Shown: one piece after another, positions 1-64,000 of the stretch
Layout of the letters: each line of letters starts with the position of its first letter
How positions within the stretch are numbered: the stretch's first letter is position 1
Program-made: the position numbers and the translations under genes
Origin: Balamuthia mandrillaris
Lineage: Eukaryota
Direction of reading: 5' to 3'
Assembly: GCA_031835245.2 (NCBI GenBank)
Contig: JAVKOQ020000075.1
Coordinates: forward strand, 62,001 to 126,000
Length of the DNA: 64,000 nucleotides
The notes under the pieces: generated by a model
Databases searched by the model: none
Told to the model about the DNA's origin: nothing
The model's input: only the letters and a program-made list of their open reading frames with translations

Positions 1-74
1 CATCTATTTGGTTTCCGTTCGCAGTTCCCCTTTGTTCATCACGATCTTTTACTCCGCCTTGCTGTGTTTCTCGT

Positions 75-140
<66 letters not shown>

Positions 141-145
141 CCTGC

Positions 146-225
<80 letters not shown>

Positions 226-1107
226 TCTTGCGATTTCCATTGCTCTTGCTCCTGCAGCTCTTGCTCTTGCTCTTGCTCTTGCTCTTGCTCTTGCTCTTGC
301 TCTTGCTCTTGCTCTTGCTCTTGCTCTTGCTCTTGCTCTTGCTCTTGCTCTTGCTCTTGCTCTTGCTCTTCTTGAAGCTGCTGGACTATTCGATGATCAT
401 TATTTTCATGATTTTCTTCTCCGCTTTGTCTCCCTACTCGCTCTTGTCCTTGCTCTTCTGATTCCTCGTGCTCCTTTTTCTTTGGCGTGCCGTGTTTGTT
501 TCCTTTCGTTGTTCCATTTTCTTGTTCTTGCTGATTTTCCTTCTCCATTTGTTTCTCTTTACTGACACTGTCCAATGAAACACCGAACTGTTTGCCATTC
601 TGCGCTTCCGCCGTCTTCATTTTTTGCGTTGAACCATTCAACTTACTTTCGTGTCCAGTTTTAAAAGCAGGACTGAAGCTGGTGGGCGGTCTAGCATAAA
701 ACAAAGAAAGCAACCACTCGCTCAATTAATGTTGTGTCCAAAAAAGGGTGAGCAAAGAAGACGAAAGAAACCTGATAGTGGCCTTAAGTATGGCCGGTAT
801 TGGAGAAACAGGTTGTAGCATGGCAGACCAAGAGTCAAAAGTTCTGGTAGCTGTGGTCTCTGCTTGTTGCATCGGTGAAGTGATCGATGCTTTCTGAAGA
901 CTCGCCTTACGTTGTTGCTGTATGACCTGGGAAAAAAAGTTGAGATCGTAATGAAGCTTCAATGCAAGGAGGTTATCTTGCCTGTGGCACTGGGCTGGAA
1001 AGAACAAAGTCGCTGAATTGTTTGCTGATTTGCTCCTCGTTGCGCTTGTGGGTTTGAGGTGTACTAAAGCCTTGAAGGCGACTGAACTTTGCTTTCGGCG
1101 GGCTTAG

Positions 1108-1151
<44 letters not shown>

Positions 1152-1445
1152 ACGAGATTAGACCATGCAAAAACATAGTGCTATCACCATTGATAAAATG
1201 GAGGATAAGTACAGAGAAGGAGGCGTTTTGGGCAATGAATGCTCAAATGCGGTTGTGCGTTGATGGGAAGAATGAGGAGGCCTCATCTCGCTGGGAAGAG
1301 ACGAGAGGAGCGACAAAGGAGGAGGCGCTCCAGTCACAACAGCGGTTGGGACTTTCTGCACAGACTTTCTGCGCGTGCTCCCGCGAGCTGCAACAGAAAT
1401 CGCACTCCCCTGGGTTCTCCCACCGGCCGGCGCGTCCTGCTCCAT
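1..1445 (-). CDS. Hypothetical multi-exon protein with long EQ/EP dipeptide repeats; runs off the window start
   Basis: Minus ORF 39-725 is acidic and low-complexity with (EQ)n and (EP)n. An intron-type (GA)n tract lies at about 1111-1147. The 5' exon structure is not resolved; candidate ATG at 1445. Confidence 0.4.
77..370. repeat. Hexamer tandem repeats (GCTCCT)n, (GCTCCG)n, (GCTCTT)n
   Basis: Directly visible; they encode EQ/EP repeats on the minus strand. Confidence 0.95.
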
Positions 1446-1632
1446 TTCGCAAAAGGCCACCACTCTCAAAGCGCAGCTGCTACTGCTTTTCTTCTTTGTG
1501 TTGCTTTTCTTATGGAGTTACGTCAGTTTTACCTTTAATAGGGTTAGTTTACGTCATTTATACTTTTTTAGGGTAATGATGACGTCTAGAAATTGGTCCA
1601 AAAGAAAAAGGCAAGAAAACTAGAACGCAAGA

Positions 1633-2428
1633 ATGGCGGTTGGCGCGAAGAGAGGGTATGCGGCGCCGGGATGGATGTTGTTCTGGCTGTATGTCGGTTC
1701 TTTGATCGTTTTGTGGGATGCCAGCTACATACTTTTGCGCCCGCGAACCATGAAAGGAGGTGACTTGGAGACCTTTTGGTATCCCTGTACGCTTTCAGCT
1801 CGTGCTCCTCCTGTTTTCGCCGTAATGAGCAGCCGCTTAGCCTTCTCCTTGTTCTCTTTCTCACTCGCACCGCAGATCAGACCTACATTTTGGCAGACAA
1901 GCGCTACGGAGACCTTAATGACAGCTTTGGCATTGCCCAGTCCTGGTGCGTTTCCGTCCTCATCAACTCCCATCTGGCAGCAACTAATTCTTTATTTGGT
2001 AGGATGAACCTTGTTGAAGTGGCCATTTGCTTCATCGGCTTATTCCAGGTTTGTGCTTGGCCTCCTTTTTCTATCATTCTCTTATCTATCAATACCAGTC
2101 TCACAGAACAAAAAAAAAACACACACAACAGTACCACAAAGGCAACTCTTCTGCACCATTCTACTTCTTCGTGAGCCAACTGATGTGTGGCGCAAAGACC
2201 GTGCTCTACTTCTTGACGGAGGTTTGTAGCGGCTTCGAGTTCACGGGCCATTCCTTGCAACAAGGAGACCACCTCAGGTTCTACACCCAATTTGTGCTGC
2301 CGAGCAGCTTTTGGGTTATCTTTCCCTTGTTGGTGTGCATCAGCATTGGACGTCACTTTATAGGATTGTTGAAGCAATCCTCAGCATCATCATCGCAAAA
2401 CCAGAACAATAGAAAGAAAGTCCAGTGA
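1633..2428 (+). CDS. EXPERA/emopamil-binding-protein-like membrane protein (4 exons)
   Basis: Spliced product: WLYVGSLIVLWDASYILLRP...WYPYQTYILADKRYGD...AQSWMNLVE...KTVLYFLTE...FVLPSSFWVIFP. The D-x-R-Y motif and multiple TM helices are typical of the EBP/EXPERA family. Confidence 0.8.
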
Positions 2429-2475
2429 AGGAAAAGATAGTTTCACCATTGTTGTTGTTGCTGTTTTCAGAATGG

Positions 2476-2648
2476 TTAAAGTTTCAAGGCGAGAAGAGCG
2501 GCTGCTACTTCGGCAGAACACGAGGGTATAATAGGGCATGCTTTGGGATACCGTTGTAACATCTTCGTTTTGAACTTTTGTGCCAACACACTTCCTTCGT
2601 GGGTAAGGTTTCCTCCATGAAGCACCAACTATGATACAGGAAAACGAG

Positions 2649-2686
<38 letters not shown>

Positions 2687-3836
2687 AACGAAAGTTGCTG
2701 ATGCTTAAAAGCAGTTGTGCCAACGTTACCGGAAACCCCTCTGCTCCCAGTCCTAACTTTTTAATAACTGCTTCAGCACTGTTCGCCAATCCCTCGCTCT
2801 GTTGCTCCAAGATTTGCTCTGCCACTGTAACATTACCGTTAGGATGCCCAATTCTCTTCTGTAACAGCAAGAACAAGAATAAAACAAACCAGCATCGCCT
2901 TGTCGCGCGCACTTTGCAGCAAGAGGAGCTAACTTCGCAAAACGTTCCCACTTGGTGTCCTGGTAAGCCCACGGAATAAGTTCCTCCACAGCACTCAAAC
3001 CAAGCTGCAGCAATACAGCTTCAGTTAGCAAGGTGGCTGGAGAAGTGCCATCCTCAGCCCATGTCACTGCCTTAAGGATAGCCTGTCCTATCTGATAGCC
3101 GCCTCCTTCATCTCCCAAAAGGGGTCTTTGGTCGGACGTAAGAGGGGGCATGAAAGCGATAGAAAAGAGAACGATGAAGAGAAGAGAAGAGGAGAGAGAG
3201 AGAGAGAGAGAGAGAACTGAGGCAGAAAGATTGAAACAAGGTACAAACCCCCATCCACTGGCCCTTGCTTTGTTGCCTTCTTTGTTGTAGCCGAGTGCGA
3301 TGCAGCCTGTTCCACTTATCACAACTACGCCAAAAAGCTCCCCGCCAGTCCCGCTGAACATGAAGCGTTTGACGCCGGTCAAACCCGCAAAGCGTGAGGT
3401 GAGGGAATAAGCAGCAGTACCTACCCAGCAAGAGCAGCAACAGCGTCGTTGTGGATGTGGATGGCTGTTGTTGAGTCCACCAAAGGAGCAAGCCACTGCC
3501 TCATCTCTTCTTTGTCCGCTTCTCTGTCTACGCCACTGGCGCCGACACATACCGCCACCACTAAACGGACCACAGCCATTCGTCAAACACCAAGAGATCA
3601 GACAAAATGCCTTCACACAAACCTTGATCTGAGGTGCAGCCCGAATTCTCCAAGGCTAGACGAACGGCCTCCTGCAAGTTGGTCTTTGCCGTCTCAACCC
3701 CAACGCTGTTCTTGTTGGTACAACCGCTGGTGCCTCTGGCTATTACGCTACCATTGGCATCTACACAAACGGCCACAGTCTTGGTGCCGCCGCCATCAAT
3801 TCCAACCCAGGTCTTCCTCCTCCCTTGCTCTTCCAT
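2476..3836 (-). CDS. N-acetylglucosamine kinase-like (BadF/BadG/BcrA/BcrD ATPase family), multi-exon
   Basis: VGIDGGGTKT, VVVISGTGCIALG, ASGWG|PLLGDEGGGYQIG, LVLHGGNL motifs; last exon ends ...AAALLALKL* at 2476. Confidence 0.9.
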
Positions 3837-3860
3837 CTTTGCTTTACTTGCTCACTCACT

Positions 3861-3904
<44 letters not shown>

Positions 3905-3940
3905 ATCGATTTTAGGGGACAGAAAAAAAAAATAAACTTG

Positions 3941-5513
3941 TTACGTGGATGAAGAGAGAGAATTGAGCTGTTGGTCGTATTTGGATGTGGGCAAGGATCG
4001 CTTTTTGCAGAGGGAGATGATGCTCTTTAGCACGTCTCGTTGTAAGTTGGCATCGTTGAAATCTCTAACGATGTCCAGAAGTGCTTCCAAATAGGCCACA
4101 AAGACTTCCTCATCACCTTGTTCCAATCCATATCGCTGCCAATGCAGAGGAAAGGTTAAGAGAAGTAAGGGAGAATAAGGAAAATGGAAGACGATAACGT
4201 ACCTTGATAATTCTCATAGCTTCTGTGGCCACAGTATGAGCAGTTTCAGCACCAGATGTCTCTCTCAAGGCCTTTGTAAGCTGTGCAACGCACATAACGG
4301 TACGTAAGTTCACTGGTTGTTGGGCACTTTCTTGCCTTGCCATATCAAGGTAGCGCCGCAGAGGACCCACCGCCTGTTATTGTCTCCCGCAAAGAAAAGA
4401 AAAGCAGGATAAATAAGAACACAGATGTCTTTTTTTTTTAAAAAAAAGAGTGAAAAAGGGAACAGACCTTCTCGAGCATGCCGAGTTCAGCATAAGAGAG
4501 ACCAAGATAAGCATAGAAGCTAACCTGCAGCTCTGGCAGGAGTGAATGCGCAGCAGCAGTAGAGGCCTCCAATGGCTCCAAAAACTGTATGGTGCCCTTG
4601 AAGTCCTTGCAAGTGAAGCAGAGCTCTCCCAGGAGGGCCACAATGTTGGTCTCCAGAATTTGAGCCTGCGTGGCGGGCTTCGCCTCAGCGACAAGCTGCT
4701 GGAAGCGTGCCAGGAACTGGGAGCCCCTCTGTTGCGAGCTCGTGAGGTGATAGCAGCCGCGCAGCAGGAGAAGGTAGCGGGAGACCAGTGTGAGCTGCAC
4801 TTCGGCCACTTGCCGGGGAGTCTCTATGTACTTGAGGAGGCCCGCCTCAAAGAGAGGGATGGCGTAGGGGGCATTACCTGTGGCATAGTGCAGTAGCGCC
4901 ATCTCGATCTCTATGGGGCCTTCCAGCTCCGAGTGAATGGCCTTGGCTAATGCCAAACTGCTAGAATAACACTGCGTCCAAGTCGAGAAATTACTTTTTT
5001 TGCCTAGAGAACAAGAACAAGAAGAGTGGTATAGTACCTCAAGGGCTTCCTGTGCTTTGGCGACATCAACGCCGGTAGGAGTGACTCCGCTTTGTGCAAG
5101 AAGCGTGCCCATTATGTACAGCAGGTTGATCTGTGAGGGCTTATCCTGCGCAGCGCTGGCCTTTCGCAGCGCATGGACTAGCTCCCCCCACTGCATCGTT
5201 GATGCCATTTGGAGGGTTATGGTTGCTGTGCCAGCGGGAACTCTGGTCTCAGGCTTGGAGCTTTGTGAAGAAGAGAGGGATTGTGTTGGGGGTTAGCGGA
5301 AGAAAGAGAATGTGGCGGTGGCAGCGATCGGCAACAAGAAATACAAAGCGAAAAACGAACGAACTTTGTTGTTGATCGTCGGCTAAGGAAGTAGTAAGCA
5401 GCCAAACCAACGCCCACCACTCCGATGGCCCCCAATGTCACCCATAAGCCTGTTCTGGATGGTGCACCGCCCTGCAGGGGCGCTGTCTTGCCGGCACCCA
5501 TCTTGACGTTCAT
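3941..5513 (-). CDS. Signal-anchored helical-repeat (TPR-like) protein, multi-exon
   Basis: N-terminal TM LWVTLGAIGVVGVGLAAYYFL followed by SRR. TPR-like helices (ALLHYATGNAPYAIPLFEAGL; LLGELCFTCKDFKGTIQFLE; YLGLSYAELGMLEK) across ORFs 4438-5208, 4113-4370 and 3941-4126. Confidence 0.65.
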
Positions 5514-5670
5514 TATTCTCTCTCACTCCCGCCACTCGCCGCAGCACCGCTACTTCTTGTTTTTTCTTTCTTCTAAAATCGCAGTCGACACAAAAAACAG
5601 GCACGGGAGCGTAACCTTGGAATTGGCAGGCTTGTGCAGCAGCTGAGAACGGACATCTGGAAGTGTTGCC

Positions 5671-6328
5671 ATGGGCTCGCCAGCCTTGCAGGTTGCCCTT
5701 GGAACGAGAGGCGTTTGCAATGGAATGGCTGAAGATGGAGCGGCTGAGTGGAGGACCCAACAAGAAGAAGAAGAAGATGAAGAAGAAGAAGAAGAAGAAG
5801 AAGAAGAAGAAGAAGAAGAAGAAGAAGAAGAAGAAGAAGAAGAAGAAGAAGAAGAAGAAGAAGAAGAAGAAGAAGAAGAAGAAGAAGAACAAGAAGAAGA
5901 AGAAGAAGAACAAGAAGAAGAAGAAGAACAAGAAGAAGAAGAAGAACAAGAAGAAGAACAACAAGAGTATGTTGATACAACTTAACGTCGTTCCGCTTCA
6001 CATTCAGCGAGGCAAAACGTTTTTTCTTTTCGTTGCACTTGGGATATCTTCTTCTCTCTCTCTTTCTCTCTGTTTTGCAATCAAGCACCGCTAACACGTC
6101 TTATCTTCGCTGAGATGGAAAAAAGAGGGCCTCCCTTTCCCGTCACGCAAAGATATCGAGAAGAAGCAAGACGCCCTAAGGAAGCTACAAAACTATGTAT
6201 ACACGGAAGTGCGTTGTCTTGCCCATCACAAAGCTTTGGCGGAGAAGAAGGAGCGGCGACACAAACCAGAAGCAGAGGAGGCGGTGGCGCCTTCCTCCCA
6301 TTCATCGGGAGGACACGCGCAACGGTGA
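5671..6328 (+). CDS. Small acidic poly-Glu protein (2 exons, predicted)
   Basis: Exon 1 is the poly-E ORF. GTATGT donor at 5967, CT tract, CTAAC branch motif at about 6091, AG acceptor at 6113-6114. Exon 2 reads EWKKEGLPFPSRKDIEKKQDALRKLQNYVYTEVR...* in frame. Confidence 0.5.
5761..5965 (+). repeat. (GAA)n trinucleotide repeat, about 200 bp, with CAA interruptions
   Basis: Directly visible. Confidence 0.95.
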
Positions 6329-6534
6329 CCAAGTTCTCCCGGTAAAACCCTCCAGAGGGCGGTGTTGCAACCATCCATGAGAGAAGAGGATAGTGTAACG
6401 TACATTTGCGTTGCGCTTCGCGTGGCACTGCTTTCTGTGAAGAACACCTAGCGAGTGGCCTGTTACATGAGGCACACGCAGCAGCGGCGGGGAACATAGT
6501 GTCTACAAAAATAGGCCAGCCTGAGAGGCAACAA

Positions 6535-7234
6535 ATGCAACAAGCAGCGCAAGCAGCCCACCACCGCGCAGCAACCACCGCCACAGCTGCGACGACATGG
6601 TCGGCGGCGGCAAGCAGCACAGCCAGGCCACCGCCTCCCCAATTGGTGCATGTGCAAGCAGCGGCTGGTGTTGCTCCTACAGAAACGGCGCTGTTTGTGG
6701 AGGAGCAGACGGAAGGCGGCTGCAGGGCGGTCCGCTTCAACGAGTGCTTGCATGAGTTGTTGTCATCGGCTGAGGGTCACCGACAGCAACAAACTCGCAA
6801 AGAGGGAGAGAAGGAGGGGAAAGAGGAGTACGGTTTTCCGTTTCCATGGCTGTGGGTAGACTTGTTCGAAGGTCCCGACCAAAAGCTGTACCTGTTCCCT
6901 TCGGCACAGTGTAAGAGGCAACAGCCGCAACTGACCGACTCGCTGCAACCACTCAAAGAGGTTCGGCGTGTGCCTCTTGGACACGCCCCTGACTGTCCAG
7001 GTAACTTTGCTTCTTCTGCTTATTCTTGCTTTCTTTTTTTTTCTTCTGCGTTTTTTTCTCTGACTTGCTCTTCTTTACACTTCAATGCTTTTGGCTGCTT
7101 CAATCTCTAACCTACTGAAACAAAACAGTGAAGATGGCAAAGGCAGCACTATCATCATCGCAACAAAAGAACAAAGAAGTCTTGGTAGGGGTTGTCGTTC
7201 TCATCGAAACCACAGAAGAAAACGGACAAGGTTT

Positions 7235-7278
<44 letters not shown>

Positions 7279-7855
7279 CTTCCTTTCTCACACTTGGCAA
7301 CCATCAGCAAAAGTACTTTTAACAAAACGGCTACCGACAACATCATTGTTTCCATCGCTGTGGGTTCTTCCTGGCGGACACGCTGAGAAAGGAGAGACCT
7401 TATCCCAAACAGGCGTCCGAGAGGTATTGGAAGAGACTGGAGTCAGCATTCCTGAAGAGGACGTAACCCCATTTGGCCTTTGGGAGTCGGTCTATCCATC
7501 AACCTTAGAGGAAGGGCCTCCAACCAGACATCACTTGGTCGTGTTCTACAGAGCTCGCTTACCAATGGCTGCTCATGAGGTTCATCTCCAATTACAACCA
7601 GAAGAAGTTGCAGCAGCAGCTTGGCTCGATAGAGCCACGTTGAAACGCTGGTTCTCGCGCCAACATGGCTTCACGCTTGAGGAAGAAAAAAATGAAAGAG
7701 AAATAGAGGAGAAAGAGGAAGCACAGTTGCTAGCACTTCATCCGTGCTATAGTGCAGATGAGCGAGTCAAGCTGGAAGCGGTTGAAGTGGAGTTGGCAGA
7801 GCAGATAATGGCCATGGGTCACGTCTTCATATTGCACCGGTGGTTGCTCTCCTGA
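6535..7855 (+). CDS. NUDT17: Nudix hydrolase, NUDT17-like (3 exons)
   Basis: VGVVVLIE..|AKVLLTKR...LWVLPGGHAEKGETLSQTGVREVLEETG (Nudix box) and PFGLWESVYP...PTRHHLVVFY, which is characteristic of NUDT17. Introns at about 7001-7128 and 7231-7307. Confidence 0.85.
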
Positions 7856-8113
7856 AAAAAAAATTACCAGCAATTGTGCAAAGGGGTTACCCCGAAGTAA
7901 AGTAAGGTAGAGTTTTTAAGCAATAATTCATTAATTATGATATATCTTAATATAAGCCGTTATGAGATCGTAACTCTGCGTCTTAATTTCAGTGCTACAG
8001 AGAAAGACAAGAGTTTTAAAAAAAAGGACAACTACGGTTATCGAACCCCAACGCTACCACCGGGCAAAGAGGTGTAAATTGTTTTACACACAAAGCAAAC
8101 GACAAACAAAAGA

Positions 8114-10300
8114 ATGAACTACCGGCAGCGACTGAAGAATGGCAGAGAAACGCTGCCCTTCTTCTCTGTGGCTTGTTGCTTGTTGCTGTTAGGGTGGAGT
8201 GCAGACGCTTCGCCGCTCAAGCAAAACCAGAGCAACAAACGAGAGGGCATGCGCTTCGACCTTTCCTCCATTCCCTTGCATCAACACTCTTCAACTTCAC
8301 GCCAACTTAAAGAACGTGTAACAGCACACGACATGTCGTGGATCCCTCAAAATAGGATCTCCACCGACGACTTTGATGGCAGCTTTGCTCCGCACTCAGA
8401 CTATGCTTTCTTTTGGCGACTGGTCGTTGATGAAGAAAGTGGGGAAGAACGGCTGAGAGTGGCAGTTGCAACACGAACTGATGGATGGGTCGGGTTTGGC
8501 ATCAGTGTTAACGGAGGCATGAAAGGAGCTGACATTGTCACATTGACTGAACCTGAAGAAGGTACTACATCTTTCTTCTTTCATCTCCGTTCTCTTTATT
8601 CTTTCTTCTGGTCGTTTCTTTCTTTCAAACTCTTATTCTTATTCTTTTTTCTTTTTCTTTTTTGTGAAAAGGAGAATTCAAGTTAATAGATCGTTTCTCG
8701 ACCGACTTTGAACGACCGAAGGAGGACGACCGTCAAGACGTGGAATTGTTGTCGGCCTCTCGCGAGAACGGAGTCTTGACTTTTGTCTTCGAGCGGCCCA
8801 TACTTAGCTGCGATGAAGAGGACTTTGAGGTGCCGGAGGGGCTTGCCAACGTGTTGTTTGCTTTCGGAGAGAGCGGCACCCGAGCGGATATCTCTTACCA
8901 TGGGTCCAACAGAGGAACTGTTGCCGTTGCGCTTCGTCCTCCTGCTGGCTTCACCTTTGAAGAATTTGGTATTCTTCTTTTATTCATTGTTTATTCTTCT
9001 TTTTCTCTTACATGAACGTTCACCTTGTTAACAGCGAGCAGTTCCTCTTTTGATGCGTCGGAAGTGGACGGATGGTTGGAAGTCCGAACGGAAGAAGTGG
9101 CGATCCCAGCCTCCCGCACCAACTACTACTGTACTGCTATCACTTTTCCTAACGACAAAAAGTACCACGCCATCAAAATAGACCCTATCGTCGATAGCCA
9201 TTTAGTCCACCACATGATCCTATATTCTTGCGTCGCCCCTCAAGACTTTACCGCTGGGGTGCGCCCTTTGTTTTTTCTTCTTTTCTTTCAAACCTTGTGT
9301 TGACATGCAATTACAGCCATGTGCAGGCGCAATGAGGACTGAGTGTGTGAACCCATGGGCTTTATGGGCGGTTGGAAGTCCCGGAGTGATCTACCCAGAA
9401 AACGCCGGCCTCCCGTTTGGCAAAAGGGAGATCATCCATACCATGCTCGAGATTCACTACGACAATCCCAGGGGAGAGGAAGGCCTTGTGGACCGAAGTG
9501 GCTTTAACATTTCGTACACGGAACGCCTCCGTGAATACGATGTCGCCACGTTTTCTTTTGGCCTACTGCCAAGCCCCTTCTTCATGAGTATTCCCCCAGG
9601 TATCTTTTTGTTTTCGAGTCTTACAGTCTTGTTTGCATCTTCTTACGTGCTATTCTGTATTTCTTATCGTCAGGTGAACGAGACTATAGAATATCAGTGA
9701 CCTGTCCTGCCGCCTGCCTAGAAAGATACTTGCCAGAGGATGGTATTACCATCCTCTTCAATGGCCTGCATATGCACAACTTTGGTAGCAGCATCAGGAC
9801 CCAGCATATTCGCCAGGACAAAGAGCTCCAGGCGTTGGCCGACATGAGATACTGGGACTTTAACCATCAAGGGCCTCAGTATGTCTACGGCAGAAAGATT
9901 TATCCTGGGGACTATCTGATCCACCATTGCAATTACAACACTGAACGCGTCTCTGAGCCAGTCTACGGAGGCGAGTCCACCAGCGAAGAAATGTGCTTCA
10001 ATTTCATTCAATACTATCCAAGGTAATGCACAACTCCATCAAACCTGGTGATGAACAGAGAGGCTGAAGATGGCGTTTTGCAGGATGGACCTTTTTGCTT
10101 GCACAGACATCAGTGTGCTGGCACCGGATATGGCTGTATGCGCGAATAACAACAACCTTACTGAACTGCTCAACAACTACGTGGAGTACATGGTGCCCAT
10201 CCAACCGAACGAGTACGAACCAGTGGTACACTCCTGTCTTTTAGGTTCCGACTCTGCAAGTGCTGTCCAACGCCCGTTTCTCTCTCGCTTCTTTCCCTAA
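8114..10300 (+). CDS. DOMON + copper type II ascorbate-dependent monooxygenase (DBH/MOXD1-like), multi-exon
   Basis: Signal-peptide-like N-terminus; DOMON GWVGFGISVNGGMKGADIV and ISYHG; copper ligand motifs VHHMILY, EIHYDNP, HMHNFG, EEMCFNFIQYYP. Confidence 0.9.
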
Positions 10301-10360
10301 AAAATCAATTTTTTAAACAAAGAAAAACGTTCTAATAGTGTTACATTCACTCTGTATTAT

Positions 10361-10945
10361 TTACTCCCACACACAAACAGTTTTGTCCCAACTGCTGCTC
10401 CAAACGCGGCGTTTGCCGTCTTTACAAGGAAACACTTTCAACAAGGTAACGGCATCTTCGTGCTTGCCCTTGAGCACCTGCTTGGCTTCTTTGCTGTGCA
10501 CGTTCCATGAAATGATGGACTTGTCCCAACTACCGCTCAGCACATAGTTGCTGTCAAACTGGGCGAGACAGTAGACCTTTCTCGTGTGCTTGGCTAGCGT
10601 CGTTATTAAACCTGCATCAGAGGAGGACCACACTTTAATCGTACAATCAAGACCGCCAGTCCACATCTCATCAGCGGCAGCGTCTTCTCCTTGTTTTGGG
10701 GCTCCTTCATCTGAACGAGAAACGAATATCATTGACGTGATAGAACGCTGGTGAGCATCGGGTATGCGGTCTACTTGTTGGAATGTGGAAGCATTCCAAC
10801 GAATGATGTCACAGGAGGCGCTCGTCCACACGTAGTTACGGACAGGATCGTGAGCAATCGCAATGACTGCTTTGTCTTTACCGACTTCTGACACCATTTT
10901 ACATGCAAATGTCTGCACACATTCATGTTAATGGCATGAAAGAGT

Positions 10946-10988
<43 letters not shown>

Positions 10989-13900
10989 CTAGGGAAAACC
11001 TGTGTATCCCAAACATAAACTTTGCCGGAGAGAGAGCCACACCAAACGTCATTATCAACAAGCAACATTGCACTTATTTCGTCCTCAATACCGCCAAGTA
11101 TTCTCAACATGTTACCGGACTGATTTGGAAAAATCTTGTGAGCTAATTGAAAAAGATTATGATGTAATGCGCAGCTTAGGCTGAAAAATAAAATCTAACC
11201 TTGGCTTTCCATATCTTTATGGTTTTGTCAAGAGAAGAGGTCCACACAGTTCCGGACTGAGGTATGAAAAGGATATCCAAGATGCGATCGGCGTGAGCTT
11301 TTTTGCTGTAGGCAAGGTTTTCCTCCTCCAATGAGTAGATTAACAAATCTCCGTCTTCGTTGCCACACCATACCGACCCTGTTTGCACCTTGTTGCCTCC
11401 AGTGCTGTTTTTGAGCATGAATACAGTTGTTTTTACAAACAAGACAAGAAGAGAAAGGAGAAAAGAGGAAAAAGGAAAAAGAAAACAAAAGAAATGAACC
11501 TGGATACGCCAATGTCAGCCCAAACCAACGCCATGCAGTCTAACGAACCTTCCATTTGCTGAGGTATGCTTTTAACGAATCGGAACTCTTTCAGAGCGTT
11601 AATGTCTCTCCAAGGCACCTTTTGTGCTGTTCTGAAGGAGGACCTTCGGCTTCCGGGTTTGGAACCATAATCCATATTTTCTTCTTCGGCAATGGACGCT
11701 TTTCGGTCCTTTCGAACACTGCCGGCCATTAAAGAGGAAGTGGATGTCCCTTCCAAAGGGAATGAAGTCATATTCTTATCCACCTCCTCTTTGAAAGCAT
11801 CAACAGCGCTTTCACCCAACAACAATTCTTGTATCCGTATCAGCTCTTCCAAAATCTGTTTGAACGTGGGCCTGAAGGCAGGGTCTTCATGTAAACAAAT
11901 CTGCACTAAATTTTCCCAACGTTCTCGCCAGCTGCAAGTGTTGCTGTCATTTGGCGATGACGTTGTAGAGGAAGAAGAGGGAGAAGAGGAAAGCAAACGA
12001 GACGGATTCAACATGGAAGTGATGCTGCCTCTTCTGAACTTAGGAACACTTACTTCAGGCTCTTCTCCGGTAAGAAGCTCGCAGAGAATGACACCTAAAT
12101 CATGGAAAGTGAGAAAATTGGAATTGACTTGTTGCATTTGTGGTAGTGGTACCAAAGTTGTAAATGTCGGTTTTAGGAGACGCTTCAACAGGAAATGGTT
12201 CTCTTGAAAGAGTAGTGTCATCAACATTATTTTTCTTCTCGTCTCTGGGTGATGAGGAATCGGAGGAGTCTGGATGCGACGTGTGCCTGTTTTTCCAGCC
12301 CTTCAATCCTCCGCGAGGAGTAGATTCTCTTGATGATTCCTTTTGTTCAACTAGATTTCTGCTCATTGCATTTACCAACCATGAAGCTCCGATGCTATTC
12401 TCCCAATTCAACGGATAGAAATAAGTATGAAAGAAAAGAGGAGGAGAAAGGAAAGCAGAGCGCAGAGAGAGCAGAGGGAAGCGAGGATAAAAAAACGCAC
12501 TCTCCAATTTTTGGAATGAGAGGTTGCGACGAATCGACGGTATAATCTGGCACCTAACCAGAAAAACGAATATCAGAAGGGCAAACGACGAAGGTAAAAA
12601 AGCAAAACAATCCAAACCATGATGTTGCGAGAACAAAGGTCTGATTGCAGCAAAGCTGGTGGATGCAGAGAGTGAAGAAAATGCATAGCTTGGCATAGAT
12701 GCAACGCTATGTTGACATTTTGTGATGCCAAGCATTTTTCTGACAAGTCTTCGTCCGCCTCTTCTTCCGTGGTTTTCTCCTCCTGTTCTTCTTCTACAGC
12801 CTCAATCATTCTTTGTGTGCGTTGCTTAACATGAATGTGATGATAAAGGCTGCAAGAACCAACTGGCCTTTCCAACATAATCCCAACAATTGGGATTTGT
12901 AGTAAAGGTATAGTGTTTGTTGAGTCCGATCCTCCATTCTTCGCTTTTGCTTCTTCATCTCGGTTACAGCAATACATTCCCACCGATCGCAGCACGTTGG
13001 TGTGAAGACGTGTACTGCTTATCACATGCAATCAGTATTCGAAACATAAGACAAGAAGAATAAGAAAAGGAACAAACTTGAAAAGCCAAACAGTGCGAAC
13101 GAGCTCCCATATCAAGGTCATTGGTATAACAGCCGGAGGGGAGTCATTACTTGCTTTACCTCTCCAAATCCGCAACGCTCTGCTGTCCTCCCTTCTTGCC
13201 AGAATCGCCTTCCACTGTGCAACATCCATCAATAGAGAAGGTGGAGAAATGGCAGCCATCAACACCAAGTCAGGAACTAGTCTATCCATTCTAACTGGAT
13301 AAATGCCTCCGCAAGGAACCACTCTGACTTGCTTGGATTGTGGTTTGGAGACAAGGTTTTGGCATGTGTCGAAGGCAAAAAGTTCTGGAACTTCTTCCTC
13401 CGATTTACTGAAGAAGTGATTGGAGGCGGAAAGGCAGTGCAAGCATGGCACCTCCGTTGAGATGAGTAACTTGGAGAAGTTGAAACGGGGATGAAGATAC
13501 ATCTTTCCATCAAATTGCTCTGATGGGATACTAAACAAAAGCATATGAGTTAAAATAATAACATTGATATGAGAAAGAGCGATAGAGAGAGAGAGAGAGA
13601 GATAACGAAAAAGAAACGAACCTGGAGTAAACCTCTTCAACAGCAGAAGTAAGCGAAGATAAGGAAAAGTTGATAACGTCCAATAAACGATGAATTAGGA
13701 TTTGAGCAGGTAGAGAAGGTACTGCAACCAAATTATCTCTCTCCCATACGCTTACTTTCAAGACGTGATGCTGTTGTTTTGATCTCAACACTTCTACAGA
13801 CCTGCTCATCTCTTGTTGTTCAGAACTAGAATTATTGGTCTCTTCTTCCTCTTCCTCTTTTCCGTCTTCTCTCCCAGCACGCAAAGAACGCATCGAACGA

Positions 13901-16900
13901 GCAGCCAACGCCTTCGTTCGCATTCTTCGCTTGATCTGCGTTTCAATAGCAGAAGAACAAGTAACCAGCTGAACAATAGCGCACGTATTGCCATCGTCTA
14001 ATTTGTTGGAGAGAATGAGGCCTTGTCGCCAGTAACACTCCACTTGCATTGCTATAAGGTGTTGGGCCTCACTTGTTGGATTACAAAGATTTCGCAGCAA
14101 ACGAACCAACAATCTCGCAAAGATTCCAGGTGGCAAAAAGCTAAACAACCACCATCGCTCGAACTTGACGTCTCCCATCTTTTTCATTCCGAAAGAATCG
14201 ATCTCTTTTTGCTTTTGGATTTCCTTTTGCGTTTCCTTCTTTTCTTTTTGGGTCTTGCTGTTGTTCTTCTCATCCATCTCTTCGTCTCTGTCATCGTTAT
14301 ACAGTATGTCTCGTTCGTAGGTACGACGTTCGGGCTCCACGACGGAAGATGGATGAATTTTCTCTTTCAGGTATCTCGTCCACTTGTGGGATGAAGACGA
14401 AGATAATGTGTTCTTTCTGGTTGCAACATTCTTTCCATTGATAACTCTGGGATGAAAAGGGAACATGGATGGCATCACGCTCTTCTCCACAGGCGTAGAA
14501 GAAGAATCATCAGATAGAGGAGCGTAGTTGAGAGCGAAGCTGTTCGTGCGGTCGGTGTACGTGAGTTCCAACCGTTCCAATATAGAGAACAAGAGAGGAA
14601 AAGCTGCCTCATGATAACCAACTACAAACTTGTCGAGGTCAGCGTCGCTAGCAAAGAGCCATGGCGAGTGTTCCCGTAAAGGATGGTCGTGCAAAACGTC
14701 TTTAAAAAGCTCCTCTTCCTCCAGAGATGACCAAACATGTTTCAGGTTACGGTGGTAGAAGACGCCTTCGCTCTTTCCATCGTCTGGCAATGTAAAAGAG
14801 GGAGAGGAGTGTTTTGAGCGCTGGCTTCCTTTCTCTTTCTTCTTTTTCTTTTGCTTCTTACCGTTTTCATCACCGGAGTCGTCCTTTTTATTGTTTTGGT
14901 TTGGTGCATCTTTCTCGTCTGATTTGTGCTTTTTGTTGTCGGATATTTTTTCTTCTGTTGTGGAAGAGCGTCTGGTAGCAGATACTGGGGCGGAACTCTT
15001 TCGCTTTCGTAAGAGCGAGAGGACGCTGCGTCGATTGCGGTGTGCTTCAAACACAGAATACATGACTCCAACCAGCCAATCCACATCCAAAAATACAGAC
15101 AAAGATGATGGCTCCGGTTCATATGAAGAAGAAGAGGAAGGATCAGTTGTGGTGCTAGGGAAGTAAAATACACTTCCTGTGCTATGCAGAAAATCGGCAA
15201 CTTGTGTTAACGGTACTTTGTCCTTGTTGTTGGCGTCGTTGGTTTTGGATAGACCGAGTAATGCTGCTGCCTCTTGAAACTCGGGCCAAGAGAGAGCAGG
15301 CAAACGCACGGACTGTGGAATCCCATTGTAACTCTTGCTTCGTTGCTCTTGAAAACGTTCCATGCTAAGAGCGGCAAGCATTTCGGCTAGCACGTGGTAA
15401 CGTTGAGGTACTGGCTTTGACAACGGTCTGATAGATGGATGGGCGATTTTAGAATAACTAATTTCGTGTGAGAAAGCGAGAAGAATGATATTACCCTAAC
15501 TCCAACGCAACAGCGTTGAGCTTGGATTGTAATTCCGTGATGCCATCTAACTTCAAGCAATTAACAGCGGTGGCCCATCTTATGAATGGATAGTTGGAAA
15601 GGTATTTGTGCACTATGTGGTGCCTCAGTGCTAATTGAAAGAAGCCTTCGCGCGGCGTTTGCCCAACTGGATTATTCGAGATCGGAAATTTAGCAAATAA
15701 ATGCGAGAGAGAGTGGAATTAAAGGGAAGTTACCAGAAATAAGAAAATCGACAGCCCGTTTGTGATCCATGTGAGTGGCGACAATGACCACCGAAGGCGG
15801 GGAGCCTGACGGAGAACACCTTGACTCAATGCATTGAAGCCACCACTCCAAACCTTCTTCAGCATGCGCTGCACTCATGTCCCACACAAGCAGTATCACC
15901 GCACGCTCCTCCGCAATAAACAATTGGTGTATATCTCTCAGATCAAAGGCACCTTTCATCAATTGCAATTTCAGCAAGAAAGAGGGTAGAGAGAGGGAGC
16001 GGAAGGGTATACCATCAAAGTCCCATGCTTGGTAGGATATTTCAGTAAAGGAGGTGGCAGCACCAGTTCTGCGTTCGCCAAAAAGACCAGCTGCGGCTGA
16101 CTGCGACGATGAAGAAGTTGTCTCTTCATTGATCGGGAGGAGAAGGTCTTCCACGATATGAATGCCTTGATGACTTCCGGATTGTATCTGGTGTTTGTTC
16201 TTTTTGCCCTTCTTCCGTTTCACTTTCGGCGATGACTTTTTCTCTTCCTTCGTTTTTTCTTTGTCTTCCTTTGTCTTCATTTCTCTTTCTTCTTTGTCTT
16301 CTTTTTGCACTCTATCCCTCTTAATGAATCTTGTGCTTAGAACTTTGGTTGCTCGCATTTTACCCGATTTCTTCAGGCCACTGTTGCTGCCGCTATGTTC
16401 TCCTCTCGGCACTATAACGCTCCTATGCGATGGAACAGGACTTGCAACAGATGGCTCCTCTTTGTCCGCTGAACTCGCTTTGTCTTTCTTCTTTTTCTTC
16501 GGAAGAGCTTTTTGCAGACTAGACAGTAATGTTGTCTTTCCTGCTCCCTCTGTTCATTGGTTATGTGTGTCAGAACATCAAGACTGGAAAACAAAGAACT
16601 AGACGTTACGTACTGTCACCAAGAATTAGCAGTTTAACTCTTCCAAAAGGTTGGGACTGGTTCAGTATCTTCCGGTAATGAGTGACAAGAGCAACAGCCT
16701 GCAAGCCCTTATCCACAACAGCAGGCGGTAACGGTGGAGGCGGAGGCTCAGCGACTGTCACCGAAGTGTGGGGAGAGTCAGGTGGCATGGACAAGGAGAC
16801 GAAGATGGGTGCTGGAAAGAAGATAGGTCCAAGACTTGCGTTCAGAGAAGGGTGGTTGTGTTGTGTGTTAAGTTGCTGAAGGTTGGGAAGAAGGCCAATA

Positions 16901-17782
16901 GTGGCTGGTAGGTTTTGTAGAGCGTTGTGAGAGATGTCGAGCTCCCTCAGCGCGTGAAGATGTCCTATCTCGTAGGGTAGATAGGAGAGTTGGTTGTAAC
17001 ACAGAAAGAGGCGGCGCAATGAAGTGAGCGCTTTGATGGGAGAGTAAAGTGCAGTTAGCTTGTTCATGGCCAAGTCTAGCTCCAGCAAATGTGTTAGTTG
17101 AAAGAGAGCTACTGGGACGGTGCTAAGATGGTTGCCTCTAAGAGACAGGACCTAGAGTTACAAACAAAAGAAAACGTGAGCCGAAGAACAATAAAGCGCA
17201 ACAAATAAGAAAAATTAAACCTCAAGCTTGGATAGAAGGCTTATCTGCTGGGGTAAGGTACTGAGCTTGTTGTAACAAAGATGAAGCTGCTTAAGGTTTC
17301 TCAGCGCCATGCACAGCTCCACCGGAAACTCATTGAGCTTGTTCGCGCTCAAAACCATCACCTCCCAGTTGCCTCCTTGAGAATCTTTTCTCTTTGTTTT
17401 CTTTTTCTTCTTCTTTGCGTTACTATCGCCATCCTTCACATTCAGCGTTTCCAGTGAGTTTCCCAACAAGTTGAGTTTAGTGGGCTTCTTTCCGGTAATA
17501 GGACCTGCTGAAGGATAGAGCTTTTCCTTCAGAAGAGAGGACGATGTTTGGTGATTGGTGTTACTGTTATGGTTGCAGCAAAAGTCGGACCAGTGACGAG
17601 AGAACCATTCTGCGTTATTGGGACTGCGGTCCTCCTTGCTATTCTTACGTTTAGTAGGTCCTTGCATGTAGTGCTCTTTCAGCTTCTGCAGCTTTCTTTC
17701 CAAAAGGGTCAAAGGATAACTCGCTTTGTTATGCACAAAAAAAAAATGGAAATGAGTGCGACGCGAGAGAGAGAGAAGAGAG

Positions 17783-17820
<38 letters not shown>

Positions 17821-18169
17821 TGTCATAGTTCTTTCGCTGCGAGAAAAGGGCCTCAAGCATCATTTCAACGCTGTGAATGGGCAATGGCATGCCTTCCTCT
17901 CTGTCAGCAGGCGAAAGGGAGAGCACTTGGTAGCTATGGCTCTTCGCTGGCACCTCATGTTTGTGAGTGCTGTCGTTATTGCTGCTTCCATTTGCGATAT
18001 CTCCAACATCTTGCAATTGTTGCAGGTTGATTTCCGAACGGGCTCGCACACTTAGTATTCTTCCAGGCACTCTATCCAGCCGTTGTGAAAGCAACTGTCG
18101 CAACGCTGCAGGTCTATCATCAATAGCTGTTCCCTCGCTTGTGTTAGTTTGTCGACATTTATCTAAGAA

Positions 18170-18208
<39 letters not shown>

Positions 18209-18998
18209 TGGACAACAAAAGCAACGAAAAAAAGCGCAACCACAACGAGAAGGATAAAAAAGTGATACCTCCAGTAGAGCGGCGTTTAGGGCGAGTTTCA
18301 CGTCGCAAGCGCTGTTTTTCACGAAGCCGCGGCGCAGCCAGCAGCAGCATAGGCACGCTCCTTCGGTACAGGCGCCGTTGGTGAGGACTGCCCCTACCCC
18401 ATTGACAACCTCCTCTCTCTTGATCCTCCAGTTCAGCTGGTGGTTGTTCTTGTTCGAGTATGAGGTCGGGGTCGAAACTGTATCGTCCCGTTAGTAGCAG
18501 GTCGTCCCTTTGGAACCTCCAAATCTGAGACCAAGAGGAAGCCTCACCTTCCTCTTCTTCCTCCTCGTCATTTGTGTCTCTTCGCCTGAGGGCTGGACCC
18601 AAATCAAGTTTCAGTCGTTCTTTGGCTATAAGAAAACTTCCCGTTGTTTTGGAAGGCGAAGAGGAGGAGGCTGTTTCACGTTTTGTTGCGGCTTGTTGTC
18701 GCTCTCTTTCTTCTCTTCTTCGGCGAAGCTCCTCCACCTTTCTCTTCCTCTCCAACCTCTCTTTTTCCTTTTGCTCTTCTGATCCTTCTCCGTTGCTATC
18801 ACTGCCGCCGCTGCTTACACCACCACTACCGCCGCTGCTGCTGTTGCTGGAGGTATTGGTAGAAGAGGAGTTGAAACCCATCTTCTTTCTGATTTCCTCA
18901 ACACGACGTTTTCTCTCCTCCGCTGACAAGGCAGAGGCCGACGAGGTCAGGGAGGAGGGCGAGCTTGGCTCTCCTCCTCCACCTCCTTTACCCTCCAT
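10361..18998 (-). CDS. Roco-family protein: N-terminal low-complexity region, LRR, Roc GTPase, COR, degenerate kinase, WD40
   Basis: LRRs at about 16850-17350; Roc VKLLILGD|KGAGKTT, WDFDG, VATHMD; COR VFLDVDWL and FLPPGIFARLLVRL; kinase remnants; C-terminal WD40 repeats (SGSWDKSI, SSSWDKTVCVWE*). Linkage of the 5'-most exon (18159-18998) is less certain. Confidence 0.85.
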
Positions 18999-19127
18999 AG
19001 TCCAGCGGCAAACTTGAAAAACGAAAACAAAACCAAGTCACGCCTGGTTCGTGACCTCTCCTTCCTGTTTGCTGCTCCTCCCCCCTCTATTGTGTAACAC
19101 AAGGAAAGCCCTACTTATTATTATTAA

Positions 19128-22100
19128 TTAATGTGTGTGTGGGCGTTTTGCCGTTTTCTTTGTGTTGGTCTTCTTCTGGTGCACCACAATGGGAACACGC
19201 GCACCAACGCACCCTGGCCTGTTGGTGGAATGCCGCGCCAACATGGTCGACAGGAGGAGGAACAGACAGCAATTGTCTTGTTTCTGGAACAAAAAAAAAA
19301 CTAAAGTATACATACAAATGGGGAGAAAAGAAGCGGATAAACTAGACCTCCCACTCGCCATCCACCAGAATGACTTCCTTCTTCTTGATAGGAGACTCGC
19401 TTTCTTTGTCCTTCTCCGCAGAAGACGATCCGTCCGACTTTTTGCTCCTTCCTTCTTTGGCAGAGGCAGAGGAACCTTCGCGCCTGGGCTTTTTTTCACC
19501 ACTGCCGGAGCTTCCTCCAGAGGCTCTTTCCTTGTCATGCTTGGCTCTTCTGTTGTTTTGTTCCTTTTCGTCCTCCCTCTTGTGACGCGGGCTGACATGA
19601 CCCGCGCCCTCCCTAAGCCTCCCCGAAGAGGTGGAACGACGAGCCATTCCAGAGGGACTGCTGCTACCAGCGTTGTTGCTGTCATCTTTGGAACGAGGAG
19701 TCTTTGTCTTTGGTGTAGCATTGCTTCCGCTGGCTGACGAGGGAGACGGAGCTGGCGAGGAGGAAGAGGAGGAAAGGGTGGTGTTGGAAGCTGTGGTGAC
19801 GGCAGCGGTGGCAGCAGCAGAGGAACTATCTTCGGTGGAGGACTTTTCATCTCGATGGTGCCTTCGGCTGCTTCTGCCTTTGCTGCTGGAACCAGAGCCC
19901 CTGCTACTTTTCTTGCCAGAGGAGGACTGGTCGTCCTGGATGGAGGATGAGAGAGGGGATGAGGACTGGTCGCTTCCACTATCGTCTTCCCGGTCGGCTG
20001 ATTCAGCAGTGGGAGAGGGGATGGCTTCTTCTGATTTAGCCCCATAGCCTTCCTCTGAAAGCTGTACAGCGGCAGCTGCGGACTGCTTGCGACCCTTTCC
20101 TGAACTACGCCCTCTGCTTCCTTTCTTCCTTTCGGCTGAATTCTTCTTGCTACCACCGCCACCAGAGGATTTACTGTGAAGGCTGGTGCTGCTGCTGTGA
20201 GGGCTCGTCTTCTTGGGAGGCTCTGCCACTTCTTCCTTTTCTTCCATGATAGCTTCCTCACTGTCTTCAGGAGGTGGAGCGATGCCAAGAGCTGCCAGGT
20301 TCTCCTCTGACTTGGTTGGGCCTTCGTTCCTTCTCCTTTCCTTGCCGCCCATCTTGGCTCGAACACGCTCTCTGGCAGCTTCTACTTTGTGTCGCTTCTC
20401 TTCCTCTTCCTGGAGGTGTCGGATAGCATCTGCTTCTCTGTCCTTCTTTTCGGCATCATCCTGCTCTCTCTTCATCTTGGCTGCCATAAGTTCCCTCTGG
20501 AAAGCTTCTTTCCATTCCATAGCTTTCGATGAGCTGTGCTCATCACCATCCTTTTGCTCCAGCTCCTCCTCCAGCTCACGACGAGCCCTTTCTTCCTCTT
20601 CCTTCATCCTTCTAATGCTCTCCTCTGCTTCTCGCTTCTTAGCGAGAAGAGCTTGTCTCTCCTTTTCCAGTTCTTTCTCTTTTCGTTTCTTTTCCTCTTC
20701 TATTTCCTGTCTTGCCTCTTCTTCCTCTTGCTGAAGTTTTCGCATTTCTTCTTCCATTTGCCTCTTTCTTTCCAGAAGTATCCTCTTCTCTCGTTCGTAT
20801 GGGTCCTCATCTTTAGGGTGACTCGCTGGTGCAGTGAGTGCTGCTGGCGTCGTTGGTGCCTTGTGCTGCAATTCCTCCAACTCCCTTTGTCTCCTTGCCT
20901 TCTCTCTCTCCACGCTTTGTCGCTCAGCTTCCAACTCCCTTTCCCTCCTCAACTTTTCTCTTTCCGCTATTTTCCTTTCCTCCTCCTCCGCTGCTTCTTT
21001 CAGTCTCTTCTTCTCCGCTTCAGCTGCAGCCTCTTTTCTTTCCTTCTCTTCAAGCTCACGTTTTTTCCTCTCTTCTTCCTCTCTTTTCCTCTCTTCCTCC
21101 CTCCTTGCCTGCTCTTCCTGTTCCTTTTTCTTCTTCGCGTCCTCTTCTTTCTGCCTCGTCTGCTCTTCGCTGGTAGAAGAGGGCGTTGCTTTGCTTCCCT
21201 TTCGCGGGACTGCTCTTCGCATGGGCACTGGTACATCAGGCGCATGCGCGTGTCTGTATGCTTCCAAAAGCAGTGAAGGAGCTACCACGCCAGAGGGCTC
21301 CACTGTCATTGCTATCTCTGTGGGGCTCATGAGTGGAAAACGAACCAACTCCAGAAGGTCTTTCAACAGTTCATCCAAAGCTTCTGCAACACGAAGATGG
21401 TGAGAAAGCATTAACCACAGAAATGACACCAGAAGAACAAAACCCAAAAAAAAAAACTGTTGCTAGTCAACAGACTGGTTGAGTAAGAAGTTCGCAGTTA
21501 CGTACTAGGTGTTTGAGCCACTTCCTGTTGGTGTTTACCCCATGCCAGCACTGCAGTAAACAATTCGACCTCTCTTACCTCCAAGTTGTCGCTGCGCAGC
21601 AAAGTCTCCAGCTCTTGTTTGGCTAGCGTCTTGAAGGACGGGTGAAGACAGAGCTTACTAGTCTGTTGCTCCATGTAGCCGAAGCACCGCGAAACCAAGT
21701 CCTTGTGGCCATGCGTGTTTGCTGCTTGCAACACTTCCACCACGCTCTCTGCATTTAACTGTATTTTGTTGTTGTGTTTGTGTTTTTTCTTGAATCAGTC
21801 AACTGATATTGAAGCAAGGGCCAGGGGGTGCCTTGCCTCCATCTTCGCAATCCGCTTGGCACACCGTTTCGCTAACAGGTCCAGGCCCAGTCCTGTAACT
21901 GACTTCCACAAAGGAAGCAAAAAGAGAGCCTGTTCAGAGACTGAACCTAAAGATAGGGAATCTTCGTTAGTTTTGTTGCCCGCTATTTCAACTAATAGAG
22001 AGGGAGAGGGAGAGAGAGGGAGAGAGGGAGAGAGGGAGAGAGAGAGAGAGAGAGAAGGAGTACCGGTGCTCAGATCTGTTTTGAAAAGTAGTTCGTCCTT

Positions 22101-22382
22101 GTCTGTGTAGATCCACTCAATAACACGTGTCAGTGCGTCACCGCATCCTGAAAACCTCTCACCGTCCATCTGAACCTCATGGATCGTAGGCTCCATGAAT
22201 AGCTCTAGAAAGTAGGGACATCTTGCTGCTAGTATGACCTTATGTGCCATCACTTTCTGGCAGCTCTTTTGATCGTCCGAAGGAAATCGTAGAGTCACAT
22301 CACTCAACAAGCTTTTGCCATAGAACCTAGCGATGTCTTGGCGATAAGCGTCCGCGTCCTTTCCCTTGGCTACCGCGGCCAT
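19128..22382 (-). CDS. BTB/POZ-BACK protein with long coiled-coil and Ser-rich C-terminus
   Basis: SDVTLRF...AHKVILAARCPYFLELF (BTB); LRSDNLEVREVELFTAVLAW and LELVRFPLMS (BACK); E/K/R-rich coiled coil. Final exon and stop are uncertain. Confidence 0.8.
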
Positions 22383-22903
22383 CTTTCCTATGCCCTCTCT
22401 GTCTGCTTCCCAATAGTTCTTGTCGATTTTTGCGGGGAAAAAGTGTGTGCGAACGTTGCGCCAATCAAGGAGGAGAGAAGGGGCATGTTCTTGCGCCAAA
22501 CGCCGCCCCCTTTTTCCTCACCTTAAAAGGAGGTGGTGGTTGTCATGGTTATTGTTAGCAGAAAAATAGGGGGAGAACAAGGGAGAAAGACATGCGGGGC
22601 AAGGGGATAAGACATGAGAGAGAGAAAGGGATTTTAAGTTTAGTTTTTAGTTTTTTGTAAGTTTAAACCACAACATCGAGACAAAAGAGAAGATACAAAT
22701 TTTGGTCCGAGGCAACCAAACAACGCAGGGGGAAAAAAAGGCGACCAAACAAAGAGAACAAAAGAACAGAAAAAAGGGGAGGAAAAAGACAAAAAAAAGC
22801 AAAGGAAAAACCGTTCCTCATGCAGTCGTTGTTGTACAAGGTCCATCATCGGTTTCCTCCCACAAGGTTGATTGCTCGGCCGCCGCAAAGTGCATACACT
22901 TGC

Positions 22904-23283
22904 TCAATTTTCCTCATCGCTGTCGCTGGTAATGCTCTCAGAGTCCTCCTCATCGTCCGCCGCATACAAGTAAAGATTGTTGTTGGCAGCCACCGCCACA
23001 ATGTCCTCCTGTGGATGCCAAGACACGTGCAGCACCTTCTTGTTAAAGTCGAGGTCGTCTGGGTTGAGGTCCATGTCGGACTTTTTCTTGCTGGGGCCGC
23101 GGCCAAGCTTTATTCTCAATGGTTCTGTTCTCTCTCCTTGTATGTCGTAGATGTTGAAGTAGTTGTGATAACTTCCAGTAATGAGGTGGCTTTAGTGAAA
23201 AGAGAGATGAAAGTCAAGGAAAAAATAACCAAGGGTGGAAAGCAAGATAAGAGAACGAACAAAGAAAACGAAGAGAAAAGAGG

Positions 23284-23325
<42 letters not shown>

Positions 23326-24816
23326 GAGGGAGAGAATATTCCGTTTAAAAGGATACTCGCCACCACCGCTCATAGTACACTCGAATTTATCGAAAATACA
23401 GTCGTTCTCGTAGAGGTCGCAAAGCTTAGACTTAAGGTAGTCATGGATGCGAATGGTTCTCACAGGCTTATTTTCCATGTTGATATCCCAAAGCTTTAGT
23501 GTAAGATAGTCTCGTGAAAGTATGTAACGTCCATCGGGACTAAACTTAATGTCTGAAATGGAGGCAATAATTTCTGAAAAGAAAGACTTGTTTGCCGGAT
23601 CCTCCTCCTCTTCGAACTCTGCAGAACCGAACAAGATAAAGAGGGAGATAACAGGAAAAGTGATTTGGTAAGAAAGGTGCTGCCCCAACGAACGTAACAG
23701 AAAATACAAACTTTTTGCATAATCATCACACAAAGCAGCTTGTCTCATATCTCCCAATTTGATGGTACCCTTGCTGCTGCTATACATTAAGTACTGGCAA
23801 TTCTGAGGATGGAAGTCCGCAGCCGTTATAACTTCCGTCAACTCTTCCATGTTTGCTGGCTTGATATCCACAACATCTTTGAGAGGGCAAGGGTAAAGGA
23901 TAAAACGGGAAGAAAGATAGGAAGAAAAAACAAAAAAGAGCAGAGGACAAAGAAGAAAGGATACTGAAGCTTTGATCAGAGATTTCTAGGTTCCAAAGGT
24001 TGATCCTCAAGTCGTCGGCAGAGATGAAGGTTTCGCCATCGGTGTTAAGAGAGATAGAGTTAATGTGGTAGGCATGGGCATTAGCAAAGATCTTGCGGGG
24101 AACGGCCGTTTTTTGCCGCTCTCGAGTGGCAGGAAGAGGAGGAAGTGAGACCACTCCTTTTTTGCGGTTTCTTGGCGGAGCAGGAGAGGCGCTCATCATT
24201 TTGTCGTACACTTTCCATAGCTTTACGGTCTTGTCTTTAAAATGGAAAGAGTGATAAAGAAAATGCAGTGTTACCATCAACCTCACAGCAGATTAAAGAG
24301 GGGAGGGGAGGAAAGGAAGTACCATTGGTAGTAAGAAGGAAATGGGCGTTGTTGTAGGCGCGGCACCACTTGATTTTATTTATCTTTTCTTCAATCTCCA
24401 AACTTTTCAAGTAGTCAAACTCTGCTGTGTGGCTTTGAAACTCGGCAAAGAATTTGTATTCACAAGGAGTATCATCGCTCTGAAATCAATAATCGTACGG
24501 TAGAAGAGAGCAGAGAAATCAGAAAAAAAGAAAAAGAAAAGAAAGAAAAACAAGAGATGAGGATGGGGAAAAAGAAGGGGAAGAAACGATTTTTACATAC
24601 CTCCACACGCTGAAAGATAACCACTCGGCCACCCCTGTCTCCGGCAGCAAGGTATTCTCCGGTGCTGTCGAATTCGATCGCAGACACTATGTCGGCCTCC
24701 GTGACCTCGGTGTGAGGCTCTCCGAAAACCTGGCAAAACTGCCAGTCCAACTCCCTTCTTTCTGTCATCCCTCCATTCGAGTTTGAGTTCGTCCGTGTGT
24801 TCTTCACCACTTCCAT
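22904..24816 (-). CDS. PPP2R2: Protein phosphatase 2A regulatory subunit B55 (PR55)
   Basis: [86 protein letters not shown]. Confidence 0.97.
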
Positions 24817-25600
24817 TTAGTCGTTATACTTTTTTCCCCCCTCTTTTTTCGTAAATCTCTATTTTCTTTCTTTCTTCTCCGCCACAACTACAAACTTGCT
24901 CAAAGTCCCTCCGCCTATTTTTACGGTTGCAAAGTAATATTAGTCCAAGTTATTTTTTTTTTGTTGCTGAAAGTTACTCCCTCTCTTTCTTTGTTGGTGA
25001 AGCAAAAAATAAAAAATAATTTTTACAAAAAGGCTTACCTCTAACTTTAGAACAGTTCACCGTTGTGGAACAAAAAAGAAAAGCTCCGGTGGATTTTATT
25101 TGTTTTTTTTTTTTCGAAAAGAAGGAAGACAAAACAACGCCCTTGGCCTTTCCGTCTCGTTCCTTCTCTCCTTGGGCAAGTCTCTAATTTTTTTTGTTAC
25201 CAATTACTTTTTTTTTCTTTTTACCCACAATTTTTTTGTTTCTTTGATCGTCAATTTTTTTGTTCTTCCTTTTTGAATCAAAGTTTAAGTCTAAATTGTC
25301 ACATTTTTTGGTAAGCAAATTCTTATAACTCCGGTCCAACCATGCGTCTGCTGCAAACTCCAACTATTCCCTCTTTTGGGAAAAACGGGGCCATAAACGG
25401 AAAAGAAAGAAAAAAGGGCAAGTGAAGAGTCACTGCAAGGAGGAGAATGAAACAAGCGTATGGACAAAAAAATGGAAAGATGACGAACATGTACATGTCT
25501 TCTCCTCCATCGTTGGAGGTGTAAAGATGATATCCCCTTTGGTGTGAAAGAAAGGGTGAAAGAGAGAACGGTTAACTTACAGAGGGAGAGCTCCACCGGT

Positions 25601-26233
25601 TCAAAAGAGAACCAGGCAGAAGAGAGTCGCCATGAAAGAGATGTAAAAGTCCCTAGCAGTGGTGGCAGCATTGGTGATGGTAGCGCCGGCCATGGTTATA
25701 AGACGTGAGGCTCCAGCAGGAGAGCGGGCAACCGTCAAGGAAGAAGAAGAGGCAGAGCCCCCAGCCCTCCGACCAAGACTACTCTCCACAAGGCCAGCCC
25801 TCCGCAACGCAGGAGAGCAGACCCCGGCCCTCAACGCGCCAGCCGCAAAGAGGGTGAGTCTGCCCACTCCCCTCCATAGCTGCTGCTCGTAGACGGCCAG
25901 TGGGGAGGGCGCACAGCCCCTCATGGTTGGGGGGATGCCCACAGGGAACTGAGAAAAGTGAGGGGCCAACCTTTGGAGGTGGCTTGCCGTGGAGGGATGA
26001 AAGCTGGCTATGTTGGCGTAGCTGCGTGTCAAACCGAAGTGGGCCTGGCCTCGTAAGTTTGGTAGAGAGGTCTGAGCTAGAGCGCGAGTAGACATGGTGC
26101 CAATAGGACGTGACCGTAGGGTCCCTCTCGTGGCAAGGCCAGCCCCTCTTGGTAACGTTGAGGAAAGAACGCCAGATCCTACATCCGAGTTCCAACGTTG
26201 TGCAGCGGCACTTGAGGCTCTCTTGTATAACAT
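25601..26233 (-). CDS. Hypothetical protein, Arg/Ser-rich N-terminus, hydrophobic C-terminus
   Basis: 210-aa ATG ORF in a relatively GC-rich stretch; presequence-like N-terminus and C-terminal FYISFMATLFCLVLF. No recognisable family. Confidence 0.45.
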   Translation of the reverse strand: MLYKRASSAAAQRWNSDVGSGVLSSTLPRGAGLATRGTLRSRPIGTMSTRALAQTSLPNLRGQAHFGLTRSYANIASFHPSTASHLQRLAPHFSQFPVGIPPTMRGCAPSPLAVYEQQLWRGVGRLTLFAAGALRAGVCSPALRRAGLVESSLGRRAGGSASSSSLTVARSPAGASRLITMAGATITNAATTARDFYISFMATLFCLVLF

Positions 26234-26799
26234 CTTTTTTATGTTGTTTCAATGAAGTAGACTGGACAACGGTCACAATCAAACGGAGAAGGGATTAAAA
26301 AACACAAGAATCCTGTCAATACGCAGAACAACAAAACTTCACAAGTTAGAGAAAGTAAGAGCATTTTGGCTCCTCCGTACCTTATTCACTGCCACAACAG
26401 GGTTCTGTCTTTTTTTTTTCTCCCCTTGCTTGACGTTCGCTTTGTTTGTTTGCTTCTTTGCTTTGTTTCGGAGAGAGGAAACTCCACACCCCTCACGTTC
26501 ACCACGCTTTGTGCACCAACCAACAACAACAATAAAATTGCCTGAGGGGTCCTCCTCAAGGAAAACGTAAATGAATTTAGTTCGCTGATTTGGGCGGGAC
26601 ACGAATAGAAACTTACTGCAGCTGGCCACCGTTACAATCTTGGACAAAGTTGCTGCAGCATCTGGGTGCCTACGAGAATTGTCGAACTAAATTCATTAAC
26701 TTTAGAGTAACGCGTCTCAATCGCGGGCAAAACCTGTGTGCACGGCGAGACTAACAAGTGGTTCAATAAAAAAAGTGAACGTTGGCCCAACGCACCGGA

Positions 26800-27411
26800 A
26801 TGATAGCGATCAAGTGCGTGGTAGTGGGGGATGGTGCCGTTGGAAAAACCTCCATGCTTATCTCCTACACAACCAACTCCTTTCCAGGTTTGTATTCCTC
26901 TCCTGCGCCACAAATCACAATAAAACGCTAACACCGAAAACACGCTTTTCCTTTATCTCTGCAGATGAATACATACCAACGGGTACTGCTGGGAGCTTCC
27001 TCCATTGTTTAGTTTTTATTTTTCAGGAATTAAAAATCTAACTTCTTTCTTCTTGTAGTTTTCGACAACTATACGGCCAACGTTGTCGTTGACAACAAAA
27101 CCTTTTCTTTAGGTACGTTGTTTTTGTTCAACCTTACCAATCGCAGCCTTGTTAGTAACCCCACCTTCCTCCTCCTTCATTTATTGATCTCTACCAGGTC
27201 TATGGGATACTGCCGGACAGGGCGAGTACGATCGTACGTTAACTTTCCTTATGCTAGAGATGTGTGTTAACGCTATCTTTCTTTACAAATAAAGGCTTGC
27301 GACCTCTCTCCTATCCACAAACGGACGTGTTCATGCTCTGCTATGCAGTGGCCACACCCGGTTCTCTTGACAATATTCGGGACAAATGGGTCCCTGAAAT
27401 CAGAGTCCGCC

Positions 27412-27456
<45 letters not shown>

Positions 27457-27835
27457 CTCCTCTCTCCTTATTGTCCTCTTTTCCTGTTGCCCTCTTTACA
27501 TTCTTCTTTCCTTTCTCCTTTCGTCTCCGTGTTCAAACTCACAAATGACAAAACAGGAGAACGGCTGCGGAGACGTACCGTTCATAATGGTCGGCACAAA
27601 GTCAGACTTGCGACAAAACAAAGAAGCCGTTGCGGCACTGTCAGCTAAAGGCCAGTCCTTAGTCACGCCAGAGCAAGCCAACAAGATAGCCAAGGCCGTT
27701 GGTGCCGCAAAGGTTGTAGAATGTTCGGCCCTTACGCAGGAAGGCCTTAAAAACGTATTTGAGGAAGCGATAAGATTAGGCACACCCAAAGAAGACGGAG
27801 CCAAGAGCAGCGGTGGTTGTTGTATAATGATGTGA
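26800..27835 (+). CDS. Rac/Rho-family small GTPase, multi-exon
   Basis: [44 protein letters not shown]..|[39 protein letters not shown]; CaaX end GGCCIMM. Confidence 0.97.
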
Positions 27836-28068
27836 TGTTTTGGTGAAGAGGGGCCAGGCATAAATGCAGTACTCGCCGATGTAGATATCATGAATACGAA
27901 GGAGGAGGATGAAGAAAATAGGAACAGAAGAAAAAGCAACTACACGATGATATGAAAAAGACGATACTGCAGAGCGAACAAAACAGAAAATAAATAAAAG
28001 AAAAAATGAGTGAATAGAAAGCACCAAATTGCATCCTTTGTTGCTGTTTGATAGGCCAAAGCAATCTT

Positions 28069-30116
28069 TCAGTCAAAGGTGATGTGCTTGCGAGCGGGCA
28101 TGGGCGCCGAAGCATCTCCCTTGTAGGCCTGTCCGTAGAGGGCGTGATCCTTTCTCTTTACGTGCGCGCCAAACTTGAGGAGCTCCTCTGGAACCTCGTT
28201 GCCGGCCTCCCGCAGTACGTTGGCCAGTTCTCCCGCTCTTGCCTTGTCGAAACGGGTGAACAAAGTATGTGCCACACCTTTGTTACCAGCTCGTCCTTTT
28301 TGTTGAAAAAAGAAACAAATGGAAACAGTAAGGATCTTTTAAGGCAGTAGAAAAAAACTAAATAGAGTGCTTACCAGTTCGTCCAATACGATGGATATAG
28401 TCTTCAATGGTAAGAGGGAAGCTGTAGTTGATGACATATTCTACATCAGGAATGTCAAGACCTCGTGCGGCCACATCAGTGGCGATTAGCAGCGGTGTAT
28501 TGCCGTTCTTAAAGGTTTCCAAGGCTTGAGTACGTTCATGCTGGCTGCGGTCGCCATGTATGGCCTGTGCCTTCCACCCACTTCGACGCAGCATAGACTC
28601 CAAGCGAGGAGCTTCCTTCTTGTAGAGCACAAAGATCAATATCCTGTTCTTTCTGTTCTCATCAAAAAATAGTATTCATTAGGATAGGCAAAATCATAAT
28701 AAAGAAAAGAAACCAAAGTTAGTAACCTCGATTTGTGGTACTGTCGCAAGAGCTGGTTAAGCCTTTCGTCTCTGGCGTGAGGCTCCATGACCTCTACGAT
28801 CTGCTTTACCGATTTGCAAGCAGTCAAGTCTTCTGAGCCGATGGTCACGCGCACTGCATCCGCTGCAAGAAACTCGCTGGCAAGGTTTTGAATGGTGGTG
28901 GGCCATGTGGCGCTAAACATGAGGGTTTGGCGTTTTGTGGGCAGGCGACCTATTATATTGCGAATATCTTTCTCAAAACCCAAGTCCAACTGCCGTTTGT
29001 CAATGGCAAACGAAAAAAGCAATCAGGAATTGTAAAGATGGGGTTATGGCATTTGAGAGAGAGAGAGAGAGAGAGAGAGAAGTGAACCATGCGATCAGCT
29101 TCATCAAGGACCAAATAGCGAATGTTATCTAAGGAGAGGCAGCCCTCCTCCACGAGGTCCAATAGACGTCCAGGGGTGGCCACCACAAGGTCCACGCCAG
29201 CCTGTAGAGCCTGGCGTTGCGTGTATTTGTTCACTCCGCCATAGACGCATAGGCTGGAGAGAGCATAGCCGGAGGAGGCAGATGCAAAGTATTGGGAGGC
29301 CTTCTCCCCAACGTCCGCTGTTTGCATGGCCAACTCTCTCGTTGGAGCAAGAACGAGTATTTGAGGAGTCCGTCCGTTGTTGCTTTTGTTCCATTTGTTG
29401 TTCTTCTTTCCACCAGAAGAAGGAGAAGAGGAAGCAGAAAGCACGCCACAAAGTGCAGGAAGAAGGAAGGCCAAAGTCTTGCCGCTGCCGGTCTCGGCAA
29501 TGCCGATGACGTCCTTGTTGGCCAGCAGGATGGGCCAGCACTGGCTTTGGATGGGGGTCGGCCGCTGGAAGCCATGACAGAGGGCGTCGAGGAGGTCCGT
29601 CGGGGTGAATCGTTGACGAGCCTCGTCGAAGGACAGGATGGGGGGGTAGAGCGTGTCATCGGCTCCGTCGGAGGAGACGGCGATGCCCTGTTCCTTTCGC
29701 CATTGTGTGGTCTCAGCAGCGCTCAAACGAGAAGAGGGGGAGTAGGAGGAGGAGGAAGAAGGAGAAGGAGAGGCTGTCCCATTGGTTGTTGAGTCGGAAG
29801 AAGAAGAAGAAGAAGAAGAAGAAAAAGAAGACGTTTGTTGTGGTTCGTCCGACTTTTTCTGTTTCTTGGTTTTCTTTTTCTTCTTTTTCTTTTCGGCTTC
29901 GGCGGGGTGGCCATTGGTTGCTACTGCGGCCTCGCCATTTGTGTCTTTGTTTTGCTTTTTCTTCTTCTTTTTCTTCTTCTCTTGTAGGTGGCCGTTTGCT
30001 CCTCCTTCCGCGGCGGAGGCGAGGACCTGTTCTTCCTCCTTTTGCTTCTTCTTGTTTTTCTTTTCCTCACTCCTCTTTCTCTTTTTGCCTCCTGCGTTTG
30101 CTGTCACGGCCTCCAT
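28069..30116 (-). CDS. DBP3: DEAD-box RNA helicase, DBP3-like
   Basis: Lys-rich N-terminus; [44 protein letters not shown]-terminal [20 protein letters not shown] is typical of Dbp3. Confidence 0.92.
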
Positions 30117-30361
30117 CTTCTTCGGTTCAGGGTTTCTTTACTTTCTTCTCCCGACGCCACACCCAAAAGAAAACAGAAAAGAAAAGAAAAAAGAAAAAGA
30201 AAATGGGAAAAATAGAAAATGAAAAAAAGAGAAGAAATTCAGAACACATTCTTTACATTCCAAAAATATTTATCATATTTATAATTCTTTAGCTTTGTCG
30301 TTCTTAACATATTTATCATTCTTTTTCCTTCCCGCCCATTTGCGGCGGAGAGGGAGGGCTT

Positions 30362-31626
30362 TTAGTCCTCTTCTTCTTCCAGCAAACCAAGTTCGACGAA
30401 CCAAGCTCGTATGCTTTCGTAGTATTCGCTCTGTGATTCCGTGTCCATGTGCTGACCCTGCGGAAAGCTTAAAAATTTCTTCTTTGCGCTGCTCTCCGCC
30501 GCATCGTAAAGGCGTGTCATCATGGCTGGCGGCACTAACTCATCCCGCTCTCCACTGATGAACAGAATGGGCAGGGAGATGTCCTTCACCGTCTGCAAGC
30601 TGTTCCATTTGTTAGTGCAGAGCATTTTGAAGTAGGAGAGCCAGGGCATGACCACGTCGATCATGTCGGGGATGCTGGTGAAGGTGTTCTCCACCATGAC
30701 GGCTGCCAGCTTGTCCTCGTTGGCGGCAGCCAGGTGCAATGCCACCGCTCCTCCCAGCGACCGACCGAACAGCACTATTTTGTGTGGGTCAATGTCTGGC
30801 AGAGAGCAAAGGTAATCCAGCGCGGCCTATTATTGTAGGTAATGGTTAGAGCTTGGAATGTTGAAGTTAACACAGTCATACGATTGTGGATAATCATTGG
30901 TTGCAGTGGGTGACAGTACCTGAGCATCACGCTGCAGGCCTTTTTCAGAAGGGCTTCCTTCACTCTTGCCATACCTATTTTGCAGAGCTTATTATTAGCA
31001 AGTGTTGGAATGACAAGAGAATAAGAAAGAGGCAAGAGGAGGAGAAAAGAGAGACGACAGAGGCAGAGAGAGAGAGAGAGAGAGAGAGAAGCAGGAAGGC
31101 AAACCCTCTGTAGGAGATGATCATAACATTACAACCAAGGTAGGCAGTACTGAACAAACGGCTGATATTATACAACCGATAGCTAAGGTCTGTAGTGTGA
31201 AGAAAACCCAATCCACCAAGAAAGAAGGGCGTAAGAAGATCACAACAACACAAAGATTATTCTCAAAGCACAACAAAAAAGTAGGTGCAGAACGTAACTT
31301 CCAGCGTTGCCGTGGCAGAAAAGGATGGTAGGCACTTCGTTGGCATTCCTGTGACGAAAGAGGTAGGCCTGTATCTTGACGCCGTCCTGCGTTGGTATCA
31401 TAACCTCTTCGAAAAAGTCCTCAAGGCCAACAGCCTCCGGAGAGATGAACACTGTCCTGGCGTCCAGCGGAAAGCCAGGTATGTAGACGAGTTTGTTCTG
31501 GAAAAAATAGAGGGCAAGCATGAGGGAGCCCGTCCCCGCTGCAATGATCCAAATGATCGTCTCCACGATGCCACCAAGGGTCATTGTAGGCGTGCTGTCT
31601 GCCGTTGTTGAGGCTAACGCTTGCAT
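30362..31626 (-). CDS. ABHD13: Alpha/beta hydrolase ABHD13/BEM46-like, multi-exon
   Basis: N-terminal TM then FQNKLVYIP, ILFCHGNAG, SYRGYGKSEGSPSEKGL, FGRSLGGAVA (nucleophile Ser), ENTFTSIPDM, SGERDELVP, GQHMDT. Confidence 0.92.
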
Positions 31627-32040
31627 GAACCGTACTATTTCTCCAGAGACTTTTGTCTATCCCACCAACAGCACAGGCAGGAACCAATACTGCGCAACCC
31701 ACCCCACAAACGCAACACGATCACACTGGGAAGGAACGCCAGCGTGCTCTTTATGTGCTTCCGCTCAGCTTTTTCTCTCTGCCTTTTTCTTTTTTCGCAC
31801 GAAAACAAACTTCAATCCCCAACCACAGGCCAACAACCTCATAGAAAACGAAGAGCCTCACAAAAAGTGTAGGGAAAACGATTTTATTTGTTGTGGGGAA
31901 AGGTGAACGCAAAAAGACAGGCATCGAAGAGGGGGAAAAAAGACAAAGACCTTTTTACACCTGAACAAACCTGCAAAGGGTAAGGCAGTGAGTGAGTGAG
32001 CGAGCGAGAAACAAAGAAAAAGAGGCTTAAAAAATAAAAG

Positions 32041-32137
32041 TGGCGGAGTCAGAACAGATTTTAGTGGATTTTTTGTTAATCAACATTTTTTGCTGTTCTG
32101 TAGCAGAACTGGACAAAAGTGTTTCATCATCTCGCCA
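32041..32137 (-). ncRNA. SNORD38: Box C/D snoRNA, SNORD38/snR61-like
   Basis: Minus strand: terminal stem TGGCG...CGCCA, box C ATGATGA (32130-32124), guide TGTCCAGTTCTGCT, D' CAGA, box D CTGA (32052-32049). The guide is complementary to conserved LSU rRNA AGCAGAACUGG and matches the remembered U38 guide GUCCAGUUCUGCUA. Confidence 0.85.
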
Positions 32138-32291
32138 AATGAGATTAAAAAGAAACAAAGAAAGAATAATTACCTGTTATGAAGAACCAGGTTGACGCGG
32201 CACGCTCGAGACAAAGGGACGTTATTTTCAGCCTAAGAGAACACGAATTAGAACCAATTTTAAACAATAGAGTTCACACTCTTCGAAAGAA

Positions 32292-32381
32292 GCAGTGTCA
32301 GAATTTGATATTGAGATCAACGGGTATTTGAAATACCACTCATCTGTCCCTAACTCAAATAAAAAGGTCTCATCACGCTAC
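32292..32381 (-). ncRNA. SNORD74: Box C/D snoRNA, SNORD74/snR64-like
   Basis: Minus strand: box C GTGATGA (32376-32370), guide GAGTTAGGGACAG, D' ATGA, internal stem GGTATT/AATACC, box D CTGA (32301-32298), short terminal stem GTAG/CTGC. The guide is complementary to LSU rRNA CUGUCCCUA, as in U74. Confidence 0.8.
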
Positions 32382-32684
32382 CGATGCGCAGTATGAGAGA
32401 TGGTGAGGAGGTACTTGCCTTGGCGGGCGCAGTGAACAGCTAGTGAGTGAGTGAAAGCAGTGTTGCGGTAGTGTTGTTGTAGCAGTGGAAACCAAAATAA
32501 TAAAAAGAAGAGCCAAAAGAAAGAAATAAAACCCAAGAAAGGGCCGGTCAAACGAGGGTTACACGCCTCCTAAAAATCGGGATTAATTCTCGGACACGAG
32601 AGAGGAGAGGAGATAAGTGACGTCAGATTAAACTGTTTTTCTTTTTCCTCCTTCCGCCTTTCCTCCTTACAGTACCCCTAACCC

Positions 32685-33647
32685 TTACATTACCCCCGGA
32701 AAGGGCACAATGCGCATTCGCTTTCGCAGCTCTTCCAAGTTTTCCTCGAACAGGCGTTCATAATAGATGTTCATAAAGAAGTGTGGTGTTTGTTGAGCGG
32801 ACGCTTTTGCCCACGGGATGTATTTGCTCCTCAGCTCTGATTGCTCCGAGAAGCTCAGCCGAAGTGGGCCTACAAAAGAGCTCAGCACACTCATGGGCAA
32901 CGGAAAAGAGGCTTTGTAGCTCATTTGGTACATTTCATACCACTTGAGTGCAATCTCTCCCAACACGGTGGGTGGCAGACCCACGAGCAGATGCAAAAAG
33001 TCGTGGACCTCACGGTAACGGGTCATGACGTAGGCCAGCTCCTCGTCATCCACGAACCGCACTTGCGGCCGCTTGTCTGGCGAGAAGCCTTCTGCGCGCA
33101 GCCACTCGACGTACTCTTTGCCAAAAGAGCCTGCTGGCAGCTTTGATAGCATCTCAAGGTCAACGCTGTTTTCTCTCACCCTATATACGTTGTTGAGTGG
33201 AAGCCATAGGAAGAGGAATGAACAAAGTTCGGACCTTGGTCTTTCAAGTAATATTTCTTGTCCTTCTGGGTCCTTGCGCATGGCCTGAAGCATTTGGCCA
33301 AGGGCATAGTCCCCTGTAGTTTCTCCCAAGGCGGCCACCATGTCCATCCGTTCTGGTCGAGCGAGGGCCATAAAGGCAGAGCCGAAGGTCATCAAAGCCT
33401 TTTGAAATGGAGACAGTTGGACGTGATTCGGATAAAGGGAGGAGGAGGAAGAAGGATGGTTGTCAGAAGAAGAGGAAGAAGAGCCCTGCTTGGCAGAAGT
33501 GGAGAAAAAAGGGTGTGATGAAAGAAAGGCGGAATTCCGCCACAAAGGCGAAGAGCACAACCGATTCGTCGCTGACTTTGGTTTACACGAGGCTTGGAAG
33601 ACGCGTGTTGCCGTTGCGACCTCCCCAAGGGCTCTCCGCGTTTGCAT
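32685..33647 (-). CDS. COQ4: Ubiquinone biosynthesis protein COQ4 (one in-frame intron at about 33180-33232)
   Basis: Mitochondrial presequence; MVAALGETTG, RYREVHDFLHLL..GEIALKWYE (HDxxH-x11-E motif), MNIYYE. Confidence 0.95.
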   Translation of the reverse strand: MQTRRALGEVATATRVFQASCKPKSATNRLCSSPLWRNSAFLSSHPFFSTSAKQGSSSSSSDNHPSSSSSLYPNHVQLSPFQKALMTFGSAFMALARPERMDMVAALGETTGDYALGQMLQAMRKDPEGQEILLERPRSELCSFLFLWLPLNNVYRVRENSVDLEMLSKLPAGSFGKEYVEWLRAEGFSPDKRPQVRFVDDEELAYVMTRYREVHDFLHLLVGLPPTVLGEIALKWYEMYQMSYKASFPLPMSVLSSFVGPLRLSFSEQSELRSKYIPWAKASAQQTPHFFMNIYYERLFEENLEELRKRMRIVPFPGVM

Positions 33648-33961
33648 CTTTTCGGGTTGAGAGTTTCTTTCTCTTATAGATCACACAGGATCTAATAACT
33701 GAAATTTCGATATATATCATGAAAAATACCTTTTTAAAGATTTTCATGAAATAAGTTGCGACCAATGGGGCTTCGCGCCTGTTGGCTGGTTTCTTCTTTT
33801 TGATTGTGGTTTTTGGGATCACGGTCACTGTGGGGTCAGAAATTTGTTTTTGCTAAAAGTTTAAGCTAAAAATTCAGGGGGTAGAGAACTGAAAGAAGCG
33901 AGCGACGGGGTAAAAGAGTTGTGGCAAGATCAGTGTGTCAACAAAAGGGGTGCTCTTCTCC

Positions 33962-34893
33962 ATGAAGTGCTTCTTTATATTGCTCTTTGCCATTGCGGTC
34001 TGGAGCGCGACAGTTCGTGCCTCTGCAGCCCCTCTCAATCCCCCAGGCCGCATCGGTGGGTTGATGTACCTGGAAAGATGCACAAACATTCCTGAAGTTG
34101 ACGATTTAAGCGGTTTCACAACAAGAACGTTTCAACGGCTACGAGGACTTGAACTGAACGTCAGCCGTGAGGATCCCAGAGGTTTGGACCGACGATTTCC
34201 TACTTTTCTTCCTGGCCTTTGTGGTCCACAAGTTGCGGGATCCTATCTGGAGGACCTCATTCTCGTGAACGCGGTAGAGTTTGAGTTCGACAACACTTTT
34301 TTCTACTCAGTCGACTTGGATAATCTAGGTTTAAGAGAGGAACGGCGCGAGACTACTTCTCGTAGCTCCCTCCTTCCCACCAAGATGACAAGGGAAGAGG
34401 TCGAGCAGCGCTTGCATGGTATCGAAGGAAGGTCCACTGAGAGGAAAGCTCATAAGAGCAGCATTTCCGCCAAGCGCAAGAGGCAAGAGGAAATCCTGCA
34501 GGAGGTGAATGAACGTTTGGAGAGGTTGGGCCTCAAACGCGAAGACTTGCATCAAGCCACCGCACCACGTTCCGAAAGGTCCTCCTTGGCGTGGAAAAGG
34601 AAGGCCACTCCCGGTCATTCCACAAACCAGGTTCTCACAGCCAAGCAGAGAGCTGCCATCAAAGCCCAAATGAAGAGAGACTACGATCTGCCGGAAGCTG
34701 GAAATGGCAACGGTCTTATCGGTAACCTTGCAGGCAATATTGGTTTCGGCTCCGTCAAGGTTACCAAGTTCTTTGATGGTTCTAGCAATGAATTGCTGCA
34801 GCTTCTGGAGAGGAACACTGGCAACTTTGGTATATTCCCGCTTTGTCCAGTTCACTCTGAACTATCAACCTCATATCTTATTTTTGCGCCTTG

Positions 34894-34936
<43 letters not shown>

Positions 34937-36320
34937 CTCACCTCTCACATTAGTGGATCTTTCGGACCAGGAGCAATGCCCACCAGCTCTGATGGTGGCT
35001 TTGAGGCTGCCCTCATTGAAGCCCGGCGTCAGTATGTTTGTGGTCCTGGTACCGGCTGTGTTGAAGGAGTACCACATGGAGCTTCCGGATAGCAACATCA
35101 ACAACGACATGAAGGAGGTCTATTACTTCGACTATGGCAGCATGATCTATTTCTACAGCACCAACGATGACAGGTATTATACCGTTTCCCTTGCTGCTAT
35201 GAGTTTGGATGTGTTGTTTGCGTTTTCGTTAGATGCAAGACGAGGAATGAGATAGAGATATAGAACTTTCTCTACTAACAACGAATTAACAAACAAACTC
35301 AATAGGTACGGCATCAAGGACCTAGACTTCACATCTGGCACCTGCAACCTGGACTTGTTCTGCCAAATACACCCATGTGTGTGCCACCGCTACTCCACCG
35401 GCGTTCGTTCCATCGAGCTTTCTCAGCGGATCAAGGCTAGCCTCACCAAGAAGATCATGCAAGTGGAGAAGGAGATAGAGGAGGATGTAGGGGGCAGGAA
35501 GCAAGCCGCTGAGAGGAAAAAGTACCTCGGCATGAACAAGCAGCAGATCAAGAGAGCCAAGCACATTCAGAAGAAGGAGATGCTGAAGGAAAGGTTGTTA
35601 AACGTGAAGGAGTTTGATGACTGGTACGACTTTTTGGAGTGCGATCCGCTTAACCCGGCCCCTGAGGACCTCTTCACCATCACCATTACCACGGATGACT
35701 TCCCCACGGAGACGCGTTGGTTCGTCTACGATGAGAACACGCTGGAAGGTTTTGGCGTGGCGCCCTTTGGCACTTACACCGACCCCCACACCACCTACAG
35801 CGACTACCTCATCCTTCCCGAGGACACCTGCTACATCTTCTACATTGAGGATGCAGAGGGTGACGGACTCGAGCCACCCGCCACCTACACCGTAACCTTC
35901 GGCGAGGAGACTTTTACCTCCCCCAACAACAATTCCTTTGGCTTTGCCGAGCCCATCCGCTTTGGTCGTCGGTGCGGCCACAGGGAGACCCTCAAGATAG
36001 AGATCACCACCGACAAGTACCCACAGGAAATCAGCTGGTTCCTCGAGTACGTGCCCGCTGGTGGCAACGTCGCCGCCGTCTACCCCGGTGAGTGGGCTGG
36101 CTTCTTTGAGGAGAAGAAGACGGTGGACGTCAGCCTTGACCCCACCCAGTGCTACAGCTTCCAAATCATCGATGCCGGAGGGGATGGCCTTGAGAGCGAT
36201 CCCACTTTTGGCACGGGAGTGATTGAACTAATTTTCGAGGGAGAGACCATCCCCGTTGACGCCAACTTTGGTGCCAGCAGTCCCTACACCTACGTTGGTA
36301 ACTGTGCTGGTTTCATCTAA
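33962..36320 (+). CDS. Secreted protein of about 700 aa: signal peptide, Hcp/phage-tail-tube-like domain with charged insert, two tandem beta-rich repeats (3 exons)
   Basis: Exons 33962-34829, 34954-35173 and 35306-36320 join in frame with GT-AG introns (2103 nt). Signal MKCFFILLFAIAVWSATVRA. The Hcp-like assignment is by eye; see findings. Confidence 0.75.
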
Positions 36321-36445
36321 ACTTCTTTTTGCCTATTTTTCTCTCTTTTTCTTCCCTCTGTGTTGCCTGCCCTCAAGTAAAAAACCGAATATCCTTAACA
36401 ACCCCAGTCCCTTCCAACATTCCCTCCTCTTCTTCTTCTTCTTCT

Positions 36446-36481
<36 letters not shown>

Positions 36482-36545
36482 CTTTCTGTTTAGCAACAAT
36501 TCTTGGCTTTGCTAAAGTCACACACACTAAAGGATGATACACCAA

Positions 36546-39085
<2,540 letters not shown>

Positions 39086-39636
39086 TCCCGCTCAACCGCG
39101 TCCGGCGTGGGAGGGTAAAACCAAAGTGGACTCCACGCACGCTATTCTATATTCCACGAGTTCTTTTGGCGTTGCTCTCCTCCTCTTTTCTTTTGGCGGC
39201 AAATAAAACAATGAACAAATTTCTTTTTTTTACTTTCCTTTTTTTTCGGCAAGAAGTAAATAGGCGGGCGGGAGACTATGCTTATGTGGTGGTTTGGGGG
39301 GAGAAGGGGTGGAGGAGAAGGGGGTGGCGATGATAGAGAAAGATCTTTATTTGGATGGTTTGGTTGCGTTGTATATGTTGGGAGCAATCAATGGAAGTAC
39401 AGTTTCCAATGAATTGGGAGGTAGTAACCCGTCATGGGATGCGCCCCAGACCGCAGTTGGCTAAAGTGGTTGTGCTCGACTACACGTGGAAATGAACAGG
39501 CACGTAGATGGTGTGCCCTCCTAAATAGCAGCCAAGCTATTCATGATAACCCAATTCCATTGCACACTGCCATGAACAGAAGCCAACAAAAAGAAATGGA
39601 GAATAGATGTTTGAGCACACTTGTGAACAGATATTG

Positions 39637-42056
39637 CTAGGTGGGATTATTGTCTGTGGTCTGCTCAGAATAGGAGGGAAGCTTGGAGTAGGACTGAAGG
39701 CACTTGAACACCTCCCAATTGCCACGCTTTCTGGCAATGAGGGCTGCTGTATCGCCTCCCGACACGTTCTTGATGGTGGCGTGCACGTTTATGTTGTGTG
39801 AAAGCAAAAATCGGACCATTGGTAAATGTCCTTTATAGGCACTGATGTGAAGGCAGTTCCATCCCCTATCAGTAGCAGCCTGTCATTGCTTCATCAGTAA
39901 CTATCTCATTCAATCATTCAGCTCTCTTCTTTCGTTCTCATCTCTCTTCTCGTTCTTTCCGCTCTCATCGCTCTCTAATTGCGAATGAAGCTGTACGCAC
40001 GTTAATATTTGAGATAGGTAACTTGCGCGTGTTACTTGTTGTTCCGTTGAGGAGGTACCGAACAACATCAATGTGGTTCTCGTGACAGGCGGCTATGAGC
40101 GGGGTGTAACCGTTCTGCATCCGACAAATAAATAGATAAAATAAAATAAAATGAGAGTTATAAAACAAATCAAACAAGGAGAAAAATCAAACCTGGCCCA
40201 ACACTTCGACGTTGGCTCCATTCTCTATCAAGCACGCCACAACGTCGACATAGCCACGGTAGGCGGCCACGAAGAGGGCGGTGCTGCCCTCGCTGTTGAC
40301 TGCCTCTATATTTGCGCCGTAAGATATGAGGAGCTTCAACATCTCCACATTGCCTTTGTGTGCTGCAACCAAAATAGGGGTATAGTAGCTTTCATCTCGA
40401 CTCTCGATGTTGGCACCCTGTTTCAATAAGTGCTGGAACAAAATAAAAGGTTTGAGCATCATTTCTAATTTAAGCTTTTCGTTAAATTGAAAGAACTTTA
40501 CCTCGACGACAGCGATATGGCCCTCATGAGTGCTAATGAGAAGAGGGGTTATGCCGTTTGAGGTGGCTGCTTCTATATCTGCGTTGTAAGACAGCAATAA
40601 TCGCACCATTTCCAAGTTTCCTTGGAACGCAGCAGACAAAAGAGCAGTAGAGCTTAATACATCTCTAGCGTCCACTTCTGCGCCATGCAACAACAAGGTT
40701 TCAGCTGTGTAGATGCTTATCAGCTCCAATCTCAGATAAGAACGAAAAAACGTTAAAAGTGTAAGGTTGTACCCATTGCCGTCAGCCCGTTATCAGCAGC
40801 TAAAAGCAAGCAGGTGCTGCCAGAATCAGACCGGAATTCCAAATGAGCCCCCAAAGCAAGCAGTTGGCGCACAACTTGATGATGATTGGCATTTACAGCT
40901 ACCATAAGCGGAGACCATCCATCTTCATCAACAACATCGATAATGCTTTGGATGAAAATTTTCTCACTTGCTCTCGTCCAATGCCAGAGAGTGTCTTTGG
41001 TCTCTTGGGAAATTTGTAGAGAATAAGCTTCTTTGGCAAAATCAGACCGTATCCCTTCGAGCTCATCGTTAACAGCTTCAGCGAGCGTACTCGCACTCGC
41101 CGTAGCCGCTTGCTTTCCGCCAACAGGGGTATTTGCAGATACACGCTTGCTGTGGTTGGCTGTTTCTCTTCCTGTCCGCCGCGTTTGTGATTGTCTTGTA
41201 TCCTGGCTGTCCGCTCCTATCACAAGTCCTTCCTTGCTCGCTGTACAAAACCTTTCCTTCTCTGTCTCCACTAACTTCCGTAAAAACCGATATAACAAAG
41301 CATCACATCCATGGGCACAAATCCAAAATAGGAGAGCTGTATCGGACATTTGGTGAAGCCGTGTCCAGCTTCGGTGCAGGTATATGTACAGTCGTTTCCA
41401 GTTTCCGTGAGGCTTGCTTTGGTCCGTTTCGTTATTCTCTGTACTTCCTCTCTTAGCTCCTAATACCAGCGCGTTCCTCCATTCCGCGTTCTCGCTTTGT
41501 GGCCGTCCAGCGACCCCTTCTCTATAGGCCTGCGGCGAGCCAGCTCGCTCCAGCAGCAGTTCTAATACTCCCCATGTCTCCTTCGTTCTCCCTCCGGAAA
41601 CGCAACAGTCCCGCCCAAAATGGTATTTCAGTCGCGAGAACCACAAGACTTCGTCGTTTGTGAGCACAGAGAACTCCTTGCAAACCCGGGCCACGCGCCC
41701 CATGTCTTCCGCTTTCAGGAACAAAAAAATGTGCAGCAGGACCTCCGACGGAAGGTTATGCAAAGACACTGCAAAAGTTTATGAAGTGAGAAGGGCCCTA
41801 ACCAAGAGATGAGGAAGTACGCACGGCCTGGGCAACTGTCATCAAACTGTCCCACAGCTAAGTTGTTCACATTTTCACAAAGCGCTCCATTTCGCCTTTT
41901 TTTGCGTGCTACAAACGAGCTGCTGGTTTGTTGTTTTCCATCTTCTTTCGTACTTGTGGAGGGCTGATCGGAAGGAGGAGTGTCAATGTCCTCCGGAGTC
42001 TTTTTGTGCTCACCCGCACGCACCCTGCCGTCTTCCTTTCTCTTTCGTTTGCCCAT
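39637..42056 (-). CDS. F-box and ankyrin-repeat protein, multi-exon
   Basis: F-box SLHNLPSEVLLHIFLFL...RVARVCKEF; multiple ANK repeats (GWSPLMVA, GITPLLIS, GSTALFVAA, GYTPLIAA). First exon from ATG 42056 splices in frame at about 41822/41769. Confidence 0.9.
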
Positions 42057-42581
42057 CTCTCCAAAACGATCGTTTTTTAAAAAAAAGTAGTGTGGCCACT
42101 CCCTTCAGGAGTTTCGACAGGGCGCTAATGCGCGAGCAGCCTCGTCGGTGGAGAAGGATAATGCAGCTCCCTTGCTGGTTTCGAAAGAGCACAGGCGCCA
42201 GTGCTTGGTGCTACGCTTTTTTTTTTTCTCCTTTTCCTTTTCCTTTAGTTTTTTTTTGAGGGGGGTGTGTGTTGTGGGGGTGGGCAGTTCCGCTTCTTAC
42301 TTTTTCTTTTTGAATTTATTTCGGAATACAAAGACGTGTAGAAACCACCGAAAAAGAAGTGCGGGAAATTCTCGCATGAGATTGTTTCTAACGGCTAAAG
42401 GCCGCCCAGTGAGTTGAGCAGGCAAGCTTTTGGGTAAAACTCCTCAGGTTGGAACACGTGATTTACTTAACAACCCTATATAAGGAAAATCTGAAGGAGG
42501 GAAATTCCTTTCCTGGAATGTCTACAAAAATGGGAAATTTGAAAGAAGAGAGCGTTTCGCACCCGAGCGGGGAGGAAGCCG

Positions 42582-43487
42582 ATGGAAGGAGCTGTAGGCG
42601 GTGAGGAAGGAGCACGGTTCGTGTTTTTTGATTGGGCGGGTACTCTTGCCCGCAAGAGCGGCAGGTCGAAAAAGGACAAATTGATGGGCAGAGTGGTTTC
42701 CTTGCACGAAACGCTGGTAGCCTTGGCGGCAAAGGAGCAAGGAGAAGAAGGCCCAGATATTCCTTCGGTGGACACTCTGTTTCAAGAGTTCAAGACAGTG
42801 CGCGAGGACTTGAAGCAATCCAAAGGAGAGGGGGAGAGCTTTTCCTACAAGGAGGTGCTTGCAAGGCTATGGCCAGTTTTAGGACTGGGCCACAACTTAT
42901 TAGTCAAATGGGAAGAGCAGCTGCTGCTCTGTCTCTTTCCAAGTACCGTAACCACACCCACTAAACGAAGCACTCCAGCCCCTAAGTTAACCTTTTAACA
43001 GAGGAAGAGTCAGCAGGACTCTATCCAGGAGCTAAAGAGGTGTTACAGGCTCTCCAGGCAGCAGCCGTGCCTGCTGGCCTTATCCGTAACAGCAAGCAAC
43101 CAGAGCAGTCCATGCGAAAACGCCTAAAAGAGGAGGGGGTGGAGCAGTTCTTCTCTGTCGTGGTCATGGCTGGAGACCTTGGTGTCGAAAAACCGGACAA
43201 ACTTGTCTTTCTCCATGCTGTAGAGAAGGCCGGTCTACAGAAATTACAGGTCCCATCTTCTTGTTCTTCTTCGTCTTTCATGTTCTTCAACTTACCGCAC
43301 ACATAAGGAGGAGCAACCAAAAAGCATTTGGTACATAGGAAATGAGGAAGAGATAGACGCCAAAGGAGCTAATGGCGTAGGATGGACTTCCGTCCACGTC
43401 AAACATACACAGACGGAGACAGCTTCTATCGCCTCTCACGAGATAGATTGTTTATCCGAACTTTTGAGCGTCTTCCATCTTGCTTGA
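42582..43487 (+). CDS. HAD-superfamily hydrolase (3 exons)
   Basis: Motif I FVFFDWAGTL, LYPGAKEVLQAL, EKPDKLVF (motif III), WYIGNEEEIDAKGANGVGW (motif IV variant). Confidence 0.85.
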
Positions 43488-43887
43488 TGACAAGCCTGTA
43501 TTAGAACGCACGAAGGGATATTTTTTAAGCACGATAGAATAGAGAGGCAATTTTTATTTCTTTCTTTCCACCACCCATTTAGCGGCAACTGGTAGCAATC
43601 AGTGTTAGTGAGGCCAACTTCGTGGCGATAATCGTGTGGAGGAGTGCTCCTGCCGCCTTCTTCCTCTTCCCTTCACAGACCGAAAATAACAAACAAAACA
43701 AACCAACGTGCCTTCTCCGTTCGTTCCTCTGGAGGGAGAAGAAGAGAACGAAGTTGGCACGCCGAGTGGGGCGAAGGTGTTAGCGGCCTTTGCTTTGTGG
43801 CCACACGTCCCCCTTCCTTTTTGTTTTTTTGCAAATGGTTGCGGATGATGTTGAAGGAAGAAAAAAATAATGGAGGGCTAGAAGAGT

Positions 43888-45622
43888 TTAGCCTTGTCTG
43901 CTGCCGCCTCGAGTAGGGTTGTAGAGAAGAAAGCCTCTGCCACGAGCACCTGTTCCTCTCTGGGAATGGTGATGATAACCACCGCCTGGCCCTCCTCTTT
44001 GAGGGCCAGCAAAAGGGCTTGTTGTTGGGATTGATGGTGTTGCACCTCCTCCAAAGCTCCCACTTACTCCTCCTCTTTGGTTTCTGCGCATTCGTTGGCT
44101 CATACGAGCGCCACTTTCATCATACTGAACATGCTGTACAGAGACAGGCAAGGACTCGAACATTTCTATAATGGTTAAAAGTTAAAGTGGCAAGAAGCGG
44201 AGGAGAAAGAAAAAATGAGTAAACAAGGAAAGGGACAACAAACCCTGCATCTCAACGGCTTGGTTTTCGTCGTAGGCCTGCAGAGTTCTTCGTTTGATTT
44301 CCTGATGTTCTTTTTCTTGCTCTGCTCGCTGCAAGCTTCTGTTGACTGCAAGTGCGCTGTTCGTTGGTACGTTCACGCTGCGCGTCTGAAACACCACAAC
44401 AGTAAGTGCGAGCGAGCGAGGGAGGAGGAAGAAGAGAGAGAGAGAGAGAGAGAGAAGAAAACGAATAAGAACAACAGACATACCTGTTGTTTGTTGCCTT
44501 TCTTAAGCAGCACACGGAAGGCCATGTGATCAGAGGGATTAGCAGGAGCGTTGCTGGTTCCGCTGAACAAATCCATGGGAATGGCCATGCCTTGACCTGT
44601 GAGATTTGTGCTACGACTTTCTAGTTTTCTTGTCTCGTAGCTCTCACGCAACATCTTACTAAATTCTCTCTCAAACTCTTCGTCCTCTGGAGTCTTTTCT
44701 ACGACTTTGTCATCCATTCCCTTCACGTTAATCACTTCGGCTTCTTCCTCATCTGCAAGTTCATCCCCATCGTCTTCTGTTTCCTCCTCGTCTTCCTCCT
44801 CGTCTTCCTCCTCTTCTTCCTCTTCTTCCTCTTCTTCCTTGTCTTCTTCTCCGTCCTCTCCCTCTTCGCTGCTGCTCTCACTGTCTCCTTCGCCGTTTTC
44901 TCTATCTGCTTCACCGTCTTCCTCCTCCTCATCTAGGTCTTCTCCGTCTTCTTCGCCGCTCGTTCCATCATCTTCCAAGTGAATGTTGTAGTCTACCCAA
45001 GGACCTATCTTTTTGTTGATTCTGTTGGCACCGGTGGCAATAAGACGCTCCAACAACTCCTTCTGTCTCGCCTCCAAAGCTTCTACCTGGGTGCAGGCCT
45101 CATGGAAAGAAGTAATTCTTTGGAACTTGGGGCATACAAGGTCCAGCATGTCGGAGAACATAAATTCCACATCGATTGGGATGTACTCTTTGGCTAAATA
45201 ATATTTTTGGAAGTACACCAGAAACTTCTCCAACCGTTTCTTGGCAGAGCCCCTTTTTAAGCGGAGACAACGAGGATACGATGGTGTGAGGAACAACAAA
45301 GAGGGACAGAGGGAGAGGGACGGAGTGCACGCACTTGTGGAAGTAAGTGCCGCAGGTATCCAGTAGCGTGCATACAAGCCGAACACGGAAGCAGTCGTCA
45401 GGTGGATCCAATGCTATGTCATCCACTTTGCATGTGATAAGTAGATAGAGGGTGTCAAAGATGGTGTTGCTCTCCACAACACAATAATTGTAAAGTTCTC
45501 CTAAAAACTTAAGGTGGGATACACGCTTTTGTTGATAACTAAAGTCGTTTTGCTCCATCCCTAAACGTATCTCCTGCAAAAATAAATTAATAAACATTTG
45601 AACAAATCAAAGGCAAAACGGA

Positions 45623-45667
<45 letters not shown>

Positions 45668-48399
45668 AAGAAAGAAAGAAAGAAAGGAAAGAAAGGAAAG
45701 AAATCAAGTCAGTTGCACGAACCTCAAGTAAACGGTCCACAAGTTTGACATTAAGCGAGTCATGGTAATGAGCCAAGCCTGCTACTAAGCTTGCTACAAC
45801 ATGAATATTACCGTACTTGCCCTTGTGAATTCGAAGAAGCTCTCGCAGCAACAGATCTTCGTGTTCGCTCCAGTTCATCTTGCGCAGCTGCTTGATCACG
45901 GTGCGGATAGTATGTTTGCTGAGGTCCTGGAAAAGTAGTTTCCGAATGTAACGTTGTATCAGAGGCAAGGCCTTTTCTTTTCGCGCAGGACGGTCAGGAG
46001 GGATACACTGGTAGTAGGCATTTTCCACCATGGTGTCAAGGCGATTATCCAAGTTCTTGATGTTCTTCAGCCGCATCATGATATCCAACATGTTCTTGGT
46101 TCGTACGTGAGTGTGCGGCGTTTTGAACAGGAAGCGACCACAGGTCTCCAAAAGGGCGCAGCACACTTCAACGTTGTGGTAAACAAAGTCGTCCAACAGG
46201 TCCTTCAAGCACTCGAAGATAAGAGGAGTGGGAGCCACTTTGAACTTGCAAAGCTCTCCCAGGAACTTGATGTTCTTGATCTTAGTCTCGATGTTGATTT
46301 GGTCCTTCTTTTTGAACAAGAACCAAAACTCTTTTTTCAGCATGTTGACCAGCTGAGGACCTATGTCTTTCAAGAACTGGTCGAGAGTGGCCACGAAGCG
46401 GGCATAATAAGGGAGTAGCACCAGCTGGTTGCGAGAAACATTGAACAGAAACTTATGATCGATTGGCGAGAGGGGAAGAGAATTAGAAATTTGTTTTGCG
46501 GGTAAATGCAAAAATTGAAAAAGTTAAGTAGTGCCGCTTTTACCTTGACGAGCTTCTTTCGGTTGCCCTTTGAGTTGATGTAACAAAAGTCGATGGCTAC
46601 TTGGTCCACTAGGTCTCTGTTAACGCAAGTGGGCAACCGAGCAAAGAGTCCTTCTAAGGTCACACCTCCAGCTGCTGTGTTTGAGACGGCAGAGGCGACG
46701 CCTTCTGCATCTTCTTCTCCGTCATCTGTCTCTTCACCGAGCTTTTCCTCTTCAGCCGTTCTTTCCAATTCCTTGGCTCGTTCTTGGTCTCTTTCCTCTT
46801 CTGTCTCTTTCTGCTTTTCTGCTTGGCTCTCCGAATGCTTGCCGTCTTGCTCAGCAGGTTGAGAAGGAGTAATTTCTGTCTTGGTACTTTCTTCTTCCTC
46901 TGGTGTGGCCTTGCGGGGCGCAGGCGGTTTGTCCAACTCTCCAAGGAGCACCGCAGGAACAAGCTCTCTTAGTGGGGGTAAGTCCTGGTAAAAAGAACGC
47001 GTTTCCTCGTCATCGAAAACAGCATCGGGACTAAGTCCATCCTTCACATCCTTGACTTGAACTATGACAGCCCCGTCCTCGGAGGGCAAGCGAGTGGTTT
47101 GCTCTTCTTCTGGCAACTCGGGAAGTTCCTCCTGGATTAGTTCGGCAAACCTGCACCAAGGAAGAAAATTAGGAGACTTTTTTAGCAGCGAGGAAACAGA
47201 TGAAATACGTACGTGGTGGTGCTGTGCATAAGCTTCTCAAATGTTTTTCGTATATGGTCATATGCTGCCTTGTTTTTCTCGCTGAGCTCCCCCCGCGAAA
47301 GAAATATCTCACTGTTTTGCTTTTCCTTTGCTTTCAAGCGCTTGTGCGCATCTACGATGACAGCACTTGTTTCCTGCCAAAAGCTTGATACCAACTGCTT
47401 GAACTCTCGCTGCACCTCGGCCGAAGCAAGTTCGTCCTTCGGTTTCATGTGCACTTCGGGTAACGGCAACCGATCGTGTTCTGGTGGTAGCAAGCCAAGC
47501 AGCTCCTCGGCAGCTATTCTTACAAAGCTTCCGACTAAAATCAACTTGTATTGAGTTACTGCCATGCGAGTCAGAAGCTTGTCTTGTGAAAGACTAGAAG
47601 TTCGACGCTCATCCTTTTTGCTCAGTATCTTTGCATTTGACATTAATGAAGCGAATGAAGGACAAGAACGAAAACAAAAAGAACAACACAATGGCTAACA
47701 TACCAAGTGCTCTAGGATAGTCTTTAGTGGAGCAGGGTCACGATAGAGGCCATGTAAGAACAATTCGGTCAAGAGACAAAGAGTAGTTCTCTTCCGCCTA
47801 ATCTTGTTATTTTTCTCGGCTTCAGAGTCTTCCGGCGAAAGTCCGTCTTCTTCAAAGGATTTAGCCAGTGCGGGAACGAGAAGATTGGCAAACTCAGGAT
47901 AGCGCTGATGCATCAGTGAGCAAAGCTGCATTTGCAGAGATGAAATCGAGTAAGTCCTCCACAAAATAAGAGCGAGGGTAATACATACCTGAACAACAGC
48001 GCTAACATCAGTGTGTTTAAACTTGGCATCGACGATAGCATTAACTACTTCGCTGACATAGCGGCTGAGGTTCAGAGTTAACAACTCTGCGCAGAGCTTA
48101 CCCTTAGTCTCATCATTAAGTTTTGGGATCTTCTTGATGAACGCTGTGTTGCGCTTGAGACTTGAGTCCAGCTTCTTCAACGCAGCATCAGCTATGAACA
48201 AATGTTTTTAATGACCACGTTAGCCTACAGTTTCTTAAGTACATTACAGTGAAAATAAGAAGAACCACGTACTCAACCGAGAATTGTCCACTCCACGATT
48301 GGCCCTGCGAGCAGCTAACAAGGTTTCTTTGTGCTTGCGCCATGCCTCTGCCCGAGCTTTTAGCTCTGCCTCTCGTGCTAACCGTTCCTAATTTGTGTC

Positions 48400-48442
<43 letters not shown>

Positions 48443-49119
48443 TCTTTGAGCGAAGGAAAAAAGAAAAAAATTCGGGTGCTCACCTCTTCTTCTTTCTTTT
48501 GGCGCTCCTCTTCTTCCTTTCTCTTTCTTTCCTCTTCTTCCCGCTTTTTCCGTTCCGCTTCCTCTGTTGCTCGCTTCTTTCGCTCCTCCTCTTGCCTCTT
48601 TCTCTCCTCCTCTGCTTGGGCTTGTTGCGCTGCCAGCTCTTGCGCCTTATGTTCCTCTTGCTGTGGAGTGGCAGGAGCAGAAGAGGGCACATCTCCACCA
48701 CCGGCTCCTCCCCTTCTGCCTCTTCCTCCTCCTCTGCTGCCCCGGCGAGAGCCTCCTCCTCTTCCTCCCCTGCCACTGTCGCCCGCTTCTTTCATTGGCG
48801 AGGAATCCGCGGAAGGAGTGGAACGCGCTCCTCCCCTTCCTTTGTTGCCTCCTCTTCCTTTACCCCTTTGTCCACTTCCTCTGGTGCTGCTTGAACTTCC
48901 AGCTGCACCAACGTCGTCCCCAAGCGGCGCGTTATTTGGACCGTTGTTGTCGAGACCTGTACGTTTCCCTCGGCCCCCTCCTCTTCCTGAACCTCTGTTT
49001 CCGCCTCTACCACCTCGTCCACCACCATGAATGGGTTGACCTCCTAGTCCTCCCCCCTGATCCTGGCTGGCGTCTGTTCCGTTTGCAGCTGCGGTAGGGA
49101 GACCCTGCTGCCCACCCAT
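43888..49119 (-). CDS. UPF2: Nonsense-mediated decay factor UPF2, multi-exon
   Basis: KKLDSSLKRNTAFIKK, LNLSRYVSEV, three MIF4G regions (LPTCVNRDLVDQ, LLETCGRFL, DDCFRVRLVCTLLDTCG), acidic tract, C-terminal FEREFSKM..FRVLLKKGNKQQ; RGG-rich N-terminus. Confidence 0.95.
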
Positions 49120-49450
49120 CCATGATGGTGCCACACAAACAAACAAGATGAGTGGAGTGTCTAGCAAAAGTGGCGTGACCACACACTGGGCGAAAAAACG
49201 CAGGCACAAACCTTTCCATCTTTAGGCTGCCATTTACGCGACATACTGTGTCCACCCTTCTGTTTCTCAGTTTGCAGCAGCAGTCAGGGCTCTGTGTGTG
49301 CTGCGGCGTGTGGTGGTGGTGTGGTGCCTTCGGTCTGTTCCTCTTTTTCTTCTCTAAACTGTTCTCTACCAACCTAATATTTACCTACCTATTAGGTTAA
49401 AAGCCTAACACAGCAGAAGCAGAAGAGGTGAGAGCAGAAGAGGAGAGAAG

Positions 49451-49940
49451 ATGACCTCCATCACCGTCGCTACTGCGCGCTACAAGGTTCCGTTTCGCGG
49501 CTTTGTGCCGCGGAGCTACCCCCACTATTGGGCCTTGCCACGACGTGCCCAGCTGCGAAAGATCCCCGCCCCTACGTTGGAAGGGCAGGAAGAGGATTTG
49601 TTGGGACAGGTGCTGGGCAAAATCCGCTCCATTGAACTGACTGAGGGTGACCAACCCACTGGAAAGGTTGCCGACACCAGCGCATTCGAGGGACCTAACG
49701 CTTGTGGCCTGGAGTATCAGAACTGGATGCGATGGAGGAGGAACGAGGTAATCTCTTCCCTTCTCCTTGTTGTTTTTCGGTGTTCTCTTTTCTCCTCCGA
49801 TCACAGTCACCAAATGTCTATCCCTCTGCACACAGCCTACTTTGCGACCAGCCCTCAAGGCACAGAAATGGCACTTCCAAGAGGTGCAGAACAAGACGGT
49901 ACTACAAAAAAAGCGAAAGTGGTTCAAGGGACGAGCTTGA
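49451..49940 (+). CDS. Small basic hypothetical protein (2 exons), possibly mitochondrial
   Basis: Exon 1 ends at GAG|GTAATC (about 49747), acceptor CACACAG (about 49835), exon 2 PTLRPALKAQKWHFQEVQNKTVLQKKRKWFKGRA*. Confidence 0.6.
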
Positions 49941-50205
49941 ACCCGTTTTTGTGTCCTCCCCTTCGGCAGTGTATCTTGTTTGTTGCGTTGTTTTTCTTCT
50001 TAGTCTTCTTCTTCGTCTTCTTCTTCACAAAGGAAGGAGAAAGCAAAACAAAAAAATGCCAACCCGTTGCCCTCACGTTCTTTTTGTTTCTCAGTTTAAC
50101 TTTTGCTTTTCCAACGAATCTCTTCCCTGCTCTTTTTTTCTGCGGGTGAACGGACGAAAAAACAACCCTTTAAAAAACAAAACAACGACAAACACACCAC
50201 AAGAC

Positions 50206-50703
50206 ATGCTGCAGTGCACCACAAGACGCGTCCACCTACCTACCAGCCTGCTTCCAACCTCCGTTTGGCTGCACAAAACATCCCTATCTGTTCCCCGTGT
50301 TCGTGCCTTTCGTGACCCGCCCAATAACCAACCACCCCCTCCTCCTCGCCAACCCCAGAAACCAAAACAACCTATCTACGTCGAGCCAGCACCTGGCGAC
50401 AAGGGAGGGCTCTCTGGAGGACGCGCCCCACCTTCCAGCCAGCCCCTAAACAGCACCACCACAGCGCATCGCCTGCTTGAAGACACACCAACCACCAGGG
50501 ACGCTACCACCAGCATGGCTTCCTCTTCCGGAGGAGGAGGAGGAAGAGGCGGAGGAGCAACACCCATGGCCACAGTGAGGCAACAGTTGCAGAGGGCCTC
50601 GGGGGCTAACATCGCCCAGCCGTTCTCTGAGGTGAAGGCTCCTCCCTCCGATGCTGATAGCATCCAAGCAGACATTGTGTTGGGGCGTAAGCAACATACA
50701 TGA
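50206..50703 (+). CDS. Hypothetical Pro-rich protein with mitochondrial presequence-like N-terminus
   Basis: ATG after an A-rich leader; MLQCTTRRVHLPTSLL...PRVRAF has Arg/Ser/Leu and no acidic residues. Confidence 0.55.
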   Translation: MLQCTTRRVHLPTSLLPTSVWLHKTSLSVPRVRAFRDPPNNQPPPPPRQPQKPKQPIYVEPAPGDKGGLSGGRAPPSSQPLNSTTTAHRLLEDTPTTRDATTSMASSSGGGGGRGGGATPMATVRQQLQRASGANIAQPFSEVKAPPSDADSIQADIVLGRKQHT

Positions 50704-50755
50704 TCACTGCGCATTGACAGCTGGCTGCGGCTTGCCACAAGAGAGAGCAGAGAGC

Positions 50756-50791
<36 letters not shown>

Positions 50792-51072
50792 AGAGAAGAG
50801 AGAGAGAAGAGAGCAGAGAGGGGCGGCAATGCTCTCCTCACAACAAATGAGATGCAGTCAAATGTCACGAGAAAATCGGGCGCAAACTGGAAGAAAGAAT
50901 CAAATAACAGCCTTCTTGCAACTTTTTCAACAACTACTGTTTGACGCCTTGTTTGGCTTGGATGTTATCTGTTGGTTAAGACAGCACACTACTGTTGCCA
51001 CAAAAGTAAGCCCCTGGGACAATCAAGAAGAAGTGACAATCAAACAGAATGCGAAAGGCACTTTGTAGTTCG

Positions 51073-51402
51073 ATGGGCATGCAGACGGGCATCATGAACG
51101 CAGCCCGAGGTCGGCTCACCTCACCGGCTACGCAATTCGCGGTGCGAGGCTACTCTACAACGAAGAAAGAAAACCCTTACGACCCGCCAGAGAGGCTCAA
51201 TCGCAAGGGGGTCTTCCATGGGCTATGGGAAGACGTGTCCAACGCTGGCTCGCCCGTGGTGGGTGAACTTCCTGGAACCATTCAGAGAAGAAGCGAGACC
51301 ACGGCCGCTCCGCCCCCCGACGTGCCTCCCAGCAGACAAACCACACCACCACCAACACCAGAGGCCATGGCCACAAACAGCAAAAACCCTTCGAGCGAAT
51401 GA
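51073..51402 (+). CDS. Small hypothetical protein with mitochondrial presequence (RGY|S cleavage-like motif)
   Basis: MGMQTGIMNAARGRLTSPATQFAVRGYSTTKK... Confidence 0.55.
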   Translation: MGMQTGIMNAARGRLTSPATQFAVRGYSTTKKENPYDPPERLNRKGVFHGLWEDVSNAGSPVVGELPGTIQRRSETTAAPPPDVPPSRQTTPPPTPEAMATNSKNPSSE

Positions 51403-51663
51403 AGACGGAAAGCTAATAGGCAGTTTTAGGCGGACTGGAGAGAGGGAAGGTCCTTAAGGTGTCTAATTTAAAATATGTCCACATAAAATAAACAGCGGAA
51501 AGAAGAAAGAAAAGGGGACAAAAAGAAAGAAGAAAGAAAGCGGGCGTTTTTTGGTGACAAGCGGTGTGCGGCTTATTTTGGGGAGTTTCAAAAAAAAAAC
51601 CACAAAAGTTAGAGGTGCTTTACTTTTTTATAAACAGTTTATTCAACGGACTTAATCACAGCA

Positions 51664-53176
<1,513 letters not shown>

Positions 53177-53813
53177 GCGTTTTGTCTTGTAGCCCAAGCT
53201 TCCAGACTGCTTTGACCCTTCAAACAACCACCATCACCAGACGTTGCCCGTTGAACGTCGCCCGCCTTTCTCTCAGATTCTAGACCCCTCTTCTTTGGGA
53301 GCAACAACAAAGACAAGATTTTACGCTTTTTGTGAGTTTTTGTCTATTGTCCAACCTTTGGGTTGATCGCTCGACGTTTGCGGGGTGCTAACCGCCCTAT
53401 TTATGGCGTTGTTGCTGCCAATTTCCCTTTGAATTTCGGAGTTGAGGATAACTCCGTACCAAGCACTGCCAAACAGCGTAAGTTGACCAAAAACAAGAGG
53501 AGCTTACCAATTTGTATGGTGTTGTTTGGTGGTGGTGGGCCTATTTTGTTTTGGCTGAAGAAGAACGAACTCTTCGGGGTACTCGTCGCTTACTACCGCT
53601 TCACGCGTACATACACCATTTACCTCTGTGGGCAGCGCTTCATGGGTGTGGACAACTAACGAACTACTTCTGCCTACCGTAGCCCGTTTATTTATTTTTA
53701 TTTATTGAGTACTACCGTAGTTTGTCATCCTCTTCTTTTGGGTTGTGTGTACACGCTAAAGCGGTGCAACTTTGTGCTTTGTTCAGCGACTCTCTTCAAC
53801 TTATCAACGAGTA

Positions 53814-54521
53814 ATGCGAGAGCAAATGCCCAGCCAAGGCGTAGACAACAACATCTCCGTGCCGTGTTCCACCAAGGAGCCACGTAGCGCCCTAAACTCC
53901 TCGCGCTACGCTGGTCTCCAACCTGCCCACTGCAGCAAAAGACAACCCCACCCCGCCATGACGCCTTTGTACGAAGAGGAGGGTTCTGAGCAGCGTCAAC
54001 AACCCTCTGCTCCTTCCTCCTCCTCCTCCTCCTCCTTCGACAAAGCTCCACTGCGAGGTCCCAGCCGGCGGCGTTCCCACAGGTGCACGCCGGTGGTGGT
54101 ACACGTTCCTTGTTGCCTCTCCTCTACATATCCTCCCGCCCATCTGCCCTCTTCCACACGACTGCGGGTGACGGACATAGCGGGCAAAGCCTTTGTGGAC
54201 GGTTCCTCTTCTTCTGCGTCTCCTTCTTCGCGGGAGGAGCATGCTCAGCACCGAGCCAGACGAACGGAGAGTGTTGCAGTGCTGCGAGAGCGACGGCTAA
54301 CCTGGACGCCCTTGACGGACGTCATCTGCTCCGCTCCTGCTTCTTCGGCTTCCTTTTGCTCCTCCTCTTCTCCTGCTTCGTATGGTAGCGAAGCAGGCAG
54401 GGGAAGACGAGAGCTGCGAAGAAAGCGAAGCACTCAAGAGTTGGAATTGGAAAGAGCAAGGCGTTCAAGGACGGTGTCCTCTTCTCTTCCACAGGCCCTT
54501 CCTCTTGAGGCCGACGCTTAA
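53814..54521 (+). CDS. Hypothetical low-complexity Ser/Arg-rich protein
   Basis: Single ORF of about 235 aa in a relatively GC-rich stretch; no recognisable domain. Confidence 0.4.
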   Translation: MREQMPSQGVDNNISVPCSTKEPRSALNSSRYAGLQPAHCSKRQPHPAMTPLYEEEGSEQRQQPSAPSSSSSSSFDKAPLRGPSRRRSHRCTPVVVHVPCCLSSTYPPAHLPSSTRLRVTDIAGKAFVDGSSSSASPSSREEHAQHRARRTESVAVLRERRLTWTPLTDVICSAPASSASFCSSSSPASYGSEAGRGRRELRRKRSTQELELERARRSRTVSSSLPQALPLEADA

Positions 54522-54944
54522 AGCAAGAGAGAACGCGCAAGAGCAGGAGAGGGAGGGCGGAAGTGCAGGGCTGCAAGAAACGTCGACGAGGCTTACAATT
54601 TCCTCTCTTCTTTCTTTCTGGGCCTACTTTGCTTCTTCGCTGTGGCCAGCACAGGATATTCCTTTGATGTTGAACGCAACTCTTCCATTTTGTAAACTTG
54701 GTGTATGTACAAAAAGACAAACAAATACTACAAAGCTTTCTTTATGGGGAAGCCACTTTTGCACAGAGGCCCCCTCTTTTCCAGGACTTTTTTTTTCGAA
54801 GAACCCACCACCACCACCACCCACTTTCGTTTCTTTTTATTATTTATTGTCCATTTTTCCTTCTTGGCTTGCCTTCCAGAGCAGAAGAAGAAGAAGCAAA
54901 GAAAAAAAAAGGCTTCAAGCCCAAAGGGGACAACACGTAGCGCA

Positions 54945-56482
<1,538 letters not shown>

Positions 56483-56629
56483 AACAACAATGACACCTTC
56501 TCTTTCTCCATTCCCTTGTTCTCATCCCCCCTCTTTTCTCTTGTCTCGTGCTCTTTCCTGTTTTTCTCTCACGTTAGGGGATAGATGTTTTAGTTACTTC
56601 CCTGCATGACCTAGAATACAGATTCTTTA

Positions 56630-57451
56630 TTAGTCCTCATTTTCTGTTGGCGGGTGGCCTGCTTCTTCAACTGTTGACTGCCCTCCCTCTTCCTCCGTAA
56701 CTCCCTCTTGTTCCGCCCCCTCCTGTCCGTTTGGCTCTGCCACTCCTCCTTCAAACACCTCCCAATAAAACCTAATCAATGGAGGCAGGATCTTCACCCA
56801 AGAAGGACCCCAACATGCCGCTAGGCTCTCCACGCTCATCTTGTTCTTATCTTTGTGCTCTACAATCCTTGCAAGGTTCCAAATGAGGTACCTTACCGTC
56901 TCATAGTTGACCATAGGAAGCTGATTTACCAGTTCTTTGAGCTGTTCAGGGTTCACGCCTTCCTTTTGCTCTGTAGCAGAAGAGAGAAGGTGCCAAGGGA
57001 ATAATCAGATCTTCGGAGATAAAAGAAGTCCCTCTCGCTCTTGGGCTCTCTGACTAACCTCCAAGTTTTATAAACTCTGGCTTCAACTCTTCTGTCCACA
57101 AAGAGTCTGGTACTTCCTTGAAGAATACGTTCACCAAGCCAGCTACCTCCAAAGGATCGGTATGATCTTCAAAAACTACTTCCTGACCTTTTCGTCATTT
57201 AAAAAAAGAAAAGAAACTTCAGTACAAAACTAAGGCCACGGCGAAAAAAGGAGAGAGAGTAACCAGCATCGAATAGCGTGCGATATTTTGTGATAAAGGA
57301 GCGAGAAGCAGCAGATTGATAGATACATGGCTCTGTTAAGCCTCGCTTTTCAATAAAATTAATACAAACACGAATAGGAGCAGGAACCAAGCCCTCCGGA
57401 TCAGACCTGTTATCGGAAAAAAGCAGTCCATGCGTTAACAGTAAACCGGGA

Positions 57452-57496
<45 letters not shown>

Positions 57497-57541
57497 AGAG
57501 AGATGAAAGCAAGAGAAAGGAGAAAGAGAGCGAGAGAGAGC

Positions 57542-57572
<31 letters not shown>

Positions 57573-58585
57573 GGAGGGTAGAACAAGGCAAAAGGAACCT
57601 TCTGGCAGCATCAGCGAGGGGAACGCCAAAGACAACTGTGGACTCGGGAAATTGGCCATTGATCTTGGCATCCAACAGAACAGGTAAAACTGCGCACCAG
57701 GTAGCACCAAGACTGGTGCTGAGGTTGGAAGCATTCATCTTGTTCTTGGCCGTATTTTGGATGATTCGGTGCATGTGCTCCACAATGTAGTGGATGGTTT
57801 GGCGGTTGATGAGAGGCAGCTGGTACCAAAGGTGATGAAGGTGTTGGAACTTGGTGGTGGGATCCTTATACGTGCAGAGGCGTTTGAAGTCCGCCTTCAA
57901 CTCCTCCGTAAATAGCGACTCTGGCATGTCCTTCAGAAAGTGGATAAGGAGCCCAGAGACGTTATTGGGGTCAAGCTCGTTTTCCATGAGGTTGATGTCT
58001 TCCCCTGCAAAGAGAAAGAGTTAAGCAAAAGAAGAAGGAAAGAGTGGCAATACAAAGAAGGTTGGGGCAGTTACCGCGGTTCATTGCCTCTTTGTACTTC
58101 TTAACGGTGGTGAGGTTGCCAGGAATACGATAGAGGCCTTCCTCATCCAAACCTTTTGTTTAGCGTGAAGGAAAAAAACGGTGGGTTAACATCGCAGCAA
58201 GAGCGGAAGAAGGAAGACAGAGGAACGAAAAGATGGTGTTATTACCCTTCTGGTCCAAATATTCAATCGCAAGTTTGACGGGAAGGGGAAGGTACTCCCG
58301 TGCGCCAACGTCCTTGGAGTTCTGAACGGCAACGGCCAAAGGCACCCCAAAGACAGCGTAGCGCAGGGGGTCCACCTCCTCAGGGGCCTGCGAAGCCGAC
58401 GGTGGGGCAGCCCCGCCCTCACCCTTTTTCTTTTGGGCCTTCCTCTCGGCTTTCTTTTGGGCCTTCTCCGCCTTTTTCTTCTCCCTCTCGGCTTTCTTGG
58501 CCGCTTTGCGGTCAGTGGTGGTAGTGGTGGTAGTGGTGGTGGCCCCTTGGGCCGCTGGCGGGGCGGCTCCTGCAGGGCTACTCAT
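56630..58585 (-). CDS. Tandem RhoGAP-domain protein, multi-exon
   Basis: Two copies of VFGVPL...P..V/I...I..GL.E..Y...DP..V.GLL/V..F.K..P.SL.T...QLP..N..T; the first has EEGLYRIPG. Confidence 0.9.
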
Positions 58586-58995
58586 GCTTTGTTACTACGT
58601 CGTAACAACTTCGTCCTGGCGGCCTCCTCCTTTTAGTGCGAAGCGAAAAGGGGGCCGCAGCTGATTGACTCTCCTTTCCACGTTAATTTTTTTTATTTTC
58701 TTTGGGCGGGTGGTGGTGGGGTGCGGTGGTTGCGTATGAGAAAGGGATGGAGGCAAAACGGCACGACGACCCGTCCGGAATTTGGGAGGAATTTAGTGGG
58801 AGAAGCGGACAAAACCAATTCAGTGTGTGCTACCCATTTTATACTCACAATTGAAAACGTGCAGTGCTGCTGCTCGCTCACACCACCACCACCACAGCCC
58901 CCAAAAAGAAGAAGAGAAGAAGAGCACACCGTTGGGGCTGGTTTTTGGTTTTTTTTTTTGCAGCAGCAGCAGCACACGCAGCATTACTTTAAAGA

Positions 58996-59070
58996 ATGCT
59001 GCGTTTGGTCAGAAGCCATGAACGCGGTTGCCTTCCCTTGGCAACGCACTGGGGACTGCCACACCCAGGT

Positions 59071-59112
<42 letters not shown>

Positions 59113-60183
59113 CTGTTTTCTTTGGAAGCTCACTGGTTGTTTATAATAACAGCAGGCGTGATTTCGAAGCACAGAACTGCCCGAGCAGCTACCAACACAA
59201 GCAACCCTTTTCTTTTCTTGAACACTTGCCCAGGGACAGCACGGTTGTGCCACAGCAGCAGACACCCTCACCCTCCTCACTCCACCCCTACTGCTCCCTC
59301 CTCTTCTGTCACTTCCACGCACATCTCCTCTCCCCCAACGCCTCCTCAAGTCCAACACTCGGTACCCACGCCCATATTGGCACAACAGCTCAACGAGGTT
59401 ACCACTGAACCCACTACCACAGCCACTGCCTCAGGAACACAAGAAACAGTAGCAATAACAGGAGAAGAGGCAACGGGTCTCTCCCCACAGAAAAAAGAGT
59501 TTTTGGATAAGATAGAGGCGTTCCTACGGCGGCTTGCCTCTTTTAACCATGATTACGAGCGCCCTTCCTCCCTTCCTTGGGACGTTATTTTGGCGTAAGC
59601 TCCTCTCTTCTCTCTTCTCTCTTCTCTCTTCTTTCTTCTCTCTTCTCTCTTCTCTTTTCTCTTCTCTTCTCTCTTCTCTTCTCTTCTCTTCTCTTCTCTT
59701 CTCTTCTCTTCTCTTCTCTCTTCTCTCTTCTCTCTTCTCTCTTCTCTCTTTCTCTCTCTTCTCTCTTCTCTCTTCTCTCTCTCTCTTCTTCTTCCTTCTT
59801 CTCTTCTCTTCTCTTCTCTCTCTCTCTCTTCTCTTCTCTTCTCTTCTCTTCTCTTCTCTTCTCTTCTCTTCTCTCTCTTCTCTCTCTTCTCTCTCTCTTC
59901 TCTCTCTTCTCTCTCCTTGTAGGTGACGCAACGTGTTCTGCTCATATTGCCTTCTTCGTTGCAATCATAAACCAATGGATTGAACCACAACAGAGAGACA
60001 GCAGATGACCTTGAACGATTTTTCCGTGTGGTGATTGCAGGAGAGTTCAATGCTGGCAAGAGTTCGCTTATAAATACGCTGATAGAAGCCACCATTCTGA
60101 AAGAAGACGTCTGGTAAGCATTTTCCCTTTATTCAGCAGGAGTCGGTGAAGAGAGGGGAGAGAGGAGAGAGGAGAGCGAGGGA

Positions 60184-60223
<40 letters not shown>

Positions 60224-62514
60224 ACGATATGAATAACGTTGTATCAAAAAATGCAGGGTAACAACGTCACAAATAGCCTCTGTTCGGTGGGGCGAGATCC
60301 CAAGTGAGACCACTGATGCAAGCGGCATTTTGGTGATCCACCATCCTGCCGCATGGCTTCGAGACAACAAGCTAGAGCTGCTGGACACACCAGGAGTACA
60401 TTCAGTGGTACAAGGCCATCAGGAAATTACCGAAAAGTATATTCCAAAAGCGGACCTCATTCTGTTTGTATTGTCTGCGGACAGGCTGTTCTCGGCCAGT
60501 GAGAAGGATTTTCTCGCCTCCATTGCATCGTGGGGTAAGAAGGTAACAGTTCCTTTTCACTATTTGCTCAATAGTTTTTTTTTGACGGTTACTTGCATTG
60601 CAGGTAGCGTTTGTCCTTAATAAGATCGATACTTTGCGTGGAAGTGAGGAACAAGTACAACACAATATCAAAAGACTAGTTAGCACACTCTCGGACCAAG
60701 CAAAGAGCATTCTTCCAGGCTCTCATCCTCTTATATTCCCTATTTCTGCTTATCTGGTACAATACATTTCCACTGTTATTTTATCTCTCTCGCGCGCTCT
60801 CTATCCCTCTAACTTAACCAATAAAGGCCAAAGAAGCCCAGTCAGCATCCAGCAAGGGAGACAAAGAAAAAGCAGAACAACTCATGCAACGCTCTAAGTT
60901 TTCTTCCTTGCAATCTTTTATACGAGAGAAGTTGGGAGAGGATGAACGCTTTTTTCACAAGGTGAAAGGAAGTCTTGGCATTGCTGCCAAGTTCTATGCA
61001 GAAAACAAAAGCGCATATGATGCGGAACTTTCTCGCAATAAGACCCATGTGACTGTACTCGGTCACTTGAAGCAGAATGTACAACAATTTGAAGGTTCTC
61101 TTTCTTCTCTACTTCCTCTTGGCTGTATACTGATTATTCTACTTTCGCATCTACAAGAGCGAATAGCGGTTGACCTGCAATCTACATATGAAAAAAGTAC
61201 TCTCTCTCTCTCTCCTCCTTGTAACAATAGTGAGTTAACATTTCCCTTCACAGCATTACTAAAGCAGCTTGATGAAATTCAGCACAACATCAAGACTTAC
61301 TTCGGTCGCAAACCCTCTCGCAAGCTGTTATCTAAAAAGCTCAACCAACCAGCATTGTTGTCTCTATCTCCACTCCCCTTCTCCTCTTCCTCTTCCTCTG
61401 TCGACTTCTCTCTCTTCGAAGAGGAGTTGAGTAGGCATGTCCTTCGAACACATGACTTTGTGAATACAGTAAACGACACATGGGCTCACTCTGAAGAACA
61501 GTTGAACAGAGCTTTGATCAATGAGTGGCAACGGGTATTGCGCAAGATACAGGACATTAACCAAGAAGCCGCAGCAGATGTGGACGAGGAACTCGCCCTT
61601 CATGAAGACAATCGCAACAGGACTGCTAGGTTTGCTGCAGGTTTGGATGATGTGGCTCCTGGCGGTGCTGATTCTCAAGAAGATGGGGCAATGGTCGTTG
61701 ACAGGCAAGCTTCACAAGCCGTCATGCGGCAGGTCATCGCCAGTTATGCAGGAGGTCCTCATCAGGAACAAGGTTTCTCTTAAGTTTCTTAGCAATCCTA
61801 AGTATAGTTTTTTTTGTGCTAACAATATTTCATAAGTAGATGCTCAGCCAGTGGCGATGGCCTCTACAGTAGCATTGCAACGCACTCGCCACTCCTTACA
61901 AAGGTGCTCACTCATCTGTTAGTTTCGGACCAACTTCTTCTCATACGAGTTTTTTTTTAATGAAACAAAGGACTTTGACACAAACGAAGAACTGGATAAC
62001 AGCTTCCACGATGATGGGTGCCACACTGGCTCTCTTTGCAGAGACGCCAGCCGAGTTCATTGCAGTAGGAAACGGGACGGTGCTGCTAGGCATGGCCTCC
62101 TACTTGCTCTGGCGCAGTCGTTGGGAGAATCTCGCCTACAAGTTGCTGGTATGGCAGAACGGCGTTCGAGACAAGTGCGAGGAGAGCTACCGGGACTTCT
62201 TCTTGGGAGAGCTTGGAAGAAGCGTGAGAGAGTTAGGCAGGCGCATCGAGCAGCAGGAAAGCAGGCTCAAAGAAGAGAGGAATGCTATCGACCAACAAAG
62301 CCTGCAGCTGGAGCAGCTCGGCAGCGAGATGCGAAGCTTAGACCAGGAGCTGCTTGCATTTGCTACTGAGTACAAGAAAAGCGAGGGAAGCGTTGCACAT
62401 TCAAAAGGAGGCATACAACACAAACCAAAAGACACCATCATGGCAGAACAAGACAAAGTCAAACAACAGCAAAATCAGGATGAAGGCGTATACGAGACTG
62501 ACAAGTCAAAGTGA
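58996..62514 (+). CDS. FZL/bacterial-dynamin-like (mitofusin-class) GTPase with C-terminal TM region and coiled coil, multi-exon
   Basis: G1 VVIAGEFNAGKSSLIN, G2 VTT, G3 LLDTPG, IPKADLILFVLSADR..SASE..FL...WGKK, G4 FVLNKID; hydrophobic segments ITASTMMGATLALF and VLLGMASYLLW. Confidence 0.85.
59600..59915 (+). repeat. Intronic pure-pyrimidine (CTCTT)n/(CT)n tract, about 315 bp
   Basis: Lies between the GC|GTAAGC donor at about 59595 and the TTGTAG acceptor at 59922. Confidence 0.95.
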
Positions 62515-62576
62515 AGATAAATACCACCACCATTGAAGGTGATGTATATACATAACGCCATGTTTAGCCTCTCCTT

Positions 62577-64000
62577 TTATGGCTCCTCTCGAGTGACTGA
62601 TGCTTCTCCTTCCAGTTCTTCTTCTGTTCTTCTTTGTTCACTCTCGTCTAATTTTTTCGACTCCTCCGTAAGCTTTTTCTTTCCACAAAACGCAACACCG
62701 TAGCGGCGGGCAAGTTCCTCGAAGCAATTGCCAGGTAAAGCGTCTGTGCTGTCTAAGAACTCGTTTCCGACCTTGCTTATTACAGCGAAGAGATCCCCTA
62801 CAATAGCAACCGTCATAATTATAGCAAACATAAAAGGAAGAAAGATGGGCAGAAACGACAAGAAACAAATTGAGAAATGAAAGAGAGAGAGAGAGAGAGA
62901 GAGAACCAAGGGAAACATGATGTTCCGCAGTGATGTCGCAGAACTGAGCAATAAGTAGGTGTAAAGGAGTTCCTTGATACTTTTCCTTGAAGGTAAAGTA
63001 GTATATTTCTCTTCCGGCCTGAGAAGCGGCCATCACCTGTTGAAAAAACTTCAAGGCTTTGTCTCCTCCAAAAGCTTTTTGTTTAAATAGATGCAACACA
63101 AAGACCACCATCAGCAAGCAAGCGAAACAAGCGTCGCAACCACGACAATCACACCAGTAACAACAACAACAGCATCCACAAAGACAAACCTCCACAACCC
63201 CAGTTGCCAGTGGCAAACGGCATCAAGGTATCCCGCTCCGCGTCTGCAGGGGAAGGAAGGCAACCACAATAGGCTTTGTTGAGGTCGCGAAGCATAAAGT
63301 GCTCTTGCCATTGCCCTCTTCCTCTGGCCACAACAGCATCCATGGCAATGATCGGACAGCCTTTGTGCCCACGCGAGTCTCTGAACAGGCAACACGAGGT
63401 TAATGTTTTTCTTTACACCTTTGAGGAAGGGCAGATATCAAATAGCGTACGTTGGCGAGAGGTCTCTGAAATCACTGTGAAAGGCAAGGCTGTGGGCATA
63501 ACCTGAACACGTTGAATAACGCTCAGCACCTTCCAAAAGAATTGTTTCATTCTCATCCATACGGGCGCAAACAAGCCTGTTGTCATTTGGTTTGTTAGAG
63601 CTGACACCACACTCCCGTGCTACACGTACATTGATGGTAAACACTCTGGCTTTATAGCAAAAAGGATCTCTTCCTGAACAGCCCCCTATTCACTATAGCC
63701 TCAATCACAACAAACTAGACAAAAACAAGAAAGCGAGAAGGTAACGTACTCCTCTAAGCACACCACCACCAATGTACTGATTCGCAAAGTCTGCGTGAAG
63801 CGAGTCAGCACAATCCTCTATAAAGCCTTCTATATGGCAGGTCACCTTCTGCACCAATTTATCGCTATAAGGCCAATCCGGTTTGCTATCCTTCTGCAAA
63901 GCTCTTCTAGTGTAACTGACTGTGCCTAACGGTACTGTGGCGCAAGACATTAGCTTAGTGATTCAACTTCGCAACAAAGAGAGAGAGAGAGAGAGAGAGA
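62577..64000 (-). CDS. PARG: Poly(ADP-ribose) glycohydrolase, 3' part (5' end beyond the window)
   Basis: LHADFANQYIGGGVLRG|GAVQEEILFAIKPEC (GGG-x-QEE catalytic signature), GAERYS, AMDA, RDLNKAYCG, ATGNWGCG|AFGGDKALKF. Confidence 0.93.

What the first reader, a model, noticed from the sequence alone, without database searches (positions are those of the whole stretch)
33962..35360. Intron-containing, secreted eukaryotic protein with an apparent T6SS Hcp / phage tail-tube domain
Seen in sequence: splicing (introns 34830-34953 and 35174-35305) gives signal peptide, then GLMYLERCTNIPEVDDLSGFTT...DLILVNAVEFEFDNT, a charged insert, then GNLAGNIGFGSVKVTKFFDGSSNELLQLL...CPPALMVALRLPSLKPGVSMFVVLVPAVLKEYHMELPDSNINNDMKEVYYFDYGSMIYFYSTNDDRYGIKDLDFTSG. 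From remembered Hcp1 sequence, these blocks fall in the same order as MFIKI..VKGES / EIDVLAWSW / GGGAGKVNVQDLSFTKYIDKSTPNLM / AKLTIRK / IITLKEVLVSSVS / ENVTLNFAQVQVDY / YGWNI. The TK-x-x-D-x-S-S/T-x-x-L signature and the E-x-x-x-(L/F)-x-(F/Y) motif are both present. The second half is hidden in the ORF track because it is in another frame until spliced. Inference: a tail-tube gene acquired from a bacterium or phage, intronised and given a signal peptide and cysteines. It might form hexameric rings or tubes outside the cell (surface or cyst structure, pore, cargo carrier, prey or host interaction). No other T6SS or phage genes are nearby, so it would be a stand-alone repurposed module.
Basis: partly seen in the sequence, partly recalled or inferred. 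Interest (0 to 1): 0.88.

Follow-up and report, generated by a model that had tools for sequence, protein, structure and literature searches.

The report
Amoeba exports bacterial injection-tube-like protein
A gene with two predicted introns in the amoeba Balamuthia mandrillaris encodes a 700-residue protein with a predicted export signal; its front half likely descends from Hcp, the ring-forming tube protein of bacterial injection machines, and it would be trimmed by proteases and assemble outside the cell into rings carrying predicted surface-binding domains.

The parts
33962..34829 (+). Exon 1 (aa 1-289 plus 1 nt)
   Evidence: equals start of KAL6066749.1
33962..34027 (+). Predicted signal peptide (aa 1 to about 22)
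   Evidence: hydrophobic core, KD 3.2; a similar N-terminus in relative P0154; cleavage site estimated by eye
34058..34084 (+). Predicted first Hcp strand with conserved Cys40 (aa 33-41)
   Evidence: MY-x-E-x-C in P0004, P0010, P0163; strand 40-45 of the P0010 model lies inside the tube-fold superposition
34085..34195 (+). Insert A (aa 42-78), in Hcp loop L1,2; one RR site
   Evidence: variable, 37-103 aa in three members
34196..34300 (+). Conserved block aa 79-113: Cys87, the G-S motif and the strand matching Hcp's IEV-x-S-W strand
34301..34711 (+). Insert B (aa 114-250), charged, 6 KR/RR sites, in Hcp loop L2,3
   Evidence: 35-41 aa in relatives, 137 aa here; loop assignment from hhalign
34712..35315 (+). 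Main Hcp-like half (aa 251-366; spans both introns): TK-x-x-D-x-S-S-x-x-L strand and helix, long hairpins, E-x-x-x-x-D-Y strand
34830..34953 (+). Intron 1 (GT..AG, CT repeat)
   Evidence: one RNA read pair ends at the donor; relatives P0163 and P0156 end and begin near this point
34954..35173 (+). Exon 2
35174..35305 (+). Intron 2 (GT..AG)
   Evidence: no junction read; a probable-RNA contig starts 10 nt inside it
35306..36320 (+). Exon 3 (to the stop)
   Evidence: covered by a probable-RNA contig at depth 29 over 35296-35991
35343..35384 (+). Family-specific cysteine cluster C-x5-C-x2-H-P-C-x-C (aa 376-389)
   Evidence: conserved in P0004, P0010, P0156; absent from the bacterial Hcps aligned
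35394..35642 (+). Basic, predicted helical linker (aa 393-470) ending in a W..C motif (Cys475)
   Evidence: helices, pLDDT 60-68; W..C also in P0156 and P0010
35667..35978 (+). Beta module 1 (aa 484-587), D-x-x-G-D-G motif, Cys538 and Cys586
35982..36317 (+). Beta module 2 (aa 589-700), 33% identical to module 1

Best explanation
This nuclear amoeba gene encodes a predicted secreted protein whose front half likely descends from bacterial Hcp, and which would be cut at basic sites during secretion and then likely form a six-membered ring outside the cell, presenting its C-terminal beta modules as a multivalent surface-binding device. Steps: (1) Shown: nuclear gene, eukaryotic neighbours, open 700-aa frame after GT..AG splicing. 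(2) Well supported, about 0.85: Hcp-type tube fold. (3) Predicted: entry into the ER by the signal peptide; eight family-conserved cysteines form disulfides (Cys40 with Cys87 across insert A; Cys475 back to the cysteine cluster across the basic linker). (4) Inferred: the charged inserts in loops L1,2 and L2,3 act as pro-segments that prevent assembly or stacking in the ER and are clipped at KR sites by a kexin/furin-type protease, the disulfides holding the pieces together. (5) Inferred from Hcp: hexameric ring, probably unstacked or in short stacks because L2,3 is rebuilt; six pairs of beta modules give avid binding to a surface (own coat or cyst wall, substrate, or prey). No sheath, spike or baseplate gene was seen in the window, so it would not inject.
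For: Profile evidence: unaltered protein 15.2 bits with a home-made Hcp profile, family in the top 8 of 164. hhalign 79% untrimmed and 90% with inserts left out, score about 40, against a maximum of 19-22 in 60 block-shuffles each and 13-14 reversed; tool hhalign 86.4% over 115 columns. gp19/eCIS tube, TssD and PNPOx profiles score 0.04-0.16%. Ten of 15 alignable well-conserved Hcp columns are identical in P0004. Structure: the AlphaFold model of P0010 from a family-only alignment shows strand-strand-strand-helix-long-hairpin order. 29 of 32 Foldseek PDB rows shown are titled Hcp/T6SS, phage tail or contractile-injection entries. The top 24 VIA rows of 48,161 chains are such entries, most aligned over about residues 39-279 across both inserts. 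The inserts map to the two variable Hcp loops, and L2,3 is needed for stacking (PMC5874247 passages). KR sites: 12 in 571 insert/linker residues (4.8 expected from composition), 0 in 588 core residues (0.4 expected). Cysteines are conserved across the family. Bacterial precedent for export: 15 of 34 Bacteroidota-sample Hcp frames against 0 of 38 Pseudomonadota-sample frames have signal-like starts. The module family is found in extracellular-type proteins (T9SS tail, subtilase, SprB).
Confidence: 0.4

Rival explanations
1. Hcp-derived and secreted, but no longer ring-forming: a monomeric or dimeric disulfide-rich scaffold or adhesin whose long loops are permanent.
For: Identity to bacterial Hcps is 16% median, 27% best; large charged loops; C-terminal end rebuilt with a cysteine cluster; structurally related split-barrel proteins are dimers (recalled).
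Against: The long hairpin strands that line the Hcp ring are the best-modelled part (pLDDT 57-68), and the strand-helix motif is kept in all three members that cover it.
Confidence: 0.25
2. After clipping, the rings stack into extracellular tubes or filaments that form part of the cell coat, cyst wall or a capture fibre.
For: Tube-fold matches include many polymerising tail and eCIS tubes; a removable insert at the stacking loop would suit delayed polymerisation; KR sites.
Against: Sites lie inside the inserts, so loop remnants would stay at the stacking face; bulky modules on every subunit; low transcript level in the runs laid; no tape-measure, sheath or spike gene in the window.
Confidence: 0.15
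3. A secreted ring that carries cargo or inserts into prey membranes as an antibacterial, in the manner of other domesticated T6SS genes.
For: Hcp acts as receptor and chaperone of effectors (abstract listing of PMC5874247); T6SS toxin genes were domesticated as antibacterials in ticks; module 1 has weak PLAT-like matches.
Against: No cargo, spike or membrane-spanning segment identified (only the N-terminus and one borderline 19-aa window, KD 1.68, are hydrophobic).
Confidence: 0.08
4. Not Hcp-derived: a split-barrel (PNPOx, flavin-reductase or PilZ-like) protein, or a chance resemblance.
Against: PNPOx profile scores 0.09-0.14% against up to 90% for Hcp; 10 of 15 conserved Hcp columns are identical; only one split-barrel family was tested as a profile.
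Confidence: 0.08
5. The gene model joins parts that are not normally made together (exon 3 transcribed separately, or intron 2 retained), so the full protein is rare.
For: The probable-RNA contig starts 10 nt inside intron 2 and exons 1-2 have no listed contig in that run.
Against: The first 30 codons of exon 3 continue the domain exactly as in uninterrupted relatives; the tool warns that holes prove nothing; 3' bias would give the same picture.
Confidence: 0.04

Closest known systems
T6SS inner-tube protein Hcp/TssD (Pfam PF05638; PDB 6A2V, 7FCF, 4HKH, 9QPE among the structural rows)
   Same: Order of strands and helix; TK-x-x-D-x-S-S-x-x-L motif, L114-, E135- and Y141-column residues; length variation in loops L1,2 and L2,3
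   Different: Below the Pfam cut-off; nuclear gene with introns; predicted ER signal; eight conserved cysteines; inserts of 35-137 aa with KR sites; cysteine cluster, basic linker and two beta modules; no T6SS genes beside it
Signal-peptide-bearing stand-alone Hcps of Bacteroidota (loci L172-L182, L214-L227; no paper on them found)
   Same: Export signal in front of an Hcp domain, no T6SS gene among the flanking frames examined within 1.5 kb, sometimes fused to other extracellular parts
   Different: They still pass PF05638, lack the inserts and conserved cysteines, and sit beside tail-collar or T9SS-cargo genes in 3 of 6 cases tested. The amoeba family is no closer to them (70%) than to canonical Hcps (80%)
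Phage tail-tube and eCIS inner-tube proteins (T4 gp19/gp54 type, Afp1/5, PVC; PF06841)
   Different: No sequence-profile signal (0.08-0.16%)
Domesticated amidase effectors (dae, from T6SS tae genes; bioRxiv 10.1101/2020.04.10.036376, passages read)
   Same: A T6SS gene moved into a eukaryote and put to work outside the cell
   Different: Those are toxic enzymes; this is the structural tube subunit

Membership tests
Hcp/TssD (PF05638) | Passes the Pfam gathering score (23.5 bits) or an NCBIfam Hcp model | tested here: not met
   no family at E up to 10 for the whole protein or for exons
Hcp/TssD (PF05638) | Remote profile homology along the domain | tested here: met
   hhalign up to 86-90% over 115-120 columns, far above shuffles; lower with some Hcp subsets
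Hcp/TssD (PF05638) | Hcp/tail-tube barrel fold | tested here: inconclusive
Hcp/TssD (PF05638) | Hexameric ring that stacks into a tube | not testable with these tools
   needs six copies or experiment
T6SS | Sheath (TssB/C), VgrG/PAAR, baseplate and membrane complex in the same cell | tested here: inconclusive
   none among 36 long frames of the window; the whole genome was not available
T6SS Hcp | Cytoplasmic protein without a signal peptide, exported by contraction | tested here: not met
   signal-like N-terminus in P0004 and P0154 (heuristic)
gp19/eCIS tail tube (PF06841) | Profile similarity | tested here: not met
   0.08-0.16% against a 30-sequence profile; no tail PHROG hit
Bacteroidota T6SS-iii TssD (PF17642) | Profile similarity | tested here: not met
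   0.04-0.06%, but the profile had only 5 sequences
PNPOx-like FMN split barrel (PF01243) | Profile similarity | tested here: not met
   0.09-0.14% against 30 sequences; the fold itself is related
Kexin/furin-processed proprotein | Dibasic sites in exposed pro-segments, cleaved in vivo | tested here: inconclusive
   12 KR sites against 4.8 expected in inserts and linkers, 0 in cores; cleavage not testable here

The most novel reading that the evidence does not exclude
Amoebae and other microbial eukaryotes have turned the T6SS tube subunit into a protease-activated, disulfide-stapled building block that self-assembles outside the cell into rings or nanotubes decorated with binding modules: a eukaryotic extracellular structure built from a contractile-tail part, and the domesticated end of an overlooked class of exported Hcps.
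Probability: 0.25. Interest if true: 0.9.

Novelty: new variant of a known kind. Interest (0 to 1): 0.68.

Why it matters
The tube fold of phage tails and injection systems is treated as prokaryotic and viral. A spliced, cysteine-stabilised, export-signal-bearing version in a eukaryote, with relatives at about 35% identity, would show long-term domestication of a structural (not enzymatic) T6SS part. It would also give the first handle on what exported, machine-less Hcps do, and suggests a built-in switch (removable loops at the stacking face) for controlling tube assembly. It names a testable surface or secreted protein in a poorly annotated human-pathogenic amoeba; nothing here shows a role in disease.

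Tried and rejected
No whole genome is held for the window, so paralogs and other T6SS parts in B. mandrillaris could not be counted. The run search listed no holder on record as RNA; six runs were laid. Single-sequence AlphaFold of the 700-aa protein failed (pLDDT 39.4), and its structural search returned helices and weak beta-sandwich rows. The Atlas searches gave no usable hit. The three-copy complex job on P0010 37-320 gave no answer either way (score 0.00, alignment not used, fold uncertain). The family-profile search against the 5.8-billion set returned only P0010 because candidates were capped. DNA-pattern scans found no locus for P0010 or P0156 in metagenome contigs, or for exon 3 in genome contigs. 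P0010 had no match in plasmids. Family profiles found nothing better than E 0.04-0.06 per genome in 401 Pseudomonadota-sample and 301 Bacteroidota-sample genomes, so no close bacterial donor was found in those searched. The family profile's only PDB-sequence rows were PKC C1 domains (E 0.2), rejected as cysteine-driven. The module profile has no PDB-sequence hit and none in 769 frames around Hcp genes. IQ-TREE timed out; FastTree put the two eukaryote-type rows together (0.993) on a long stem (1.19) next to four near-identical Hcps (0.825; next node 0.385), which does not identify a donor. Bacterial contamination was rejected: introns, GC3 0.67 like the neighbouring Coq4 exons (0.53, 0.65), and one contig of another run spans Coq4 and exon 1 (32564-34888). 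Look-ups of earlier findings by sequence and by place were empty.

Full report
1. The gene. A search with exon 3 among longer proteins returned a single protein (1 hit of 3295 candidates), B. mandrillaris QOT17_009333 / KAL6066749.1, which is identical to the spliced product. This names the organism, but the record may come from the same assembly. The neighbours are Coq4, a kinesin, a DEAD-box helicase, Upf2, RhoGAP, F-box/ankyrin and others; no T6SS or phage family appears among 36 long frames. GC3 is like that of Coq4, and a contig of another run joins Coq4 to exon 1, so this is a nuclear gene, not a contaminant.

2. Splicing. RNA support is thin. Three raw-read runs (3-5% of each read) gave 2, 4 and 4 reads and no listed junction; one pair ends at the intron-1 donor. 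A probable-RNA contig set shows junctions in neighbouring genes, but for this gene only exon 3 from 35296. The stronger support is comparative: the uninterrupted relative P0010 aligns across both junctions, and the stated splice ranks 3rd of 475 open alternatives (101 against 103 bits). The two better ones differ only in intron 1, use a weaker-looking donor that lies beyond where the RNA pair ends, and keep the same exon-2 frame.

3. The family. phmmer over 1.84 billion representatives gave 482 hits at E up to 0.001. Of the 149 non-self hits listed, 2 match the front half (P0010, E 1.9e-23; P0016, E 8e-20) and the other 147 match within residues 411-700. P0010 led to P0163 and P0164. These are unnamed records on contigs of 1-9 kb. 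I infer they are eukaryotic, because P0010's contigs are about as long as its reading frame, P0163 stops and P0156 starts near the position of intron 1, and P0163 has a poly-Q insert; I could not see their DNA. The shared plan is: signal-like N-terminus, MY-x-E-x-C, variable insert A, P-G-x-C-G block and a strand, variable insert B, the main block, a C-x5-C-x2-H-P-C-x-C cluster, a basic linker and a W..C motif. Only the amoeba protein adds two beta modules.

4. Is it Hcp? Curated models say nothing: no Hcp or tail hit in Pfam, NCBIfam or PHROGs, and none in PDB sequences, at E up to 10. I built Hcp alignments from fetched loci. The unaltered protein scores 15.2 bits; the top 8 of 164 proteins are family rows (three from this gene, the rest two groups of near-duplicates), P0156 and P0016 rank 11th and 12th, and the best unrelated protein scores 1.5 bits. 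hhalign gives 79% untrimmed and 90% with the inserts left out, scores of 40-42 against shuffle maxima of 19 and 22 (60 each) and 13-14 reversed; the tool's own comparison gives 86.4% over 115 columns. The number moves with the Hcp set: 57, 26 and 2.7% untrimmed and 90, 71 and 33% trimmed; 12-90% trimmed. Controls in the same run stay under 0.2% (gp19/eCIS tube, TssD, PNPOx), while Hcp against true TssD scores 47% and against gp19 3%. Of 18 columns at least 60% conserved in 72 Hcps, 15 align to P0004 and 10 are identical.

7. Origin. Export need not be a eukaryotic addition. By a hydrophobicity rule, 15 of 34 Hcp frames from Bacteroidota samples and 0 of 38 from Pseudomonadota samples start with a signal-like peptide. 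Their flanks (1.5 kb only) show no T6SS gene among the frames examined, and tail-collar or T9SS-tail genes in 3 of 6 downstream neighbours tested; five further loci are signal-bearing fusions ending in Hcp. The amoeba family scores similarly against signal-bearing (70%) and canonical (80%) sets, and the tree is unresolved, so the donor is unknown. Earlier AI notes, seen after this analysis and unchecked here, describe signal-bearing orphan Hcps in other bacteria and intact ones in another amoeba; they are leads, not support.

8. How it most likely works. ER entry, disulfide formation, clipping of the charged loops, then a six-membered ring outside the cell displaying binding modules (0.4). Rivals: a non-ring adhesin or scaffold (0.25), stacked tubes in a coat or fibre (0.15), a cargo or antibacterial ring (0.08), a non-Hcp split barrel (0.08), a gene-model artefact (0.04). 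It works like an exported Hcp scaffold; it is not a member of PF05638 by score, nor part of a T6SS as far as the window shows.

9. Novelty. Nine full-text searches (listings and abstract starts only) showed no paper on eukaryotic Hcp or tail-tube homologues. The B. mandrillaris annotation paper PMC10471605 has no occurrence of Hcp, type VI, secretion system or phage in its main text (term search; supplements not read, and they may list this gene). The nearest published precedent is the dae family (bioRxiv 10.1101/2020.04.10.036376, passages). The library lacks most subscription journals. Verdict: new variant of a known kind; interest 0.68.

Noticed in passing
L172, L173, L175, L176, L178, L179, L181, L182, L214, L216-L221, L226: Bacteroidota-sample Hcp genes with signal-like starts and no T6SS gene among the flanking frames examined within 1.5 kb; the downstream gene is a signal-bearing tail-collar protein (L172) or a T9SS-tail protein (L176, L181) in 3 of 6 tested.
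   Followed up: partly
L222:1414-2106, L223:1432-2133, L224:1417-2844, L225:960-2489, L227:1405-2067: Signal-like starts followed by 90-350 aa of other sequence and a C-terminal Hcp domain: secreted Hcp fusions.
   Followed up: no
window 35950-36100: Four RNA reads in run X6 share five differences from the window: a strain allele or a near-identical paralogous module.
   Followed up: no
window 35296-35991: The probable-RNA contig of run X1 begins 10 nt inside intron 2 and covers only exon 3: intron retention, pre-mRNA or 3' bias.
   Followed up: partly
window 35667-36317: The ~105-aa module (T-T-D-x-x-P-x-E-T-x-W ... C-Y-x-F-x-I-x-D-x-x-G-D-G) has no Pfam family, yet accounts for nearly all of the 150 listed hits of 482, in T9SS, subtilase and many unnamed proteins; it deserves its own family and fold.
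   Followed up: partly
window 32685-33650 (-): Coq4 gene head-to-head with this gene, about 310 nt between start codons; its intron 33180-33233 is seen spliced in run X1.
   Followed up: partly
window 36546-39091 (-): Kinesin gene preceded by a SAM-domain frame, converging on this gene; a stretch near 36616-37083 has very high contig depth in three runs, probably a repeat.
   Followed up: no
window 13534-15495 (-): ROCO-type COR domain frame.
   Followed up: no
window 32277-32381: Seven RNA reads show a 'goes back 105' joint: a tandem duplication in that strain or a small circular RNA.
   Followed up: no
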